From Methanotrichaceae archaeon (GTDB lineage: Archaea > Halobacteriota > Methanosarcinia > Methanotrichales > Methanotrichaceae): a stretch of DNA of 64,000 nt. The stretch lies in NCBI GenBank assembly GCA_963748825.1, contig CAVVKN010000002.1, positions 64,001 through 128,000 on the forward strand. The letters run 5' to 3'. The position numbers were made by a program, and so were the translations under genes. Position 1 is the stretch's first letter. Each line of letters begins with the position of its first letter. Below, piece after piece: positions 1 to 64,000 of the stretch. The notes under the pieces were generated by a model that had not been told where the DNA came from, did not search any database, and was given only the letters and a program-made list of their open reading frames with translations.

Positions 1-362
1 CCCTCGTGAGGTATGTGGCAGAAGTATCTGACTTGGACATCGACTTAGGAATCAAAGGCAAAAGCGGTGTTTTGCAGTCGATCGATACTCGTGAATCATT
101 CTTGACCGATCCATCCCACTCTATCGTCTTTCACTACACGCCGATACACGCTTCTTGGATGAACCAAGTTGAAATATGGTTTAGCATCTTAGTCCGGAAG
201 CTGCTCAGGCGAGCCTCCTTTGCTTCCATCAATGATTTGAAAGCAAAGGTTTTGGCGTTTGTCGAGTACTTCAACCAGACAATGGCAAAGCCGTTCAAAT
301 GGACATATCGAGGGAGAGCACTTACTGCCTAAAATTAGGCTTATTTAAGCCCAGATGTACTA
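1..362 (+). mobile_element. Right part of an IS630-family insertion sequence
   Basis: Transposase C-terminus, then a short non-coding end finishing in GATGTAC|TAG (TA/CTAG target typical of IS630). Sequence after 362 resumes an unrelated reading frame. Confidence 0.8.
6..332 (+). CDS. IS630-family DDE transposase, C-terminal part (truncated by window edge)
   Basis: Motifs [20 protein letters not shown] and AKPFKWTY are characteristic of IS630/DDE_3 transposases. Confidence 0.9.
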
Positions 363-467
363 GTTAAGGCCGGATTGGTAGTGAAAGAAGATAAAATAAA
401 TCAATGGGTTTATTATGAGCTGACAAAGAAAGGGAAAAGGTCAGCCCAAGGCATCGAACTAAAATAG
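360..467 (+). pseudogene. 3' half of an ArsR-like winged-helix regulator gene interrupted by the IS630
   Basis: Manual translation from 360 gives LVKAGLVVKEDKINQWVYYELTKKGKRSAQGIELK*, matching the wHTH wing pattern LxxAGLV...WVYYxLTxKG. Confidence 0.65.
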
Positions 468-529
468 TTCAAAATGAAATAGAAGAAAGACGCCCATGCG
501 ATGTAAAAGGCGCTTTACTATTAATATTA

Positions 530-949
530 TTATGGATTCTTGCGGCTGCGCCCCAGCACCATCTGCCGGGTAGCCCTCTCCGCCTCTATATTGCGCCGAC
601 AAACCGGGCAGACCCGGATCCATTCCAGGCCCTCAGAGTCCTTCTGCAAATTGGCAGGAAGAACTGACTCAATCCTTCTCAGCATGGGCTCCGTGGCATA
701 ACGCGATCCACAGATCTTGCAGGCCACCAGATCAAAGGACACATCAGGTTCAGGCACGGTCTCATCGAAAGGCATCAGAGTCAGAGCTTTGGCAGGGCAA
801 AACTCCACGCAAAGATCGCACTCCTCTTTGCACCTCTTCCAGTGAATGCTCCGCATCTCTCCCGTCTCGGTACGGACGATATTTTGACTGGGACAGACAG
901 TGGAACAGGATAGGCAGCCCAGACACAGGCTGGCATCAACTTTGATCAT
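530..949 (-). CDS. 4Fe-4S ferredoxin-type protein (NuoI/HycF-like)
   Basis: CLGCLSCSTVCP and CKEECDLCVEFCP motifs, plus CKICG and CPVC pairs; GGAGGT RBS. Confidence 0.85.
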   Translation of the reverse strand: MIKVDASLCLGCLSCSTVCPSQNIVRTETGEMRSIHWKRCKEECDLCVEFCPAKALTLMPFDETVPEPDVSFDLVACKICGSRYATEPMLRRIESVLPANLQKDSEGLEWIRVCPVCRRNIEAERATRQMVLGRSRKNP

Positions 950-1386
950 CTCTTACCTCCATGGGCAGCAGCCCGAGCAGCGCGCGAGCGTGCCCGGCGA
1001 GACGCAATCTCAAAATCAGTGGATAGAGCATTGGCAGGACAGGTGGTAACGCAGGTGGGCTCCTCCGCGAGCCCTTCACATAGATCGCACTTGTGAGCGA
1101 TCTTGTTCGCCCGGACCACTCCGAAGGGACAGGCCAGCTGGCACAGGCCGCAGCCGGTGCACTTTTCCACATCAAAAGCCGTGCGCTCTCCCTCTTTATG
1201 CAAAGCCCCGCTAAAGCAGGCCATGGTGCAGCTGGCCTCCTCACAGTGATGACAAAATATGGGGACCGAGGCAGAGTCTCCCACAAAATGCACATTGATG
1301 TGTCCGCTGCCTCCGTGCACGCGCTGGCAGGCCACCTCGCAGGAGCGGCAGCCAATGCATCTACTGATGTCAATGTAAACGGGCAT
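946..1386 (-). CDS. 4Fe-4S dicluster protein (HydN/CooF/FdhB-like electron-transfer subunit)
   Basis: Four Cys clusters: CIGCRSCEVAC, CHHCEEASCTMAC, CTGCGLCQLACP, KCDLC...PTCVTTCP. Confidence 0.9.
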   Translation of the reverse strand: MPVYIDISRCIGCRSCEVACQRVHGGSGHINVHFVGDSASVPIFCHHCEEASCTMACFSGALHKEGERTAFDVEKCTGCGLCQLACPFGVVRANKIAHKCDLCEGLAEEPTCVTTCPANALSTDFEIASRRARSRAARAAAHGGKR

Positions 1387-3429
1387 TTAATCCCTCCGGG
1401 AAATCTTGCAGGCCGATACCTTGAACTCGGGTATCCTGGCTTCAGGATCTGTAACCTCTGTAGTGAGGATATTGGTTCCTGGGAAATGGAAGGGCATGAA
1501 CACCACTCCTCTTTTCACTTTATCCGTGAGGCGGGCATAAGCCTCGGTCTCACCCCGCTGCGTAGCAATGGTAACCTCATCGCCATCAGCCACCTTGAGC
1601 CGCGTGGCATCGGCTGGGTTGATCTCCACATAGAGATCCGGCTCGCGCTCCATGAGCGAGGGGCTTCTCCTGGTCATGGACCCGGCATTGTGATGCACAG
1701 CTACACGCCCGGTAGTCAGGATAAAGGGATAATCCCAGCTGGCGTCTTCTGCCGCCGGCCGGTAGGGGACGGGCACAATGAAGGCACGCCCCTCGGCAAA
1801 CTTGAAACCGGAGGAGTGAAGTATGGGCGTTCCCGGATGATCGGGACTGGGGCAGGGCCAGATGAGTCCGCCTTTATCGAGCCTTTCCCGGGTTATACCT
1901 GCGTACTGGGGAACGGTCCGGTTGATCTCCGCTAAAACTGATGCCGCATCAGGATAATCAAAATCAAGCCCCAGGCTGCCTGCAACCCGGCACACGATCT
2001 CCAGGTCGGAGAGTGCCGCTCCCGGCGGCTCAATGGCTTTGCTGCTCCACTGCACGCGCCTTTCCGTGTTGGTGAAGCTTCCTTCCTTCTCCGCCCAGGC
2101 CGCCGCCGGCAAAACGACATCTGCAAGCTGAGCAGTAGCCGTCATGAAAATATCCTGCACTACTAAAAAATCCAGATTTTCCAGCCCATCCCGGACATGC
2201 CGGCTACAGGGATCAGAGTTGGCCGGATCTTCGCCCACAATGTACATGGCCTTGATATCACCTGTGGCAGCAGCATCTATCATCTCCGTGGCTGTGAGGC
2301 CTGGGCCTGAGGGCAGGCTTTTTGCCCCCCAGGCAGAAGAGAAGAACTTGATGGTCTCAGGATCGTCTGCCTTTTTATAGCCGGGATAAAACTCTGCCAG
2401 TGCCCCCATATCGCAGGCACCCTGAACATTGTTCTGGCCGCGCAGAGGCATGACCCCTGTACCTGGCTTTCCCATATGCCCACAGATGAGGGCCAGATTG
2501 GAAACGGCCTGCACATTGTCTGTGCCCGTGCTGTGCTGAGTGATCCCCATAGAATAGAGTATAGAGGAAGCAGGAGATATGGCATAAGAACGCGCCGCCC
2601 TTACAATGTCGCCTGCGGCAACCCCAGTGATCTCGGCCACCTTTTCCGGAGAATAATCTTTGACCGACTCTGCCAGAGCCTCAAAGCCGCGGGTTCTTTG
2701 GGTGATGTAATCTCTATCTATCAGGCCCTCTTTGATTATCACATGAGCCATGCCGTTTAAGAGAGCCACATCCGTTCCAGGCTTAAGCTGCAAGAAGACA
2801 TCCGCCATCCAGGAGGTATGCGTTACACGAGGATCAGCTACGATTACCACGGCACCTGCATCCTTAGCCCTGTGGATCCAGCGGGAGATAACAGGATGAT
2901 TTTCCGCCAGATTTGATCCTATGATGAATATGCACTTGGAGTTAGCGATATCTGGGATGGGATTGGTCATTCCGGCTGCGCCGAGAGTACGATTCAATCC
3001 CACCACCGAGGGGGCATGACAGAGCCGGGCGCAGTTGTCCACATTGGGCGAGCCTAAAAGACGGGCCAGCTTCTCGATCAGATAGTCCTCCTCATTGCTG
3101 CATTTGGAAGAGGCCAGAAGGGCAATGCTGCCAGGACCGTACTTCTTGATGGCATCACCGATCCCCCGGGCCACCAGATCGATAGCTTCCTCCCAGGATA
3201 TCCTGGCCCAGCCTTCGCCTTTCCTCTTCAGAGGAGATGTAAGTCGCTCCTGGTGGTAGAGGATCTCCAAAGCGGCATTTCCCTTAGAGCATAAAGCACC
3301 CTCGCTGACAGGATGATCCGGCATATATTCTATCCCGGTGGCGCGATCCTTTTCTACTGCAATGAAAAATCCGCAGCCTGCACCGCAATATGGACAGACC
3401 GTTGGAACAAGCACTTTTGTCATCTTCAT
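1387..3429 (-). CDS. fdhF: Formate dehydrogenase alpha subunit, FdhF type (Cys form, Mo/W-bisPGD)
   Basis: CPYCGAGC...LCSKG Fe-S motif, NCARLCHAPS active-site Cys-His, PLRGQNNVQG Arg, C-terminal molybdopterin-binding domain (PEFKVSAC). Confidence 0.88.
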   Translation of the reverse strand: MKMTKVLVPTVCPYCGAGCGFFIAVEKDRATGIEYMPDHPVSEGALCSKGNAALEILYHQERLTSPLKRKGEGWARISWEEAIDLVARGIGDAIKKYGPGSIALLASSKCSNEEDYLIEKLARLLGSPNVDNCARLCHAPSVVGLNRTLGAAGMTNPIPDIANSKCIFIIGSNLAENHPVISRWIHRAKDAGAVVIVADPRVTHTSWMADVFLQLKPGTDVALLNGMAHVIIKEGLIDRDYITQRTRGFEALAESVKDYSPEKVAEITGVAAGDIVRAARSYAISPASSILYSMGITQHSTGTDNVQAVSNLALICGHMGKPGTGVMPLRGQNNVQGACDMGALAEFYPGYKKADDPETIKFFSSAWGAKSLPSGPGLTATEMIDAAATGDIKAMYIVGEDPANSDPCSRHVRDGLENLDFLVVQDIFMTATAQLADVVLPAAAWAEKEGSFTNTERRVQWSSKAIEPPGAALSDLEIVCRVAGSLGLDFDYPDAASVLAEINRTVPQYAGITRERLDKGGLIWPCPSPDHPGTPILHSSGFKFAEGRAFIVPVPYRPAAEDASWDYPFILTTGRVAVHHNAGSMTRRSPSLMEREPDLYVEINPADATRLKVADGDEVTIATQRGETEAYARLTDKVKRGVVFMPFHFPGTNILTTEVTDPEARIPEFKVSACKISRRD

Positions 3430-3433
3430 CCCT

Positions 3434-4243
3434 TTAGTAAGCATAAAGATTGCTGTAGGGCCTCTTCGACTTGGGCGTGAGCCTGACGAACTGAGAATTC
3501 AAGATCTCATCTTTGCTCTTGTTGACCTTCGGAAAGCGCTCCACGAACCTGGAGACAAATTTATCCAGGACTGCCCTGTCGGACTCGTCTATGGGTGAAA
3601 TGTCCACCTGCCCGCCGACCTGAGACTGCTCTACATTGCCGCGCAGATAGATCACCCCTCCATGCATGCCTGAGCCTATGAAGTTGGCTTTATGGGTCAG
3701 GCCATGCAGGTCCAGGACTATCACAATTCCGCCCGCCATGTACTCGCCCAAAAAGTCCTGCGAGATGCCGCCTACGACCAGAACGGGCCTCTTGTCCTCG
3801 TACTCCTTCATGTGCAGCGCCGTTCTGTAGCCACAATTGTCTCGCACATAGATCTCGCCTCCGCGCATGGAAAAACCCAGTACATCTCCGGCCCGTCCCT
3901 TTACGACTATCTCTCCGCCGTCCATGGTGTTTCCCACGCCATCCTGAGCATTGCCGTGCACAGTTATCTTATGGCCGTAAAGAAAGGCGGCCAGGTCGTT
4001 GCCGGGAGTCCCGAAGATCTCGATCTCCATTTTAAGATGCTCGGGAGTGTAAAGGCGGGTGCCTATGTACCTCTGGCCGCAAACATTTGTGATGTTGACC
4101 TTTTTCACGCCGGAGAGCATCAAGTCCCTGAGCCGGCCATTTAGCTCTTTTGTCTCCAGATCTGTAGCATCGATCAGAGCGCACTTCCTCTCATCAGCCT
4201 GATCTGAATCGAGATTCGATTGGGATGCCGCTGCTCTCGCCAT
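3434..4243 (-). CDS. gltB3: Glutamate synthase large-subunit domain 3 (GXGXG) protein
   Basis: GQRYIG, GTPGNDLAAF, GNAQDGVGNTM, DFLGEYMAGG beta-helix motifs. Start could extend to the GTG at 4264. Confidence 0.85.
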   Translation of the reverse strand: MARAAASQSNLDSDQADERKCALIDATDLETKELNGRLRDLMLSGVKKVNITNVCGQRYIGTRLYTPEHLKMEIEIFGTPGNDLAAFLYGHKITVHGNAQDGVGNTMDGGEIVVKGRAGDVLGFSMRGGEIYVRDNCGYRTALHMKEYEDKRPVLVVGGISQDFLGEYMAGGIVIVLDLHGLTHKANFIGSGMHGGVIYLRGNVEQSQVGGQVDISPIDESDRAVLDKFVSRFVERFPKVNKSKDEILNSQFVRLTPKSKRPYSNLYAY

Positions 4244-4250
4244 TCTTCTC

Positions 4251-5765
4251 TCACTCTCCCGCACCCTTGATTCCTAATACATCAAGCTCCCACTCATACA
4301 GCCCCACGCCCCGCAGGTGGTCTCGGTTGCCGCGCAGGCTCTCCAGGGCGTTGATGCCCATGCCGCCCAGCATCTCGCTGATCTCATGCGACCAGGCAGT
4401 AATGAGGTTGGACAGCCTCTGCGAGGCGATATCCACATTCAGCCTGCCGGACAGGCGCGGGTCCTGAGTGCATATTCCCCAGTTGCACTTTCCGGTATAG
4501 CATTTCTGGCAGAGAGTGCAGCCCATGGCAATTAGAGCCGCTGATCCGATATAAACGGCATCAGCGCCCAGGGCTATGGCCTTGATTACGTCGCTGCTAC
4601 AGCGAATTCCGCCCGCGGCCACGATGGAGCATCTGTTCCTGATACCCTCTCTACGCAGGCGTCGGTCCAACGATGATATGGCAAGCTCTATTGGTATACC
4701 CACATTGTCCCGGATGGCTTTGGGGGCCGCTCCCGTTCCGCCCCGAAGACCATCGATGGCGATGATGTCCGCACCGGCTCGCACAATTCCCGAGGCTATG
4801 GCGGCAAAGTTATGCACGGCTGCGATCTTCACGGATATGGGCTTTTCGTAGTTGGTAGCCTCCTTCAGAGCGAAGATGAGCATGGATAGATCTTCAATGG
4901 AGTAGATATCATGATGCGGCGCTGGTGAGATGGCATCCGTGCCCATGGGGATCATGCGCGTCTCTGCCACCGCAGCCGAGACCTTCTCGCCGGGCAAGTG
5001 GCCGCCGATGCCGGGCTTGGCCCCCTGGCCCACCTTGATCTCCACGGCCTGGGCACAGTTCAGGTACTCAGCATCTATGCCGAAGCGGCCCGATGCCACC
5101 TGCACAATGGCACATCTTCCAAACTCTTCCCTCATCTCCCTGGGAAGGCCACCTTCACCGGTATTGAAATAGGTTCCCGACTTGCAGGCAGCCGTCGCCA
5201 GGGAACGGAAGGCGTTGTAGCTTATGGCTCCGTAGGACATGGCCGAGAAAAGGATAGGAGTTTCCACCATCAGATTGGGAGAGAGCTCGGTCTTAATCTC
5301 CACATCTCCGTCCTTTGCTGAAATGTCCATCAAGTCGGGCTTGGCGCCCAGGAAGGTGCGCAGCTCCATCGGTTCGCGCAATGGATCGATGGAGGGATTG
5401 GTGACCTGAGAGGCATTGAGCACGATATGGTCCCAGTAGATACGGAATGGCTTGTCGCTCCCGCATCCGGTAAGGATCACTCCTCCAGTCTCCGCTTGCT
5501 TCTTGAGGTCTTCCAGCTTCTCGCGAGACCAAGAGGCATTGGGCCGGTAGAACGAGGGCGTGGGCCGAACCACTATGGCATTTTTGGGACAGAAGATGAC
5601 GCATCTCTGGCAGCCGACGCACTTGTAGTCATCGGATGTCAGCCGGTCAGACACCGGATCGTAAGTATGGGTGCCAAAGGCGCACTGCCTCTCGCAGCCC
5701 CTACACTGGCCGCATTTTTCTTCGTCCCTGGTGATCTGAAACTCTGGAAAGACGAATGATTTCAT
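4251..5765 (-). CDS. gltB2: Archaeal glutamate synthase FMN-binding subunit with N-terminal 2x[4Fe-4S] domain
   Basis: AMSYGA, NTGEGG, QVASGRFG, EIKVGQGAKPGIGGHLPGEKV, ISPAPHHDIYSIEDL, GCTLCQKCYTGKCNWGICTQ. Confidence 0.93.
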   Translation of the reverse strand: MKSFVFPEFQITRDEEKCGQCRGCERQCAFGTHTYDPVSDRLTSDDYKCVGCQRCVIFCPKNAIVVRPTPSFYRPNASWSREKLEDLKKQAETGGVILTGCGSDKPFRIYWDHIVLNASQVTNPSIDPLREPMELRTFLGAKPDLMDISAKDGDVEIKTELSPNLMVETPILFSAMSYGAISYNAFRSLATAACKSGTYFNTGEGGLPREMREEFGRCAIVQVASGRFGIDAEYLNCAQAVEIKVGQGAKPGIGGHLPGEKVSAAVAETRMIPMGTDAISPAPHHDIYSIEDLSMLIFALKEATNYEKPISVKIAAVHNFAAIASGIVRAGADIIAIDGLRGGTGAAPKAIRDNVGIPIELAISSLDRRLRREGIRNRCSIVAAGGIRCSSDVIKAIALGADAVYIGSAALIAMGCTLCQKCYTGKCNWGICTQDPRLSGRLNVDIASQRLSNLITAWSHEISEMLGGMGINALESLRGNRDHLRGVGLYEWELDVLGIKGAGE

Positions 5766-6907
5766 TGCAAAACCTTCCTCATACTATTTAGTTCGCCTAT
5801 GACCGGTTCTCCTCCGTTGGGCGTCCAGACGCGGTCAAGCTGTGGCGAAATAAGTCTAATCGACGCTTCCTCTGAGGAGAGGTAGAACATCTCTCCTCTC
5901 GTGGCTGCGGTAATGGGTCGAAGCCTGATTCTGTCCGTGAGACCGATTATTCTCCCCGTCTGACCGATGATTATGGCAAAAGGCCCGTTCATGAGCAGAG
6001 GCGCATAGACCATCCTCAAAGTTGTGAGCAGCTTTTTCTCCTTCTCATTCATCCGGTCGATCGCATTCCAGATGGGTGGTGCGAGAATTTTGGCCACAAT
6101 CTCAATGGGAAGCTTTTGCCTTCTCATGAGAAGGTCCGCAGCATAAGCTATTACCTCAGTGTCCGTTTGCAGGGTGCAGGCATAGCCGTACATCTCCAGA
6201 TACCAGCGATTGGTGCCGTAAGAGGAGATCTCGCCGTTGTGAACGATGGTTGTATCCAGGAGGCTGAAGGGATGAGCCCCGCCCCACCAGGCCTGGGTGT
6301 TTGTGGGAAAGCGACCGTGCACCGTCCAGGCGTAGGCTGAGTAGAGCTTGTCGAGCATGAAGTACTCCCCGATATCCTCAGGATAGCCAACGCCCTTGAA
6401 GCAGCCCATGTTCTTGCCGGAAGAGAACACATGAGCATTCTCGATCCTGGTGTTCACCAGCATGATCTTCTCCACGATGTAATCCTCATCGGAGAGCGAA
6501 GCGTCTTCGCCCTGCTTTTTGGGAAGGACAAAGTAGCGCCAGACTAAGGGAGGATCGCTTACAGTTGCCTCATCACCATGAGGGATCTCTTCATCGTGGA
6601 CAACATCGAAGTTCTGGCAGAGAAAGGCATCCAGCTCCTTTTTTGCGTATACTTTATCCTGGGGGCTCTTGCCGGTGAACATAAGATGGAAGGCATAGTA
6701 ATCCTGGTACTGCGGGTATATGCCATAGGCTGCAAACCCCCCACCCAGACCATTGCCGCGTACGTGCATGTTGGCTATGGCCTTCATGACGCCCTCTCCG
6801 GTAAAGCGCTCCCCGTCTCGGTTCATGGCACCGAAGATGGAGCAGGCACAGATCTCTTTATTGTACAGCTCCCTTCTAATCCTTGGCATAGTAATCTTAG
6901 ACTCCAT
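5762..6907 (-). CDS. gltB1: Glutamate synthase domain 1 / class II glutamine amidotransferase
   Basis: ACSIFG nucleophile region, RGNGLGGGFAAYG, HGRFPTNT, GGAHPF, VHNGEISSYG, TDTEV. Confidence 0.9.
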   Translation of the reverse strand: MESKITMPRIRRELYNKEICACSIFGAMNRDGERFTGEGVMKAIANMHVRGNGLGGGFAAYGIYPQYQDYYAFHLMFTGKSPQDKVYAKKELDAFLCQNFDVVHDEEIPHGDEATVSDPPLVWRYFVLPKKQGEDASLSDEDYIVEKIMLVNTRIENAHVFSSGKNMGCFKGVGYPEDIGEYFMLDKLYSAYAWTVHGRFPTNTQAWWGGAHPFSLLDTTIVHNGEISSYGTNRWYLEMYGYACTLQTDTEVIAYAADLLMRRQKLPIEIVAKILAPPIWNAIDRMNEKEKKLLTTLRMVYAPLLMNGPFAIIIGQTGRIIGLTDRIRLRPITAATRGEMFYLSSEEASIRLISPQLDRVWTPNGGEPVIGELNSMRKVLQ

Positions 6908-7125
6908 CCATCGACCTTTCTGCTGTTTTAACGCTAACCTTACCCATGTAAGTCTTGCTCGATTAGATGATGTGTGGGCAAGAAGTGATCGCAATAAATG
7001 TCTTATATCTATTTAAGAAACATTCATAATACTTATGATAGAAGCTAGTCGATGCAGGCACATTTCCTCTCACGATTTTTCCTCACTTTTTTTCAAGGTG
7101 ATTTTCTTGATGTAAGGCTAACAGC

Positions 7126-7156
7126 AAATAAAAAGGTGAGCCCGGATAAGGGGCTC
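7126..7156 (-). terminator. Putative glnA terminator
   Basis: GAGCCC-N7-GGGCTC hairpin (7138-7156) followed on the minus strand by CCTTTTTATTT. Confidence 0.5.
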
Positions 7157-8490
7157 TAGAGCAGAGGCAAGTACCTCTCCAACTCCCACTGGGTGACATT
7201 GGTGCGGTAGGCATCCCACTCCGCTTTCTTGTTGGTGATGAAAGCTCTGAAGACGTGCTCGCCGAGTGCCTCGCGAATGAGCTTGCTTCCCTCTGTAAGC
7301 TGAATGGCATCGTTCAAGCTTCCCGGCAGAGAGGTGATTCCTGCTTTCTTTCTCTCATCATCGCTCATGTGGTAGATGTCCTGCTCCTGGGGAGCGGGCA
7401 GATCGTACTTGTTAGCGATTCCGGCTAGGCCCGCGGCTAGCATGACGGAGAAGGCCAGGTAGGGGTTGGTGGCTGGATCGGGGCTTCTGAACTCGACTCG
7501 GGTGGCAGCCTCCTTTCCGGGCTTGTACATGGGTACTCTGACCAGGGCAGATCTGTTTCTTCTCGCCCAGCAGATGTAGACGGGGGCCTCGTAGCCGGGG
7601 ACCAGGCGCTTGTAGGAGTTGACCCACTGGTTGGTGACGGCTGTGATCTCGGGCGCGTGCTTGAGAAGGCCGGCAATGTAGTACTTGCCCTCATCGGAGA
7701 GATGATATTTGTCTCCGGCATCGAACATCACATTTCTCTTTCCCTGGAAGAGGGACTGGTGTACGTGCATGCCGCTGCCGTTCTGGCCGAAGATGGGCTT
7801 GGGCATGAAGCTGGCGTGGTAGCCGTACCGGCGGGCGATCTCCTTGACGGTGATCTTGTACGTCATCACCGTATCGGCCATATTCAGAGCGTCCTTGTAG
7901 CGTAGATCGATCTCATGCTGAGAAGGAGCAACCTCATGGTGGCTGTACTCCACATCTATGCCCATAGAATCCAGGGCAAGGATTGTGTCCCGGCGCAGAT
8001 CGGAGGCGTTGTCGGCAGTGGTCAGATCGAAGTATCCGCCGTTGTCCAGGACCTCCGTGCAGTGCTCGTTTTTGAAGTAAAAGAACTCCAGCTCCGGGCC
8101 TACCAGGAAGCTGTAGCCTTTATCCTTGATGCGCTCCAGATTTCTCTTCAGGACGTACCTGGGATCGCCCTCATACGGGCTGCCATCGGGATTCTGGATG
8201 TCGCAGAACATCCTGGCCACGCCGTTCTCCTGTTGCCTCCAGGGGATAAGCTGGAAGGTGGTTGGGTCGGGCTTGGCGACCATGTCTGATTCGTGGATTC
8301 GGGCAAAGCCCTCAATAGAGGAGCCGTCAAAGCCCATGCCCTCGGAGAATGCCCCCTCCAGCTCGCTGGGATTAATAGCAAAGCTCTTAGGGACACCCAG
8401 GATATCAGTGAACCAAATTCGGACAAATCTCACATTATATTTGTCAATTGCCTCAAAGACTTCATCTTTTGACTTAATTTGCATGGCCAT
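7156..8490 (-). CDS. glnA: Glutamine synthetase type I
   Basis: FDGSSIEGF, HHEVAPSQHEI, FMPKP..NGSGMHVHQSL, NSYKRLVPGYEAP, RVEFRSPDP. Confidence 0.97.
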   Translation of the reverse strand: MAMQIKSKDEVFEAIDKYNVRFVRIWFTDILGVPKSFAINPSELEGAFSEGMGFDGSSIEGFARIHESDMVAKPDPTTFQLIPWRQQENGVARMFCDIQNPDGSPYEGDPRYVLKRNLERIKDKGYSFLVGPELEFFYFKNEHCTEVLDNGGYFDLTTADNASDLRRDTILALDSMGIDVEYSHHEVAPSQHEIDLRYKDALNMADTVMTYKITVKEIARRYGYHASFMPKPIFGQNGSGMHVHQSLFQGKRNVMFDAGDKYHLSDEGKYYIAGLLKHAPEITAVTNQWVNSYKRLVPGYEAPVYICWARRNRSALVRVPMYKPGKEAATRVEFRSPDPATNPYLAFSVMLAAGLAGIANKYDLPAPQEQDIYHMSDDERKKAGITSLPGSLNDAIQLTEGSKLIREALGEHVFRAFITNKKAEWDAYRTNVTQWELERYLPLL

Positions 8491-8723
8491 TTCACTTAGC
8501 CTCCTGAAACCAAAAAGTTATGTTGATTATTTATATGTATTTAAGATCGAGTCTTAATAGTTATGAAAGATTATGATCGCATCGCAGAACGTCTATTCGA
8601 ATTCGAAGAAGGGACTAATCTATTCCATTTCCAGAACAAGGTGCACGTCATACCCGACTTCATCGGCAATAAGGGCTTGCGACACGAGCTGGCTGCCCAC
8701 CACGCTTGGTGGTTCACCCACTT

Positions 8724-9428
8724 TCAGTAATCCCAATGCTCATGTCGAACCGGCAGGCGGTTTAGTGCTTCCCGGTAGAATTGCCACTTGGGCACGAAGC
8801 TGTCCATCAGCGAGACGAAGCGAGCATTGTGTGTGGGTTCCAACAGGTGCACCATCTCGTGAACAAGGATGTATTCGAGGCACTCGTGTGGTTTCTTGGC
8901 GAGATCGGTATTGAGCCGGATATTTCCAGACTTGGGTGTGCAGCTTCCCCATTTGGTTTTCATCTGTTGCACGAATAAGCGTTCCACCTTCACGCCTATT
9001 AGCGGTTCCCATTTGGTGACCAATGGCGTCACGGCTTGCTTGAGTTGAGCACGATACCATTCTTCAACGATGGCCTGTCTTTTGCTCTCATCGGTTCCAG
9101 GGCGCACCCGTAGAATCATATTTCCGTGCTTCAGTTCCCGTGCCTCATAGATCAGGTCAAGCATCACCCCGTCTTCCACCGCTTCGTCGAATTTGTAGGT
9201 GTGGATGTAGCCGCCGAAGACCTCCAGGGTGGTCTTCTTGTCCTTCTTCAAGAGCGGCGTGCCTGTGAAGCCAATAAAGACCGCGTCCGGCATCATCGCC
9301 TTCATCGTGCGATGCAGCTTGCCGCTCTGAGTGCGGTGGCATTCGTCGACGAAGACGAAGACCTCGCCCACGGGTTGGCTTGGCTGGGCTTTCAATTCTC
9401 TGATAAGATGTAAAGTATGGCAGATCAA
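8724..9428 (-). pseudogene. In-frame chimera of a type I restriction HsdR helicase fragment and a YgjP/DUF45 (M48-like) metallopeptidase C-terminus
   Basis: DECHRTQSG, GFTGTP and AVEDG...YEAR (HsdR) are joined directly to WGSC...LNTDL...HEMVHLLEPTH (YgjP, HExxH). Confidence 0.8.
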
Positions 9429-9645
9429 TATCCAAAGCGTTGTTTTCCCTTAGGCGGAGATCTTGAAAAAGCAGGCAATCAGTTTGTTAAGGATCTATTT
9501 GGGATCGGGATCGAAAAAAATATTGGTTAGAGTTGCATAGCGAATCTCGCATCAAACTGCGCATGAGAATGGCAGGTGGCCGAAATCGACATCTCTGCGA
9601 ACTTGCAGGGGGTGTGATCTGCCACTCCATTCGATTTATTGACTC

Positions 9646-10506
9646 TTATACCGTCGCCCTTTGGCTATAATCGACAAGCGCCATCAAGATGTCCTTGTCT
9701 TTGAGCATCCCCATCAGCCTTCCGCTGGATGTGACCACAGGCATCTGGTCTATTCTATTTTTTTGCATTGTCGCCGCGCATTTGCCTACCTCATCCTTTT
9801 TATAAGCCGTGATGGGTGGCACCATAGCCTCGGAGACAAGAATATTTTTCAGTTTGATCCGGGAAACCGTGTAATATTTGCTGATGCTCTGCATCACCCG
9901 GTCCCACATCCATTTGTCCTCTCCGTCATCGGCGGACATGTCCGTCTTCTCGACCGTATCCTCGATGACACTGGTCTTGATGAGATCGCGGTCGGAGATC
10001 ATGCCCACCAGCTTGAGGCTGCTATCGATGACTGGGCAAGCCTCCACTGCGGCAAATTCCATAATCGATCCGGCCACAGATAATGGCATCTCGCTCCACA
10101 GAACCACAGTCTCTTTCTCTAAATAGGGCTCGATGCTCTCTTTTATTCCCAGGTCCGCGGCCACCCGGACGATATCGGCAACCGTGATGATGCCCACCAG
10201 CTTTTTGTCTTCCACCACGGGAAGCCGTCTTATATCGTGCTTGATCAGCAGCCTTGAGGCTTCGATTATGCTCTTGTCCGGGCTTATAACTACCGGATCG
10301 CGAGTCATGAGCAGAGCCGTCTGGTCCTCTTCCCGATTGCGGAGCAGGTCGGTCCTGGTTATCATGCCCACGACCTCGTCCTTCTTTATTACGGGAACGC
10401 CGGAGACCTTGTGGTCCTGCAGCGTCTTCAAGACATCGTCCCTGCTGCCGGGGATGGCGACATAGGCCACATCCCGGACCATTACGTCCCTGACGAGAAT
10501 GCTCAA
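9646..10506 (-). CDS. CBS-domain protein (four CBS repeats)
   Basis: Repeated xPVxx...VGxIT/SxxD motifs. Confidence 0.9.
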   Translation of the reverse strand: MSILVRDVMVRDVAYVAIPGSRDDVLKTLQDHKVSGVPVIKKDEVVGMITRTDLLRNREEDQTALLMTRDPVVISPDKSIIEASRLLIKHDIRRLPVVEDKKLVGIITVADIVRVAADLGIKESIEPYLEKETVVLWSEMPLSVAGSIMEFAAVEACPVIDSSLKLVGMISDRDLIKTSVIEDTVEKTDMSADDGEDKWMWDRVMQSISKYYTVSRIKLKNILVSEAMVPPITAYKKDEVGKCAATMQKNRIDQMPVVTSSGRLMGMLKDKDILMALVDYSQRATV

Positions 10507-10940
10507 GTCCTCTCCCTCGGAATTGTCAGTACGGGAATCTTTGAGCTTCTAACCACTTTTTCGGCCACACTGCCCAGCAGGAACTTGTCGAGACCGGTGC
10601 GTCCCACAGCTCCCAGGATGATTATGTCCATGTCTGCTGACTGCGCATAGCTGACGATCTCGCTGCCGGGATTTCCCTCAACCACAACGTCCTCAAAGGC
10701 AACGCCCATATCCTTGGCCAGCGTTTCCACATGTTTCAAGGCCTCTTTTCCTTCTTTGAGCAGAAGCTCTCGGATGCTGAATAGTAGCATATCATCCGGC
10801 AGGTGACTCGTCCTGTTGGTGTCGGCCACATAGATGGCGGTGACCTTTCCACCTGATATCTTTCCCAGCTCTAATGCCACTTTGGCCGCTCTGTATCCGT
10901 GCTCTGATCCGTCGGTTGCAACTAGAATCTTCTCAAACAT
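10503..10940 (-). CDS. Universal stress protein
   Basis: KILVATDGS and GAVGRTGLDKFLLGSVAEKVVR. Confidence 0.92.
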   Translation of the reverse strand: MFEKILVATDGSEHGYRAAKVALELGKISGGKVTAIYVADTNRTSHLPDDMLLFSIRELLLKEGKEALKHVETLAKDMGVAFEDVVVEGNPGSEIVSYAQSADMDIIILGAVGRTGLDKFLLGSVAEKVVRSSKIPVLTIPRERT

Positions 10941-10948
10941 GATTAACC

Positions 10949-12004
10949 TCAAAAGATAGCGATTATGTCAGACGGCCAGGCCCTTCTCACAATGCTGGAA
11001 AGAGGGCGCATAGACCCCCACATGTTATCAGATTTTTTGTCTATGACCATCACTCTTGCCTCTTTTCCTTCCAGGATGGACCCCAGCCTCTGATCGAGAC
11101 CTGTTACTTTAGCACCATTTAGCGTGCACATCTTAAATACCTGTCTATCGTCATGCAGCAGAGCCTTACTGATGAAATGCATCTCCTCAAAGATGTCCGG
11201 CGAGTTCATCATAACGTTATCTGTTCCAACGGCAATTGTAATGCCCAGCTCTACCATCCGCTTCACATTGGGCAGGCCCACGCCGGTCACCAGATTGGAT
11301 CTGGGACAGACCACCACGGGAAGGCAGGAGTGGGCCACATCCCTCAGATCCGCCTCGTCGGCCCGGTTCATGTGCACCAGGAAATCCGGATGAAGGGCAA
11401 GGGCATCGCCGATATCATCATTAGCGGCTTCGCCGGCGTGCACTCCCACGGCCTGGCCGGCCTTTCTGGCTGCAGCCACTGTCGCTCGGAGTTGGTCCGG
11501 ATCATGGTCTCTGGTGCTGCTTATCCCCAGGCCCCAGCAGCTCTCCGGGATATTTATCTGCCCTGGGCCTGGCCGTCCCAGGATTCTGGCAAGAATGGGC
11601 AGACCGCGCACGGCCTCTTCCAGCATGCTTACACCCTCTGCCCCTCCCTCCCGAAAATCGGCAAAAGCGCAAGTACCCGACGCCGTCATCTGTTGCAGGC
11701 TTCTTCTCATGCCCTCTATGAGAACCGCTCGCGGCATTTGGGCCAGCATTCGTGCCTTCAGTCCACCAGGACCGACCAGCTCCGAGAGCGGCAAAAAGGG
11801 CGGATCCTTGAAAGCAGAGTCGCCCACATGAACGTGTGCGTTCACGAAGCGCGGGCAGACAATACCCTCATAGTCTGCGTCTACATGCTCTGAGCCAAAC
11901 TCCCGGATGATGCCATCACGGATGCTGATGTAGCCATCCTGTGTTATGAAATCATCTCCATAGATTATTGTTCCTTGCAGCAGGATCTCGCGTGCCTGAG
12001 GCAT
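10949..12004 (-). CDS. Amidohydrolase-family (deaminase-like) protein
   Basis: FVNAHVHVGD, VHAGE, CPRSN, VGTDNVM motifs. Confidence 0.88.
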   Translation of the reverse strand: MPQAREILLQGTIIYGDDFITQDGYISIRDGIIREFGSEHVDADYEGIVCPRFVNAHVHVGDSAFKDPPFLPLSELVGPGGLKARMLAQMPRAVLIEGMRRSLQQMTASGTCAFADFREGGAEGVSMLEEAVRGLPILARILGRPGPGQINIPESCWGLGISSTRDHDPDQLRATVAAARKAGQAVGVHAGEAANDDIGDALALHPDFLVHMNRADEADLRDVAHSCLPVVVCPRSNLVTGVGLPNVKRMVELGITIAVGTDNVMMNSPDIFEEMHFISKALLHDDRQVFKMCTLNGAKVTGLDQRLGSILEGKEARVMVIDKKSDNMWGSMRPLSSIVRRAWPSDIIAIF

Positions 12005-12071
12005 ATCCTAAAAATGGACCGGCAAGCTATTTAGCACCTCTTTGCCCAAATAACAAGATAAACAAACAAAG

Positions 12072-12749
12072 GTGGCAGAAGCATTGACCAGGCCCTTCGT
12101 ATTCATCAACAGCGCCATGAGCGCAGACGGCAAGATCAGCTCCTTTGAGCGCAGCCAGGTGAGAATTTCCGGCAAGGCGGACAAGGCCAGGGTCGACCTT
12201 CTCAGGGCGGAGAGCGACGCCGTCATGGTCGGAGTGGGAACGGTGCTGGCAGACGATCCCAGCCTGAGGGTGAAATCGGCAAGCTCTCGCGAGGTGAGAC
12301 GAGCAAAGGGCTGGCCGGAAGACCCACTTCGCATTATTGCCGATAGCCGGGCAAGAACGCCTCCCTCGGCCAAGGTCCTGGGACCGGGATGCCTCGCGAT
12401 CGTCACCGGTTCTGCGCCGCAGGAACGACTGGATCAGCTTTCCTCAAAGTGCGAGATAATAGTATGTGGGAAAGAGCAGGTCGATCTGACGGAGCTGTTT
12501 TCCCGGCTTTATGATCGGGGCGTCAAGCGTATCATGGTGGAGGGAGGGGCTACTCTCAACTGGTCGCTTCTCAAGCTCGGCCTGGTGGATGAGCTTTACG
12601 TCTACATGGGAGCGATGCTCATCGGAGGAGAGAATGCACCCACCCTGGTGGATGGGCCGGGATTCAAAGAGGATTTTCCCCGGCTGACCCTAAGCTCTGT
12701 GCAGCGGCTGGACGAGGGAGTACTTCTCAAGTGGAGCCTGCCCAGGTGA
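12072..12749 (+). CDS. arfC: 2,5-diamino-6-ribosylamino-4(3H)-pyrimidinone 5'-phosphate reductase (RibD_C/RIB7)
   Basis: AMSADGKI, LRAESDAVMVGVGTVLADDPSL, MVEGGATLN. Confidence 0.88.
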   Translation: MAEALTRPFVFINSAMSADGKISSFERSQVRISGKADKARVDLLRAESDAVMVGVGTVLADDPSLRVKSASSREVRRAKGWPEDPLRIIADSRARTPPSAKVLGPGCLAIVTGSAPQERLDQLSSKCEIIVCGKEQVDLTELFSRLYDRGVKRIMVEGGATLNWSLLKLGLVDELYVYMGAMLIGGENAPTLVDGPGFKEDFPRLTLSSVQRLDEGVLLKWSLPR

Positions 12750-12808
12750 GCGGCCCATAAGATCATAGCGAACTGAGCGGGTATTCTCCGGATCAAGTGG
12801 CTCCAGGC

Positions 12809-13261
12809 CTACTCTTTTCTCACCACCAGCACGGGAATTTTAGAGCTTCTGACCACTTTATCAGCCACGCTGCCCAGGAGGAACCTTTCCAGGCCAGTGG
12901 CTCCGATTCCGCCCATGACGATGAGGTTCATATCGCCTTCTGTTGCAATGCGGATGATGTCCTCTGCAGGATAGCCCTCCGTGATCTTTCTGGTCACGAC
13001 GATACCAGCCTTCTCTGCCATCTCTTCGACTCTTTTTGTAGCCTCATCGCCCTGATTTTGCAGATTGCTTCTTATGCCCGCGATCAGGTCGTCTGCAACC
13101 TTCGAGATCAGGTCTCCCAGGGGGGCATACTCCTTGCCGATATCTACGACAAAAAGGGCTGTGACGGCTGAGCCGTAGAGCTTGGCCATTTCTAACCCCG
13201 CTTCTGCGGCTCTCTCGCTATGCTTGGAGCCGTCGGTTGCGATCAAGATCTTTTTAAACAT
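12809..13261 (-). CDS. Universal stress protein
   Basis: KKILIATDGS and LLGSVADKVVRSSKIPVLVV. Confidence 0.92.
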   Translation of the reverse strand: MFKKILIATDGSKHSERAAEAGLEMAKLYGSAVTALFVVDIGKEYAPLGDLISKVADDLIAGIRSNLQNQGDEATKRVEEMAEKAGIVVTRKITEGYPAEDIIRIATEGDMNLIVMGGIGATGLERFLLGSVADKVVRSSKIPVLVVRKE

Positions 13262-13275
13262 GATCTATTCCTACT

Positions 13276-13977
13276 TCAGCCTCTCATGAACTTGTCCCAG
13301 CCCTGGTAGTGCGTCTTGAGAACGGTGCAGATGTCCTCCATCATCGCAAAGGGAATGCCAACCACGACATCATCATCCAGCAGGCCGGAGTTTTTCGCAG
13401 ATCCGTCGCAGCCCAGGGAGACATTCACCTCTCCTTTCAGGTAGGGTGAGGCCGTGGCATCCACACAGAGGGACTGAATTCCAGCCGTAGTGAATGTGGA
13501 CCTGCCCCCCTCTTTGAACATGACCGCTTGCACAATTCGCCGGGCTTTAAGCGGATTGCCTACTATTATTACCACATCGGGACGCATGACCATCTTGTCC
13601 AGCGGGGCCACGTAGGTGGCAATTGTGCTGCCGGGAAGGAGGCGCGGCATGTTGGAGGCTATGTTGATGCCTACATCCTTGGTCTCGCACTTATGCAGCT
13701 TGTCGAAATACAGAGACCCGGTGGCAATGTTCTCCGGGCACTGCATGATGCCCAGGCCCGAGGCTCCGCCCTTGCATGCGTGATAGTCAGCCCGGGCCAG
13801 GAAGCTTTTTCCCTCCAGCCTCGCCCCCTGAATCATGCCGCAGTAATGGAAGGGCCTCTCCACGGAGTCGAGATCTTGGGGAATCTCCGCTTCGCTTTTA
13901 AACAGTCTTACACCCACTATATTGTCGCGAATTCCTAAGGAGGACTTCAATATATCCGACATTTCTTCAAGATTCAT
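13276..13977 (-). CDS. DUF169 (COG2043) family protein
   Basis: Conserved YCGMI, ACKGGA, PDVVII, QSLCVD, SLGCDGS pattern. Confidence 0.75.
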   Translation of the reverse strand: MNLEEMSDILKSSLGIRDNIVGVRLFKSEAEIPQDLDSVERPFHYCGMIQGARLEGKSFLARADYHACKGGASGLGIMQCPENIATGSLYFDKLHKCETKDVGINIASNMPRLLPGSTIATYVAPLDKMVMRPDVVIIVGNPLKARRIVQAVMFKEGGRSTFTTAGIQSLCVDATASPYLKGEVNVSLGCDGSAKNSGLLDDDVVVGIPFAMMEDICTVLKTHYQGWDKFMRG

Positions 13978-14195
13978 CTGAATACACCGCATAACAGGAG
14001 GGCCGGATGGCATTTCTTACTTGCGCTCTGGACTGGAGCAAGAGATGTGGTGGATGATGTCAGTTTAAAGAGATTGAGGGCTTACCAATAGATGAGTGGG
14101 GCCGGAAGGAAAATGAAGAACCTTAAGTCCGATTATGTGAGGAATATATTTAGTCCAAGCCTCGCTTCTTATTGGCTCTTCGCTGTTTCATGTGG

Positions 14196-14210
14196 CTAAC
14201 CTCAAGTTAT
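14196..14210. promoter_or_regulatory. Upstream HSR1-like operator (CTAAC-N5-GTTAT)
   Basis: CTAACCTCAAGTTA (14196-14209) is the exact reverse complement of 14320-14333. Confidence 0.55.
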
Positions 14211-14291
14211 CATGAAATGCAATCTGGAGCATGGATAAAGTCGCCCTCAAAAGGGACTTTACATGCAAAGCCCCCCCCCATTCCGCTCATT

Positions 14292-14333
14292 CGAAAGGTA
14301 TAAATATAAAGCCTATCACTAACTTGAGGTTAG
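14292..14333 (+). promoter_or_regulatory. cdc48 promoter (BRE/TATA) with HSR1-type heat-shock operator
   Basis: CGAAAGG-TATAAATA followed by CTAAC-TTGAG-GTTAG (14319-14333), the palindrome described for Archaeoglobus fulgidus HSR1. Confidence 0.7.
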
Positions 14334-14509
14334 TAATGTCATGTATACAATGCTCAAATATCAATCGTAAAGGGTGTTATCAGCCCCAATAGCAGGATGG
14401 ATACCAAAATCCCAGTGAATGGTTTTGGCAAAGGCATTAATCCATCTCGTAAAGAACAGACGAAAAAATTACTTAAGCTTTGCATGAACATATACCTTGG
14501 AGGATTTTG

Positions 14510-16681
14510 ATGGCAGGAGAAATTACACTCAAAGTCATTGAAGCGCGTCCCACTGATGTCGGACGTGGCATCGCTCGCATAGATCCGGCAGTATTTAGCG
14601 AGATGGGCTGGCAGGCCGGAGACGTAGTCAGCATTCATGGAAAGAAGAAGACCGCTGCACTACTCTGGCCCGGCTATCCCGAGGACATGGGAACCGGAAT
14701 CGTGCGTCTGGACGGCAATACCCGCCGAAACGCAGGCGCGAGCATAGATGATAAAGTCCCCGTGAAGATAGCCCAGGCAGCAGCAGCGGAGTCGGTGGTC
14801 TTTGCTCCCACCGTGCCCCTGCGCATCACCGGCGCCGAGGCCTATCTGCAAAGATACATGGAAGGGCGGGTCATCACCAGAGGGGACATCATTGAGATCC
14901 CTGTCATGGGCAGAAAGATCGAGCTCATGGCCACGCGCGTCTCCCCTGCCAAAGAAGCGGCAGTGATCGGTGACAAGACCAGGATCGAGATGTCGGAGAA
15001 GCCCGCCAAGGAAGAGAAAGCAGGGCCCCGTGTCACCTACGAGGATCTCGGCGGATTGTCTGCAGAGATCAAGAAGGTGCGGGAGATGATTGAGCTGCCC
15101 ATGAAGCACCCTGAGCTCTTCGAGCGGCTGGGCGTGGAAGCTCCCAAGGGCGTGCTGCTCTATGGACCTCCGGGCACCGGCAAGACATTGCTCGCCAAGG
15201 CTCTGGCCTCAGAGACCAATGCTCACTTCGAGACACTGAGCGGCCCGGAGATCATGTCCAAGTACTATGGCGAATCCGAGGAAAAGCTGCGAAGCCTCTT
15301 CAAGACGGCTGAGGAGCAGGCGCCGTCCATCATCCTCATCGACGAGATCGATTCCATCGCCCCCAAGAGAGAAGAGGTGACGGGCGAGGTAGAGCGGCGC
15401 GTAGTGGCTCAGATGCTGGCCCTCATGGACGGCATGGAGACGCGCGGCAGAGTGGTGGTCATCGGCGCCACCAACCGACCTGATTCCCTGGACCCCGCGC
15501 TGCGGCGCCCCGGCAGATTCGACCGGGAGATCGAAATCGGCGTTCCCAACCGGCAGTCCCGTCTGGAAGTCCTGCAGATCCACACCCGCAGCATGCCTCT
15601 CTCCAAAGATGTGAACCAGGAGAAGCTGGCCGATGTGACGCACGGCTTCGTGGGCGCTGATCTGGCGGCACTAGCACGCGAGGCAGGCATGCGCGCTATC
15701 CGGCGAGTTTTGCCTGAAATCGACCTGGAGGTTGAATCCATACCAGCCGAGACCCTGAATAAGATAGAGGTCAACAACGACGACTTCCTGGAGGCGCTGC
15801 GCGAGATGGAGCCGTCCGCCATGCGTGAGGTCATGGTGGAGTCGCCCAATGTGCACTGGGATGAGATCGGAGGTCTGGCGGATGTCAAGCAGCAGCTTGT
15901 CGAGTCCGTGGAGTGGCCGCTGACCTATGCCAAGCTCTTCACTCACATGGATGCCAAGGCTCCCAAGGGCATACTGCTCTACGGCCCGCCGGGCACCGGC
16001 AAAACCATGCTGGCCAAGGCGGTAGCCACGGAGAGCCAGGCCAACTTCATCAGCATCAAGGGCCCGGAGTTTCTCAGCAAGTGGGTGGGCGAGTCCGAGA
16101 AGGCCGTGCGCGAGACCTTCAGGAAAGCCCGTCAGTCCGCGCCTTCCGTGATCTTCCTGGATGAGATCGACTCCATTGCCCCGGCCCGGGGAGGATCGAC
16201 CAGCGACTCGCACGTCACGGAGCGCGTCATATCACAGATCTTAACCGAGCTGGACGGACTGGAATCGCTCAATAGCGTCATGGTAATCGCGGCTACCAAC
16301 CGGCCGGACATCATCGATTCGGCGCTCCTGCGACCCGGGCGCTTTGATCGGCTCATCGAGATCGGTCTGCCGGACGAGCTGGCCCGCCAGGAGATCCTGA
16401 AGATCCACACGGCTAAAAAGCCCCTGGCCGATGATGTCAAGATAGAGGATCTGGCCAGGAGGACAGAGGAATACTCCGGAGCTGACCTGGGTGCATTGGT
16501 AGGCGAGGCGGTTATGCTGGCCATCCGGGAGTGCGTCCTGGGCGGAAAAGCCAAGGAAGATGCGCAGTTCTGCGAGTATAAGCTGGAAAACAAGCACTTT
16601 GAAGCGGCCTTGAAGACGGTCAAGCCTACCGCTTCGGAGATGGACATCTACAAGAGGTTTGCCGGAGCCAAGGCAGTATAA
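14510..16681 (+). CDS. cdc48: CDC48/VCP-family AAA+ ATPase
   Basis: CDC48_N domain, two GPPGTGKT Walker A motifs, two DEIDS Walker B motifs, two RPGRFDR motifs. Confidence 0.96.
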
Positions 16682-16706
16682 GCCCAGGGCAGGGCAACCA
16701 TGGCCT

Positions 16707-16740
16707 GAGGCCGGAAATTCCGGTCTCAATTCACTTTTTC
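16707..16740 (+). terminator. Putative cdc48 terminator
   Basis: GAGGCCGGA-AAT-TCCGGTCTC hairpin followed by a pyrimidine/T tract. Confidence 0.5.
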
Positions 16741-16928
16741 CTTATTATTATACAATCTCAATAGCATCTTTTGCTGTAATCTTTGGCATCAATAATCCAC
16801 CCCCTTTTTGCCATGAGAATTTTTCATCGAATATTCATGAAACTTATAGAAAAGTTCTGAATAACTGAATAGAGGAAACAGTCTCCAATCGCTTAGCTTA
16901 AGAATGAAAAAACAAGGAATTAAGAGCT

Positions 16929-17465
16929 ATGTCGGCATCGAGAAAAAGGGAGACAAAAGAGACGAGCATTGAAGTCGTTCTCAAGACTGAGGGCGCGGGC
17001 ATTATCCAGGTCGATACTGGAATTGAACTCTTGGATGAGATCCTGTCGGCCATAGCCAGAGGCGCGGGATTTGATCTGACTGTCAAGGCCAGGGGCGATT
17101 TGGAAACGGGCGACCACCACACGACTGAAGATACAGCAATCACTCTGGGCAGCACTTTAGCTCAGGCGATAAAGAGCGGCATCGGAAGCTCAATGGTTCC
17201 CTCTGGCCAATCAGTGGCCGTCGCAGCTGTGCGCTTCGGCGAGTCGGGCTATCAGGGTAATTTTATTCTGCAGTCGCAGAACTTGGGCGGCATGTGCCTG
17301 GAAAACTTCAGCCATTTCCTGCGCGCTTTAGCTTACAACGGCAAGTTCAATCTGGCCATTTCCGCAGAAAGAGGCGACGATCGGAGCAAGATTGAGGCTA
17401 TGAGCACGGCGATCGGAAGAGCGATAAAGAAAGCAGCACGAGACGAACAGATGCTAATAAAATAA
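16929..17465 (+). CDS. Imidazoleglycerol-phosphate dehydratase (HisB)-like protein, degenerate motifs
   Basis: RETKETSI, GDL...DHHTTED and KIEA motifs are present, but several metal-binding His residues are missing. Confidence 0.75.
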   Translation: MSASRKRETKETSIEVVLKTEGAGIIQVDTGIELLDEILSAIARGAGFDLTVKARGDLETGDHHTTEDTAITLGSTLAQAIKSGIGSSMVPSGQSVAVAAVRFGESGYQGNFILQSQNLGGMCLENFSHFLRALAYNGKFNLAISAERGDDRSKIEAMSTAIGRAIKKAARDEQMLIK

Positions 17466-17470
17466 AAGGA

Positions 17471-20389
17471 TTACCACACCCTGCGCCGGGCATAGACTCC
17501 CGTTGCCAGGGCAACAAGGGTGGCCAAAAAGCCCAGGGCAGGGCTCTTCTTTGCCCCGTTATCGCTGGCAGCAATGGTTATGGTGCCGTTTGAGATTGTC
17601 TCGGGCTTAAAGCCGCTCGTGCCTGTCACCAACAGATCTATGGTCTCATTCACCTGGCTTTTTTTGTTGACCGCAAAGGTGAGATTAGCTGCCCCGCAGC
17701 CTGCCGGCAATATAACGCCTATCTTTCCCAGCTTCGTGTCCACCTGCCAGGAGGCTTTGCACTCCCCGGAAATGCTCGTGGGCTTCAGCTTGGCGGCATC
17801 ATAAGAGATGTTAATCCTCTTCTCACCACTGGAATTGGGGGCAAGGAGGGGAATGGATACATCGTCCCCGGCAAATGCCTGTGCAATGCCCAGGGATACG
17901 CCGCGCATTTCGGCAGGAGTGACATTGAAGAACTCTCCGAATGTCTGAATGGCATTGACGACATTTTCCACCCTAACCCGTAGCTCGTATCGGCCGGGCT
18001 TGGCCCCTACTACATTAATATGTGGCTCTAAAAACTCAAGATTGCCTTGCAGGGTATGATTTATGCCGCTTGGAGCCAATCTGCCATTGATAACATCAAG
18101 AAACTGCAGAATGCTCTTTCCAGGCTCAATCTTGATGAATTGCATTCGGGCAGTGCTGTTGCCTAGCATGGCATCATAATCAAGCGAACTATTGAGTCGT
18201 TTATATTCGCCGCGGGAAACGTAATATGTGGACGCACTGTCCAATATTGCACCAATTCTTCCCTTCGAATCAAATATCACGCCAACCTGCAAAGGAGGTT
18301 TAGATGAACTCAAGTACAGCAATCCCGGTACAGGGCTGCCGCCCGCATCCAGGACGAGGCTCCTGTCATCACCTAGCTGCATCGTCGTAGCATTCCATCT
18401 CCAGGCAAAGCCCCATAAATCACCCGAACCCTGGGCGAGCCTGGTGATATCCCTAGAGAAGACAGTCCTGTTGCTCGAATCCAAGACGTCTGCAGTTACC
18501 TGACGAATCTCGGCGGCTTTGACAACCATAGAGAAATTGGCAGATGTCGAAGAGATAACATTTGCGGGAAGTGCTATTTTCGGAGGCGCAGGTCTCGGAA
18601 CAACATATTTTTGGGAATAGAGATAGTATCGAAGAGAATCGTTATCTGCAATCCGAATATTCATATTCGGGCCCAGGGAAATGGTAGAGTCGCTATTTAA
18701 ATTGACGATTTCGTCGTTAGCCATAATTATTACATAGGGTATGGATGTAGACATGATCTGAAGCTTTCCGATACCAAGCCCTGCTTCCACTGGCAGCAAA
18801 AACTGATCTGAGATTTGGAAGATTCCGTCGATGGTCGCAAATCGAATGCTTCCATTGCTGAAGATATTATTTACATGCAGCTTGATTATCGGCATGTCTT
18901 TTACATCATCCAAATCCTTCGTGTAGATGTAAGTTGAATTCGATCTTACGATAGAGCTGTCCTGTAAAACACCGTTCTTTGTGAGCTGGACAAAGATCTT
19001 ATCCTTTTCAACATCCCTGATCCAGACTTCATAACCTTCTTGCAGCGAATAATTTCCCGCAGCAACATTTCCCTGAACTACTTCGCTATCAATCAGCACT
19101 CGTCCGATCTTTTCATGATCAAAGAGATTTAATGATGATTGCTTGCCATCCATTGACCGGTCATATCCGGCAAACCACATATCGCCAAGGAAAGGCACGA
19201 CATAATAGGATCCCCATGGCAAAAAATCATACTCTTTAGACCTCATGGTTGCTGTATACTGAAATCCATCCAAAATTACCGTTCCATTCAAAACTTTAGG
19301 GCCGGTGGGCGGCAGAACCGTTCTTCCATTTACATTATGAAGCGACAGCGTCTCAGAACCGAATTGATCATCTGAGCCGAATTGATTTTCAGAACCAAGC
19401 TTATTCTCCGGGTCCATGAAAAAGTTAGTATAATTCCCTGAGTTCCATCTTGCTGCCAGAGGTGAAGGATATTTACCATACATGCCGGCAATTACTCGAC
19501 TGCCGTTGAACGTCGGGCCCCTAATTTCATGCACACCGTAATCGTAGATGCCCCCTTCCGGATAGTAAATCAAATCAGGACTGTCCGTAACTCTCAACAC
19601 AAATCCAGTTGCCAGAAGGACCTGGCTGTTCTTTATCAGAGTCAGAGACATGTCATTATGAAATTCAATGCCATCATCGGAGAGGGATGTCAGCTTCATA
19701 TTACCGAGCCTGCCTCCTTCAAAAAGCGTGACAATGGGATTATCACTGACCTGAAAAATCCCATCCACCTCGGCAAATCCAGAATCTTCGCCGCGCATGG
19801 CATTGACCAGATGAACCAAAATTATGGGTACTCCATCAATTTTATATACATAGGTTCCGCCCATGCTGACTATTGCGGCGTGGACTGGTTTGCCATTCTT
19901 CAAGAGAACGAAATTGACAACATTGCTTTTCTTAGAGACCTCTGTCACAGCCAGAACGTAGCCATCCATAAGTGGCAGTGTTTTATTGTAGGTCAGAGTG
20001 TACTCATCTCTCGCATCTAAGAGCACCTTTCTGAGTGCTCCTTTTTCAAGAGAGCTCACTTCTTTCGTGAAGTTGCTTTCTGGATAGCCGGCAAAATAGG
20101 GCTTGCCCATAAATGCCACTGCCTGGAAGCTGCCCCAGGGTCCATACTCAAACCGCTGCGACCATGTCTTTGAGGAATAGACAATATGCTCTTTCTCTGC
20201 GGTCCTTCCCTGCAGATCGATGCGCAGCTCTTCGCCGCCCTGATCCTTGTCCAGGTCATAGAAGAACCAACCGAAGTCATTCGCCCGCCAGATCCCACTA
20301 CCTTCACTGAAATGGCCCCGCACAAAGGCCGCTTCCACCGGCTCTTGTGCGAAGGCGCTCGAAACTAGCCCAAAGAGCATTGCCAACAT
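17471..20389 (-). CDS. S-layer domain protein (two Methanosarcinales S-layer/DUF1608-like domains) with a PGF-CTERM-like anchor
   Basis: Repeated W..NF..F..D / YTYxK..D.PII..H / DGIFQxSD units; signal peptide; C-terminal KKSPALG + TM helix + RRR. Confidence 0.8.
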   Translation of the reverse strand: MLAMLFGLVSSAFAQEPVEAAFVRGHFSEGSGIWRANDFGWFFYDLDKDQGGEELRIDLQGRTAEKEHIVYSSKTWSQRFEYGPWGSFQAVAFMGKPYFAGYPESNFTKEVSSLEKGALRKVLLDARDEYTLTYNKTLPLMDGYVLAVTEVSKKSNVVNFVLLKNGKPVHAAIVSMGGTYVYKIDGVPIILVHLVNAMRGEDSGFAEVDGIFQVSDNPIVTLFEGGRLGNMKLTSLSDDGIEFHNDMSLTLIKNSQVLLATGFVLRVTDSPDLIYYPEGGIYDYGVHEIRGPTFNGSRVIAGMYGKYPSPLAARWNSGNYTNFFMDPENKLGSENQFGSDDQFGSETLSLHNVNGRTVLPPTGPKVLNGTVILDGFQYTATMRSKEYDFLPWGSYYVVPFLGDMWFAGYDRSMDGKQSSLNLFDHEKIGRVLIDSEVVQGNVAAGNYSLQEGYEVWIRDVEKDKIFVQLTKNGVLQDSSIVRSNSTYIYTKDLDDVKDMPIIKLHVNNIFSNGSIRFATIDGIFQISDQFLLPVEAGLGIGKLQIMSTSIPYVIIMANDEIVNLNSDSTISLGPNMNIRIADNDSLRYYLYSQKYVVPRPAPPKIALPANVISSTSANFSMVVKAAEIRQVTADVLDSSNRTVFSRDITRLAQGSGDLWGFAWRWNATTMQLGDDRSLVLDAGGSPVPGLLYLSSSKPPLQVGVIFDSKGRIGAILDSASTYYVSRGEYKRLNSSLDYDAMLGNSTARMQFIKIEPGKSILQFLDVINGRLAPSGINHTLQGNLEFLEPHINVVGAKPGRYELRVRVENVVNAIQTFGEFFNVTPAEMRGVSLGIAQAFAGDDVSIPLLAPNSSGEKRINISYDAAKLKPTSISGECKASWQVDTKLGKIGVILPAGCGAANLTFAVNKKSQVNETIDLLVTGTSGFKPETISNGTITIAASDNGAKKSPALGFLATLVALATGVYARRRVW

Positions 20390-20498
20390 TATGGCAGTGG
20401 CTATAAACCAGATTGTCCTGATTTCTATCTACCTCTCAAGAATCATTCCTGGATAAGCTGTATATCCTATGGCGGATCTACATGCGGAGCGGAGTTAG

Positions 20499-21299
20499 AT
20501 GTCATCTATTAAACACGTTGCGATATACGGCAAAGGCGGTATCGGCAAGTCGTGCACGGCCTCGAACATAGCCGCCGCCTGTGCCGAAGAGGGCCACAGG
20601 GTGCTTGTGGTGGGCTGCGATCCCAAGAGCGACTCGAGCATAACACTGGTGGGCAGAAGAATTCCCACCATGATGGACCTCATCCAAGCCGGAGGAGAGA
20701 TCCGGGAGAAGGATGTCGTTTTTGAGGGATACAAGGGCGTTAAGTGCATTGAGGTAGGAGGCCCGGAGCCGGGAGTGGGCTGTGCCGGGCGGGGCATAAT
20801 TGTCGCCATTGATTTCCTGCGGAAAGTCTCCAAGGCGATGGAGAATGTGGACCTGGTGCTGTACGATGTACCGGGAGATATCGTCTGCGGCGGATTTTCC
20901 GCGCCCATTCGAAAGGGACTGGTCAGCCAGGCTTACATCATCACCTCCGGGGAGTACATGCCGCTTTATGCTGCGAACAACATCAGTAAGGGCCTGCGCC
21001 GCCTGAAAACGCCTCTGGCAGGCGTGATCTGCAACTCACGGGAGGCTGCCGCCGGGCGGGAGAAGGAGATTGCTGAAAAATTTGCCCAGGAGCTGAACAG
21101 CCGACTGGTGGCCTTCATCCCCAAAGATCCCATAGTGCAGCAGTGCGAGAGGAGAGCGGTGACTGTGATAGAGGGCGCGCCTGACTCAGAGATAGCGGAC
21201 GTCTACCGTGCCCTGGCCAGGGAAATCATGTCGGGGGCCGAGCCGAAGGTGCCTGAGCCCCTCAGCGATGAGAGACTTAGAGAACTCTCCATGGAATGA
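20499..21299 (+). CDS. cfbC: Ni-sirohydrochlorin a,c-diamide reductive cyclase, NifH-like ATPase subunit (F430 biosynthesis)
   Basis: [41 protein letters not shown]; adjacent to cfbB with no nifDK. Confidence 0.85.
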
Positions 21300-21303
21300 T
21301 AAA

Positions 21304-22680
21304 ATGCGAGCCGACTGTCCACGAATCCTTATAGCTGGCGATCGAAGCTCCAGCGGCAAGACCACCATCGTAGCTGGCCTGCTCTCTGCCCTTTGCGGCA
21401 AAGGCCAGAAGGTGCAGCCCTTCAAGGTGGCCATGGACTACATCGATCCCAGCTACCACACCTGGATCACTGGCAGAAGCTGCCGCAATCTGGACGGCTA
21501 CCTCATGACACAGGCAGCCGTTATGGAGATCTACAATCACGCGGCAGAGAGCGCCGACATAGCAGTAATCGAGGGCGTGCGCGGCCTTTACGAGGGGTAC
21601 GACGGAGATCTGGGCAGCACGGCGCAGATCGCCAAGATGCTTCATGTCCCGGTCATCTTCGTGGTCGACGCCAGAAGCATCACGAGGAGCGCAGCGGCTA
21701 TAGTCAAAGGCTACATGGACTTTGACCCCCAGGTGCAATTCAAGGGTGTAATTCTCAACAAGGTGGGATCGGAGAGGCACGCCCAAAAAGCGATCAAGGA
21801 GATAGAGCGCTACGCGGGAGTGGAAGTGGTGGGCGTGATCCGGCGAAATGAGGAGATGCACCTGGCTATGCGCCACCTGGGTCTGGTGCCCGTGCTGGAA
21901 GGCAAGACCCGGCACGAGGGCTTCCCGGAGCGGGTAGATAAAATCCGCCAGATCGTGGAAGAGGGCCTGAACCTGGACCGCATTCAGGAGATCGCGAAGG
22001 AGGCACAGCCGCTGCCTGAGGTCGAGACGGACCTCTACCGGCAAAATGCCCTGGGCCAGGGTCTACGTATCGGCGTGGCCAGGGATGAGGCCTTCAACTT
22101 CTACTATCGGGACAACCTGGAGCTGATGGAGCTGGCTGGGGCGAAGGTCGTGCCCTTCAGCCCGGTGCACGACTCCGCATTGCCGGATGTGGACGGCATC
22201 TACATCGGCGGAGGATACCCGGAGCTTTATGCCCGGGAGCTGTCTGAGAATGCGGGCATGCGCCGGGCACTGGAGCGTGCGCACGAGAGAGACCTGCCCA
22301 TCTTCGCGGAGTGCGGCGGGCTGATGTACCTAGGCCGTGAGATCGAGTGGGATGGCGAAAAAAGAGAGATGGTGGGGCTGGTTCCAGGGAAGACAAGGCG
22401 CGGCAAGGTGCGAGTGGTCAGCTACGTGCACGGGGCTTTTGCCCGCGATTGTGCTCTGGGAAAAGCGGGCGAGGCGATCATGGGGCATGAGTTTCACCAC
22501 TCGGAGATGCTGATGGATGAGAACGTGAAGTACGCCATTCGCCTGGAGCGGGGCACGGGCATCAAAGATGGCTGGGACGGCATGTGCGAGGGAAATTTAG
22601 TGGCCAGCTATACCCACATTCACAGCGCGTCTTTCCGGGGATTTCCGGCCAACTTCATCAAGGCCTGCAAAAATAGATAG
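21304..22680 (+). CDS. cfbB: Ni-sirohydrochlorin a,c-diamide synthase (CbiA/CobB family)
   Basis: AGDRSSSGKTT, DYIDP, IEGVRGLYEG, AFNFYY, AECGGLMYL, GHEFHHS; follows cfbC. Confidence 0.85.
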   Translation: MRADCPRILIAGDRSSSGKTTIVAGLLSALCGKGQKVQPFKVAMDYIDPSYHTWITGRSCRNLDGYLMTQAAVMEIYNHAAESADIAVIEGVRGLYEGYDGDLGSTAQIAKMLHVPVIFVVDARSITRSAAAIVKGYMDFDPQVQFKGVILNKVGSERHAQKAIKEIERYAGVEVVGVIRRNEEMHLAMRHLGLVPVLEGKTRHEGFPERVDKIRQIVEEGLNLDRIQEIAKEAQPLPEVETDLYRQNALGQGLRIGVARDEAFNFYYRDNLELMELAGAKVVPFSPVHDSALPDVDGIYIGGGYPELYARELSENAGMRRALERAHERDLPIFAECGGLMYLGREIEWDGEKREMVGLVPGKTRRGKVRVVSYVHGAFARDCALGKAGEAIMGHEFHHSEMLMDENVKYAIRLERGTGIKDGWDGMCEGNLVASYTHIHSASFRGFPANFIKACKNR

Positions 22681-22750
22681 GGCTCGAAAAACTGTTCATA
22701 GATCCAAGAAGGATTCTATTCAAGGAGATATATTCGCCAGGCATCGGGAA

Positions 22751-23302
22751 CTACATTATTCCTATCTTGTTCTTGATGACCCGGATATCCTTTCCCATCC
22801 TCATTAGTCGATCCGTGTTGCTGTGATATACCATGTCGTCGCGCAGATCACGGATTTCGCCAGTGGTCTCATCTTGCTTCACCAGCATCTGATCCATCTT
22901 TTTATTTATTCCCCTGACTTCGGCGACGGTTTCGTCTTGCTTCTCCAGCATCCGATCCATTTTGTTGTTCATTCCTAATAGTAGGGGAATTGCCTTGTTC
23001 AACTGCGCTGATGTATTTATTGCCGCATACTTTTCCAGTGAAATGACTTTTCCAGAGAACTCCGATACCTCAATAGCATCTACCACGGCCAGCTCGGGCT
23101 TATTCGATCTCACCAAATCGTCAAAATATGATACGCACCCTTCATCTCCTTCAGCCAAGACTACGACCACAGGATTTCCGTTCTCAATGCGGTTGCTGGC
23201 CTGAAAGCCGAACAGCCCACAACCTATGGCCACATCAGTAAGCCAGGGTCGATAGCCTACTCCGTGCACTTTGCTGCCCGAGATTGTCATTTTGATCTTC
23301 AT
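22751..23302 (-). CDS. Acylphosphatase-domain protein with repetitive coiled-coil C-terminus
   Basis: GSKVHGVGYR and ASNR motifs; two about 21-aa repeats MDxMLxKQDET. Confidence 0.8.
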   Translation of the reverse strand: MKIKMTISGSKVHGVGYRPWLTDVAIGCGLFGFQASNRIENGNPVVVVLAEGDEGCVSYFDDLVRSNKPELAVVDAIEVSEFSGKVISLEKYAAINTSAQLNKAIPLLLGMNNKMDRMLEKQDETVAEVRGINKKMDQMLVKQDETTGEIRDLRDDMVYHSNTDRLMRMGKDIRVIKNKIGIM

Positions 23303-23524
23303 GCTAAAGTATTGTTTGGTTTGAAGCTATTTAGCTATTTCCGGCCCCCCACGTCACTGTGGTTGAGAAGTCGTTAGGCGCTGCTGGTTATAACCAATGG
23401 TTACGAACTTCCACTACAGTGCCACAGAGCGTACGAAGAACTCACAGAGGACTCGATTATTCTATTACTTACTCTATACAGCTAAGAACCAAACATCTTC
23501 CACGTTCATAGAACCTCATCTTTT

Positions 23525-23548
23525 CTTCGCGTCTTCGCGGCTTCGCGT
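23525..23548 (+). repeat. 8-bp tandem repeat (CTTCGCGK)x3
   Basis: CTTCGCGT CTTCGCGG CTTCGCGT, read directly. Confidence 0.8.
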
Positions 23549-23609
23549 GAGACCGTCGATCTTCCGCCGCCTTCAGTCTCTCGCAGGCCTCCCACTATCG
23601 TTCCACCCC

Positions 23610-24203
23610 TCACCTGATCTTCGCTAGCCTCTCGTTCACCCTATCCGCGTCGAAATACTCGGGATTGTATTCATCTCCCGCCCAAGTCTGCAAATCCGCG
23701 TGCTCCGGGTGTTTCGGGTTCCTCAGGGCTTTCAGGAGATTGTAGTATCCACCCTCTCCGCCACAGTCCTCATGAGGGGCGGCACGCTTGCCCTTCAGGC
23801 ATACAGGCACCTTCAGCTCCTCTTGAGGCCTGAAGATCTTCTCTACCAGGATTGTGTGACGCCAGTTGTCCCCAAAGTCGTACTCATAGCTGAACTTGAA
23901 CTTCTCCCCTGGGATTACTCTATTCAGCCTGACCTTCTTCTCATCCGTAAAATCGTCGCCCAACATATCCGCCTCTCTGCAGATGACGCTGTAGTCCTCG
24001 CCCTCTATCACGAACTTGTGCAGATGGTAGTCATCCCATCCCATGACCACTTGCAGAATCTTATGAAGCTTGAATAGAGTTATGTCCCCGCGAACCTGAA
24101 TTCTCCGCCAGATGAGCGGCCTTATTCCATCAAGGGTCACCTTTAGCTGGTAGACTGCCTCAGGCTCAGACTGAACTGAAGAATCCTTCGCTTTTTTTGC
24201 CAT
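23610..24203 (-). CDS. pRiA4b ORF-3 family protein
   Basis: YQLKVTL...IWRRIQV, LHKILQ..MGW..YHLH.F, YEYDFGDNW.H, PHEDCGG. Confidence 0.9.
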   Translation of the reverse strand: MAKKAKDSSVQSEPEAVYQLKVTLDGIRPLIWRRIQVRGDITLFKLHKILQVVMGWDDYHLHKFVIEGEDYSVICREADMLGDDFTDEKKVRLNRVIPGEKFKFSYEYDFGDNWRHTILVEKIFRPQEELKVPVCLKGKRAAPHEDCGGEGGYYNLLKALRNPKHPEHADLQTWAGDEYNPEYFDADRVNERLAKIR

Positions 24204-24318
24204 AGTTCACGATTAAGGATCCTCTGTGGATTTCATCTTTGCTGAGCGATCGAGATCTGATGCAAAAAACGATAGAGCTAAATAAATTGCATCCTATCCA
24301 TTTAGCTGGTGATTTGAA

Positions 24319-24723
24319 ATGGTGAAGATGTCAGCGGAAGTTCGAGAGACCTTGGAAAAGCAAAAGCCAATACCCATTGCCACAGCCAGCAAGTCTGGAA
24401 TGCCCAATGTGGTCTTTGTGGGGCTGATGAAGATCATAGACGATGAAACCATCATGCTTGCGGACAACTTCTTCTACAAGACCTCCCAGAACCTGGCCGA
24501 GAATCCCAAGATCTCCATACTCTGCTACAACAGCGAGACCAAGAAGTCCTTCCAGATCAAGGGCAATGTCACTGTTACCAAGGAAGGGCCGGACTTCGTG
24601 GCGATGAGGGCCTGGGTGCACGGCATCAACAACAAGCTGCCGGCCAAGAGCTGCGCCGTGGTCAAGATCACGGAGATCTACAACGCCATGTGGGGACCGG
24701 CTGCTGGAAAACAGATTGCCTGA
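24319..24723 (+). CDS. Pyridoxamine 5'-phosphate oxidase-family FMN-binding protein
   Basis: IATASKSGMPNV, ADNFFYKT..NL.ENP, FQIKG. Confidence 0.85.
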   Translation: MVKMSAEVRETLEKQKPIPIATASKSGMPNVVFVGLMKIIDDETIMLADNFFYKTSQNLAENPKISILCYNSETKKSFQIKGNVTVTKEGPDFVAMRAWVHGINNKLPAKSCAVVKITEIYNAMWGPAAGKQIA

Positions 24724-24826
24724 ACATAATACATTAATTTTAGTATATTTTTTAAAGAAAAGATTAAGTCCGGCCAAGGCAGCATGCTTGGGCCGGCACG
24801 AAACTTCTTTGGGTCCACATAACGTG

Positions 24827-26290
24827 TTATAAGCTTTTAAGCCTCTTATCTAGCCTCTCCGCCTTGGTCTTCACATCCAGGTGCGCGATATTTGAGAACT
24901 GCAACCACGGCTTCTCGCCAGGGTGGACTAAATTATTGATCCTTTTATAGAAGGGGCTTTGCGTTGTGCACTCATGCAGATGTCTGACGCCAACCCGACA
25001 GCGATCAGGTTCATCATACTCGCGATACATCTCCAGCAAGCATGCATCCAAATTTTCATCCATTAGCAGGACGGCACCTCCAAAGACATCTTCACGCTTG
25101 ACCTTATCAACTACCCAGCCGCCGGTGTTGTAAACTGCCACGGGCCTTTTGAATCCTTCAATGTAAGACTCCTCTAGGAACGGCTTGTGGGTATGGCCGA
25201 AGACAAAGGCCAGTTCTGAAGGAAGTGGGGCACCTTGACGTTCATCGATGATCTGATTTCTTACAGCCATTAGATACTGAGCCACGCCCGCTTCAGTCTG
25301 CTCACCCAGAGGCTTATCTTTCAATTTTCGTTCCCCATCAGAGATTCTGCAAAAGACAGATTCAAGAATATTCTTCAAGATCCGCTCTTCCACCAAGTCA
25401 GCACAGCCTGTGAAGCCGTATTTTTTTGCCAGGTTTTTGGCAGCTTTGGCGATAAAGATCTTCATCTGTCCTTCGTCAAGCATGTGCTCGTAAAGGGTCT
25501 CAGTGAGCGCTCCCACCTCGCCGGAACGTCCCAGGGCGGACCAGAGGAAATCAATCCATGCGAAGTTCTCAGACTCAATCAACTGTATGTCGCTGGGCAT
25601 CTCACAGTCTAGATTCAACAGATCCGCTTTCAATTTGCTCATGATGTAGTATTTCGACTCGACGAAGTGGCCGTGATGAATGACGACGCATTTCTCTTTG
25701 CTCTTCGAGAGGATACCAAAGTTCGGATAGGCAATTTTAATAAGGATGTTATCGCGCAGCTTGTACTTCTCTTCGATATCAAGTTTGGAGCGTCGCTTCA
25801 GGATTTTATCCAGGAAATATGAAGAGACCTGGTTCTTGTCGCTGTCGTCCTCCTTTCCTTCCAGGAGAAACATCTCCGTCTTGTGCCATGGCAGATCCAG
25901 ATGTTTATCAGGATGCCTGTCAATATACTCAACGTACTGTGTCTCTCTGGCCATCTCCCATAAGTGGTGGTCGTGGTTGCCCGGAATGTAAATGATCCCA
26001 TCAAAGAGTTCTCTGCCTTTTGCCATGACAAGCTCCATGAACCGCTCGAAGATCATAGCTGAGGTATTGTACTCAGAGAGAGCCAGCTCCAAAATGTCGC
26101 CGTTCAGAATCAATGTGGGCTTCTCAGGCCCTTCGTTATTGGAGATCAGCTCGCGCAGACATTCGACGAGACGAAACATTACGGAGTTTGCCTTAAGGGG
26201 ATCTACATTATTGCCATTCACCTCGGTGAGAAGGCTGTCCTCCTCGCCGAGGTGCATATCTGATAAGCATACATAGCGAATATCATTCAT
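24827..26290 (-). CDS. Calcineurin-like metallophosphoesterase
   Basis: SDMHLG, NGDILE, PGNHDH, HHGH, FGHTH, YNTGGW motifs. Confidence 0.85.
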   Translation of the reverse strand: MNDIRYVCLSDMHLGEEDSLLTEVNGNNVDPLKANSVMFRLVECLRELISNNEGPEKPTLILNGDILELALSEYNTSAMIFERFMELVMAKGRELFDGIIYIPGNHDHHLWEMARETQYVEYIDRHPDKHLDLPWHKTEMFLLEGKEDDSDKNQVSSYFLDKILKRRSKLDIEEKYKLRDNILIKIAYPNFGILSKSKEKCVVIHHGHFVESKYYIMSKLKADLLNLDCEMPSDIQLIESENFAWIDFLWSALGRSGEVGALTETLYEHMLDEGQMKIFIAKAAKNLAKKYGFTGCADLVEERILKNILESVFCRISDGERKLKDKPLGEQTEAGVAQYLMAVRNQIIDERQGAPLPSELAFVFGHTHKPFLEESYIEGFKRPVAVYNTGGWVVDKVKREDVFGGAVLLMDENLDACLLEMYREYDEPDRCRVGVRHLHECTTQSPFYKRINNLVHPGEKPWLQFSNIAHLDVKTKAERLDKRLKSL

Positions 26291-26555
26291 ACCTAGCGCC
26301 TCCGGCCTGAGCCTCTCCGGGAAAAAGAGAGAAATGACCTAAATTTAACTGAAACTTATGACAGAATGTGGGCACTACAGCTTTATTAAGTCTTCTAAAA
26401 GACCCATGCATTTTCTTTTCATAAGTTGAAGCTCATTGATTGCCAGAGCATTATTGAACAGGTCAGCTCCCACATCAAGCGCTGCAAGCAACAAATTCAA
26501 ATTACCACGTCACATCATATCCCAGCCCGCTATGTGGGCGCTCCGGACAGCTCAA

Positions 26556-26776
26556 TCACCCGGCTCTGCCATCTCATCCTCGCATCCGGCGCCTGCAGGT
26601 AGAGGTACGTGAGACACGCGCTTTGCGCCCTGGTTTTCGATCAGGTTGCCCAATTTTTTTGGGCGTGCTGTGGTTGGTGACATCAAAGGGCTCGGGAAAG
26701 GAGCATTCGTGAATTGAGCAGGTCGGCTCCCTTTGCCAGAGCTGCCACGCGCGGGCAGGGCTTCGGTGTCTCCGGA
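26556..26776 (-). pseudogene. Frameshifted C-terminal remnant of an MBL-fold (RNase Z-like) hydrolase
   Basis: Across several frameshifts it reads SGDTE/PCPRVAALAKGADLL/IHECSFPEPFDVTNHSTPKK/LGNLIENQGAKRV/LTYLY. Confidence 0.65.
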
Positions 26777-26802
26777 TTAAAAGACTTAGGCGTCTTTTCC
26801 TG

Positions 26803-27651
26803 CTAAATCACTCCCCGGTAGTACGCCATCCTCCTGGCATGGGGCCGGAAAAGCTCCAGCAGCCTCTTCTCTTCCTCTTCAGCTAGCGGCTGGAACTCCC
26901 TGCCCACCTGGGCCAGCGTCTGCACCTCTCTGGGGCTGGAGCAGCCCACGATGGCCGTGCTGATCTCCCGGGAAAGGGCAAACCGCAGGAGCAGCTCTGC
27001 CGTCACTCCATCCTGCGGGGAGATGTAATGCGAGGCCCCCAGCACCTTCATGCCGATAACGGCCAGGCCTCTGTCCTTTGCAGCGGCCATTACTCGGTCC
27101 AGAAATCCGCCCAAGACGGCTTCTGCCGGATTGACGGGCATGAGCACGGCGTCCACCGGCCAGTTTTTCACGGCGTGCTCCAGGATTTTCGGGGCATGGT
27201 GACCGGTGACGCCCAGGAAGCGCACCAGTCCTGCGTCTTTGGCCTCAACAAACGCCTGCAGGGCTCCGCCTGGTCCCTCGATCTCCTCGATATCCTGGCG
27301 TGTCCGAACGTCATGAATCTGCCACAGGTCCAGGCGCTCCAGGCCCATTGTCTCCAGGGACTCTGCCAGATCGGCCCTGGCACCCCGGTAGTCGCGGGCG
27401 GCGGACTTGCTGGTCTGAAAGATGCTGAAGCGTTGCTGTGCGTGGCTGCGCCAAAAACTGCCATAGTAGCCCTGGCTGCCCGCGTAAGCCTGCGCCGAGT
27501 CGAAGTAGGTTATGCCTTGGGCTGCTGCCTCCTCGATCACGGCCTTGGCCTCCTTCTCGCGCCCGTAGGTTCGCAGCACGCCCTCCCCGCCCAGTCCCAC
27601 CTGAGTGATGGCCGGGCCCGACTTTCCGAAGAGCCTCGTAGTAATAGTCAC
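26803..27651 (-). CDS. Aldo/keto reductase
   Basis: VGLGG, GITYFDSAQAY, LDLWQIHD, RFLGVTGH, IGMKVLG; probable GTG start at 27651. Confidence 0.88.
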   Translation of the reverse strand: MTITTRLFGKSGPAITQVGLGGEGVLRTYGREKEAKAVIEEAAAQGITYFDSAQAYAGSQGYYGSFWRSHAQQRFSIFQTSKSAARDYRGARADLAESLETMGLERLDLWQIHDVRTRQDIEEIEGPGGALQAFVEAKDAGLVRFLGVTGHHAPKILEHAVKNWPVDAVLMPVNPAEAVLGGFLDRVMAAAKDRGLAVIGMKVLGASHYISPQDGVTAELLLRFALSREISTAIVGCSSPREVQTLAQVGREFQPLAEEEEKRLLELFRPHARRMAYYRGVI

Positions 27652-27810
27652 AATAATCCCAGCAAGTATATTTGGCCGGCAGAGTATAAAAAAGGAGGCT
27701 CTTGGCCGTTTAGTATTATTGTGGGCAAGGTTATGATTCGATTCCAATCGTTTTGTCTCGTGCCCGCAAGCATCAAATGCCATCGGCAATGATTATCTAA
27801 GGCGAAGTGC

Positions 27811-28662
27811 ATGGACGCTGATCTCTGGGCAAAAGAAGCAGATGAACTGTATCAACATGGCCAATTCGATGAAGCCATCCCATTTTACGAGAGGGTCATA
27901 GAGCAAGATCCGGAAAATGCAGAATTGTGGAACCGCAGAGGTTTGACCCTATGTCGCCTGGGCAGGCACCAGGAGGCCATTGATTCATTTGAGACCGCCC
28001 TGAAGATAGACCCGAAGTACACCGATGCCCAGAATAATAAAGGCGTTGTTTTCTACAAACAGAAGAGATACGATGAGGCCATGGCATATTTTGACGGGAT
28101 AATCAGGACGAATCCCCGGTACGTTAGAGCCTGGTACAACAAGGGCGTGGTCTTAGACAGGCAGGGAATGTACCGAGAGGCCGTCAATTATTACGATAGA
28201 ACCCTTGAGATGAATCCCGGCGGAGCTCGAGTATGGTGCAATCGAGGAGCGGCTCTGGGAAATATGGGCGACTACGAAGCAGCCTTGGACAGCTTTGACA
28301 GGTCCATAGCCCTGCAGCCAGAAAGAAGTGAGTTCTGGAACAACAAGGGAGCCGCTTTGGCAAAGCTGCACAGATACGATGAGGCAGTGGCGCATTTTGA
28401 CAGGGCACTTCAGATCGATCCAGAAAATGCCGATGCCTGGTACAACAGGGGCGAGGCTCTACGGCGTCTGAATCAGTTTGCGGAAGCGATCGAAGATTTT
28501 GATAGGGTCATTGAGATCGATGACCGGCATGCCAGAGCCTGGAACAGCAAAGGCCTTGCTCTCAAGGCTTTGGGCAAGGATAACGAGGCGGATGCAGCCT
28601 TTGCTAAAGGCTCAGAGCTAATGCTGAATGGGAGCAAGAGACAAGAAGCGCAGGAGATCTGA
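27811..28662 (+). CDS. Tetratricopeptide repeat protein
   Basis: About eight 34-aa repeats AWxNKGxxL...EAxxxFDxAL. Confidence 0.92.
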   Translation: MDADLWAKEADELYQHGQFDEAIPFYERVIEQDPENAELWNRRGLTLCRLGRHQEAIDSFETALKIDPKYTDAQNNKGVVFYKQKRYDEAMAYFDGIIRTNPRYVRAWYNKGVVLDRQGMYREAVNYYDRTLEMNPGGARVWCNRGAALGNMGDYEAALDSFDRSIALQPERSEFWNNKGAALAKLHRYDEAVAHFDRALQIDPENADAWYNRGEALRRLNQFAEAIEDFDRVIEIDDRHARAWNSKGLALKALGKDNEADAAFAKGSELMLNGSKRQEAQEI

Positions 28663-28668
28663 TGCAGC

Positions 28669-28734
28669 GATGAATAGGAGGGAGGCAAAAGTCTTAGTGT
28701 AGGAGGGAAGAAAAGAGGTGCTTCGACTTTTGCC
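28669..28734 (-). ncRNA. Candidate sRNA, copy A (hairpin with anti-SD motifs)
   Basis: GGCAAAAGTC/GACTTTTGCC 10-bp stem, TCCCTCCT in loop and 3' tail, TATA (TTAAATAT, 28765-28758) upstream; paralog at 41168-41233. Confidence 0.6.
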
Positions 28735-29274
28735 GATTAGACTATAAGCATTCGCCGATATTTAAGGATTTCGCCACGATAACTAATTGAGCAATCATAC
28801 CTCCGGAAAAGAACTACCAGATAATTACAAACCAGCCTAGTGTAATGCGCTCAGTGTCGTGGTGTACAAATACAAAGTTTTTATCATATCTGCTTTTGCG
28901 CTTGCTTTGTCAAGTAGCAACTCATTTGCTGGTTTGGAATATGGAAGAGCGAATCCTTATGCTTACTCTAGAATGCAATATGATCGCCTTGGCCACCTGC
29001 GAAGCCTGCGAAGAGTCCAACTAAGCAAAATCTTCTATATCAATCACAACCCTGAGCTTCCACTTTGCGGCTAGAATACGCAGCATACTCTCCTATCGAG
29101 CTTGCGTGGCTACCGCATGGCCCATCTTTCCAAAAGCCTCAACGTATTAGCCAAACCGACCTGCTGCAAGTTCGTCCGTCAATATTTATAAAGATTCTTG
29201 ATATATTCATCTGGAACTATAACGCCCTATTGTATGCACATTATTTTAGTTATATTTAAAGCATATATAAATTT

Positions 29275-31926
29275 CTACATTCGTTTTTCGGGTTTTTTTA
29301 TTATCATATCGGGATAGACCTTAAGTGGTCTACCATCAACGGTTCCAATTTCATAAGCATTTTTATCCCTGTAACGTGACGCATTTAATATTTCATCTAC
29401 TGTTATCCCCCAGAATTTTGCCAATGATTCGAGAACTACCCCACCAATTCCCTCTGCGAAAAATCGTTTACCAAACTCCTCAGCATTATGCTCTTCTAGA
29501 TAGTGAGGTTCTAACCAGATGTAATCCAGAGACCCTACCAAAATACCTTGTAAACCATCCTCTACCGCAATTACATTTGAGTTTAAATTAACTAATTTGT
29601 ATTTTTTTATTTCTTCCATCAATTCAAGTCGATCTATGATAAAAATCTCATCTTGGGAACCATGAAATTCAATTATTTGCTGAGAATTTATCCAGCCATG
29701 TGCATCATAAGCCACTGTAAGAGTTCCAATATCGCCGTTTAATTTTCTTATTATTAAAGATAGTGATGCTTGATCCTCTTGATTTTTGATCTTATCAAAA
29801 ATTAATTTAGCTTGTTCGGATGCCCATTTAGCCATATTTACTTTATCTGCAATTGGAATTGCTGAATCTCTTGATAATTTTGTTGTGTTGCCAATAAAAA
29901 TGCCCGCTAATCCATGTAAATCTGCAGCTCGCAAGCCGCCTACAGTGACAACACCTGATAAATATCTTCCAAATATTCGCATCATGTCTGAAGAGATACA
30001 ACCACGCGCAATAATATTTCCTGATTGATCATGCATTGTGCGCAAGTTATTTTTCATCAAATTGATAATATCTATTTTATTGGATCTTTTTTTGCTAAAC
30101 TCCGCAAATAACCAAACCCTCTCAAGAAATTTTTCCGGATCAAGATCTACCCAATCCGATGAGCGGATAACTAATCTTCGCTCACAATTCTCGTTTTCTA
30201 CAAATATATTAACATCTATGCTTGGACAAAGCCAAGTGCACAAATCCTCAAGAGAGCAAGCTGAACAACTTCGTTCAAGAGGAAATCGGGATATCATCGA
30301 TTTTAACGGATTTTTAAGCCATACGCGAACTCGTGTTCCGCCATCTCGAAGGATTTCAGAAGTTGTTGCTTTTCTCAATATAGGTCGTGAGCTTAGGCCA
30401 CAATCGAATTCTAATACTTGTGTATCGCGCTGAGCTGCATCGTATCGACGTGTGGTCACGGATATATGATCCCCCCACATGAATGCGGAGAAAAATCCTA
30501 TGCCAAACTTTCCGGTGCATTGGAGACCTTTAGACAACAACCCTGGAAATTCATTTATCATTAAGGTTGATCCCCAATAAGAACTGCCAAAATCTAATAA
30601 AGGCCCTGTCAGCACTTCTGTGGACATTCCTATGCCAGTATCCTCGATTTCTATCCAATCGCCTTCAGAATCCCTTCCCGTTCGGATACAAATATCACCC
30701 CAATCATTTGGACGTTCTTCAACTATCCTGCGAGTCCGAATTGCATCAGATCCATTCTGTATTAGTTCTCTAAGTGGAACTGTGAAATCTGGCCCATACA
30801 GATCTTCGCCACCAAATTTTTTAATAAGTTCTGGGACATCAGTAATTTTTATTCTTGCATCAATTGGAATCCAATTTTCGGTAGGGATTTGTTCTGCCAT
30901 CCTTATCGCGTCATTCACATTAGCTACTCCGCGAGCTGCAAATCGCTGTCGTCCTGAATCAGATAGAAGAGAATCAACTTGACTTAATTCGCGATCTATC
31001 ATGGTCAACGTATCAAAGCAAAGCCACCAAGAAGATGCTTCATTATTTGGAAATCTCGAACCAGATGTGAATACCAAGCGATCATTTTTAAGTAATGGTT
31101 GATGTAGATGGTCTTGAAAAACCCAGTGATCTCTTGAGCCTTGACTAGGTCTCCGAATGGATCTGAGGTAACATGGAGCCCTACTTGAATCTACATGACT
31201 AGCATCAGCAACCCTTAGCAGACATGCAAGTTTTAGGGGATCGATTTCCCATTCTTGAGGATATGGATGAAATGATCCAATTTTGCTTGGAAAACTCTCT
31301 TTTAGTTTCGAAACTGGCCACCAATGACTTTGTGCAAGCTTTCCAATAATGGGGCCATATTTATCGCGAAGTTCTACATTCTCTATTAAATGATACTCGT
31401 GATCATTTTCTTTCCATGAAATAAGGCATAGGCATTCTGCATATTTTGCATGTAAATTTCGCAATATTTGCTCTTTAGTCTTGAGAATGACTTCGTTATC
31501 CGCTTTTTGGATTTTGTCTCTATTCGGGATATGACCGATTTCATCCTTTAATATGGATGCTATAGTGTCACTCCAATTCGGTTCTCTACGCAGCTGATCA
31601 ATACCCTCTGGATAGGCTGCCAAACCCAAGCCCAAATCATGGATCAAGAAAGATCCACCTAGAACAAAGGCCTCCATCGGATTTAGCTCAAAATCATTTC
31701 CAGCAATTAAATCAGCAAGCTTCCATAATTTATCAAAATGGCTTGAATCATGAATTGTAAAGTCAGGCAAATCTCGCGCAATCTCATTTGCTAGTAAATT
31801 TGCATGTTTTCTAAATTCTCTATATTCATTCCTGAGTGATTCATAATGTATATAATATTTATCATCGTGATTATTTATTTTGCCTAACGATTTTTTCCAA
31901 ATGCCGGTTTCTTCATATTCAGACAT
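29275..31926 (-). CDS. HD-domain (HD-CE type) + HSP90-like GHKL ATPase fusion protein
   Basis: FTIHD..H, IHDLG, SHW, LLRVAD (HD domain); LRELIQNGSDA, IEDTGIGMS, GKFGIGFFS, GGTRV (GHKL boxes); visibly AT-rich. Confidence 0.85.
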   Translation of the reverse strand: MSEYEETGIWKKSLGKINNHDDKYYIHYESLRNEYREFRKHANLLANEIARDLPDFTIHDSSHFDKLWKLADLIAGNDFELNPMEAFVLGGSFLIHDLGLGLAAYPEGIDQLRREPNWSDTIASILKDEIGHIPNRDKIQKADNEVILKTKEQILRNLHAKYAECLCLISWKENDHEYHLIENVELRDKYGPIIGKLAQSHWWPVSKLKESFPSKIGSFHPYPQEWEIDPLKLACLLRVADASHVDSSRAPCYLRSIRRPSQGSRDHWVFQDHLHQPLLKNDRLVFTSGSRFPNNEASSWWLCFDTLTMIDRELSQVDSLLSDSGRQRFAARGVANVNDAIRMAEQIPTENWIPIDARIKITDVPELIKKFGGEDLYGPDFTVPLRELIQNGSDAIRTRRIVEERPNDWGDICIRTGRDSEGDWIEIEDTGIGMSTEVLTGPLLDFGSSYWGSTLMINEFPGLLSKGLQCTGKFGIGFFSAFMWGDHISVTTRRYDAAQRDTQVLEFDCGLSSRPILRKATTSEILRDGGTRVRVWLKNPLKSMISRFPLERSCSACSLEDLCTWLCPSIDVNIFVENENCERRLVIRSSDWVDLDPEKFLERVWLFAEFSKKRSNKIDIINLMKNNLRTMHDQSGNIIARGCISSDMMRIFGRYLSGVVTVGGLRAADLHGLAGIFIGNTTKLSRDSAIPIADKVNMAKWASEQAKLIFDKIKNQEDQASLSLIIRKLNGDIGTLTVAYDAHGWINSQQIIEFHGSQDEIFIIDRLELMEEIKKYKLVNLNSNVIAVEDGLQGILVGSLDYIWLEPHYLEEHNAEEFGKRFFAEGIGGVVLESLAKFWGITVDEILNASRYRDKNAYEIGTVDGRPLKVYPDMIIKKPEKRM

Positions 31927-32029
31927 CTAAGCATCCATTGTATAATTAGGTATTAAATAGAGTATCGCATCATTTCAAAATCTTAAATGTTTTCTACAAC
32001 GGAAGGATATCCGTTAGAGTTTTCTAAGG

Positions 32030-34174
32030 TTATCCTTTCATCGACAGCGATATTCTCTTCCTCTCCAGATCCACATCCAGCACCTTGACGGTGACCTTCT
32101 GCCTGGCTTTCACCACGTCGGTTGGATTCTTCACATAGCCATCCCGAAGCTGGCTGATGTGCACCAGCCCATCCTGATGTACACCAATGTCCACGAAGGC
32201 CCCGAAGGCAGTGACATTGGTCACAAGCCCTGGCAGCTTCATGCCGACCTTGAGATCCTCCATTTTCTCGATTCCCGGAGCAAAGCTGAAGGCCTCAAAC
32301 TCCGCTCTGGGATCGCGGCCCGGCCGGGACAGCTCCTCCAAAATGTCCTGCAGCGTGGCGGCGCCCGCTTTCTCGCTGATGTACTTCTTGGGGTCCAGCT
32401 TTTTCAGGAGGCTTTCATTATGCATCATCTCTTTTACGCTGACGCCTAAATCGCCCGCCATCTTCTCCACCAGAGGATAGCTCTCCGGATGCACAGCCGT
32501 GCCGTCCAGGGGATTGTCGCTCTCACGAATGCGCAAAAATCCCGCCGCCTGCTCGAAGGCCTTGGGCCCCAGGCGCGGCACTTTGTGCAGATCCTGGCGC
32601 GAGCAAAAGAGACCGTGCTCATTCCTGTACTTCACCACCGCCTCGGCCAACTTCGGGCCGAGACCGGAGACATAGGCCAGAAGCTCCCGGCTGGCGGCAT
32701 TTACATCCACTCCCACCAGGTTTACGCAGGAGGAGACCACATCGTCCAATGCGCGCCTCAGCGCGGGCTGGTCCACGTCATGCTGATACTGTCCCACGCC
32801 GATAGCATTGGGCTCGATTTTTACCAGCTCCGCCAGTGGGTCCATGAGCCGCCGCCCAATGGAGACTGTACCGCGCACGGTGGCATCCTCATGGGGAAAC
32901 TCCTGCCGGGCGACTTCCGACGTAGAATAAACCGATGCCCCGGATTCATTGACCATCATGATTGCCGGCTTTAGCCGGAGGCTCTGCAAGAAGGCCTGTG
33001 TCTCTCTGCCCGCGGTGCCGTTACCAACCGCAATCACCTCGATGTCTTTTTCCCTGCAAATCTCCTGCACTTTGACGGCAGCCTCCTCCCTCCTCTTCTG
33101 AGTATCATGTGGGTAGATCACATGGCTCTCTTGCAGCCGGCCCAATCTGTCGAGCACGGCCAGCTTGCAGCCGGTGCGCAGGCCCGGGTCCACGGCCAGG
33201 ACGCACTTTTGTCCGAGAGGCGGGTCCAAGAGAACCTGGCGCAGGTTTTCGGAAAAGACCTCGATGGCCTTCTCCTCGGCATGGGCGCGTGCTGCCGCTA
33301 GCGTCTCATTTTCCATGGAGGGGGCGAGGAGACGACGGTAGCCGTCCTCTGCCGCCTGCATCACCTGATCTGCCGCCGGACAATTTCTTTTTATGAAGAG
33401 CTCCTCTAAAACCGCCAGCCCGTCCTCCTCCGCCGGGGCCACGTGCAGGCTAAGCGCGCCCGTTCGCGCTCCTCGCAGCATGGCCAGGAGCCTGTGCGGG
33501 CTTGCCCGAGCGAGGGCTTCGGAAAAGTCCAGATAGTCCCTGAATTTTGCGTCGTCTTTCGCATCAGACGATTCTCCTTTTCCGGCAACTGCCACAGACC
33601 GGAGTAAGCCCTGCGATTGATAGAGCCGCCTCATTCTGCTTCGCGCCTCGGCATCCTCGCTCATCCACTCGGCCATGATGTCCCTCGCCCCGGCCAGGGC
33701 TTCCTCTGCAGAGGCGACCCCCTTCTCGGCATCCACAAAGGACAATGCCTCTTTCTCCGGGTCTAGGCCGCCAAGGTCCTGAGCAAAGATCCTCTTGGCC
33801 AGCGGCTCCAGGCCGCGCTCTTTCGCTGCAGTGGCCCGGGTCTTCCTCTTGGGCCGGAAGGGAAGGTAAATATCTTCCAGCATGGCCAGGGTGTCGGCTG
33901 CCTGCAGCTTCGCTTGCAGATCCGGTGTGAGCAGCTCTCGTTTGGCCAGAGAATGAAGAATGGCGTCTCTTCTCTCTTCGAGCTGCCGATTTTTGTAGAG
34001 TTGATCACGAATCCTGGAAATCGCTACTTCATCCAGATTTCCTGTGGCCTCTTTTCGGTATCTGGCAATGAAGGGAAGCGTTGCGCCGCCATCCAGCAAC
34101 TCAGCGGTGGCCTGGACCTCTCTCTCGCCCAGTGATAACTGCAAAGCCACCTTTTTAATTTGAGGATCGGACAT
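32030..34174 (-). CDS. tex: Tex-family RNA-binding transcription accessory protein
   Basis: PFIARYRKE.TG, DPGLRTGCK, IAVGNGTAGRET, IGVGQYQHDV, C-terminal S1 domain. Confidence 0.95.
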   Translation of the reverse strand: MSDPQIKKVALQLSLGEREVQATAELLDGGATLPFIARYRKEATGNLDEVAISRIRDQLYKNRQLEERRDAILHSLAKRELLTPDLQAKLQAADTLAMLEDIYLPFRPKRKTRATAAKERGLEPLAKRIFAQDLGGLDPEKEALSFVDAEKGVASAEEALAGARDIMAEWMSEDAEARSRMRRLYQSQGLLRSVAVAGKGESSDAKDDAKFRDYLDFSEALARASPHRLLAMLRGARTGALSLHVAPAEEDGLAVLEELFIKRNCPAADQVMQAAEDGYRRLLAPSMENETLAAARAHAEEKAIEVFSENLRQVLLDPPLGQKCVLAVDPGLRTGCKLAVLDRLGRLQESHVIYPHDTQKRREEAAVKVQEICREKDIEVIAVGNGTAGRETQAFLQSLRLKPAIMMVNESGASVYSTSEVARQEFPHEDATVRGTVSIGRRLMDPLAELVKIEPNAIGVGQYQHDVDQPALRRALDDVVSSCVNLVGVDVNAASRELLAYVSGLGPKLAEAVVKYRNEHGLFCSRQDLHKVPRLGPKAFEQAAGFLRIRESDNPLDGTAVHPESYPLVEKMAGDLGVSVKEMMHNESLLKKLDPKKYISEKAGAATLQDILEELSRPGRDPRAEFEAFSFAPGIEKMEDLKVGMKLPGLVTNVTAFGAFVDIGVHQDGLVHISQLRDGYVKNPTDVVKARQKVTVKVLDVDLERKRISLSMKG

Positions 34175-34316
34175 ATCGCATCCTTCTTGGAATGCAGAGA
34201 TCATTAATGCTTGGGCGATTAATGCCCGAAATTTTTAAAATAAAATTCTCACAATTTATTTTATCGAAACCTTTACCTACCCCCACGCCGTTCTTTCCTC
34301 CATCAGGTGACCCCTA

Positions 34317-36182
34317 TTGCAATTACTCTTAATCCACTCTGATTTCATTGAGTTCGAGGCCAAAAAGCCTACGAAGATGGCGGAAGAGATCGAAGACTCG
34401 GCCAAGAAAGGCCGGCTGGAAGAGGCACTCTGCGCCTTTATAGCCGTAGAGAAGTTTGACGAGGACGACCCGGATGCCGTCATAGCCGAAGGCGTCAAGC
34501 AGATCGCTGACGTAGCTGGCCAGGTGCACGCCGCCCGGATCATGCTCTATCCCTACGCGCACCTCAGCAGTCAGCTCTCCACTCCCGCGACGGCCATCAG
34601 AATCCTCAAAGGCATGCATGAGACCCTTTCCGCCAACTACGAGGTAATGCGCGCTCCTTTCGGCTGGTACAAGGCCTTTACCATCAGCTGCAAGGGCCAT
34701 CCGCTCTCTGAGCTGTCCCGTTCCATCCGGCTCGGAGAAGGCGAGGTGGTCTCCGAAGCCCTCAAGTCCGAGGCCAAGGCCGTCTCCTACTGGAAGGTGC
34801 TCGACTTAGAAGGCAACCTGATTGATGCCGACAAGTTCGACTTCACGGACCACGAAAACCTCAAGAAGTTCACCAACTACGAGATCTCCAAGGCCAGAGC
34901 CGTGGACAAGGTCCCGCCCCACGTGGAGCTGATGAGGCGCTTGGAGCTCGTGGACTACGAGCCCGGCTCCGATCCAGGCAACATGCGCTTCTATCCCAAG
35001 GGCAGGCTCATCAAATCGCTGCTGGAAAACTATGTACTTGACAGGGCCTCGGATATGGGCGCCATGGAGGTGGAGACGCCCATCATGTACGACATGGAGC
35101 ACCCCACCCTCAAGAAGTACCTGGACAGATTCCCGGCCCGGCAGTACCAGATCGATTCCGATAAGAAGAAGCTCTTCCTGAGATTCGCGGCCTGCTTCGG
35201 CCAGTTTCTCATGGGCCACGACATGACCATCTCCTACAAGGCCATGCCCCTTAAAATGTTCGAGATCACCCGATACTCCTTCCGGCGCGAACAACGGGGA
35301 GAGCTGGTAGGCATCCGCCGCCTGAGAGCTTTTACCATGCCCGATATGCACACCCTGGCCCGCGATATGAATTCCGCCATGGAGGAATTCAGAAAGCAGT
35401 ACCTGGCCAGCATCTCCGTCCTGAGCGAGGTGGGCATCGATCTGGCCGACTACGAGGTGGCCATCCGCTTCACCAAAGACTTCTATAACGAGAACCGCCA
35501 GTTTATCGAGGGCCTGGTAGACATCGTCAAGAAGCCCGTTCTTATTGAGATGTGGGATGAGAGGTTCTTTTACTTCGTGCTCAAGTTCGAGTTCAACTTC
35601 GTGGACACCCTGGACAAGGCCAGCGCCCTGGCCACCGTGCAGATCGATGTGGAGAACGCGGAGCGCTACGACATCACCTACATCGATGAGGCAGGAGAGA
35701 AACAGCAGCCCATTCTCTTGCACTGCTCCCCATCCGGGGCCATCGAGAGGGTCATGTACGCCCTCCTGGAGAAGGCGGCCCGCCTCTCCGAGGAAGGCAA
35801 GCTTCCCATGCTGCAGACCTGGCTGTCGCCCACGCAGGTCAGGATCATACCCGTGGCGGAGAGGCACCAGGCCCGCGCCCTGGAGATCGCCACGGAGCTC
35901 GGTTTCCGGACGGACATCGACGAGCGCGACGAGACGGTGAGCAAGAAGATTCGTGATGCAGGCCGCGAATGGATTCCCTACGTAGTGGTGATCGGGGACG
36001 AGGAGCTGGAATCCGGCAAGCTCTCCGTTACTATTCGCTCCGAATCCACGCCCAAGTCTCCAGCCAAGTCCAAGATGACTGTGGAATACCTGCGCCGAAG
36101 AGTCACTGCCGAGACCGCTGGCAAGCCCTGGCGCAGATTGCCGCTGCCCATGAAGCTCACCGAGCGGCCCAAGTTCATTTAA
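34317..36182 (+). CDS. thrS: Threonyl-tRNA synthetase, archaeal type
   Basis: MQLLLIHSD editing domain, [45 protein letters not shown]. Confidence 0.97.
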
Positions 36183-36500
36183 GAAAGAACAGGCAAAGAG
36201 TCGCAGGCGCGCCAGGCCAGTGCTTGTGGCTTTGATCTCTTTTTTTCATCAATCCAATTTCCGTCAACTCACGTTTTATGCCAGAGTTTGGAGGTAATAG
36301 AAGATGGTTTCACTTACCGGACTGATTATTGCGTAATTATCTTAGGCCTGGCCACATTCATACTGCCTGAAGCCCTCAACAGGTTCGCAGACTCTCGAAG
36401 CCAGCCCAGATAAGGGAAATCCGATTAAAGTAATCCATTTTTCGACCTCTTTTTGTTTAGCGAATTTAATTTTTATCCTTGGATTACTATCGATTTAAAT

Positions 36501-37640
36501 TTACGGCTCCGCCATTGGGTATCTGTCCACTCCCGGCCCACCCGGAACGTAGAAGATCCGTCCTAAATCGCTGTAGTGGTTGCCCACCAGGCCGTTGTCC
36601 CAGCGGTTGCTCTGGCCCATGTCATAGGCATTGTAACCATTGCCGACGAGATGGTTGGAAAAGAGCAGATTCCAGCCGGAGGAGAAAGATAGATAGATAC
36701 CGTATCCGTTCTCTTTCACGGTATTATTTTGCAGAGTATTATTGCTGCTGTGACCCGCTAGCTGCAATCCTTTCTCATTGAATGAAACGCTGTTGCCTTG
36801 CAGTGTGTTGTCATTGCTATCATATGAGAGGTAAATGCCCCGAGAATTGTCCGATGCCGTGTTTTCCCGGATGACGTTTCCTCGTGAACTGTCCAGATAT
36901 ATCCCCGCGTCCCTATTTCGGAATGCATTATTCTTTTCTATCAGATTTTGGTTGCTGGACTCTGATAAGGATATGCCATACCAATCGTTGTAGCTGATGC
37001 TATTGCCCCGCAGCGTGTTATTGCTTGCCGATCGCAGCGATAGGGATGAGTCGCCGTTGTTCATCAGATCATTATACTGAATGACGTTGTCTTGGGAATA
37101 GGCGAGAAAGATGCCGCAATCGCTCTCTTCATTGATGTTGTTATCCCGGACAGCATTTTTGGAAATAGTATTTCGCTCTGAGACATAGAGGGTGATGCCA
37201 TTGGTGTTGTTGTTTATATCATTGGAGGCGATGAAGTTGGAGCGGGAATGATCCAGACGAATTCCATCCAGGCACCCACTAATAGTATTATTCTCTATAA
37301 TATTATTTTCTGAAAGGACATGGATGCCTGTACGGCGCGTGGTTCTAATGTCAAATCCCGATATACTTGCCCCGTCGGCTCGAAGGATTATTGCACTGTT
37401 CATTGCGCCTGCATCCAGCAGAGGACGACCGATGCCCAACAGAATGATCGGTTTGCTTATGTTCAGGCTCTCTCGATAAACCCCGCTCTGAACAGATATG
37501 GTATCTCCGGAATTTGCCCCATTTACAGCGGCCTGAATGCTCTCTCCGGGGCTGACATTAATTGCAGCCGCCGGGGCCATTGACGACAGAAAGATGATGG
37601 CTACAGCCAGCACTGTTAGATGCTCTCCTCTATGCTTCAT
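36501..37640 (-). CDS. Secreted NosD/CASH parallel beta-helix protein
   Basis: Signal peptide, SIQAAVN..GDTI.V..GVY.E, many GIxLxxSxNN repeats, terminal DRYP. Confidence 0.85.
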   Translation of the reverse strand: MKHRGEHLTVLAVAIIFLSSMAPAAAINVSPGESIQAAVNGANSGDTISVQSGVYRESLNISKPIILLGIGRPLLDAGAMNSAIILRADGASISGFDIRTTRRTGIHVLSENNIIENNTISGCLDGIRLDHSRSNFIASNDINNNTNGITLYVSERNTISKNAVRDNNINEESDCGIFLAYSQDNVIQYNDLMNNGDSSLSLRSASNNTLRGNSISYNDWYGISLSESSNQNLIEKNNAFRNRDAGIYLDSSRGNVIRENTASDNSRGIYLSYDSNDNTLQGNSVSFNEKGLQLAGHSSNNTLQNNTVKENGYGIYLSFSSGWNLLFSNHLVGNGYNAYDMGQSNRWDNGLVGNHYSDLGRIFYVPGGPGVDRYPMAEP

Positions 37641-37889
37641 TGCCTTTCCCAGATACTACTATGGTTTTCTAATTTAAAAACTTGCCTTTAGAAGTGCATC
37701 TTCCGAAGAGCTTATCCTGAAGAACTAATCAGGAAATCGCTTTGAAAAAGTAACTGTAGCTAAATCGCAGAGGCTGCAATCCATTTCATAATCAGAGGAG
37801 AGTAGATCACTAACATGATCGGTAGATTCCAGATCCCAGCCACCAAAGATCTATTAAGAAAAAAAGCACAATTAATAGTGGAGATTGAT

Positions 37890-38246
37890 ATGTCTGCTAT
37901 AGTTCATTTCGAGATTCCCTATGATGAAGCGGAAAGGGCCAAGAAATTCTACACGGAGCTTTTCGGTTGGAAGGTTGAGGCTTTTGCTCCTGGAATGGAT
38001 TACTGGATGATCCAAACCCAGGATGGAACAGGTGGCGGCTTGATGAAGCGCCAGCATCCAGATCATAAGATCACCGACTACTTTGGAGTCCCTTCCCTCC
38101 TGGAGTCTTCCGCCAAGGTAGAGAAGCTGGGTGGCAAGATTCTCATGCCCAAGATGGCCGTTCCCAAGATGGGCTACTTTGCAGTCTGCATGGACACCGA
38201 GGGAAATGTCTTCGGCCTCTGGGAGGAAGATTCCCTGGCCAAATGA
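37890..38246 (+). CDS. VOC/glyoxalase-family protein
   Basis: IVHFEIP...RAKKFY..LFGW and DTEGNVFGLW. Confidence 0.9.
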   Translation: MSAIVHFEIPYDEAERAKKFYTELFGWKVEAFAPGMDYWMIQTQDGTGGGLMKRQHPDHKITDYFGVPSLLESSAKVEKLGGKILMPKMAVPKMGYFAVCMDTEGNVFGLWEEDSLAK

Positions 38247-38422
38247 AACGGTGTGGGAATTCTTCGGGAGGATGTTGCTGATTTGAGAATGGCACTGCTG
38301 GCTACTGCTTTGCACCATGGCGTATGATTAAAGGCATGGCCAGAGCTGAAAACCTTCTCTGGCCAGAAGAAATTTCTATACGCCCTCAGGCTTTCGGGCT
38401 TATCATATCCCGATTGATATTT

Positions 38423-40939
38423 TTAAGACGTCTCCATGCGGTAGAAAATCTTTTTCACAAGCTCAGCAGCTGCGATGTAAATCCCCACAATAACTGCTAT
38501 TATGACCAGAAAATAAGTTGGTATTTTTGTGAAGCCAAAGGGCTCCGATAGCGGGCTGAATGGCAGGATGAAAGTAAATAGGCCAACCAAAAGTGTCACG
38601 ACTATCAATGAAATGCTTGGTCTGGACGAGAAAAATGGTCTTTTGGTGCGAATGATCAGCACAACAAAGGAGGCCGATACCACCGACTCGATGAACCATC
38701 CGGTTCTGAACTGATCAACAGTTGCATGTAGCAGGAATAACAGCGCTCCAAAGGTCAAGAAGTCAAATAAAGAGCTCAGCAGGCCGAAGGTCACCATGAA
38801 GTTCCTGATGAATCCAATTGACCATCGCCTTGGTTGTGATACCAGTTCTGGGTCCACCCTGTCCCCTGCAATGGTCATCTCCGGAAGGTCGGTCAAGAGG
38901 TTAGTGAGCAGGACCTGTGTGGGAAGAAGGGGCAGGAATGGAAGGAACAGGGAAAGCAGGGCCATGCTGAACATGTTTCCGAAATTGGCGGATGTAGCCA
39001 TGAAGACGTACTTCATAGTGTTGGAGAATGTCTTTCTCCCTTCGATGACACCTTGTTTTAGAACACTAAGGTCTTTTTCCAGGAGGACTATATCGGCAGC
39101 CTCCTTGGCCACATCTGCGGCACTGTCTACAGAGATACCGATATCAGCAGCGTGAAGGGCGGAGGCGTCGTTGATACCATCGCCCATATAACCCACCACG
39201 TTTCCGGTCTTGCGCAGGGCCAGGATAAGTCTCTCCTTCTGGTTTGGCTCCACCTCAGCAAAGACATCAACTTCCGAAACGAGCTTTGAAAGAGCCTCGT
39301 CGCTTTCCCGCCGAATTTCGGGGCCAGTCAGGATTCTTCCTTCAAGCAGCTTTAACTGTTTGCTGATACTTGTTGCCACAAGCCGGTTGTCGCCGGTTAT
39401 TATCTTGAGGCCAATCCCTAATTGGTTCAGGTCGCTAATGGTCTGTGCGATTCCCTCCTTTAGCGGATCGAATAAGACCAGGAATCCCAAGAACGTCATC
39501 TCCGCTTCATCTCTAGCAAGAAGGACGCCGGCCTCAACAGTCTTCTTGGCCAGGCCCAGAACTCGGAATCCCTTCCCGCTAAGCTCCTGGAATCTGGCCT
39601 GGATCTGGTCTTTGACCAAAGAGATATCCACAACTTCCTGGGCCATCATGGCGGAGGTACAGATCTCCAGGACGTTTACCAGGGCCCCCTTGGTAACGAT
39701 AGTGTGTTCGTCGTCATTTGATACCAGAATGCTTAGGCGCTTTCGGACAAAGTCGTAAGGCACCTCATCTAATTTTTTAAATCCGGAAACATCGAGTTTA
39801 CGATAACTGAGGATGGCCTGGTCGATAGGATTGGAAAACCCTGTCTCGAAGAAGGCGTTTACATAGGCCAAGAGAAAAACTCCTTCACTCTCCTCACCTT
39901 CAAGATCCAGAACTGAGTTTAGCTTTACTGTCCCTTCCGTCAGGGTTCCTGTCTTGTCGGTGCATAGAATGTTCATGCTCCCAAAATTTTCAATCGAAGC
40001 CAGACGTTTGACTATGACTTTATGAGTGGCCATTTGCCTGGCTCCGTGGGCCAGATTTATGCTGATAATGGCCGGAAGGAGCTGAGGTGTCAGGCCAACC
40101 GCCAGTGCCAAAGAAAAGAGAAAAGAATCTACAATTGGGCGGGCCAGGTAGACGTTTATGGCAAAAATGGCCACTACCAGAACCATTGTTACCTCTAGAA
40201 GCAGGTAGCCAAAGTGTTTGACACCGTGTTCAAACTCCGTCTCAGGCTCACGGAGCTTGAGTCGCTGAGATACGCGTCCAAACTCAGTATCCGTTCCTGT
40301 ATGGACGACTACAGCCTTGGCAGTCCCGCTGACTACGTTTGTCCCCATAAAAAGGCTATTGGTGCGCTTGCTTAGAGGCGTGTCCTCGTCCAGACTTCCG
40401 GTCATTTTTTCAGCAGGATAAGTCTCCCCGGTAAGTGTCGCCTCGTTGATGAAGAGATCTTTGGACTGGAGGATCCGGGAATCTCCTGGGACGATATCAC
40501 CCGCGTTCAGCACTATAATGTCTCCGGGTACGATATACTCCATCAGGACGTCCTTTTGTATTCCGTCCCTAAGAACGGAGGCTTTGATCTGAATTATGGC
40601 CAGCAGACCGGCTACTGCATCTGCGGCGCTCCTCTCCTGCCAGAAGCCCAGCAGGCCGCTTATGAAAATTATGGCCAGGATAATCGATGCGCTGGTCACT
40701 TGATGGAGATAGAAAGAAAGGCCAGCGGCGAATACTAGCAGCAGAATTATAGGGCTATTGAACTGAGCCAGCAGCAAAAGGATAGAATAAGACTTCTTGC
40801 GGGGCTTTAGCAGGTTAGCACCGTATTGTTTGAGCCTTTTTTGAGCCTCCTTTTCATCCAGCCCCACCTCCTTTGCATCGAGCAATCTGAGCAGTTCTTC
40901 GGGTGAAGCAGACCAAAAGGCGGATAGATCACGGCTCAC
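38423..40939 (-). CDS. mgtA: Mg2+-translocating P-type ATPase
   Basis: LTGE, AVGLTPQLLP, DKTGTLT, PYDFVRKR, GDGIND, SANFGNMFS. Confidence 0.92.
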   Translation of the reverse strand: MSRDLSAFWSASPEELLRLLDAKEVGLDEKEAQKRLKQYGANLLKPRKKSYSILLLLAQFNSPIILLLVFAAGLSFYLHQVTSASIILAIIFISGLLGFWQERSAADAVAGLLAIIQIKASVLRDGIQKDVLMEYIVPGDIIVLNAGDIVPGDSRILQSKDLFINEATLTGETYPAEKMTGSLDEDTPLSKRTNSLFMGTNVVSGTAKAVVVHTGTDTEFGRVSQRLKLREPETEFEHGVKHFGYLLLEVTMVLVVAIFAINVYLARPIVDSFLFSLALAVGLTPQLLPAIISINLAHGARQMATHKVIVKRLASIENFGSMNILCTDKTGTLTEGTVKLNSVLDLEGEESEGVFLLAYVNAFFETGFSNPIDQAILSYRKLDVSGFKKLDEVPYDFVRKRLSILVSNDDEHTIVTKGALVNVLEICTSAMMAQEVVDISLVKDQIQARFQELSGKGFRVLGLAKKTVEAGVLLARDEAEMTFLGFLVLFDPLKEGIAQTISDLNQLGIGLKIITGDNRLVATSISKQLKLLEGRILTGPEIRRESDEALSKLVSEVDVFAEVEPNQKERLILALRKTGNVVGYMGDGINDASALHAADIGISVDSAADVAKEAADIVLLEKDLSVLKQGVIEGRKTFSNTMKYVFMATSANFGNMFSMALLSLFLPFLPLLPTQVLLTNLLTDLPEMTIAGDRVDPELVSQPRRWSIGFIRNFMVTFGLLSSLFDFLTFGALLFLLHATVDQFRTGWFIESVVSASFVVLIIRTKRPFFSSRPSISLIVVTLLVGLFTFILPFSPLSEPFGFTKIPTYFLVIIAVIVGIYIAAAELVKKIFYRMETS

Positions 40940-41167
40940 AAATGTCTATTATACCTCTGAAGGGATAACTCTTTCCAACATCTCTAACGTTTTTTGATAT
41001 TCCCGGACCAACGACTTTCCAACGCGGCCGGAGCCGTTCGAATCTCACCCAAAATGGCCTGCCTGCATCTCAATATCTCATTCTCCTGATTATTTCTTTG
41101 GAGTGAAAATGATCTTTTCGGCCTGAACCGAAAGCCTTTTATATCGGCAATTGACGTATAGTATATT

Positions 41168-41233
41168 GGCAAAAGTCGAAGCTATTTTTCCCTCCTACAT
41201 CACTGACTTTTGCCTCCCTCCTTCTTATTCATC
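41168..41233 (+). ncRNA. Candidate sRNA, copy B (hairpin with anti-SD motifs)
   Basis: Same stem and TCCCTCCT motifs as 28669-28734; TATA TTTTATAT at 41137-41144 with identical spacing to the stem. Confidence 0.6.
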
Positions 41234-41543
41234 AAACGCTTTCATGAGGATCTAGAACATCCGATTTCATCCATCCTCCGCTTTCCAAAAGAAAGACTTA
41301 TAGCCTAAATCATCCTTATTCCTTCAAGAACGCCAGCCATTCGGAGGAGAGGCAATTAAGTCGGGGCGATGAGGCTTGAAGACTGGCCAGGCCCACAGCC
41401 CCATTTATATCCCCGGCACCCTTGATTTTTACAGGTGCATGTGTATCTGTATCTGGCTCAAAATCGATTTTCTGGATCGCGGCTCAGCTCTTCGGAGATA
41501 TTTGTATAGTATTATAAAAATAGTTTAGGAAAATGCCATAGAA

Positions 41544-41683
41544 CCATATTTGCCTGAATCTACCTGGGCGTTGTAGCGGCTGGCGAGACTGAGGAGGAGA
41601 CGTTGGAGCTGATGAAGGAAGCTACAGAATTCCACTTAAAAGAAGAGAATCGTCCATGCTTCCAGAATTCCTTAAGATCATAA
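41544..41683 (+). pseudogene. HicB/UPF0150-family antitoxin remnant
   Basis: VVAAGETEEETLELMKEATEFHLK from 41570, preceded by frameshifted PYLPE/LPG. Confidence 0.65.
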
Positions 41684-41854
41684 TCTTAGCAGAAATTTTT
41701 CGAACAATATTATATATACACATACATCCTTCAAGAAAGATAGCAAAAGCAACGCCTGGTGTACTCTCTGGAAAGCTCACCTCCCTTAAAAATCCTTAAA
41801 TAGTAATAATGCCCGATTGAGGGAAGTTGCAAAAAATATTTGGCGGTTATAGGC

Positions 41855-42286
41855 ATGAAAAGAATCTTGGTATGTATTCTATTATTACTACTATGGATCG
41901 GTGTGGATTCGGTAAGCGCAGACACAATCTCTGCCCAGATAGACTCGTTCGATTTTCCATCCGGTGACTGGTACCGAGGGTCCAATCAGGGAGGAGCCAA
42001 TGTCTGGATAAAAAATACAGGTGATGTCGGTCATCTATTTTGGGTCTCCTACCAAGTGATGGATAAAAGAGGCCGGTGGTACAGTGCGCCACCAGAGTCT
42101 GTATATGCGGAACCAGGCGACAGCACGTATTTTGTTAATCCGGTTTGGAATATTCCTGATGATGCGGAGCTGGGTAACTACCAAGCAGATTTTTATTTAT
42201 ATGGATATTATGACAGTCGCACAGGGGAGCTGTCCGAACAGTTGGATCAAGTAGACCAAGTAGGTGCATTTAGAGTTGTAGGATGA
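41855..42286 (+). CDS. Secreted hypothetical protein (beta-rich, Ig-like)
   Basis: Signal peptide; IKNTGD and WNIPDDAELGNY motifs resemble CARDB/Ig-like domains. Confidence 0.65.
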   Translation: MKRILVCILLLLLWIGVDSVSADTISAQIDSFDFPSGDWYRGSNQGGANVWIKNTGDVGHLFWVSYQVMDKRGRWYSAPPESVYAEPGDSTYFVNPVWNIPDDAELGNYQADFYLYGYYDSRTGELSEQLDQVDQVGAFRVVG

Positions 42287-42605
42287 GGTGTTAGAGTAGG
42301 GGCCAATAAAATATTGGCCGCGTGGGTGAGTTACTGAAAACCAAGGGTAATCTTCACTTTACTATTTTTTGGTTGCAATTTGATAAAAGCTCGGGAGCCA
42401 AGTGGCCACTTGCGATCCCTTTCGACCACGCAGCAGCCGCCGCAGAGCGGGCCTCTGGTCCCCAGGCGTACGGTTTCCCGGTCATCTCTGCTCGATCAGA
42501 TTCCCGCCTGTTTTCCTGCCGCGTCCGATCCAAATCTGATCCAAATCCTTTTCTTCTTGTTTTCCTATTCTCATAAATGGCTCAAGTTTACAGGATGATG
42601 CATAT

Positions 42606-43724
42606 TTGAACCAATTCAAAATATGGTTTCGCTACAACAACAAGAACTCCTACAGCATTGCTGCCCTGATGCCGCTCGTCGAGGCAGGCATAGCACGGGA
42701 GCCGAAGGACGGCATCATGCTCTACAGTTTCGCCACTGCCCAGGCGGCGGAGGTCTACAGCGAGGTCAGCCGCGCGGTGGTGGATGCCGTCTACATCGCC
42801 GGCGGCCCACATCCTTCTGCTCTGCCCGAGCAGGTTCTGGAGCACTTCGACTTCGTGGTGATAGGAGAGGGAGAGGAAACGCTTCCGGAATTGATAGAGG
42901 CAATAGAAAACGGTCGGGACCCGGCCTCGGTTAAGGGCATAGCCTACAAATGCCAGGGACAGGTTTTATTCACGGAAAAGAGGGCCCCGGTAGATCTGGA
43001 CTCTTATCCGCCCTTCGCCAAGATCCTGGCCCCGATCGAGATCTCTCGCGGCTGCCCCTGGGGCTGCACTTACTGCCAGACGCCGCGCCTCTTCGGCTCT
43101 TGCATGCGCCACAGATCGATCCCTGTCATCGCCAAGTACGCCCGCTACCACAAGGATATCCGCTTCACCTCCCCCAACTCGCTGGCCTACGGCTCAGACG
43201 GCCGCAGGCCAAGGCTGGAGAAGGTCGAGGCACTGCTCAAGGTTCTGGCCGAGCAAAAAAAGCCCATCTACTTCGGAACATTTCCCTCCGAGGTCCGGCC
43301 GGAGTTCGTCACCCCAGCGGCCCTGGAGCTTGTCGTCAAATACTGTGCCAATAAGAGCCTCAGCCTGGGCGGTCAGTCCGGCAGCCCGGCAGTGCTGCGC
43401 AGCATCGGTCGGGGCCACGGGCGCGGTGAGATCGAGGCAGCTTGTGAACTGGCCCTGGATTATGGTCTAACTCCGCAGGTGGATCTGATCTTCGGCCTTC
43501 CAACGGAGTCAGAGGAGGATCAGCGCATGACCCTCGACCTGGTAAGATGGATCGCGGCCAAGGGCGGCAAAGTGCGGGCGCATCGCTTCATGCCCCTGCC
43601 GGGAACGCCCCTGGCGGAAACGCGGCCCGCGCCTCTGGCAGATGACGTGGAGGCGTGCCTGGGCAAGATGGCCCTGGAGGGACGCCTGACAGGCACCTGG
43701 TCGGCCGGGACCAGGACCGATTGA
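42606..43724 (+). CDS. B12-binding domain/radical SAM protein (MJ1487/TIGR04013-like)
   Basis: AGGPHPS, GEGEETL, EISRGCPWGCTYCQTP, GTFPSEVRPE. Confidence 0.85.
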   Translation: MNQFKIWFRYNNKNSYSIAALMPLVEAGIAREPKDGIMLYSFATAQAAEVYSEVSRAVVDAVYIAGGPHPSALPEQVLEHFDFVVIGEGEETLPELIEAIENGRDPASVKGIAYKCQGQVLFTEKRAPVDLDSYPPFAKILAPIEISRGCPWGCTYCQTPRLFGSCMRHRSIPVIAKYARYHKDIRFTSPNSLAYGSDGRRPRLEKVEALLKVLAEQKKPIYFGTFPSEVRPEFVTPAALELVVKYCANKSLSLGGQSGSPAVLRSIGRGHGRGEIEAACELALDYGLTPQVDLIFGLPTESEEDQRMTLDLVRWIAAKGGKVRAHRFMPLPGTPLAETRPAPLADDVEACLGKMALEGRLTGTWSAGTRTD

Positions 43725-43726
43725 CA

Positions 43727-44062
43727 TCAATGGTAGAATTGCTTGAAAGGTTTTTTGTACTCGTCCTGTAGCTCGTATTTTATTACCATCTTATCGGGCA
43801 TGACTTGAATCTCTCGTACCGATTGGGTAAAGAGGTACCAGATAAAGCCTCTGTCCGGGAGCCTGTATCTATCCGGCAAGGTAGTGGTGAACTCACAGGT
43901 GCCCATGATGTAAGTTCTGAGCATCTCGCTTCCTGAGGCAAAGAGGAAGGGAAAGCTTACGTTTTCAATCTCTCGCTGGCAGTAGCCCTGCAGGCGCAGG
44001 CGCTGGGCCAGGAACACCAGGTAATCTTCTTTGGTTACCACCAGCTCTCTGTACTCGCTCAT
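43727..44062 (-). CDS. Hypothetical protein
   Basis: Clean ORF with GGTGA RBS downstream of mmp10; no motif recognised. Confidence 0.6.
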   Translation of the reverse strand: MSEYRELVVTKEDYLVFLAQRLRLQGYCQREIENVSFPFLFASGSEMLRTYIMGTCEFTTTLPDRYRLPDRGFIWYLFTQSVREIQVMPDKMVIKYELQDEYKKPFKQFYH

Positions 44063-44123
44063 TGCATTCACCCCTGATAAACTGGCAGAGGGTGAGATAA
44101 AAGTTATCGTCGCAGACAAGAGG

Positions 44124-45482
44124 CTAAACTATCAGCTCGATTCTCTCATATTCGCTTGCCTGGGCCGCTCTGTCCCGGCTGGATGACTGAGAATGAAAGT
44201 GCTCGCTGGATAAGCAGCCTTCCTGGATGTGCTTTTTGCCTGCATAAAACTCTGGGATGATAGACCCGAGGTCATTGATCTGCGTAATTAAGCCTGTGAA
44301 AGCCTCGATCTCCTTTTCCAGCACCTCTTCAAGCGTATTGTAAATGCTTCGTTCCGATACAACCGTAAGTTCATCAGGGCCTCGGAAGACCAATCTTCTC
44401 TTGCCGTCTCGCCGTAAGGCTCTGTGAATATCTCTATCATGAGCCAGCACCATGCCGGGTATAATCACTCTTTCTTTAACATTTTTCAGTGCAAGCTTCT
44501 CAAAGTCTTCCAGGGTGATCAGATTGCCGATCTCCTTTTCTGTGGTCACCACATTTACCTCGTCTCCCAGTTCTTTGAATATCGATGATAAGAGGGGATA
44601 GGCTACGGAGCTGGTAATAATAGTCGCGCTCTTTTCTATGGCAGGAAGCCTCCGGAGCTCCTTCTTGTGATGGGCCAGGGCAAAGGGCGCTCCTGTGAGG
44701 GGATCCCAGAGCGGGGTGCCGATAACCCTCATGTCATAGTTTTCGCTGATTTTCGTCGCGATGCGGCGAATATCCTCCACGTCGTAGGGTGTTACATCCG
44801 GCATTATCGGCTCGTTACCGAAGATGAGACCCTGCTCTCGACTATTGGCAAACGACATGAGCATGAGGCCCTTGGCACCCATGTCCTGCAGATCCCGGCA
44901 GGTCTTCTCCAGCTCAAGGCCATCATTTACTCCGGGAATGAGGACGATCATGGCGTAGAGTTCAGATCTCTCGCAGAAAGTTCTAAAATTGTGGAGCACG
45001 ATCTCCGGATGCTTATCATTTACATACTTTCGGCGAAGATTTGGATTTGTGGAGAAGACAGAGAAGCTTATCCTCTGTACGCCGGCATCGATTAGGAGGT
45101 CTGCATCATCTTCTTTTGTAAATCCTTTTCCGCTGGTGTAATCTAAAAATACCGGCACACTGCCGTTGCTTACCGTCCTCACCAGATTGAGAAGATGTGG
45201 GTAGCAGCTTATATCGCCGTTTCCCTTGACGGTGATCATCTCCGGCGTAGAAGAGACGCTTTTTTGGGAGACCTCGAAGATCAGTTGATCCAGGGGCTTA
45301 TAGCCTGGTTCGATCTCTATTACCTCTCTCGAGCAGTAATCGCAACCTTTTTTATAGGGGCTGCATCGCCTGCATCCAGATGGTTCTACTCCTTTTACAC
45401 CTATAAAATAACAAAAGCTGCAGAAACCTCTGCAATCCAGACCGGGCCTGCCACCTACATCCACAGTCACTTGCATAGTCAC
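44124..45482 (-). CDS. mmp10: Mmp10 (methanogenesis marker 10)-family radical SAM methyltransferase, divergent
   Basis: VDVGGRPGLDCRGFCSFCYF, CRRC..KKGCDYC, YTSGKGF, IPGVNDG, ALRRDG..R.V.RGP. Confidence 0.85.
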   Translation of the reverse strand: MTMQVTVDVGGRPGLDCRGFCSFCYFIGVKGVEPSGCRRCSPYKKGCDYCSREVIEIEPGYKPLDQLIFEVSQKSVSSTPEMITVKGNGDISCYPHLLNLVRTVSNGSVPVFLDYTSGKGFTKEDDADLLIDAGVQRISFSVFSTNPNLRRKYVNDKHPEIVLHNFRTFCERSELYAMIVLIPGVNDGLELEKTCRDLQDMGAKGLMLMSFANSREQGLIFGNEPIMPDVTPYDVEDIRRIATKISENYDMRVIGTPLWDPLTGAPFALAHHKKELRRLPAIEKSATIITSSVAYPLLSSIFKELGDEVNVVTTEKEIGNLITLEDFEKLALKNVKERVIIPGMVLAHDRDIHRALRRDGKRRLVFRGPDELTVVSERSIYNTLEEVLEKEIEAFTGLITQINDLGSIIPEFYAGKKHIQEGCLSSEHFHSQSSSRDRAAQASEYERIELIV

Positions 45483-45616
45483 GGATCATTCGTAAGGTAT
45501 TTAAATCTTACTAAAAATTATTTAACTGATTAAAATTATTATAAAAAAGTTTATTAATAATTGTTAAGATATTCACTTAATATATGTGGTTATAGCGTTC
45601 AGGGATGCGCCATCCG

Positions 45617-46288
45617 TCATGGATGCAATGGGATACCGCTGTCCAGCAGCTTTCTTGCCAGGCAAAGCTCTGCCAGGCTCATCTGCCCAGGTGCCGTGCT
45701 CTGTGTGATAAAGCCGTAGGTAAGGGCCGAGCCGTAGAGCGGCGCTACGGCGCGCAGATGTCTGCCCACCTGGCCCATGGCAATCATGCAAAGGGGCATA
45801 TCTGCATCCAGCAAAAACTGCAAGATCCTCAAATTATCATGGAGGCTTTTGGGCGTCACGGCGATCTTGGCAATGGCAGCTTTTGTCTTCTTCATCTCCT
45901 CGTAGATGCCGGCCAATTCCAATTCATTCGGCGTGCCCTGAAAGTCGTGGTAGGATACTATTACCGGTTTTTTTATCCTGGCAATGGCATTATCTCTTTG
46001 ATCCGCTAAGAGCTCCACATCCACGTAGTCGGCATAGTAGGCGGCCTTGATGAGCAGGTCAATTCTCTCTCTTTCGCTGCCCTGAAACATTCCGCCCTCC
46101 GTCTTGAGACGAGCCGTGGCGATGATCGGCTTGGCAGTGGACTTTCGGACGGCCCTTATGGTTTGAAGGGGATCGCCACCGGTAAGCAGGTCCAGTCGCA
46201 GCTCGATCATATCCGCATCGCCGGCGGCCTGAACATCTTTTTCCGCATCCTTTCCCAGGACGGCTACTATGCGCGGCTTGTGATTCAT
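45617..46288 (-). CDS. aroD: 3-dehydroquinate dehydratase type I
   Basis: IELRLD, VSYHDF..TP, AKIAVTP, IAMG..GR, TAPGQ. Confidence 0.92.
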   Translation of the reverse strand: MNHKPRIVAVLGKDAEKDVQAAGDADMIELRLDLLTGGDPLQTIRAVRKSTAKPIIATARLKTEGGMFQGSERERIDLLIKAAYYADYVDVELLADQRDNAIARIKKPVIVSYHDFQGTPNELELAGIYEEMKKTKAAIAKIAVTPKSLHDNLRILQFLLDADMPLCMIAMGQVGRHLRAVAPLYGSALTYGFITQSTAPGQMSLAELCLARKLLDSGIPLHP

Positions 46289-46292
46289 GGAT

Positions 46293-47414
46293 TTATTGCT
46301 CCACAATGCTCTCCTCGATCTTCATGCCGAAGTGGCGGGCCATCTCTTCCAGGTGCACCAGCACCTCGTCCCCGGCTTTGAGATCGGTCACCGGCCTGGG
46401 CATTCCATCGGAGCCGACCAGTTTTATGGTCTCGGCATTTTGCAGCAGAGTGCTTATCCTCTGGCCATTGGCCTCCGCCTCGATGAGGATCATGGGCCTC
46501 TTCTCGATCTTGGCGCGGCCAACTATGGCCGTTCTGGCAAGGCCCTCCTTGCTGACGATGGTAACTTCATCTCCCGATTTTAGCTCGGAGAGGTAGCGCG
46601 TCTTCTCTCCCACCCGGATGTAAGCATGCACCGCACCGGCATTTACCCGGAAGGGCCGCGCTGCCACGTAGGGGCTGTCTTCAGACTCGCTGTGAACCAG
46701 GAAGAATCCTTTGGCCTGGGAGCCGATGAGCATGCCCTCCCCAAAAGACATCATGCTGGCGGTGTCCACGCAGACCCGATCGCCCATGCCCACAGCTTTT
46801 ACAGCGGTGACCTTGGCTGAAATTAGCTCTATCCTGCTTTTTTCCGACTGCTCTACTGCGTCCATGACCCTCTTGATCTCGGAGGGGTCTGTGCTGTCCA
46901 GCAGCACTCCATCGGCGCCCTTTTCCAGAGTCGCCAATGCGAGGCGCGCCTCTTCTACCGTCTTGACGCCGCTGATGATCTTAACTTGCGCACCCTGCAG
47001 TCCAGCAATCATGTTCTCCAGGGGAATGACCTTCCAGTCCGTGCCGATGACGAGAAGATAATCTACAATCCTGCCCATCTCCACGGCGAACTCTTCATAC
47101 TTCTTGTTGGCAATGACCACATACGCAGCCTTTGTCCCAGAAACGGTCTTGGCGATAGCCCCGTCCATGGAGCTGCTCGGGTCTTTGGGTAGCTCTACAG
47201 TTCCATCGCCTTCGCCGCTCTTGCCTACAACTAAAATATCCTCAGTCCCTCTCTCTACACCAAAACAGGCCACCTTGATCTTGCCCAGTTCTCGCACGTG
47301 CTCGATATTCTCTCTGTCCACGAGCACGCAGTCGAAGCCCGATTCGAGAGCGGTGGTGATCCTGGGCTTGATCTCCTGCCACGACCCTTCGGCCATGAGC
47401 CACTTCTCTTTCAT
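46293..47414 (-). CDS. aroB': 3-dehydroquinate synthase II (archaeal)
   Basis: DWKVIPLEN, LEKGADGV, GDRVCVDT, RPFRVNAGAVHAY, LQNAETI. Confidence 0.95.
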   Translation of the reverse strand: MKEKWLMAEGSWQEIKPRITTALESGFDCVLVDRENIEHVRELGKIKVACFGVERGTEDILVVGKSGEGDGTVELPKDPSSSMDGAIAKTVSGTKAAYVVIANKKYEEFAVEMGRIVDYLLVIGTDWKVIPLENMIAGLQGAQVKIISGVKTVEEARLALATLEKGADGVLLDSTDPSEIKRVMDAVEQSEKSRIELISAKVTAVKAVGMGDRVCVDTASMMSFGEGMLIGSQAKGFFLVHSESEDSPYVAARPFRVNAGAVHAYIRVGEKTRYLSELKSGDEVTIVSKEGLARTAIVGRAKIEKRPMILIEAEANGQRISTLLQNAETIKLVGSDGMPRPVTDLKAGDEVLVHLEEMARHFGMKIEESIVEQ

Positions 47415-47495
47415 GTGTTACACCTTAACATACCATTACTAATTTCTTTTGCCGGCCAAGCTTAAAAATTTATACACGGAGAAAAGAATGAGCCT

Positions 47496-48203
47496 ATGGG
47501 AAATCGGTTGGTTTATAGCCCTGTAAGCTTGCTTCTTATGCTCATATTTGCATTTTTGCTCTTCTTTGTGGTTGGCTTTCTCTTTCTGGACCTGGCCAGG
47601 ACGGCTTTTACCAAGATCGGTTTTTCCTGGGGCCAGGCTTTATTTGTGCTGCTGGCATCACTCTTGGGCAGCAGCGTAAACATACCTGTAACCAACCTGG
47701 AGTGCAGCGCTCCCCTGGTGCGGGAGAGGTATGTGCGGGCCTTCGGCATAGCTTACCGGGTGCCTGTGGTGGAAGTTGTGAGCTGCAACACTCTGCTGGC
47801 CGTCAACCTGGGCGGAGCTGTGATACCATCGCTGATCTCCACGGCGCTGATCTACCGGTTCCCCGAGTCTCTGAATTATGCCCTTATCGGAATTGCTTTT
47901 GTTGCCATCATAACAAATCGTGTAGCTAGGCCTGTAAAGGGTCTGGGAATTGTCACTCCTGCTCTTCTTCCACCTCTCAGTGCGGCAATAGCCGCGATCC
48001 TGCTGGTCTATGTAGGAGGAGCCCCGCATGATCTCATCTTTCTCATCGCCTATGTGAGTGGAACTCTGGGTACGCTCATTGGCGCAGATATCTTGAACCT
48101 GAACAAGATCAGGGATCTGGGAGCGCCGGTGGCAAGCATTGGTGGAGCCGGAACATTTGACGGCGTCTTCCTATCCGGCCTGATCGCCGTGCTGCTGCTA
48201 TGA
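47496..48203 (+). CDS. DUF1614 membrane protein
   Basis: GSSVNIPV, AVNLGGAVIP, GTLIGADILNL, SIGGAGTFDGVFL. Confidence 0.88.
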   Translation: MGNRLVYSPVSLLLMLIFAFLLFFVVGFLFLDLARTAFTKIGFSWGQALFVLLASLLGSSVNIPVTNLECSAPLVRERYVRAFGIAYRVPVVEVVSCNTLLAVNLGGAVIPSLISTALIYRFPESLNYALIGIAFVAIITNRVARPVKGLGIVTPALLPPLSAAIAAILLVYVGGAPHDLIFLIAYVSGTLGTLIGADILNLNKIRDLGAPVASIGGAGTFDGVFLSGLIAVLLL

Positions 48204-48308
48204 AAGCAATTTGCGCAAATTCATGGGTGAAGAAACATGAGTGATAAGGCAAGAGTGGTAAGGAACGAATGGGAAAGAGCTTTAAGATAAACGCTAAGAG
48301 GCTGAAGC

Positions 48309-48550
48309 ATGAGCTTTAGGGGAATCCTCGCGGGTCCGCAGAATGATGGACTGCTAAAAGAGGCGGGCGATCCCAAAGGCTACATCACCCGAGAGCAGGC
48401 CCGCGAGGGCCCCTTCGTGAACATCACCGGCTCCTGCGATCTCGTCCGAGAGAAGCCCGTTATTCGGCTCACCAGGATGATGACGCGCGAGAATCCCATC
48501 TACACGGCCTCTTACAGGCGGGCGGCGAGCATAAGAGGTTCTTGCAGCAG
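48309..48550 (+). pseudogene. Internally deleted UbiD-family decarboxylase remnant
   Basis: MSFR..L...GLLKE N-terminus fused to EGPFVNITGSCDLVR.KPVIR...NPIY, continuing after a frameshift as HGLLQAGGEHK. Confidence 0.7.
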
Positions 48551-48592
48551 GTTGCCTGAATGGCGGGGAGTTTTGAGGGAGAAAAGATTGTC

Positions 48593-49234
48593 ATGATGTG
48601 GCGTTTGGCTTTATTATTGGTTTTGGTTTTGATGCCCGCAGCTTTCGGGCTGCCTGACGAGGCTGTCGGGCGTGTGGTAAGCGTAATCAGCGGCGACTCG
48701 CTGGGCATAGAGATGCTGATTGCCGATGCGAGGACAAACAACATCGATAGCATCAAGCTCGCCGATATCGAAGCGCCCTCAACCGTAACCGCCGAAGGTA
48801 AAGCCGCTCAAAAATACGCCCTTTCTTTGCTGAAGAACAAGACGGTATATCTGGATATCAATGACAACACCACCGGCACACGCAACGAGTGGAGCCAACT
48901 GATCTGTGTCATTTACCTTATGGATTCGGAATTTCGGCCGGTCTGGCCGCCCGTTAACAGAATCCTTGTAGACGGCGGCTATGCCAAGCTAAACGACGAC
49001 ACAAATAATGAATTCAATTCATCTGCCTGGTGGCAGAAGCCTCCGGTATTCCCACCGGGAGAAAAGAGAGATTTGCTAAAAGCGATACTGGAAAAAAGGC
49101 CTCTACCAGAACAGGAGAACCTTGTTGCGCCTTCTTCCTCTCCGGCCGGTGTAATAATGGGCAGTTCCAAGAAGGGCAGCGTTTTGGAGAAGGACAGCGC
49201 ATCCGGGCGCATCAGCATCGGATATCGCAAATAA
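48593..49234 (+). CDS. Secreted thermonuclease (SNase)-like protein
   Basis: Signal peptide; VVSVISGDSL, IKLADIEAP, VNRILVDGGYA. Confidence 0.7.
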   Translation: MMWRLALLLVLVLMPAAFGLPDEAVGRVVSVISGDSLGIEMLIADARTNNIDSIKLADIEAPSTVTAEGKAAQKYALSLLKNKTVYLDINDNTTGTRNEWSQLICVIYLMDSEFRPVWPPVNRILVDGGYAKLNDDTNNEFNSSAWWQKPPVFPPGEKRDLLKAILEKRPLPEQENLVAPSSSPAGVIMGSSKKGSVLEKDSASGRISIGYRK

Positions 49235-49312
49235 TTATCTCGGTAAGATGGTCGGCAAGAGTGTCTGCAGGAGCAAATTATTATTGACGCCTAATTCAAT
49301 CGGTCACTGAAG

Positions 49313-50920
49313 ATGAAGATACGGATCGTCCTGAAAACCCTGGGTTTGCTCGCAGTCTTGCTCGGAATACTCATGGTTATACCCGGGCTGGTTTCGGCCA
49401 TCTACAAAGAGCCCTTGGGCGTAGTGGCATTTGGCTTCAGCTCCTTTGTCGCCATCATAACGGGCTTCATCTTGAAGCATTTTAGCGAAAATTCGACTAT
49501 GGGCCACAGAGAGGCTTTTGCTGCCGTCTCTTTAAGCTGGCTCTTGGCTGCCATGCTGGGCGCTCTACCCTACATATTCCTGGGATTGAGTCCAATGGAT
49601 GCAATCTTCGAATCCATGTCGGGATTCACAACTGCTGGCGCGACAATCCTAAGTGAATATAATTCGCAGGGCTATTGGATTTTAAACAAGGATCTTGTGC
49701 AAGGCAGTCTGGCCTATGCACTGGCTGATCGAGCCGCAAGTTATCTGCTTCATTACTCATCTTCCGACACAATCAGTCTTCACTTCGGCATAACTTTAGA
49801 TCTTAAGGATATGCTTGCCATCAAGGGAACGTATTATGGCCTTCTCTTTTGGAGGTCTTTCACACAGCTCTTGGGCGGTTTAGGGATCGTACTGCTATTC
49901 ATAGCGGTACTGCCTAATCTTGGAGTTGCAGGCAGAGAGCTCTATTCGGTGGAAGGCCTGGGACTCACCAAGGAGGCTCTTACGCCAAGGGTGAAAAACA
50001 CCGCCAAAACCTTCTGGGGCATTTACCTGGGACTGGCAGGTCTTGAAGCTTTACTTTTAGTTGCGGCAGGTTTGCCGTTCTACGACTCTCTTTGCACTGC
50101 ATTTGCCAGCATTGCTACGGGCGGTTTTTCTCCCGTTGCTTACAGCATTGCAAAATACAATAGTGTGTTAGTGGAAGCCATTGTCTGCATATTCCTCTTG
50201 CTGGGCGGCACTAATTTTATTATATACTACCAGATAATACTTAAGAAAAACTTAAAAAATCTTTTCCAAGATTCAGAGTTCAGATTCTACATCCTGATAA
50301 TGAGCATATCAGTATTGATGTTGATGCTCTGGGGCAAAATTCCTGGTGAATTCCCTACCGAGCTTCGTTCCTCCATCTTTCAGGTTATCTCTACCATGAC
50401 CACAACGGGCTTTGTAAACAATTTTGATTATGATGCATGGTCATTAGCCGCAAAGATTACATTGATACTATTGATGCTGATTGGAGGCTGCACCGGATCG
50501 ACCGGGGGCGGAATAAAAGTGGGAAGGGTGCTGATAGTCCTGAAATACACCTACAATGAGCTGATCCGAAGCCTTCACCCTAAGGCTGTGATGGTCATAA
50601 AGATGGGCGATAAGATCGTTAAAGAGAATACCGTCAAATCCGTGCTGCTATTTGTACAACTATACCTTTTGATATTCATTTGCGCAATGCTGGCCTTTGC
50701 TATTACGGAGTCTGCAAATCCTCAGTTCAACGCCTTGTCAGCCATTTCCGCTGCCGCGAGCTGCCTTGGCGTAGTCGGTCCGGGCTTTGGCATTGTGGCA
50801 CTGGACTTTACCGGTATCTCTCAGGCAGGGCGTGCTTTGGGAGTCTTCTGCATGTACATTGGGCGTCTGGAAATCCTTCCTGTGATATTGATGTTCTTGC
50901 CGGAAACCTGGAAAAAATAG
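49313..50920 (+). CDS. trkH: TrkH-family potassium uptake membrane protein
   Basis: FESMSGFTTAGAT, LLFWRS..Q.LGGLGI, ATGGFS, TTTGF, GGCTGSTGGGIK, GRLEI. Confidence 0.92.
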   Translation: MKIRIVLKTLGLLAVLLGILMVIPGLVSAIYKEPLGVVAFGFSSFVAIITGFILKHFSENSTMGHREAFAAVSLSWLLAAMLGALPYIFLGLSPMDAIFESMSGFTTAGATILSEYNSQGYWILNKDLVQGSLAYALADRAASYLLHYSSSDTISLHFGITLDLKDMLAIKGTYYGLLFWRSFTQLLGGLGIVLLFIAVLPNLGVAGRELYSVEGLGLTKEALTPRVKNTAKTFWGIYLGLAGLEALLLVAAGLPFYDSLCTAFASIATGGFSPVAYSIAKYNSVLVEAIVCIFLLLGGTNFIIYYQIILKKNLKNLFQDSEFRFYILIMSISVLMLMLWGKIPGEFPTELRSSIFQVISTMTTTGFVNNFDYDAWSLAAKITLILLMLIGGCTGSTGGGIKVGRVLIVLKYTYNELIRSLHPKAVMVIKMGDKIVKENTVKSVLLFVQLYLLIFICAMLAFAITESANPQFNALSAISAAASCLGVVGPGFGIVALDFTGISQAGRALGVFCMYIGRLEILPVILMFLPETWKK

Positions 50921-51094
50921 GTTTTCAAGACAGATGAATTACAAAAAATTGCATGTTGCCTGTATGGTGATACTGCGAGAAAATATTAGATTAGCAATAA
51001 AGTTAATAAAGCAAAGAGTAATATTCCCTCTAATTCCAAAAGCATGCGAATTAGCTTGTACGGTTATTCTCCCAAAACAAAGCAGAATGAGGGA

Positions 51095-52051
51095 ATGCAT
51101 ATGGCTCGAAGTTGGATAGTCCCCGTATCGCTGGCTCTTTTTGCATTAGCATTATGGCTTGTTACTTTTTTATATGAAAGTATTCATCTCACACGTACAA
51201 TTATCACTTTAATTGTAGTATTAATAATATATATTGTTTTTAAAATGATCGTTGACGATAGATTCATCAGCAGAGTCTCGTCTTCTGAGAGGAGATACTA
51301 TCTTTCTAAGTCATTGTATTTTATTTATCTAGTAATTAATTTTATCGCTTTATGGATTATCTGGGTGGAAGACCTGCAGACTTTGTTGCTGGGCTTCGGC
51401 CTGGTAGCCGCCGCTTTTACGATCTCGCTGCAGGACGTTGCAAAGAACTTTGTTGGTGGGCTTACCATTTTTTTCAATGGTATCTATCGCGTTGGAGACC
51501 GTATAGAGGTCGGTGCAAAAAAAGGCGATGTGATAGATATAGATCTACTTTATACTACAATTATGGAAATGAGCGAATGGGTCTCTGCTGATCAGCATAC
51601 AGGCAGGATCTCTTCTTTGCCCAACGCCCTGGTTTTATCCAATGCGGTAAATAACTACACCAAAGATTTCCATTTTCTGTGGGATGAGATAACAGTCCCC
51701 ATAAGCTATGGCAGCGATTGGAGGGCAGCCCAATCTTTGATCATGGATGTCGTTGCACAAGAAACCCACATGGTGAAAGATATTGCCGAAGAAGAAATAT
51801 CTCATATGGAACGAAAATACTATCTCTCAAAGGGTTCGACAGACCCGGAGATCTTTCTTAAACTTACTGACAATTGGATCGAGCTGACAGCCCGATATGT
51901 GACTCCCGTGAGACAGAGAAGGATGATACGAAACAAAGTGAGCCACAGGATTCTGGAAGAAATCGAGAAATCTGAAGGAATAAAGGTAGCTTCCCAGACC
52001 ATAGATATCGTTGGTTTTCCTGAAATCAGTTTGAAAAAGGATGATATTTAA
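51095..52051 (+). CDS. mscS: Small-conductance mechanosensitive channel
   Basis: SLQD..KNFVGG, YRVGDRIEV...GDVIDI, PN..V....VNNYT, EITVPISY.SD. Confidence 0.9.
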   Translation: MHMARSWIVPVSLALFALALWLVTFLYESIHLTRTIITLIVVLIIYIVFKMIVDDRFISRVSSSERRYYLSKSLYFIYLVINFIALWIIWVEDLQTLLLGFGLVAAAFTISLQDVAKNFVGGLTIFFNGIYRVGDRIEVGAKKGDVIDIDLLYTTIMEMSEWVSADQHTGRISSLPNALVLSNAVNNYTKDFHFLWDEITVPISYGSDWRAAQSLIMDVVAQETHMVKDIAEEEISHMERKYYLSKGSTDPEIFLKLTDNWIELTARYVTPVRQRRMIRNKVSHRILEEIEKSEGIKVASQTIDIVGFPEISLKKDDI

Positions 52052-52174
52052 CGTCATTTACACCCGTATGTGGTTGTAATTTTTTTTTGCTAATCGATTC
52101 TCATAATGCATATCATCTGCCATGTATGAACATTTCCCAATGGGTGTTTTTTTGGGGGGAAAAATAGAAGTAAA

Positions 52175-53995
52175 ATGTCCGTCAAAGACAATCATGATAT
52201 GACAACGAGATGGGAAGATTGCTGGGAGGCAGCACCCGAACTACATATGCTGCTCAAGGAGAGCAAGACTCTAGAGAGTGCCCGCAATAAGGTGGCACGC
52301 TACATAGAAGCCAGAGAATGGACTTATTCCTGTGATGTGGGTGAGATTGAAAGCTGGGACTATGTTCTCTTTAAAGAAGTCATACGCACATTTAAAAATA
52401 TCATCTCTCCAAGAAATGAGCGAATTGCCGGCACTTCAGCCCTGGAGAATCTGTGGAGCGCTGCAGTGAACGGCGATGCAGATGTCAGTGACGACTTTAT
52501 TGCTGAGTTTGTCCATTTCTTTAAGGCCCTAAAATTGAAGGCAGACGTCTATCCTTCTCGATTAATGGAAGGAATAGATAACCCAAAATTCGATGAATAT
52601 GAGGGGAGAGTTGCCGGCCAGATGCGCTCGGACTATCTGGATCTGATGGGAAAGCGCATGGATGGATACTTGACAAGATATCAGTCAGGCCTTGATCCTC
52701 AGATAGTTGCCAAACGAAATGAGAATAGAAAAAGAATCTTAGAAACGCTGGATTCCACGGAGGATGATTGGAAGGATTGGCACTGGCAATTCCGGCATGT
52801 ATTCAAAGATATTCAGGGCCTGGATACAATTAAAAAAATAATAAAAATAGAGCCGCACCATGAAGAATCCATAAGGCTGGCCCTGGAAAACCATGTGCCA
52901 TTTGGAGTAACCCCATATTATCTGCATCTTATGGACCAGGAGCCCTGCGATCAGGACTATGCCGTTCGCAGACAGGTCTTCCCTCCGCTAGGCTATGTGC
53001 AGAATATGATCACCCACCGGAAGGACAAGAAGTGGGCTTTCGATTTCATGAAGGAAGGGGACACATCGCCAATAGACCTGGTCACTCGCCGCTATCCCAG
53101 GGTGGCGATAATTAAGCCTTATGAATCATGCCCACAGATCTGCGTCTATTGCCAGCGCAATTGGGAGATATCCTCGCCCCTCATGGCCTCGGCTTTGGCA
53201 CCCCTGGAGAAGATCGAGGCCGCCTTGCAGTGGTTCTCAGAACATGAAGAGATGATGGACGTTCTGCTCACAGGTGGCGACCCGCTGGTGATGGATGACT
53301 CTCTGATTGACAGGATCTTGGGCAAGCTCTCAGAGATGCCCCATCTTAGAAGCATCCGGGTAGCTACCAGAACCCCAGCAACTGTGCCCCAAAGGATAAC
53401 CAGTGAGCTTTGTGAGATACTGGCCCAATACCATGAGTTTGGAAAGAGAAACCTTTGCATGGTGACGCACTTCATGCATCCCTATGAGGTGACGCCGGAA
53501 ACAGTAGATGCCATAAAGAAGGTGAAGATGACCGGCATTGAGGTCTACAACCAGCAGGTCTTCACCTTTGCCAACAGCCGTAAGTTCGAGACATCAGCCC
53601 TTAGAATCGTCCTCAAGCAGATTGGTGTTGACCCGTACTATACGTTCAATATGAAGGGCAAGACTGAGATGGAGGACTATGCTGTGCCCATATCTCGCAT
53701 CTTGCAGGAGCGAAAGGAAGAGGCACGGCTGCTTCCGGGAATATTTCGCACCGACGAGCCGGTCTTCAATGTTCCCGGCCTTGGCAAGGACCATCTACGA
53801 GCCTGGCAAAATCACGAGCTAATCGCCATTACTCCAGAGGGCCGAAGGATGTATTCCTTCCTCCCTTGGGAAAAGAACATTGCTCAGGTAAAGCCCTACC
53901 TCTACACGGACGTTTCCATCCAGAGGTATCTGCAAAGGCTAAAAAATAGAGGCGAGGATCCGGAGGACTATAGAAGCATATGGTACTACTATTAG
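52175..53995 (+). CDS. KamA-family radical SAM 2,3-aminomutase, long form
   Basis: TPYYL, TRRYP, CPQICVYCQR, LLTGGDPL, TRTP..VPQRIT, PYYTF, PGLGK. Confidence 0.88.
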   Translation: MSVKDNHDMTTRWEDCWEAAPELHMLLKESKTLESARNKVARYIEAREWTYSCDVGEIESWDYVLFKEVIRTFKNIISPRNERIAGTSALENLWSAAVNGDADVSDDFIAEFVHFFKALKLKADVYPSRLMEGIDNPKFDEYEGRVAGQMRSDYLDLMGKRMDGYLTRYQSGLDPQIVAKRNENRKRILETLDSTEDDWKDWHWQFRHVFKDIQGLDTIKKIIKIEPHHEESIRLALENHVPFGVTPYYLHLMDQEPCDQDYAVRRQVFPPLGYVQNMITHRKDKKWAFDFMKEGDTSPIDLVTRRYPRVAIIKPYESCPQICVYCQRNWEISSPLMASALAPLEKIEAALQWFSEHEEMMDVLLTGGDPLVMDDSLIDRILGKLSEMPHLRSIRVATRTPATVPQRITSELCEILAQYHEFGKRNLCMVTHFMHPYEVTPETVDAIKKVKMTGIEVYNQQVFTFANSRKFETSALRIVLKQIGVDPYYTFNMKGKTEMEDYAVPISRILQERKEEARLLPGIFRTDEPVFNVPGLGKDHLRAWQNHELIAITPEGRRMYSFLPWEKNIAQVKPYLYTDVSIQRYLQRLKNRGEDPEDYRSIWYYY

Positions 53996-54130
53996 CGTTA
54001 CTGATTAGCGCTGCAAATTTTCATTTAGGTGCCAATATTTTGGGCAGAATTAAGTCGCCCAAAACCTCCGGCACCATTTTCCTATCGAGCCGCAATTGAT
54101 CGACGCGGGATTGTCAAGGCCCATGCCCAT

Positions 54131-55423
54131 CTAACCCGTCAGCCAGTCGGCAAGCGCTTGCGTGGCCTCTAGGGTCTCCCCGCAGTAAGCTTGGATAAAC
54201 TCCTTGGGCAGCTCATTATGCATGGCAATCGTCTCGCTCGCTGCCAGTGACCTTGCTCCTGCAAAATTTATGTACGATATCCTGGCAGTAAGCTCTTCGC
54301 AGGGCCTCTCGAATACCCTTCCTGGAAGCATGGCAACCCCCGTTTCCTGTAGCAGGCGTTCGCAGAGCGTCGCGCTATTTCTTATATTCTTCTTGGCCAG
54401 TTTCTCGGCAAAGGGTGAAAAATCGGGAAACATGTAAAAAGCGCCCTCCGGTGGATGTATCCGCACGCCTGCATCTGCTAGTATCTGGTAGCACTTCTGT
54501 CCTAAAGTTGACAGGATGCGTCGGGCATGCCAGAGGTAGCGCTCGATGGCCATCGATCCCCTGAAGGCTTCCACCGCAGCATACTGAATGGGCGCGCTTA
54601 CTGATGTGTATGTCTCACTGGCAACTGCAGCCATGGCCCCCATCAGCCAGTCCAGGCTCCGGGGGAAGGTGAATGTCCCAAGTCTCCAGCCACCAGCCCC
54701 GCACCACTTGGAAAGACCGGAGCTAATTATGGTCCCTTCCGGGTAGAAGCGGGCCACAGAAACATGGCCGCCTCTGTGATGGAGCTGGCCGTAAATCTCA
54801 TCCGATAGGAGGATGATCTCATATTCCCGGGCGACCTTTGCAATCTCCTTGAGTTCATTTGCCGTGTAAGTGAGGCCGTCGGGGTTTCCAGGATAATTAA
54901 GAACCAGCAAGCGCGGACGGTACAGATCCTGCTCGACCTCTAAAAGTTCAGAGAGGCGATCGGCGCTGATATGCCATTTATCTTCGAAGGAGGTGTGAAG
55001 CAGGCTCACCCTTTTTCCCAGGATCTGAGCCTGAGGTACATAGGAGACCCAGCAGGGCGTGGGTACAATGATCTCTCCGTAAAAGACCAGTTGCAGCAGG
55101 AACATAAGTTCTTTTGAGCCAGGACCTACAAGAACGCAATCGGCATTCGCTTCCACCAGGTCTTTTTGCCGGTGAAATCCAGCCACCGCCTCCTTAAGGG
55201 CCAGAAGGCCTTTGACAGGGAGGTAATCCTTCTCATGAGCATGCAGCCGCAAAGCTTCCACAACCGGAGCCGGCACGGGGAAAGGAGATTGGCCCAATCC
55301 GAAGTTGTAAATCTTTTTTCCCTGGCTTTGCAATAGCTTTACCCTCTCGTTGATAGCCAGGGTGGGTGATTCGCCTAAGCCGCGAACATTAATATTCAAG
55401 CTGACATGCTTTTGAAGGGTCAT
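54131..55423 (-). CDS. PLP-dependent aminotransferase class I/II
   Basis: NYPGNPDG, SDEIY, SGLSKWCGAGGWRLG, PEGAFY. Confidence 0.92.
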   Translation of the reverse strand: MTLQKHVSLNINVRGLGESPTLAINERVKLLQSQGKKIYNFGLGQSPFPVPAPVVEALRLHAHEKDYLPVKGLLALKEAVAGFHRQKDLVEANADCVLVGPGSKELMFLLQLVFYGEIIVPTPCWVSYVPQAQILGKRVSLLHTSFEDKWHISADRLSELLEVEQDLYRPRLLVLNYPGNPDGLTYTANELKEIAKVAREYEIILLSDEIYGQLHHRGGHVSVARFYPEGTIISSGLSKWCGAGGWRLGTFTFPRSLDWLMGAMAAVASETYTSVSAPIQYAAVEAFRGSMAIERYLWHARRILSTLGQKCYQILADAGVRIHPPEGAFYMFPDFSPFAEKLAKKNIRNSATLCERLLQETGVAMLPGRVFERPCEELTARISYINFAGARSLAASETIAMHNELPKEFIQAYCGETLEATQALADWLTG

Positions 55424-55469
55424 CTAAAGAGCTCCTCGGCTTTTATATTCCGAATTTGCAGGCCATTAT

Positions 55470-57290
55470 TTATAAAGATGGGCTCTTGTTTGGATAATGC
55501 ATGCTGACCAACTTTTGCCCGGCGCAGGGAATCGGCGTAGAATCTTCTGTAAAAAATTGCACCGATCCATCGCTGCTTATCAGCATCATAGGGATGGTAT
55601 TTGCATCATGAAATGGCGCTGTTGGATCATACTTGAAATTTTCTGTAAATTCGTTTATCACCAGAGACCCTCCTGATTTGAGCCTTTCATCCAGGTAGGA
55701 GTATGTTAGCTGGGAGGAAAAAAGAAAGCGTCCGCGCAAATGCGTCGGAGCAATTGCCTTTTTCCCCCTGAAACCTGTGATCTCTGAGCGAATTTGATAG
55801 ACCTCTTTTCTTCCAAATACATCCCTGAATCTTATGGCTGAAAGGGAATTGACCATATCGTCGGAAGTAAGGGCCATGAAGTGTCCTAGATCAGAAATAT
55901 CTATTTCATCCAATATCGATTCGGAAATTATGCTGCCATGGTATGTAGGTAGCCCCTCCTCGTACGCTCTGGCAATTTCTGTGCAATTTGTATCGACCAA
56001 AAGAACGGGAAGACCCTGATCGCTAATAATTGATGCGATCTTTCTCGCCCAGGGATGGGCCCCCGCAATTAAAAATCCCGTTTGGTTTCTGGAGGCGAGA
56101 TGCAAATACCTGGCAAGCGGTCCTGCAGTTAGACTGTAAATTGCGACCGTTCCAGCAACTACGAAAAAAGTAATGGGTGCCAGCATTTCCGCTTGGGGCA
56201 GGCCCTGCTCGGATAGGAAAAGGCCGAAAATGGAGGCTACTGCAGCTGCGACTATTCCCCGAGGAGCCATCCAGGCGATGAAGACCTTCTCTTGCCAGCT
56301 CAGGCCCGACCGATGCGTTGAAAGGATAACCGCGGCTGGGCGCGCTATGAATAACAGACATCCAAGGTATAATACCGAATTTAGATTAATGTAATCAAAA
56401 TAGTCCAAAGGCAGCTTTGCAACCAGGATAATAAATAAAAGCGAAATTAGGAGCGTCCTCAGATCTTCTTTGAACTTGATTATGGGCGTGATATTGACCA
56501 TGTTCTGATTGGCCAGTACTACGCCCATCAGAGTAGCTGCTAAAAGCCCGGATTCTTCTTGAATGAGTTCCGACGCGGTGAAGACCAATACTACGAGCAT
56601 GAGCGATATGACTTCCAGCAATCTATCTGGGGCCCAATAATTTTTCATTACTTTTATTATTATGAGGGCCCCGAGAAATCCTAAGGAGCATCCTGCTACT
56701 ATCGTCATCATGACTCCCAGTGCCGCTGTTAGAGCCGCTTCATGCGGACCGGATGCGAGGATGCCTTCTAAGACGATTATGGCTAGAATCGCCCCAATCG
56801 GATCGTTCATTATTCCCTCCCATTTGACGATGGGACCAACCCTTCCTGAGGGGCGTACGTACAGAAGTAGAGGTGTTATAACCGTAGGGCCTGTCACAAC
56901 TAGAATCGACCCAAGAAGCACTGATAAAAGCGGATTTAGCCCTAAAATAATATATGCAGAGCTTGAGGCTATAAACCACGTTGTGAGTACTCCTACTGTA
57001 AGGAGGTTTCGTACCACAATTCTTGTTCCGATCAGGTCTGTGATCTTCAAGCCCATTCCGCCCTCAAAGAGAATCAACGCCAGAGAGATGCTTATGAAAG
57101 GCGAAAGGAGCTTTCCCAATAACTGATCGGGATGCAGAAAGCCGGTTACTGGGCCTGCCGCAAATCCAAAGACCAGTAGCAAAAGGATAGAAGGGAGCTT
57201 TGCACGCCAGGCAAGCCATTGGGCAGATATCCCTATGATAATAATACCTGCCAGCTCCATTAAGGGGATTTGATCCATGGACAACCTCAC
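55470..57290 (-). CDS. CPA1 (NhaP-type) Na+/H+ antiporter with C-terminal RCK-like domain
   Basis: ILFEGG, VTGPTVI.PLL, WEGI.NDPIG, ESGLLA, APRGIVAAA. Confidence 0.9.
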   Translation of the reverse strand: MRLSMDQIPLMELAGIIIIGISAQWLAWRAKLPSILLLLVFGFAAGPVTGFLHPDQLLGKLLSPFISISLALILFEGGMGLKITDLIGTRIVVRNLLTVGVLTTWFIASSSAYIILGLNPLLSVLLGSILVVTGPTVITPLLLYVRPSGRVGPIVKWEGIMNDPIGAILAIIVLEGILASGPHEAALTAALGVMMTIVAGCSLGFLGALIIIKVMKNYWAPDRLLEVISLMLVVLVFTASELIQEESGLLAATLMGVVLANQNMVNITPIIKFKEDLRTLLISLLFIILVAKLPLDYFDYINLNSVLYLGCLLFIARPAAVILSTHRSGLSWQEKVFIAWMAPRGIVAAAVASIFGLFLSEQGLPQAEMLAPITFFVVAGTVAIYSLTAGPLARYLHLASRNQTGFLIAGAHPWARKIASIISDQGLPVLLVDTNCTEIARAYEEGLPTYHGSIISESILDEIDISDLGHFMALTSDDMVNSLSAIRFRDVFGRKEVYQIRSEITGFRGKKAIAPTHLRGRFLFSSQLTYSYLDERLKSGGSLVINEFTENFKYDPTAPFHDANTIPMMLISSDGSVQFFTEDSTPIPCAGQKLVSMHYPNKSPSL

Positions 57291-57758
57291 ATTCTAGTAA
57301 TGCTGTCTAGATAAGCCTTTTCGGATCGCACCGGAATGTATGATCCCGGTCGATTTTTCTTTCGGAGAAACGAGAAAAAACGGGAGAATGCCTGCCACAT
57401 ATATTGGCCACGATTTTTTACTATTATAAAATTCGTAATGATTATAAAATTACGGTTGATTGGTTGAATATCCAAATTTTTGTGGCAATTGTTTTCATAT
57501 TATTTGATTAATCCTGGACAATGCTTGGTATTTTAGGCAAAAAAGGTAAATACGATAAAGGTATAGGACTATTTGGCCACAGTTGGAAAGGTCTATTGTG
57601 ATTTTGGCGGCGAATAGATCTAATTTGGTCATTATGATTTGGTCAGGTTCTTACAAACTCCATTTGCAGAATTGGGCCCAATTATGAAACTGTGGTCTCC
57701 CCCCTCTCATTATCAAAGAAAAAAATAAGGACTGGGTCCTATCCATTTTAGTTTCAAT

Positions 57759-59216
57759 TCAATACTGTCTGGCCATGTAGGTCCTACCTGCGCTCTTCTT
57801 GCCGCAGACAGCACAGGCAGCCTCGGGGAAGCTTTGATACTGCGGCTCACCCAGCATGTTCGCTTCTACTTGATTCTCCAGTTGGTGGCCGCAGTCCACC
57901 TCGCCGCACCAGGGCACCAGGGCCACGCCCACCTGTGTCTGTGTTTTGGCCTCCTCGATGTCTGCGACCTCTTTTACCTTGGCATCATGAAGATTCGTGG
58001 CCTTCGTGTAGAGAGCTGCCTGAAGCTCTTCCGCCTCTTTATTGATGGCATCGACCAATCCCTCCATGGGCACTGCTTTCTTGGCTCCGTCGCGACGGGC
58101 TAAGGTGACGACACCCTTCTCAATATCCCTGGGCCCTACCTCCAGTCGAATGGGTACGCCCTTCATCTCCCACTTGTAGAACTTGGCTCCCGGCCGCTCA
58201 TCGCTGGTATCCAGTTGCACGCGAACGTGCGCAGCAGAAAGCTTGCGTTGCAGCTCCCGGCAAACGGCCAGCACCTTCTCCTTGTCGCCCAGAAGGATGG
58301 GCACAATTACCACCTGCGTAGGGGCTACACCCCATGGCAAAACCAGCCCCTTCTCGTCTCCATGCACGGAGATGAGGGCGGCAATGCAGCGCTCCGATAT
58401 GCCGTAGCAGGTCTGAGAGACCAGCTTCTGCTCGCCACTCTCCGCCTCGTAGGTTATCTCGTAGGTCTTGGCGAAGGTCGAGCCCAGGTGGTGCGCCGTG
58501 CCCACCTGCAGCGTCTTGCCGTCGGGCATTATCACATCTATGGCCGTGGTGTAGTCCGCGCCGGGGAACTTGTCCCAGCTGGGGCGGCGGCTTACCAGGA
58601 ATGGCAAGGCCAGGCGACGGTAGAACTCCGAGTACCTGGAAATGGCCACCTCCACCTGTTCTGCCGCCTCTTCCCAGGTAGCATGAACGGTGTGCGCTTC
58701 CTTGAAGGATGTGATCTCGCGCAGACGTATGAGCGGCCGGGTGTGCTTGGTCTCATAGCGGAAGGTGTTGACGATCTGGTAAATTCGTAGCGGCAGATCG
58801 GCATGCGACCTGATCCAGAGCTTGAACATGGGATAGATGGCCGTCTCGCTCGTAGGCCGCAAGGCGAGCTTGACCTCCAGTGGCGATGTCCCGCCATGGG
58901 TCACCCAGTAGACCTCCTCCTCGAAGCCCTTGATATGCTGCGCCTCCTTCATGAACTCGTTTTCCGGTATCATGAGAGGAAACTGGGTTTCCTGATGATC
59001 GGGATCTAAAAGCTCCCGGATAACGGCGTAGACATTCTTTTTGATGGCAAAGCCGAAGGGAAACCAGACGCACATGCCCTTAACTGGGTAGCGGTTATCG
59101 ACGATCTCCGCCGTCATGAGCAGCTCGTGATACCACTCGCTGAAGTTGTCCTTGCCAGGAAGCTTTGCTTGCTTGTTATCCTTTGCTTTGGATTTAATTA
59201 TCTTGGAATCGGTCAT
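57759..59216 (-). CDS. proS: Prolyl-tRNA synthetase, archaeal type
   Basis: [39 protein letters not shown], terminal ARQY. Confidence 0.97.
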
Positions 59217-59797
59217 GTAACCACCGATATAGCGATTGGGGTGATAAAAGTTTCAATGGCCGCGGCCAGGAAGAGCAGAGGCGTGACCCAGTGCCAGAGG
59301 AAATGAATGGCCATCCTGGTCTCGCCGGAAAGGTCGACCTTCTCTTTGGCCAGGGTCAAGGCCAGCAGATAGCCCAGCCTAAAGCCGATAGCAATGCTGA
59401 CCAGGACCACTGGCAGCTCAATGATGCCGTGGGGCAGGATACCTGCCGCCAGAAAGAGGAAGCCTGCCTTCTGCACGGCAGCGTAGCCCACTATGCCCAG
59501 CAGAAAGCCATTGCTGGTAACGACCATCAGAGGAATGAGCCCCAGGCCCAGGCCCAGCAGCATGGCCATAGCCGAAGCCAGGAGATTCTTCAGGAAGATT
59601 ATTATCATTATGAGGATAGGTGGCTGATCCAAAATCCATTTCAGCATCTCCAGCTCTTTTGTCCAGTTGGATGCCAGCTCTGGATCGATCGCGGCGGCAT
59701 AATAACCCATCACAGTCGTAAGCCCGAAGATGAAGACGGACAGGCCAATGAATACGCCAATCGACTTCAGATAGGCCAGATCATCCTTTATTGACAC
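59213..59797 (-). CDS. SpoIIM/DUF95-family membrane protein
   Basis: [31 protein letters not shown]. Confidence 0.88.
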
Positions 59798-59836
59798 AAT
59801 ATCTCCCCTTCAACCTCGCCCGGCCTTTATTTAAGG

Positions 59837-60721
59837 CTAGCGCGGTTTTATGATAGCGAGGAGAATGAAAAAGGCAGTCTCGGCCAGGACGGCGAAAGCC
59901 GCCGGAAGGCTGGCTGCCGGTCCGAAGAGCATCAGTGAGACGGCAGCCGCCAGGCCCAGATTTTTGTAAGAGCCGAGAAGGGTATAGGATATCGCTTTTT
60001 ATCTGCTCTGGCCGGCCAGAATGGCGGCAATGTATATGGCCAATCCTATGGCAAAGGTGCGCGCCAGCGCGATTGCCGCCATAGCCGCGCTGCCCTGCCA
60101 GAGGGCGCCATGATTGAGGCCGATCACAGTGTATGTTACGAGGAAAAATCCCAGGTTGATAGGAAGAACCGGATTGATGGGGATACGTGCTGCAGCCCGG
60201 GAGGCAAGGGCGGGCAGAAGAATCAGGGCCAGGGATATCTGTACCAGGTAGCTGCCACTGATGCCCGTCTGGCGGGTGAGGGCGAAGATGATGGCCGGCA
60301 TGAGCAGAAGAGACGCCAGATAGGAGATGACCTCGGAGCCCAAAGAGAGGAGAGCGTCCCCCCGCAGGAGCCTGGTCATGGGCAGGACCGCGACCGCGGG
60401 AGGCACGGCCGCCATGACGATGAATCCCTGGCGCAGGGCCTCATCCTGCAGAGTATAGGATAATAGTAATATGAGCCCGGAGAGAAGGCCGTAGTTCAAG
60501 AAAAGACCTAGCAGAGAGCTTTTAAGGTAAATGCGCCAGGCCTTTGTTTTGCTGATGTCGATCTCGGTTAAGGAAAAGGCCATCATAAGCATGAGGGCGG
60601 GAGTGATGAATCCCTCTGTGACCTCTGCCGGCCCGGGAAAGGCCAGGCCCATGGCAATGGAAAGCAACAGAATCAAGGATGAATTATTGAGAAGGCCTAC
60701 TGCCCATTTTCCCGCGTTCAA
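59837..60721 (-). pseudogene. Bile acid:sodium symporter-family transporter with an internal TAA
   Basis: The hydrophobic ORF stops at TAA 59999-60001, but the same frame continues KAISYTLLGSYKNLGLAAAVSL... to TAG at 59837. Confidence 0.7.
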
Positions 60722-60734
60722 TGCTTCCTCCTCG

Positions 60735-61343
60735 TTAAGCAGCGCTCAGGAAATAGATGCCAAAGCAGACTAAAAAGCCGCCGCATATTCCCAGGATCCC
60801 TCGGTAACTTCGATCGGATAGTATGCTGCGTCCCCGATCCAGGCTGATCGAGACAAGGATCAGCCATCCGAAGTCCGCAACCCAGTGGCCGATCATGAAA
60901 AGGGCAGCCATGATTACACCCGAACGCAGGCCCGAGAGGACCAGGGCGCTGCCGATGGAGAGCCACCAGATCCAGAAGTAGGGATTGGCCGCGCTGGTGA
61001 TAATTCCCGCCAGGTAGGCATTGCCTATCACTTGCCCTTGTGATGCGACCAATGTGGCGTTTTTGCTCCCTTTTGCGGTCATAACTCCAAAAACGATGAG
61101 TGCCAGCCCGCCTGCTATGGAAACGGCGCGGGAATACTGCTGCATAGCTGCAGCCAGCCCACCAACAATGGACAGAAAGACCAAAACCTCAACCAGAGCG
61201 TGGCCTGCTGCCACTTTGGGGCCTGCCGTCCAGCCCTCTTTGAGAGAGGAGTTGACAGTGGCCACCAATGTCGGCCCGGGGGCCAGCGCGCCCGTAAGGC
61301 CGATGGTAAAGGCCATGAACAGCATCTGCAGGATCTCGTACAT
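60735..61343 (-). CDS. LysE-family translocator
   Basis: GALAPGP, GHALVE, NPYFWIWW, GHWVAD. Confidence 0.88.
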   Translation of the reverse strand: MYEILQMLFMAFTIGLTGALAPGPTLVATVNSSLKEGWTAGPKVAAGHALVEVLVFLSIVGGLAAAMQQYSRAVSIAGGLALIVFGVMTAKGSKNATLVASQGQVIGNAYLAGIITSAANPYFWIWWLSIGSALVLSGLRSGVIMAALFMIGHWVADFGWLILVSISLDRGRSILSDRSYRGILGICGGFLVCFGIYFLSAA

Positions 61344-61474
61344 CTCTCTCCCCTTTGCCAGATTTCCAGACAAAATGGCCTATGATTTAGGCCAAGGACT
61401 AAAGACCTTTGACATAAGCCTTTGCCCAAAGAAATAATGCTCGAAAGAATTAGACCGCCGAAAACAGACGAAAA

Positions 61475-61547
61475 TGGACAGGTCGGGATTTGAACCCGAG
61501 GCCTCTACCATGCCAAGGTAGCGATCTTCCAGCTGATCTACCTGCCC
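61475..61547 (-). tRNA. tRNA-Ala(GGC)
   Basis: 73-nt cloverleaf GGGCAGG...CCTGTCCA, G3:U70 pair, anticodon arm CTACC-TTGGCAT-GGTAG, T-loop GGTTCAAATCC; CCA not encoded. Confidence 0.97.
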
Positions 61548-61912
61548 AACAGCACTGAAGGTAAGTCGTACCCCATTTAAACATGTCGGTAGGAGGGTGG
61601 CCAACGGGCTATCCGCGTGTTCGCCTTTCCCCATCCTTCTCACAGGAAAAGCAGTATCATGCTTTTTAAAATGAATACCCCGCAGCTTGCTGCACGGGTG
61701 CGCCACCCTTTCACTGGCCATCGAGCCCGAGATTAAGCGCCCGATTGGCCCAAAGAGGCGATCTCAGGTGCTGATCAGAAAATCCTGGACTATGGCTCTA
61801 ATTCTCTTTTTATTTGACTGGAATGGGCCTTTTTCATTCTGCTGGAAGCGTGCGCGGAATGTGACGAGGCCGCTCGCCCCAGATCCTAAGAGTTATATCT
61901 ACCTTCTTTGAA

Positions 61913-62458
61913 ATGGTAGCGACTACCATGAAACACTGGGCACTGATATCACTCTTGTTCATCCTTTCTGCAGGCAGCGGCGAAGGGACCATGTATCTCT
62001 ATGGCGGCAGCGACGCCTACGGCCAAGGTCTGAGCTATCCTGGTTATAGCAGCCCTCTCTCCCTCGCCTCCTTTGTAGCCGGCAACAACACCACCGCCGT
62101 ATCATCGGTATTCCTGATCACCACCGTCTTCCGGCCCGAGTTCAGGTTTATAAACCAGAACCGTTCCGGCTATTATCATCCCATCCAGCCCCTCTGGGGT
62201 CAGTTCACATTTTACCTGCCATTTCTCAGCATGCAAGACTGGTTTTCCGGCAGCTACGATAGCTATGTTCCCGCCGTCAAGGATTTCCGGAAAGACGATT
62301 GGAAATCGACAGCCCCGGACTATGATACTCCTGCGGTAAGGCAGTTTATGCAGCAAGACAGCTATCTGGAAGGAGTCGAGCCGCACAACGATCCGGACCG
62401 CATGGGACTGAATAGTTTCCTGGATGATGATGAGCCGCCGGGAAGGCCGCTATTATAA
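61913..62458 (+). CDS. Secreted hypothetical protein
   Basis: Signal-peptide-like N-terminus; acidic C-terminus with weak PAVxxF repeats. Confidence 0.55.
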   Translation: MVATTMKHWALISLLFILSAGSGEGTMYLYGGSDAYGQGLSYPGYSSPLSLASFVAGNNTTAVSSVFLITTVFRPEFRFINQNRSGYYHPIQPLWGQFTFYLPFLSMQDWFSGSYDSYVPAVKDFRKDDWKSTAPDYDTPAVRQFMQQDSYLEGVEPHNDPDRMGLNSFLDDDEPPGRPLL

Positions 62459-62471
62459 ATATAATATAAGC

Positions 62472-63890
62472 CTAAATTGAGAACCGCTCTCCTCTCGCCG
62501 GAATAGCGACATTGGATATTCCCAATTTGCTCAGCCCTGCGGCCATTGCCGCTGTCGCATCCAGCTCTCCGTGCACCACAAATACACGTTCGGGCTTGTT
62601 CGGGATTGCTGCGATGAAATCGAGCAGCTCGCCCCCGTCTGCATGGGCACTGTAGCCGTCAATCTCCTCCATCCTGGCCCTTACCTCGTACTCCTCGCCG
62701 TATATGCGCGCAATCTTGTCTCCCTGCAAGAGCTTTCGGCCCAGAGTATTCTCCGCCTGATAGCCTACGAAAAGAACTGTGGTCTTGGGATTGCCGATAT
62801 TGCGGCGCAGGTGATGTAGCACTCTTCCGCCTTCGCACATACCCGAAGCGCTGATGATAATGGCCGGCTTTCTAAGGTCGTTGAGCCTCTTTGATTCCTC
62901 CGTACTGCGAGTGTACGTGAGCATATCAAAGCCAAAGGGGTCCTGCCCCCCGTCTTGCAGCAAGAGCTTCTCGGTTTCCTCATCATAGCACTCGGGATGT
63001 TGCCGGAAGATCTCTGTGACATTGGTTGCCAGAGGGCTGTCCACATAGACAGGCATTGAGGGAATTTGTTTTGATTCCATCAATTCGTGCAGATGATAGA
63101 CAACATCCTGGGTCCTCCCCACGGCAAATGCGGGAATTATGAGCAGGCCGCCTCTTTGCGCCGTATCGCTTACAATTCTGGCCAGCTTTTCTTTGGCCTC
63201 ATTCATAGGACCGTGACTTCGGCCACCATAAGTCGACTCTGTGATGAGAACATCCGCACGGCTGAAGACCTCAGGGTCTCGCACCACAGCAGCACCTTTT
63301 CGTCCCAGATCGCCGGTAAAAGCCAACGTTGTCGTCTTCTTTTCATCTCGGCCCTCGGCAATCTCAAGCGCGACCGTTGCTGAGCCGAGAATGTGTCCCG
63401 CATCTCTGAAGGTGAGTTTTATGCCGGGAAGAATCTCAAGGGGACGCCTGTATTCTACGGTTTGAAAGAGACGCAGTGCGGTCGTAACATCATGTCTTGT
63501 GAATAGCGGCTTGATAAAAGGCAATCCCCTCTCTGCGCTTAGCTTGTTTACATATTTCGTGTCCATCTCCTGAAGAGAGGCGGAGTCGCGCAGCATGGCA
63601 CTGCAGAGGTCGCGCGTCGCTGATGTCGAGAAGATGCTGTTGTCAAAGCCATTTTTAATCAGCATGGGCAATTTGCCGCTGTGGTCAAGATGGGCATGAG
63701 ATAGCACCACGGCATCGATGCTCTTGACGTCAAAAGGAAATTCAGAATTTAGCTTCCTGGCTTCCTGCCGTTTGCCCTGCACCATTCCGCAGTCCAGCAG
63801 CAACCGATGCCCATTTGCCTCAACCAGATGCATTGAGCCTGTAACGGACTGTGCGGCTCCAAAGAATTGCAGTATCAATTTGATCACCAT
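62472..63890 (-). CDS. MBL-fold beta-CASP ribonuclease (YSH1/CPSF-like)
   Basis: GAAQSVTGS, LSHAHLDHSG, AGHILGS, ESTYG, PAFAVGRTQ, SASGMCEGGR, SAHAD, VHGE. Confidence 0.93.
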   Translation of the reverse strand: MVIKLILQFFGAAQSVTGSMHLVEANGHRLLLDCGMVQGKRQEARKLNSEFPFDVKSIDAVVLSHAHLDHSGKLPMLIKNGFDNSIFSTSATRDLCSAMLRDSASLQEMDTKYVNKLSAERGLPFIKPLFTRHDVTTALRLFQTVEYRRPLEILPGIKLTFRDAGHILGSATVALEIAEGRDEKKTTTLAFTGDLGRKGAAVVRDPEVFSRADVLITESTYGGRSHGPMNEAKEKLARIVSDTAQRGGLLIIPAFAVGRTQDVVYHLHELMESKQIPSMPVYVDSPLATNVTEIFRQHPECYDEETEKLLLQDGGQDPFGFDMLTYTRSTEESKRLNDLRKPAIIISASGMCEGGRVLHHLRRNIGNPKTTVLFVGYQAENTLGRKLLQGDKIARIYGEEYEVRARMEEIDGYSAHADGGELLDFIAAIPNKPERVFVVHGELDATAAMAAGLSKLGISNVAIPARGERFSI

Positions 63891-64000
63891 TTCTAAAATT
63901 CTTCTTTTCTGTTTCCTGTTTGCACCATCCAGCGCCCAGGAATTTGCTTCTATTCTTGTTTATCGGGTTAACTTGTATTTGGTGCTGGAGTCGTTTGATA

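Follow-up and report, generated by a model that had tools for sequence, protein, structure and literature searches.

The window analysed here, a stretch of 64,000 nucleotides from a Methanotrichaceae archaeon, contains a gltB1-gltB2-gltB3-fdhF-fer1-fer2 cluster that is best explained as one transcription unit joining two machines. The first is an archaeal three-subunit glutamate synthase (GOGAT), made up of the glutaminase GltB1, GltB2 with its ferredoxin domain and FMN/[3Fe-4S] synthase, and GltB3. The second is the soluble electron-input arm of formate hydrogenlyase, with FdhF, Fer1 and Fer2 present and hydrogenase and membrane subunits missing. We tentatively propose, with a probability of about 0.4, that electrons from formate reach the ferredoxin domain of GOGAT via Fer1 and Fer2, which would serve other partners too. 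To our knowledge, it has never been settled what donates electrons to the split archaeal glutamate synthase; gene order has led to predictions of F420-linked forms only.

Operon structure

The cluster and its surroundings comprise the following features.

7156..8490, minus strand: glnA, type I glutamine synthetase (Gln-synt_C and Gln-synt_N, Pfam); context, probably its own transcription unit
7124..7156, minus strand: hairpin GAGCCC..GGGCTC and T-run directly 3' of the glnA stop, from sequence reading
5762..6907, minus strand: gltB1, class-II glutamine amidotransferase subunit of archaeal-type GOGAT (GATase_2, E 4.5e-14, Pfam)
4251..5765, minus strand: gltB2, N-terminal 2x[4Fe-4S] ferredoxin domain (Fer4 families, residues 11-66) and FMN/[3Fe-4S] synthase domain (Glu_synthase, 476.8 bits; Pfam)
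3434..4243, minus strand: gltB3, GXGXG-motif GOGAT subunit (PF01493, 108 bits)
1387..3444, minus strand: fdhF, Cys-type Mo/W-bis-PGD formate dehydrogenase catalytic subunit (TIGR01591; Molybdop_Fe4S4, Molybdopterin and Molydop_binding, Pfam)
946..1386, minus strand: fer1, HycB/HydN-like protein with 16 Cys, up to four [4Fe-4S] (Fer4 families; PDB matches)
530..949, minus strand: fer2, HycF-like (NuoI family) 2x[4Fe-4S] protein with an extra CxxC...CxxC (Fer4 families; profile, fold and synteny)
3..332, plus strand: 3' part of an IS630-type DDE_3 transposase gene just past the operon end (PF13358 matches here and in the adjoining sequence of the contig, G000:C2)

An earlier sequence-only reading had described six co-oriented, tightly packed genes, and the layout bears this out: all six lie on the minus strand, with junctions from an 11-nt overlap to a 7-nt gap when the ATG start of gltB3 is taken. 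The gltB1/gltB2 and fer1/fer2 pairs share ATGA overlaps (4 nt in the former), gltB3 and fdhF overlap by 11 nt, and the ATG of fer1 immediately follows the fdhF stop. At gltB2/gltB3 the ATG start leaves the 7-nt gap, while the alternative GTG start at 4264 gives a 14-nt overlap. The gltB1 frame is open upstream of its ATG as far as a TTG at 6994; alignment with orthologues begins at residue 1 of the ATG-start form, and the candidate amidotransferase cysteines lie ~20 residues past that start. None of the internal spacers is long enough for a promoter.

The same reading placed the six genes directly downstream of glnA, whose product scores 549.8 bits against TIGR00653 (NCBIfam cut-off 429). The gene order stands, but direct continuity does not: the hairpin and T-run, followed by a 248-nt AT-rich spacer, separate glnA from gltB1, so that the six genes look like a separate transcription unit. 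RNA-library (metatranscriptome) contigs from two studies span fer2/fer1/fdhF, fdhF/gltB3 and gltB3/gltB2, although these contigs are assembled, may hold DNA and do not prove a single transcript. Positions 7057-7192 are left uncovered by the RNA-library contigs of X1 and X2, which is a weak hint only. No match to the NrpR-type operator motif, GGAA-N6-TTCC, was found within the window. An IS element and a duplicated fer2 fragment adjoin the operon, which marks the region as one that rearranges.

Glutamate synthase subunits

Separate GATase_2, Glu_synthase (FMN) and GXGXG genes occur in the order of a three-gene archaeal GOGAT, and this order is repeated in relatives and in a Methanocaldococcus locus (L084). 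The single-copy gltB2 is the only GOGAT synthase gene of the genome. Eight N-terminal cysteines of GltB2 are invariant in all 21 aligned sequences, including relatives that lack the FDH module, and the requirement of this 2x[4Fe-4S] domain for an Fe-S donor is supported.

The absence of a GltD-like or FrhB-like gene from the cluster, as first noted from the sequence, was confirmed, and no other reductase subunit is encoded nearby. The sole Fer4_20 (GltD-type) gene of the genome is found ~125 kb away (G000:C2:191773-193179), where it adjoins another FdhA paralogue, and its two FrhB_FdhB_C genes lie on other contigs (C10 and C12). No GltD is encoded with gltB, as it would be in an NAD(P)H-GOGAT (GltBD), and neither is the FrhB/FsrN/FdhB-type F420-binding subunit that would characterize the F420-dependent GOGAT (FGltS) predicted in PMC3448663.

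Formate dehydrogenase

FdhF as a whole protein scores 833.9 bits against TIGR01591 (NCBIfam cut-off 666.25). The catalytic residues reported earlier in NCARLCH and PLRGQNN are present as Cys142-His143 and Arg335; in alignment they coincide with the Sec/Cys-His and Arg residues of formate dehydrogenases of known structure (9t1s_L, 7qv7_S). The N-terminal four-Cys [4Fe-4S] motif lies in the Molybdop_Fe4S4 domain, with its cysteines conserved. The Cys-His pair, the Arg and the 4Fe-4S cysteines are kept in 37/37 aligned cassette-type FdhF, of which one (L048, from genome G108) follows a gltB3 remnant and the other 36 follow an intact gltB or lie at a contig end; the Cys-His pair and active-site Arg are also retained in 23/23 FdhF paralogues. 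All of these cassette-type sequences have a complete formate dehydrogenase active site. Its closest outside relatives are FdhF genes within bacterial hydrogenlyase clusters.

In the nitrogen context of glnA-gltB, FdhF might instead be taken for an assimilatory nitrate reductase of the Nas type, an enzyme that one might expect in a nitrogen-assimilation operon, and NasC is indeed its second-best NCBIfam match (546 bits). However, this score is far under the NasC cut-off of 1100, whereas TIGR01591 is over its own. Furthermore, FdhF aligns with solved formate dehydrogenases at its Cys-His pair and its RGQNNVQG arginine motif, neither of which is known from nitrate reductases, and the nearest FdhF relatives are all in formate hydrogenlyase or cooS clusters. 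We consider a nitrate reductase extremely improbable.

HycB- and HycF-like Fe-S proteins

The two "ferredoxins" are HycB-like and HycF-like proteins, of the types that wire electrons in bacterial formate hydrogenlyase. Among PDB entries Fer1 matches HycB4 best (7qv7_B, E 1.9e-24), with HycB (7z0s_B) at E 1.6e-17, and in NCBIfam it comes closest to the AegA/YgfT N-terminal domain and HydN. Fer2 is assigned by profile, fold and synteny: its profile matches 7z0s_F over residues 6-122 (E 9.4e-16), and the top fold matches of its AlphaFold model (pLDDT 88.4) are 7z0t_F and 7z0s_F (TM 0.67/0.68), the next best being at most 0.38. The nearest bacterial relatives have the same fdhF-fer1-fer2 series, with Proton_antipo_M, NADHdh and Complex1_30kDa/49kDa/NiFeSe genes downstream of it.

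The FdhF, HycB-type and HycF-type components of a formate hydrogenlyase are thus found together, and the cluster contains no group-4 [NiFe] hydrogenase large, small or membrane subunits. The genome's only HycE/NuoCD-like gene (contig C6) has no CxxC nickel-binding motif, so its product is not a hydrogenase. These data bear on the idea that the FDH arm docks on the complex-I-like Fpo as a formate:methanophenazine oxidoreductase, as the same arm does on the complex-I-like hydrogenase in formate hydrogenlyase, the gltB link being incidental. The family of Fer2 (HycF/NuoI) and the NuoCD/HycE-like subunit devoid of the nickel motif would suit such an arrangement, but in the alignment Fer2 is without the N-terminal ~41 residues that its bacterial counterpart has, a segment that contacts the membrane arm in complex I, and no Fpo genes were seen near the trio in any locus read. 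Docking on Fpo is drawn purely by analogy and is judged very unlikely.

Conservation and loss of the linkage

The gltB-fdhF-fer1-fer2 order was found in 20 of 21 close public loci with upstream sequence and in 10/11, 21/29 and 18/40 loci of further surveys, while gltB2-to-fer2 spacing fits it in 44 of 105 family genomes; these five sets overlap and are not additive. Because the order recurs in dozens of species-level genomes, it is far beyond chance. The expectation that the linkage would be conserved in relatives holds in a large clade, but outside it the linkage is absent or broken. Spacing fits gltB-fer1-fer2 without fdhF in 11 genomes, nine verified gltB-fer1-fer2 loci have lost fdhF, and the gene is decaying in another locus (L167). 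gltB stands alone in 17 of 40 loci, six of which have a downstream flank too short for a verdict. Solitary GOGAT genes occur in genera whose fdhF-fer1-fer2 sits behind cooS-cooF, which indicates that this archaeal GOGAT type works without an adjacent FDH.

A five-gene cluster, cooS-cooF-fdhF-fer1-fer2, occurs apart from gltB in other family genera and in Methanosarcinaceae; here the same Fe-S proteins lie between two catalytic enzymes, CooS and FdhF. The trio was located apart from gltB in eight family genomes of genera g13, g14, g15, g20 and g23, and also in g22. In four of these loci (L199, L200, L201, L206) a fer1-like (CooF-type) gene precedes an intact fdhF, with a cooS-sized ORF in all three that have ORFs listed (L199, L201, L206). 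In L202, L203 and L205 fdhF is reduced to a remnant, and L204 begins too near fdhF for upstream genes to be judged. The window's own genome has cooS-cooF without the trio, beside apparently the same neighbouring P-loop gene (N-terminal sequence compared by eye). Since other genera and Methanosarcinaceae have the trio apart from gltB, it has probably moved. Its probable source is an older cooS-cooF-fdhF-fer1-fer2 cluster, from which it would have been excised and inserted after gltB3 in an ancestor of the main Methanothrix/Methanocrinis clade.

At eight loci fer1-fer2 are intact although gltB and an intact fdhF are both missing, and G108 retains fdhF-fer1-fer2 behind the gltB3 remnant after loss of gltB1/B2. 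A Glu_synthase domain is absent from all five gltB-less genomes searched (four with fer1-fer2 loci, and G108), which are 97-99% complete. The dN/dS of fer1/fer2 is 0.16-0.19 (about 0.17) in loci without gltB and intact fdhF versus 0.11 in intact operons. fer1-fer2 remain under purifying selection even without GOGAT.

Proposed electron transfer from formate to GOGAT

In the reading that we favour, formate would be oxidised at the Mo/W centre of FdhF, and electrons would pass from its [4Fe-4S] cluster through those of Fer1 and then Fer2 to the two N-terminal [4Fe-4S] clusters of GltB2. From there they would continue to the [3Fe-4S] cluster and FMN, where 2-iminoglutarate derived from glutamine and 2-oxoglutarate would be reduced. 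Fer1 and Fer2 would act as a shared wire rather than as GOGAT subunits, active also where GOGAT or a neighbouring fdhF is absent; their partner in such genomes is perhaps a 60%-identical FdhF paralogue encoded elsewhere. The original proposal of a formate-coupled glutamate synthase operon keeps its operon, its conservation, its FDH active site and the backing of the RNA contigs. What falls is the view of the FDH and Fe-S proteins as an electron-input module dedicated to GOGAT, given the trio behind cooS-cooF, solitary GOGAT, the fdhF losses and fer1-fer2 without GOGAT.

There is a substantial chance that FdhF-Fer1-Fer2 is an autonomous soluble formate dehydrogenase or CO2 reductase that works with a low-potential pool or several partners, its adjacency to gltB3 reflecting co-expression at most and possibly nothing. 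GOGAT would then draw on free ferredoxin, as it presumably does where gltB is solitary. The 17/40 solitary loci (6 with a short downstream flank), the trio apart from gltB in other genera and Methanosarcinaceae, its persistence after gltB1/B2 loss in G108, purifying selection on fer1-fer2 without any GOGAT, and the rearranging region with its IS element and duplicated fer2 fragment would all agree with autonomy. On the other hand, the overlapping gltB3/fdhF junction has been retained since the move in dozens of species-level genomes of several genera, fer1-fer2 stay joined to gltB3 after fdhF loss (the nine verified loci), and the operon has no internal spacer able to hold a promoter.

The stronger form of formate coupling, in which FdhF, Fer1 and Fer2 would physically dock on GOGAT to make a putative formate:2-oxoglutarate/glutamine oxidoreductase ("formate-GOGAT"), appears rather unlikely. 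If it were true, it would constitute a fourth glutamate synthase class, in addition to those that use NAD(P)H, ferredoxin or, by prediction, F420, with the input arm of a formate hydrogenlyase/CO dehydrogenase cluster re-plugged onto an anabolic enzyme, and an acetate-specialist methanogen could spend syntrophic formate on nitrogen assimilation.

Relatives of Methanothrix are among the main methane producers. They have several formate dehydrogenase genes, for which we know of no role. According to PMC4652020, these organisms are held not to grow on formate. A formate-fed GOGAT, if real, would give one puzzling FDH an anabolic job and a central nitrogen enzyme a new reductant class. Formate may help to pay for nitrogen assimilation, with a unit that is not tied to GOGAT in relatives. 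Even without direct coupling, the FdhF/HycB-like/HycF-like module is portable, standing behind CO dehydrogenase, behind GOGAT, or as its two Fe-S proteins only, and is a clear case of redox modules re-plugged in evolution. Strains with gltB-fer1-fer2 only or fer1-fer2 only represent natural "knock-outs". No literature on an FDH module behind an archaeal GOGAT was found in print.

Comparison with known systems

The E. coli formate hydrogenlyase FdhF-HycB-HycF (PDB 7Z0S/7Z0T) has the same three protein types as the trio, the gene order in the nearest bacterial relatives is identical to fdhF-fer1-fer2, and E. coli FDH-H (1aa6) matches FdhF at E 2e-149. In contrast to the E. coli system, which has the HycE/HycG hydrogenase and HycC/HycD membrane subunits, the cluster has neither; its FdhF carries Cys rather than Sec, Fer2 is without the N-terminal segment, and the neighbour is GOGAT. 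The hydrogen-dependent CO2 reductase of Thermoanaerobacter kivui (PDB 7QV7) shares a Cys-type FdhF (E 2e-195) and HycB-type wiring, but has an [FeFe] hydrogenase partner in a filament, no HycF-type subunit and no GOGAT.

E. coli AegA and YgfT, annotated in NCBIfam as formate-dependent uric acid utilization proteins, have as N-terminal Fe-S domains the best NCBIfam matches of Fer1, a resemblance that covers the Fe-S domain only and is far under the family cut-offs. In these formate-dependent proteins the Fe-S domain is fused to a GltD-like flavoprotein. They would be a precedent for formate electrons entering the GOGAT family, although they are fusions with a GltD-type domain and not with a GltB-type synthase.

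Bacterial NADPH-GOGAT (GltB-GltD) and ferredoxin-GOGAT have the same glutaminase, FMN/[3Fe-4S] synthase and GXGXG parts; here these are three separate genes, with no GltD in the cluster and an extra N-terminal 2x[4Fe-4S] domain in GltB2. The F420H2-dependent glutamate synthases of methanogens, FGltS(I) and FGltS(II), and the ANME FrhB10-gltB clusters, all of them genomic-context predictions (PMC3448663; bioRxiv 10.1101/2021.09.25.461819), likewise combine by gene order an archaeal split GOGAT with a swappable electron-input subunit. That subunit is of the F420-binding FrhB/FdhB type, whereas the input here would be a molybdo/tungsto-pterin FDH with HycB/HycF-type Fe-S proteins.

Gene layout and operon structure

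Seven genes at the left end of the window lie on the minus strand, and their assignments were borne out by Pfam and NCBIfam:

7156-8490, minus strand: glnA (Pfam and NCBIfam)
5762-6907, minus strand: gltB1, class-II amidotransferase (Pfam and NCBIfam)
4251-5765, minus strand: gltB2, ferredoxin-type 2x[4Fe-4S] domain N-terminal to the FMN synthase domain
3434-4243, minus strand: gltB3, GXGXG domain
1387-3444, minus strand: fdhF, TIGR01591 at 833.9 bits against a cut-off of 666
946-1386, minus strand: fer1, multi-cluster Fe-S protein
530-949, minus strand: fer2, multi-cluster Fe-S protein

The tight, co-oriented six-gene order described in the sequence-only reading is confirmed by the ORF coordinates, the junctions and the domain assignments. 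The gltB1/gltB2 junction is an ATGA overlap, gltB2 and gltB3 are separated by 7 nt, gltB3 and fdhF overlap by 11 nt, the fdhF stop is followed at once by the ATG of fer1, and fer1 and fer2 again overlap at ATGA. Between glnA and gltB1 come a hairpin with a T-run and an AT-rich spacer of 248 nt, so gltB1-gltB2-gltB3-fdhF-fer1-fer2 looks like an operon separate from glnA. The only glutamate synthase (GOGAT) synthase gene in the genome is gltB2. As had been noted from the sequence, the cluster contains no GltD- or FrhB-type gene; the genome's one Fer4_20 gene and two FrhB_FdhB_C genes are located elsewhere. The sequence GGAA-N6-TTCC, which we take to be the NrpR-type operator motif, has 0 matches in the window versus 1.6 expected by chance, a result that does not decide the matter of nitrogen control.

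The operon is bordered directly at its 3' end by an IS630-type DDE_3 transposase gene (window 3-332, plus strand, and 63123-64000 on contig C2 of the window's own genome, G000), and a truncated second fer2 (residues 43-139, 88-89% identical) is found 7 kb further on (G000:C2:57097-57390). Together they suggest a recent rearrangement on this side. At 8-11 kb beyond the left edge of the window (G000:C2:52905-56223) are genes for a glutamate dehydrogenase and for a protein of 535 aa that has a partial Glu_synthase domain, so that, with the nearby glnA-gltB, three ammonium assimilation routes are clustered.

Representation in RNA libraries

Two groundwater metatranscriptome runs, each from a separate study (X1 and X2), contain contigs 96-97% alike to the window; this degree of likeness indicates that they derive from a relative. 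They span fer2/fer1/fdhF, fdhF/gltB3 and gltB3/gltB2 (X1 records 1, 5 and 6; X2 records 10, 12 and 14). Being assembled from RNA libraries, such contigs attest presence and continuity, but neither one undivided transcript nor an expression level. The contigs part from the window at 552, just within the 3' end of fer2. The uncovered stretch 7057-7192 and the zero-depth bins (runs X4 and X8) carry no weight as evidence. At 2405-2445 the depth goes up three- to seven-fold in 4/4 runs, and loose ends are numerous; the stretch corresponds to the conserved RGQNNVQGACDMG motif, and the reads there thus come from formate dehydrogenases of many other organisms.

Protein identities

FdhF aligns end to end with the solved formate dehydrogenases 9t1s_L (E 4e-198), 7qv7_S and 1aa6. 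The catalytic Cys-His and Arg noted from the sequence are retained, with Cys142-His143 falling on the Sec/Cys-His and PLRGQNNVQG on the arginine motif of the solved enzymes. Assignment of FdhF as a nitrate reductase was rejected because of its family scores and the motifs of its active site. Fer1 resembles HycB: among solved structures it comes closest to HycB4 and HycB3 of the hydrogen-dependent CO2 reductase and to HycB of E. coli formate hydrogenlyase. Fer2 resembles HycF: a profile built from 20 orthologues matched E. coli HycF over nearly its whole length (E 9.4e-16), and the AlphaFold model (pLDDT 88.4) had strong fold matches to HycF chains only (TM 0.67 and 0.68, the next at most 0.38). 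When GltB2 (21-row alignment) was paired with Fer2 (20-row alignment), complex prediction returned no answer (score 0.00 against a mark of 0.32), which weighs neither for nor against an interaction.

Conservation of the linkage between gltB and fdhF-fer1-fer2

Three overlapping locus sets were compared, and their counts are not additive. FdhF retrieved 80 public loci, 24 of them at 67% identity or more. In this closer set gltB genes are directly upstream of fdhF in 20 of the 21 loci with upstream sequence, the exception (L048, from genome G108) having glnA and a gltB3 remnant there, and fer1-fer2 are downstream in 23 of 23 loci with downstream sequence. Among 29 family gltB2 loci, fdhF is directly 3' of gltB3 in 21 and fer1-fer2 follow gltB3 without fdhF in five, while three have no flank. 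Forty further loci comprise 18 with the full order, one with an internally deleted fdhF, four with gltB-fer1-fer2 and 17 with no member of the fdhF-fer1-fer2 trio 3' of gltB3, of which six have a flank too short to judge. The synteny survey proposed earlier therefore came out mixed: fdhF is directly 3' of gltB3 in many loci of the family, but elsewhere the trio is absent or fdhF is missing.

Classes of 105 family genomes by gltB2-fer2 spacing on one contig; calls of no gltB2 rest on 14 scored candidates per genome, with five such genomes rechecked with PF01645
Full order: 44
No-fdhF order: 11
Intermediate spacing: 2
gltB2 and fer2 both present, not within 8 kb on the same contig and strand: 18
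fer2 only: 15
gltB2 only: 8
Neither gltB2 nor fer2: 7

In L018 (genome G017) and L136 (G103) gltB3 aligns in two shifted pieces, as do fer1 and fer2 in L018; both operons are otherwise intact, and the shifts reflect frameshifts or faulty assembly. Methanocaldococcus sp. 16A (L084, 5399-13961) carries on one strand genes for a carbonic anhydrase, a Sec-type FdhA (48% identical), NAD synthase and a DUF2254 membrane protein followed by gltB1-B2-B3, a looser neighbourhood of formate dehydrogenase and split GOGAT that is possibly independent of that in the window.

FdhF relatives and paralogues

The nearest FdhF proteins outside the family (54-56% identity) belong to Armatimonadota and Chloroflexota. 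Fer1- and fer2-like genes come next, with antiporter-like, NuoH-like and HycE-like genes 3' of them, and these bacterial loci are formate hydrogenlyase clusters. In FastTree and a quick IQ-TREE search, the cassette FdhF clade is sister to a clade of 57-62% identical paralogues, and both are jointly sister to the bacterial FdhF, with local support of 99-100 for each grouping.

Five FdhA-like genes are present in the window's genome. One encodes a 62% identical FdhF paralogue; its surroundings (G000:C22:136291-139598) include genes of the FmdE-like and TOBE (molybdate-binding) types but none for an Fe-S partner, and six public loci from another genus have such a paralogue directly 3' of fer2. 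A search of 25 genus genomes turned up a paralogue of about 60% identity in 20 (G000 and one partial match included). In the stretch G000:C2:191773-197088, a further FdhA paralogue of 923 aa with an N-terminal extension has as its neighbors a PyrK/NfnA-like gene and the one GltD-type (Fer4_20) gene of the genome; it resembles an enzyme such as an NAD(P)H-linked formate dehydrogenase or a relative of it.

The trio beside cooS-cooF

In genera g14 and g15 the intact fdhF-fer1-fer2 is found on a different contig from gltB, 3' of a fer1-like (CooF-type) gene (L199, L200, L201 and L206). A cooS-sized ORF is upstream in the three of these whose ORFs were listed, and in L199, the one searched with Pfam, it scores 613 bits as Prismane/CODH. 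The g20 locus L204 begins too near fdhF to show an upstream gene. By ORF order and likeness only, cooS-cooF-fdhF-fer1-fer2 also occurs in one g22 genome and two Methanosarcinaceae genomes; loci of this kind (L238, L239 and L240 together with L199-L201 and L206) cover Methanosarcinaceae and several Methanotrichaceae genera. Such a five-gene cluster could couple the oxidation of CO to the formation of formate from CO2; no description of it was found in the literature searched. The window's genome has cooS-cooF on contig C25 without the trio, adjoining a P-loop gene whose N-terminal sequence resembles, by eye, that of the one 3' of fer2 in g15. In the simplest history, fdhF-fer1-fer2 would have relocated from 3' of cooF to 3' of gltB3, in one move or two, both compatible with the FdhF tree, whose base is a four-way split.

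fer1-fer2 in the absence of GOGAT

In eight loci fer1-fer2 are intact, gltB is missing and no intact fdhF is present. A C-terminal remnant of fdhF is left in two, and in one the pair comes after a glnA with a frameshift. Among the loci whose ORFs were listed (all but L190 and L192), at least four (L189, L193, L194 and L195) have the pair behind a PyrK-like gene, called by Pfam on L189 only. G108 keeps fdhF-fer1-fer2 behind the gltB3 remnant; having lost gltB1/B2, it has a glutamate-dehydrogenase-like ORF directly 3' of fer2 (N-terminal likeness). A PF01645 search of five of these genomes, all of the same genus and 97-99% complete (G015, G084, G093, G101 and G108), found a Glu_synthase domain in 0/5, so GOGAT was lost repeatedly in the genus. 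Dedicated GOGAT subunits, as gltB-fer1-fer2 loci would suggest, were dropped as an explanation of fer1-fer2, both genes being intact in genomes without this domain.

Median pairwise dN/dS is 0.19 for fer2 and 0.16 for fer1 in the fer1-fer2-only loci, compared with 0.12 and 0.11 in intact operons. Persistence without gltB at 0.16-0.19 implies that Fer1 and Fer2 have a job without GOGAT or an adjacent fdhF, for which the FdhF paralogue of about 60% identity, with no adjoining Fe-S gene, is a candidate partner.

Electron input to GOGAT and comparison with known systems

Formate dehydrogenase and the Fe-S proteins had been proposed as the electron input of GOGAT. The proposal is supported in part: the tight and widely conserved gene order favors it, but Fer1/Fer2 persist without GOGAT, and the loci show that with FdhF they make up a portable unit that serves other purposes as well. 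A putative electron flow from formate to GOGAT is the best single reading, with a probability of roughly 0.4, because the gene order was kept long after relocation, no other reductase gene is present and GltB2 has an Fe-S entry domain.

Nothing on a GOGAT linked to formate dehydrogenase or HycB/HycF was found in the literature searched, and a term search of the main text of Zhu et al. 2012 (PMC3349665) returned no link between formate dehydrogenase and GOGAT; gene tables of Methanothrix transcriptome studies (PMC9853277, for example) may carry expression data. F420-linked GOGATs are given as predictions in PMC3448663 and bioRxiv 10.1101/2021.09.25.461819. Compared with its bacterial counterpart, Fer2 lacks the first ~41 residues but keeps the eight cluster cysteines, and an extra CxxC...CxxC is common to both.

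Follow-up and report, generated by a model that had tools for sequence, protein, structure and literature searches.

Few archaeal small RNAs (sRNAs) have, to our knowledge, a known mechanism. In Firmicutes, the CU-rich sRNA families LhrC1-5 of Listeria and RsaE of Staphylococcus are multi-copy, partly arranged in tandem, and use UCCC/CCUC motifs, placed in loops and in single-stranded parts, to target Shine-Dalgarno (SD) regions. In the methanogen Methanosarcina mazei, sRNA41, sRNA154 and sRNA162 are described in reviews as occluding ribosome-binding sites (RBSs), and sRNA41 has been proposed to mask several of these sites within polycistronic mRNAs (PMC5867862, PMC6560208). The alpha-proteobacterial NfeR1, as portrayed in its published account, carries three redundant CCUCCUCCC motifs in unpaired regions and acts on many mRNA start regions (PMC10746234). 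In Methanolobus psychrophilus R15, a nine-copy, cold-induced sRNA family with a conserved BRE/TATA was reported to be transcribed (PMC5378194, Fig. S7). An earlier note on the DNA studied here had proposed a multi-copy, trans-acting anti-SD sRNA family from two look-alike copies and had likened it to sRNA162 and sRNA41. The mode of action assumed in this parallel, RBS occlusion, is what the reviews state for both (PMC5867862, PMC6560208).

The window analysed here, i.e. the whole 64-kb stretch of DNA, spans positions 64001-128000 of contig C2 in a 2.88-Mb assembly of 25 contigs. Copy A is located on its minus strand between a TPR gene (27811-28662) and an HD-CE/HATPase gene (29275-31926); the TPR gene converges on copy A, in agreement with the earlier statement that no ORF follows it. 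The promoter, as read from the sequence, consists of a BRE-like CGAAATCC (28773-28766) and a TATA box TTAAATAT (28765-28758), invariant in three orthologues, and is separated from the predicted start by a 23-nt spacer (28735-28757) in which a CG-N8-CG dyad-like element is weak. The predicted RNA of about 62–66 nt (28669-28734; covariance-model match 28670-28734, 67.3 bits) begins with a hairpin (28684-28734), whose stem halves at 28734-28725 (GGCAAAAGTC) and 28693-28684 (GACTTTTGCC) enclose a 31-nt pyrimidine-rich loop with CCCUCCU at 28707-28701. Its tail contains the single-stranded motif CCUCCCUCCU (DNA CCTCCCTCCT; 28676-28685), with two overlapping CCUCC, and ends with ATTCATC (28675-28669).

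Copy B is located on the plus strand, in a 1.67-kb gene-poor gap after a divergent P-type ATPase gene. Here, CGAAAGCC (41129-41136) and TTTTATAT (41137-41144) form the promoter, the 23-nt spacer (41145-41167) contains the dyad CGGCAATTGACG, and the predicted RNA (41168-41233), which is the top covariance-model match of the genome (74.8 bits), has its first G at 41168. The stem is formed by 41168-41177 (GGCAAAAGTC) and 41205-41214 (GACTTTTGCC), the loop motif CCCUCCU is found at 41190-41196, and the tail CCUCCCUCCU (DNA CCTCCCTCCT) occupies 41213-41222, with the final ATTCATC ending at 41233. When both copies are aligned, the promoter, the stem halves and both motifs are identical, and the linkers have diverged. 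Reading and alignment thus bear out the shared promoter, 23-nt spacer, stem, motifs and ATTCATC end that the earlier note had described; its layout of copy B stands as regards the parts but not the orientation, which is opposite to that of A. The predicted folds reach -14.2 kcal/mol for A (z = -3.6 against shuffles) and -13.8 kcal/mol for B (z = -5.1), and a covariance model built from 15 genomic copies retrieves them from the whole genome with E = 2e-12 and E = 3e-14, respectively. Given these values, the resemblance between A and B is far beyond chance. A putative second RNA on the minus strand (41285-41385) was also considered and discarded, as its fold equals that of shuffles (z = 0.01).

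Two copies proved to be too low a count. A third was found in the whole genome with an exact stem-plus-tail pattern, and looser scans combined with an HMM yielded 16 clear copies and 2 weaker ones. A covariance model, R1, which has 63 positions and 12 pairs and is based on 15 copies rather than the two proposed in the earlier note, gave 17 matches at E <= 0.003 among the 19 listed at E <= 1. A divergent copy that falls outside these 17 matches (C7:32338) keeps the promoter and has a longer helix of different sequence, bringing the family in this genome to about 18 copies. Four of them are arranged in tandem on contig C14, with 121–180-nt spacing and their own TATA box each, and this spacing limits the predicted RNA length to about 80 nt at most. 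A tRNA gene follows the array. For at least 6 of the 18 copies, the next gene or ORF is convergent, and for three, an ORF of 100 aa or more on the same strand starts 35–108 nt past the predicted RNA. Because copies converge on the next ORF, stand in tandem and seldom have a close same-strand ORF, the family is not generally a leader. Twelve of the 18 copies are clear of ORFs of 100 aa or longer; the ORFs overlapped by the other six are unverified. No consistently adjacent gene was found in Methanotrichaceae.

The family hairpin has 10–13 bp, with the stem GGCAAAAGUCGA / GACUUUUGCC and a pyrimidine-rich loop exposing CCCUCCU(ACAUC), and most copies carry the tail CUCCCUCCU. We aligned 64 homologues to the model, in which 93% of 766 stem cells are paired, compared with 34–51% in slid-partner controls, and double changes occur in 6 of the 12 pairs (21 cells vs 7.4 in shuffles), an alignment that leans toward structure because it was fitted to the model. 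Most stem pairs keep one pair type in 57–63 of the 64 sequences, and the stem sequence is near-invariant across paralogues, orthologues and even other families, which suggests an additional protein or other partner. CCUCC/CCCUC was detected in the loop of all 64 homologues. CCUCC was present in the tail of 15 out of 17 copies from this genome, 30 out of 43 from other Methanotrichaceae and none of the 4 from other families. The loop motif is predicted to be unpaired (p >= 0.9) in 16 of the 18 copies of this genome, with an unpaired probability of 0.95–1.0 in copy A, and the distal CCUCC in the tail of copy A reaches 0.98–0.99. An exposed anti-RBS sequence in a loop, as in M. mazei sRNA41, sRNA154 and sRNA162, is therefore a feature of this family as well. 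The conserved loop word CCCUCCUACAUC is longer than the SD complement, and the loop motif has CCUCCUA in common with the 3' terminus of the 16S gene in this genome (...CACCUCCUAACG). Both the constancy of the stem and the additional UACAUC indicate an extra constraint, which might come from a protein partner or from resemblance to the 16S 3' end.

The promoter of the family is an archaeal BRE/TATA box located 23–24 nt upstream of a G. In the upstream consensus of the 64 homologues, an A-rich BRE (-39 to -34, or more narrowly -37 to -34) and TATA (-31 to -24) are followed by the dyad-like CGnCAATTGnCG (-23 to -12), and at least six of the nine bases from -32 to -24 are A/T in all 64, with at least seven in 61 of them. 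These homologues therefore have a BRE/TATA of their own at the archaeal promoter distance, as expected of independent sRNA genes, and the geometry fits a predicted start on, or directly next to, the first G of GGCAAAAGUCGA. In 64 out of 64 homologues, the strand chosen in the earlier note is the only one with the conserved BRE/TATA at a suitable distance. No clear terminator emerged, since only a minority of the 64 have at least four consecutive T close to the tail, and a scan for sigma-70 promoters and intrinsic terminators returned nothing useful, these models not being applicable to archaea. In public RNA runs, the shares found were small (at most 0.09 of the words). Over 27500-43500, assembled contigs from four public runs contained neighbouring genes of relatives and neither locus as RNA, a result that is silent on expression either way; all the pieces that touch the loci are short (28707-28777, and up to 41248) and belong to one run, which is probably DNA.

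At least four other species share the arrangement of the copy A unit beside the TPR gene. In its orthologues, the 105–125-bp unit is 83–95% identical, compared with 69–81% for the adjacent TPR coding sequence. A four-species alignment shows conservation that starts at the BRE and stops after CCUCCUAUUCAU, exact from BRE to tail, with diverging flanks. This footprint suggests an RNA of about 62–66 nt; promoter geometry gives its predicted 5' end, and its predicted 3' end is the point at which the orthologues cease to be conserved. Since the unit is conserved across species as a block, from the BRE to just after the tail, the view that selection acts on an RNA gains support. Copy B, for its part, is contained in a repeated module of about 357 bp with sharp ends (41055-41411, plus strand), further copies of which are located at C3:84950-85303 and C23:266344-266692, with many in relatives, where its 3' part (41286-41411) also stands alone. 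In the closest relatives (three genomes), copy B does not adjoin the ATPase gene, the match stopping at query base 582. The near-invariant stem and the position of copy B inside this module are two facts that complicate a simple reading. We found no terminal inverted repeats or target-site duplications at 18 copies (longest direct or inverted flank words averaging 5.5 vs 5.2 nt in shuffles, a comparison of low power with fuzzy ends), so the signs of a MITE, which the earlier note had named as a possible refutation, did not appear. Overall, these copies very probably constitute a genuine, selected family of RNA genes.

The family is widespread in its own lineage. All 24 genomes of the same genus contain R1 matches (4–14 each). 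From across the class, 151 genomes with a completeness of 90% or more were drawn; all 64 Methanotrichaceae genomes among them carry the family, with 2–16 matches each, and single matches occur in three other families (15 of 76, 3 of 6 and 3 of 3 genomes); a fifth family, represented by one genome, had none. In presumed Methanosarcina (one genus with 3–4-Mb genomes), R1 matched 0 of 21 genomes, and a lenient search of five genomes of this genus gave nothing credible (best E 0.024). A pattern scan of named species genomes detected at least 118 loci, and the breakdown covers 80 of them. Among the 80 matches listed, 53 belong to Methanothrix, Methanosaeta or Methanotrichaceae, 7 to Methanolobus, 3 to Methanomethylovorans, 1 to Methanococcoides, 3 to ANME-2 or Ca. 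Methanocomedens, 2 to Methanosarcinaceae and 11 to unclassified Methanosarcinales. The source genome is therefore presumably that of a Methanothrix. The single-copy relatives in other families keep the TATA box and the GGCAAAAGUCGA/GACUUUUGCC stem, with CCCCUCU rather than CCUCC in the loop and no tail motif. A DUF2117 gene adjoins the single-copy homologue in two other genera; as a conserved neighbour it was rejected, given that in the source genome it lies 12.5 kb from the nearest copy.

The predicted RNAs match no Rfam family. A search of the whole window against Rfam release 15 at the gathering threshold detected a tRNA and nothing else, as did a search of five loci with homologues at E <= 1. 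With 600-nt windows at E <= 10, copy A gave no match, and copy B a 15.8-bit chance match to mir-266. A match to Rfam, which would have spoken against the earlier proposal, was thus found neither for the copies nor for their homologues. The literature on sRNAs in Methanothrix/Methanosaeta and on archaeal anti-RBS sRNAs yielded no account of the family either. The family is previously undescribed and, if SD masking holds, would be another anti-SD riboregulator.

Regarding the mode of action, we favour, with roughly even chances of its being true, the view that the family works by SD masking, as a trans-acting anti-SD riboregulator similar to sRNA41. Each copy would be an independent sRNA gene, transcribed from, or from next to, the first G of GGCAAAAGUCGA, so that the expected 5' end is the G of GGCAAAAG and the 3' end would fall within or after CCUCCUUCUUAU. 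The product of about 60–80 nt would fold into one 5' hairpin of 10–13 bp, whose 20–30-nt pyrimidine-rich loop presents CCCUCCU(ACAUC), and in most Methanotrichaceae copies a single-stranded 3' tail would present CUCCCUCCU. The exposed CCUCC tracts may then pair with purine-rich SD sequences of mRNAs (GGAGG, and extensions such as AGGAGGGAGG), and pairing at the SD would occlude 30S binding and damp translation. The approximately 18 genes are probably co-regulated, since they have a common promoter architecture with a CG-N8-CG dyad-like element, and gene dose would set the strength of the effect.

Genes led by AGGAGGGAGG are present in the source genome, in which exact GGAGG at SD spacing is only modestly enriched, a point against SD masking. 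The earlier remark that GGAGG-type RBSs occur in the window is true of individual genes, but the crude pattern GGAGG-N4-10-ATG is not enriched there (29 matches vs 24.9 +/- 4.8 in shuffles). When four exposed segments were paired with 612 putative SD-led start regions, three did better than their shuffles, though modestly (0, 3 and 2 of 30 shuffles reached the observed value), and the copy A tail paired no better than shuffles (14 of 30). Composition explains much of this signal, and target specificity is weak in silico. The perfect complement of the 12-nt loop motif has no site in the genome, where 11 one-mismatch sites are mostly inside ORF-like sequence, and no complementarity of at least 10 nt to the rRNA operon was found. 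Two MC1 genes of this genome carry GGUGUAGGAGG in the 5' UTR. The 5' UTR of this chromatin protein was rejected as a conserved target: 8 of the 10 genomes searched keep no more than a short SD, and the other 2 had no match. The top duplex partners (ACS, FpoH/J, an HdrD-like protein, a response regulator and others) were likewise set aside, being strong-SD genes with no specificity beyond composition. Target prediction of this kind yielded the modest excess over shuffles but no trans target, MC1 being unconserved in relatives. Anti-SD pairing does not explain the loop extension UACAUC and the near-invariant stem, which counts against it. The single-copy relatives of other families, with their CCCCUCU loop and no tail motif, also sit poorly with this mechanism. 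The interpretation offered in the earlier note is, on the whole, partly supported.

What SD masking does not explain could be expected of an RNA that acts mainly through a protein or ribonucleoprotein partner, with the invariant stem (GGCAAAAGUCGA / GACUUUUGCC) and the C/U-rich loop as its recognition site; we regard this as possible, though rather unlikely. The many copies would titrate or deliver a factor, e.g. a KH-type or Sm-like protein, or a recogniser of the CCUCC-bearing 16S 3' end, where Dim2-like KH proteins bind in archaea. The single pair type kept at most stem positions argues for such a partner, as do the conservation of the loop beyond the SD complement, the CCUCCUA that the loop has in common with the 16S 3' end and the weak specificity for mRNA targets. 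The comparison with NfeR1/alpha-r14, whose stems are said to 'differ highly' while their motifs are fixed (PMC10746234), points the same way. However, no candidate protein could be linked to the family, given the lack of a consistently adjacent gene in Methanotrichaceae and the distance to DUF2117, and the conservation of the stem could partly reflect constraints on initially transcribed DNA. A long shot, to our mind, is mimicry of the 16S rRNA 3' end, in which the RNAs would form a titratable pool that competes with the 30S for all SD-led mRNAs or decoys factors or nucleases of the 16S 3' end. Hairpin and single-stranded CCUCCU tail would offer up to 32 exposed CCUCC/CCCUC sites per set of about 18 genes, competition with the 30S would shift translation toward SD-less or leaderless messages, and the size of the pool would depend on a regulator that recognises the CG-N8-CG dyad of each promoter. 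If true, this would be a global translational rheostat based on gene dosage, a mode not described in archaea.

The module that surrounds copy B suggests a different origin of the repeats, namely a duplicating promoter-hairpin cassette, be it a mobile promoter, a start/stop module or a 5' leader, that spreads by segmental or tandem duplication and acts in cis or not at all, with CCUCC as a by-product. The sharp ends of the module and its recurrence on C3, C23 and in many relatives, an adjacency to the P-type ATPase gene that the closest relatives lack, copy numbers ranging from 2 to 16 among genomes, and the three copies with a same-strand ORF at 35–108 nt are all consistent with it. We nevertheless consider it improbable: the 18 copies showed no terminal inverted repeats or target-site duplications; four or more other species have copy A in the same position beside the TPR gene, which is less well conserved than the copy itself; the next gene is convergent for at least 6 of the 18 copies, and the four in tandem have nothing to lead. 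Moreover, a loop motif kept in 64 of 64 homologues is unexpected of a passive repeat, and single-copy homologues persist in other families. Transcription of the opposite strand, with AGGAGGG serving as a real SD of a very short peptide or the element being read within an antisense RNA, is scarcely credible. Two SD-like AGGAGGG tracts do lie on the reverse strand, and the stem is palindromic enough for weak reverse matches (4 of 68 matches, E 8e-4 to 8e-3), yet these score 21–26 bits vs 27–75 bits in the forward direction, no conserved BRE/TATA at a suitable distance exists on that strand in the 64 homologues, and by reading it offers a 9-codon frame in A but lacks a start at the corresponding position of B.

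Among the methane producers that consume acetate, Methanothrix and its relatives rank with the most important ones in wetlands, rice soils and digesters. We know of no genetic tools for them, and we found no regulatory RNA described for them in the literature. The family thus provides a concrete and easily probed candidate for post-transcriptional control, which comes with one Northern probe and one covariance model, and the single-copy state (Methanolobus, Methanococcoides, ANME-2) and the expanded state (up to 16–18 genes) offer a natural comparison. If the anti-SD reading is true, the mechanism of the sRNA41 type would extend beyond Methanosarcina, with gene dosage added as a variable; if it is false, the invariant stem would point to an RNA-protein partnership not yet known.

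The Firmicutes families LhrC1-5 and RsaE come from another domain of life, use other promoters and terminators, have lower copy numbers and show no sequence relation to the RNAs studied here. The nine-copy family of M. psychrophilus was considered as a possible identity and rejected, as its Northern probes in Table S2 imply purine-rich RNAs without the hairpin described here or CCUCC (PMC5378194); Methanolobus-like genomes contain at most one copy of our family. With sRNA41, loop 2 of sRNA154 and sRNA162, as the reviews present them, our family shares an intergenic location, a promoter of its own (predicted in our case), an exposed RBS complement and the same order-level group of methanogens. 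We found no homology to these three by R1 in the presumed Methanosarcina genomes (0 of 21; best E 0.024 in five), and non-identity with sRNA41 is based on these absent matches. The family, known here from its sequence, differs from sRNA41 in its roughly 18 genes per genome, its single short hairpin, its invariant stem and its tail motif. NfeR1/alpha-r14, as well as AbcR1/2, of alpha-proteobacteria likewise present several identical and ultraconserved C/U-rich anti-SD motifs (CCUCCUCCC) in unpaired regions (PMC10746234), although NfeR1 is a bacterial RNA that is about 123 nt long, folds into three hairpins and has a sigma-70 promoter. The alpha-r14 stems are reported to vary freely (PMC10746234), whereas those of our family are nearly invariant, with motifs that are likewise fixed and unpaired; between the two domains, homology is not to be expected. 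The source of redundancy differs as well: in NfeR1, it comes from hairpins within one RNA, and here, mostly from the copies of the gene, about 18 in this genome.

A dyad-like element, CGnCAATTGnCG, is found in all copies of the hairpin-sRNA family at positions -23 to -12, counted from the predicted start at the first G of the stem, and lies between this start and the TATA box. It occupies 41145–41156 on the plus strand in copy B and 28746–28757 on the minus strand in copy A, and in the family copy on contig C17 it is a perfect palindrome, CGGCAATTGCCG. This element may represent an operator common to the copies, recognized by a transcription regulator. Four family members, each with a separate promoter, are arranged in tandem on contig C14 of the window's genome (C14:28298–28790, corresponding to 1799–2290 of the extracted locus L011), with a same-strand tRNA gene about 300 nt beyond the array (L011:2586–2657). 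Similar arrays were detected in relatives, including G053 (contig C24), G090 (C50) and G045 (C47).

The 1.67-kb gap in which copy B is located (40940–42605) has no convincing gene. Given that further blocks in this gap, at approximately 41551–41656 and 41737–41899, also recur in relatives, the gap resembles a mosaic of non-coding repeat modules. Within the ~357-bp module that contains copy B, the 3' part (41286–41411) recurs in relatives as a separate block, and three instances were identified in the window's genome, each beside a B-type copy. Its minus strand carries a TATA-like box near 41404–41411 as well as a CCUCUCCUCC tract, and is T-rich near 41290; the predicted fold of this strand was no better than that of shuffled sequences. 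The block may encode a second small RNA, on the minus strand and convergent with copy B.

Two MC1 chromatin-protein genes of the window's genome (C9:230853–231179 and C18:118146–118487) have in common a 5' UTR word, GGUGUAGGAGG, complementary to the sRNA loop over 10–11 bp; this word is not kept in the MC1 genes of relatives. Four 16S rRNA 3' ends were detected in the same assembly (on C5, C7, C10 and C18), and since three of them lie within ~3.5 kb of a contig end, the data suggest that the assembly is interrupted at rRNA operons.

In the window's genome, the DUF2117 gene (C17:12593–13570) does not adjoin any family copy. In two other genera, a DUF2117 gene is located beside the single-copy homologue (269–1453 of locus L038 and 3–659 of locus L040): in one genus the two are directly divergent and 48 nt apart, and in the other they are separated by a metallo-beta-lactamase gene.

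Follow-up and report, generated by a model that had tools for sequence, protein, structure and literature searches.

A candidate family of small RNAs with two anti-Shine-Dalgarno-like motifs in Methanotrichaceae

The window, by which we mean the whole 64,000-nt stretch of DNA that was analyzed, carries on its plus strand a putative sRNA gene, copy B, which together with its promoter spans positions 41129-41235 and is expected to start at G41168. A BRE-like CGAAA (41129-41133, at -39 to -35 relative to G41168) is followed by the TATA box TTTTATAT (41137-41144, at -31 to -24, centered at about -27.5), and the spacing from the end of TATAT to G41168 is 23 nt. Between the TATA box and the start site lies an imperfect palindrome, CGGCAATTGACG (41145-41156, at -23 to -12). 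The predicted RNA begins with a 5'-terminal hairpin (41168-41214), whose arms (41168-41178 and 41204-41214) form 11 bp around a 25-nt loop. In this loop a U-run precedes CCCUCCUAC (41190-41198), the first seed resembling an anti-Shine-Dalgarno (anti-SD) sequence, with its CCCTCCT at 41190-41196. The hairpin is followed by a single-stranded tail (41215-41229) that contains the second seed, UCCCUCCU, and then the U-rich UCUUAUU, the probable 3' end region; tail bases 41215-41222 read TCCCTCCT. A preliminary description had proposed the sequence, place and layout of copy B, and the promoter, the 23-nt gap, the hairpin and both motifs are all found where it had put them. The 73-nt RNA from 41168 has a predicted folding energy of -13.8 kcal/mol (z = -4.75), a stability that was not matched by any of 200 dinucleotide shuffles.

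The surroundings of copy B likewise agree with that description, which had the gene divergent from mgtA and followed by some 600 nt lacking an intact reading frame. The divergent, putative mgtA gene is an 838-aa ORF on the minus strand (38423-40939), which Pfam assigns to the P-type cation ATPases, and the next downstream ORF of at least 100 aa begins at 41840. No synteny between copy B and the ATPase gene was seen in the sampled loci of relatives. Within the 600-nt gap, inspection by eye revealed a short open stretch on the plus strand (41570-41680) that resembles the C-terminus of a small antitoxin-like protein and has no in-frame start; it is possibly a gene remnant.

A second gene in the window, copy A (28662-28773, minus strand; 72.1 bits), repeats this build in the opposite orientation, as had been described. 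Its BRE is at 28773-28769, its TATA box at about 28765-28758, its hairpin at 28734-28684 with 28734 as the first G, and its tail runs to about 28662, where it adjoins the stop codon of a convergent 283-aa ORF (27811-28662). The fold of copy A has a z of -3.64. An 18-mer covering the 3' arm and the tail occurs exactly twice in the window, where 0.09 occurrences are expected, and two matches were obtained in none of 100 shuffles. Across the whole genome (2.88 Mb in 25 contigs, 50.8% G+C), BLAST and a regular expression together detected 13 copies, from which we made a covariance model. At E <=1 this model gave 17 matches in the own genome: 14 at 43.9 bits or more, two weaker ones (28.8 and 25.3 bits) that retain the stem and the C-rich motifs, and one at chance level. 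The genome-wide count of siblings therefore stands at 14-16 copies and not at the original two. Four of the genes form a tandem array on contig 14 (28296-28794; L007:1119-1617), about 290 nt upstream of the tRNA gene at L007:1908-1979, and each of them has a separate TATA box. The tandem copies are spaced 126-180 nt apart, so the RNAs of the array would be shorter than about 100 nt unless there is read-through.

To describe the promoter we computed a logo over 130 copies, comprising 16 from the own genome and 115 from 100 loci of relatives, minus those near a contig end. Upstream, C, G and A reach 51-61% at -39 to -37 and A reaches 83-89% at -36 and -35 (CGAAA). A block of T and A only follows at -31 to -24, at a constant distance in the 130 copies. 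At the start itself, T is found in 70% at -1 and -2, and G in 99-100% at +1 and +2. Archaeal promoters combine a BRE with a TATA box about 27 nt upstream of the start, and the conserved elements fit this geometry, which suggests that they are a BRE/TATA promoter with its start at the first G of the stem.

The logo also revealed conservation of the palindrome at -23 to -12. In the own genus it reads CGGCAATTG(A/C)CG, and in other genera and families CGAC....GTCG or CGTC....GACG. Of 138 distinct copies, 30 have a perfect 4+4 inverted repeat and 79 have it with one mismatch; among 138 shuffled controls, 13 have the perfect form. A plus-strand scan of the own genome with the strict palindrome motif hit sRNA promoters exclusively (four of four). 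These observations suggest that the palindrome is a candidate operator, at which one dimeric regulator could switch the whole family. The co-regulation of siblings that had been proposed from promoter conservation is compatible with this picture, as not only the promoter but also an extra element between TATA box and start is conserved.

The hairpin was examined in 111 distinct copies, where the ten stem pairs are standard in 98.2% of cells; the conservation of stem and motifs persisted when more homologs were aligned, a point on which the preliminary description had staked its claim. Three of the ten pairs are invariant in this set, six vary on one side only, and one shows a double change (A-U to G-C, in 12 cells). 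As 71 of the 100 loci from relatives had been picked by a pattern requiring both arms and the tail motif, these figures are biased towards conservation. We therefore also looked at a set of 31 copies from four families that was collected by the model only, removing three weak antisense rows before compensatory changes were counted. Here such changes were seen at two pairs: one changed from A-U to G-C in two cases, the other from U-A to C-G in a single case, with eight U-G intermediates. Covariation is thin because the sequence of the stem is so highly conserved. Judged by these substitution patterns, the stem is a helix of RNA that is constrained in its sequence as well.

Both C-rich motifs carry CCUCCU, the last six bases of the organism's own 16S rRNA, which ends in ...GGAUCACCUCCU. 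Four identical 16S genes were found (contigs 5, 7, 10 and 18; 1568.4 bits each), at least those on contigs 5, 7 and 18 lying within about 3.5 kb of a contig end. The CCUCCU at the rRNA 3' end is identical to the core of both sRNA motifs, whereas the two bases 5' of the core differ, being CA in the rRNA and CC or UC in the sRNAs. By this difference an sRNA would favor AGGAGGG and the rRNA AGGAGGUG. The loop measures 25-39 nt (median 30), and its conserved core consists of the U-run, CCCUCCU and AC, with variable surroundings. Of 126 parsed copies searched by expression, 98 have CCCTCCT in the loop and 17 a close variant, and neither was detected in the remaining 11. The tail motif directly follows the 3' side of the stem.

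The predicted accessibility of the two motifs was evaluated by partition-function folding of 125 distinct copies. The loop motif is unpaired with a mean probability of 0.96 (above 0.8 in 110 of 116) and the tail motif with a mean of 0.98 (above 0.8 in 116 of 121), as compared with 0.02 for the 5' arm in the same folding. One subtype of the loop is kept far past the CCUCC core across three other genera (L189, L190 and L191), and this speaks for base-pairing over a longer seed than the SD complement. After the tail the logo shows the U-rich UUNUUAU. A clear oligo-T terminator was not seen there, T4 occurring within 40 nt in 35 of 126 copies and T5 in 7 of 126, and this leaves the position of the 3' end uncertain.

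We determined the spread of the family by searching other genomes with the covariance model. Within the genus all 36 searched genomes were positive, with 4-14 copies each. In a class-wide draw of 150 genomes, each at least 90% complete, matches were found in all 64 genomes of Methanotrichaceae, which represent 14 genera and have 1-18 copies each. Among genomes of the Methanosarcinaceae type (family f3), 21 of 76 were positive, always with single matches; the other families in the draw gave two of six (f4) and three of three (f5), again with single and more distant copies, and none of one (f2). There was no significant match in 21 searched genomes of the large-genome Methanosarcinaceae genus g6, and with laxer filters four g6 genomes and one of genus g23 again gave none (best E = 0.86). 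A degenerate pattern of hairpin plus tail was also scanned over 185,579 species, represented by one genome each, and hit at least 117 stretches. Among the matches listed, all 80 loci belong to metagenome-assembled genomes labelled Methanothrix, Methanosaeta, Methanotrichaceae, uncultured Methanosarcinales or, once, uncultured archaeon. On the strength of these labels we take the window to be Methanothrix DNA.

The single-copy relatives hint at how the family arose. In two genera of the Methanosarcinaceae type there is a single gene, with the same TATA distance and stem as the family (L167-L171; G044-G046, G052 and G055). These single copies have a longer loop with CCCCUCU and a tail that lacks CCUCC, and the copies in f4 and f5 resemble them. 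In both loci examined, one per genus, the gene is convergent to a gene for a sodium:solute symporter (SSF; L168 and L170). Since the single-copy relatives have no CCUCC in the tail, the double anti-SD design would be derived and not ancestral. Taking this distribution as a guide, Methanotrichaceae are distinguished by the double anti-SD design and by the expanded copy number. The invariant stem, which single-copy relatives in other families of the Methanosarcinia also have, points towards an older, unknown RNA as the origin of the family.

For the gene context we used naive ORFs of at least 100 aa; naive ORFs also supplied the lists of start sites used below. Among 115 copies, 61 face a convergent ORF as their nearest downstream neighbor, 41 have a co-oriented one at a distance of -2 to 1300 nt, and 13 have none; this bears out the earlier remark that the siblings sit in unrelated gene contexts. 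As the downstream genes have no constant orientation, the family is not a leader; a cis-acting 5' leader was excluded for the family as a whole, the downstream ORF having neither fixed orientation nor fixed distance. We consider it highly probable that the copies are genuine sRNA genes, each transcribed independently.

As to function, we favor trans-acting sRNAs that would mask ribosome-binding sites (RBSs) with their C-rich seeds, a reading of pairing and repression to which we assign a probability of roughly 55%. In this model each gene would produce, from its own BRE/TATA promoter, an RNA of about 60-80 nt whose 5' end coincides with the first G of its hairpin of 10-11 bp. CCCUCCU(AC) would be displayed by the large loop, and the second CCCUCCU by the tail after the stem. 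The seeds would pair with GGAGG of mRNAs and keep the 30S subunit off, lowering translation, while target preference could differ from sibling to sibling according to the variable flanks of the loop motif. All siblings would be switched by one regulator that acts at the conserved palindrome. If this is true, the family would give access to translational control in an organism for which there are no genetic methods, and the RNAs, the promoter element and the candidate regulator would be amenable to study in vitro or in a Methanosarcina host.

Suitable sites for such seeds do exist, for GGAGG is in excess 5-9 nt before candidate starts of naive ORFs in the own genome. Complementarity alone is barely informative, since any CCUCC pairs with any strong SD. 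For target prediction, duplex energies were computed at about 10,000 naive SD-led starts, and exact complements were looked up. The complement of the tail 10-mer occurs eight times outside the sRNA genes, as against a uniform-random expectation of about 5.5, and four of the eight are at RBS-like positions. Candidate targets include a PMT_2 glycosyltransferase gene on contig 4 (C4:91382), which matches the tail over 14 nt, two genes of one Fpo/Nuo-like operon (fpoH-like and fpoJ-like), and genes for an aminotransferase, an SBF transporter, a response regulator and MC1. The candidates showed no enrichment over what any strong SD yields. The operon (with NADHdh and Oxidored_q3 domains; contig 6, 124000-131000; L172) has two internal RBSs that match the seeds over 9-10 nt. 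We rejected the fpoJ-like RBS, the strongest candidate in the operon, as a conserved target, the extended match being present in one of 29 genomes and the 16S-type GAAGGAGGTG in 25 of 29. Statistics on the flanks of SD sites were dropped, as they were dominated by GGAGG within coding frames.

Some of the same features could be read differently. The RNA might be real and work mainly via a protein, the stem, the U-run and the C-rich loop being recognition sites (for example of an Sm-like protein) and the copies a sponge or scaffold. We regard this as unlikely, with some observations in its favor: the stem GGCAAAAGUC/GACUUUUGCC, nearly invariant in the 111 distinct copies and kept in four families of the class, exceeds what structure would need and hints at sequence-specific recognition, for example by a protein; a U-run stands before the loop motif in most copies; and single copies of the ancestral type have no second CCUCC. 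Yet the sequence points to no particular protein partner, and the duplicated CCCUCCU match to the 16S end would be left unexplained. Protein recognition and RBS masking are compatible, and a chaperone may assist the pairing.

The siblings might also act as one pool of 16S 3'-end mimics, amplified by gene dosage. Up to 18 promoters per genome, controlled by one regulator at the palindrome, would in that case titrate SD sites genome-wide. If so, translation would move from SD-led genes, often internal to operons, to leaderless and weak-SD genes, and the family would serve the main acetate-using methanogens as a global switch of translation instead of as a set of gene-specific regulators. We mention this as a speculative extension that is improbable at present.

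A further alternative concerns the B-type copies, in which the hairpin is accompanied by additional conserved sequence. The unit at 41055-41411 has 80-85% identity to sequences on contigs 3 and 23 of the own genome and is similarly close to at least 10 loci in other genomes, with a sharp right edge at about 41402-41411. By these alignments copy B is inside a larger conserved non-coding unit with sharp edges, which the preliminary description had overlooked. Its upstream flank (41055-41128, +), common to the B-type copies, is the end part of a conserved non-coding region of about 640 nt that is complete elsewhere. Its downstream part (41240-41411, +), also conserved and non-coding, comprises a BRE/TATA-like block, GAAAGACTTATAGCC (41292-41306, +), strongly conserved in B-type copies; a 20-nt element, GGAGGAGAGGCAATTAAGTC (41343-41362, +), which is complementary to the sRNA's own 3' arm and tail over 18 bp with two bulges; and a GC-rich hairpin (about 41370-41405, +), again conserved in B-type copies. 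No ORF is kept across aligned copies in the 170 nt after the sRNA. A small ORF of 18 codons at 41369 was discarded, as its ATG is missing in two of 12 aligned copies and no frame is kept.

The duplex of GGAGGAGAGGCAATTAAGTC with the 3' arm and tail has a predicted energy of -27.6 kcal/mol, a value as low being found in 10 of 19,909 random genome windows, and the consensus fold of the long form pairs the same segments. The complement block is exclusive to B-type copies and absent from at least 11 other copies in the own genome. It may be a second small RNA, serving as decoy or target, or a piece of a read-through form.

It is accordingly conceivable that the B-type hairpin is a module of this larger non-coding unit, acting in cis or on a neighboring transcript, with its 3' arm and tail pairing with the complement 130 nt downstream, so that the outcome would be an alternative structure in a read-through RNA or a pair of sRNA and decoy. 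The unit's 80-85% conservation across 12 or more loci from several genomes, its sharp right edge, the rarity of so stable a duplex among random windows and the choice of this duplex by the long-form fold all agree with this idea, as do the BRE/TATA-like block between hairpin and complement and a tail without a clear oligo-T terminator. We nevertheless find it doubtful, for the complement is found in B-type copies alone, and the 11 or more other copies of the own genome keep promoter, hairpin and both motifs. In addition, the paired columns of the long-form fold barely vary and so lend no covariation support, and in the copy on contig 3 the tail is mutated and the duplex weakened to -16.6 kcal/mol.

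The upstream region of about 640 nt deserves description in its own right. It immediately precedes the hairpin on three contigs of the own genome (3, 17 and 23) and in 30 or more loci of relatives; a complete version of this multi-copy, non-coding region is on contig 3 of the own genome (84427-85065; L002:907-1545), and copy B retains its last 113 nt or so (41055-41167). A TATA-like box stands at its beginning, its consensus fold comprises 124 pairs, compensatory changes were seen in 11 of these, and no ORF is consistent across its copies. A group II intron or another known RNA was rejected, as there was no Rfam match at E <=10. The region could represent a large structured RNA not described so far, or else a mobile element that is non-autonomous. 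The sRNA copy on contig 3 has a truncated TnpB (OrfB_IS605) ORF upstream (L002:3-632) and a DDE transposase downstream (L002:1986-3125), the latter belonging to a repeat of 1.08 kb that recurs on contigs 10 and 6 with 99.9-100% identity.

That the copies are a non-transcribed repeat, MITE-like or related to recombination, or the opposite strand of an SD-rich leader, is very improbable: the family is multi-copy, some copies are near IS elements (the TnpB fragment and DDE transposase that flank the contig 3 copy) and the reverse strand bears GGAGGGAGG and, in most copies, AUGUAG, but conservation is bounded by the BRE and the tail in 10 aligned copies of the own genome, the flanks are unrelated in most copies and showed by eye no terminal inverted repeats or target duplications in those 10, the BRE/TATA at fixed distance is on the plus side only with nothing conserved at the minus-strand promoter position, and the family is retained in 64 of 64 genomes and 14 genera with genus-spanning subtypes.

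Returning to trans-acting sRNAs that would mask ribosome-binding sites, we asked how far the family is already known. With Rfam 15 at gathering scores, the window and eight sibling loci gave tRNAs only; in E-value mode, 41100-41450 and a Methanosarcinaceae homologue gave only chance-level matches (E >=0.45), far below the gathering scores. Our search of the available article texts on Methanothrix/Methanosaeta sRNAs and on the stem and tail motifs returned nothing on the family, and it found no papers on RNA regulators of Methanothrix. The sRNA family thus appears undescribed. Methanothrix is a major acetoclastic producer of methane in wetlands, rice soils and digesters.

The principle itself is already known, C-rich seeds against the SD, siblings and tandem arrays from bacteria and single genes from Methanosarcina, and what would be new is the family. 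We know of no larger family of sibling sRNAs in archaea, among which the present one, with 1-18 copies per genome, would be the largest. The sRNA41 gene of M. mazei is reportedly a single gene, compared with up to 18 copies in the family, a comparison made at the level of description. It is reported that sRNA41 masks ribosome-binding sites, including internal ones of polycistronic mRNAs, and represses translation (PMC5867862, PMC9170634). It is like the family in being an archaeal intergenic sRNA of the same class with reported RBS masking (PMC5867862). Loop 2 of M. mazei sRNA154 is another parallel, as it is described to hold an anti-RBS sequence in a hairpin loop and to mask the RBS of glnA2 (PMC5867862). 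Unlike the family, sRNA154 has two stem-loops, is nitrogen-regulated, is encoded by a single gene and stabilizes other targets too.

Among bacteria, RsaE/RoxS and LhrC1-5 of Listeria are sRNAs with C-rich seeds, and the LhrC siblings include a tandem array, which is comparable to the four tandem copies on contig 14 here. The S. aureus Rsa RNAs are presented as sRNAs of Firmicutes with a C-rich (UCCC) seed (PMC2790875). The C-rich sRNAs of Firmicutes resemble the family in that unpaired C-rich motifs in loops or linkers, several per RNA, are directed against the SD. They differ from it in having sigma-type promoters and intrinsic terminators and bear no sequence relation to it, while the family in turn is set apart by a full CCUCCU seed, a hairpin at the very 5' end and a higher copy number.
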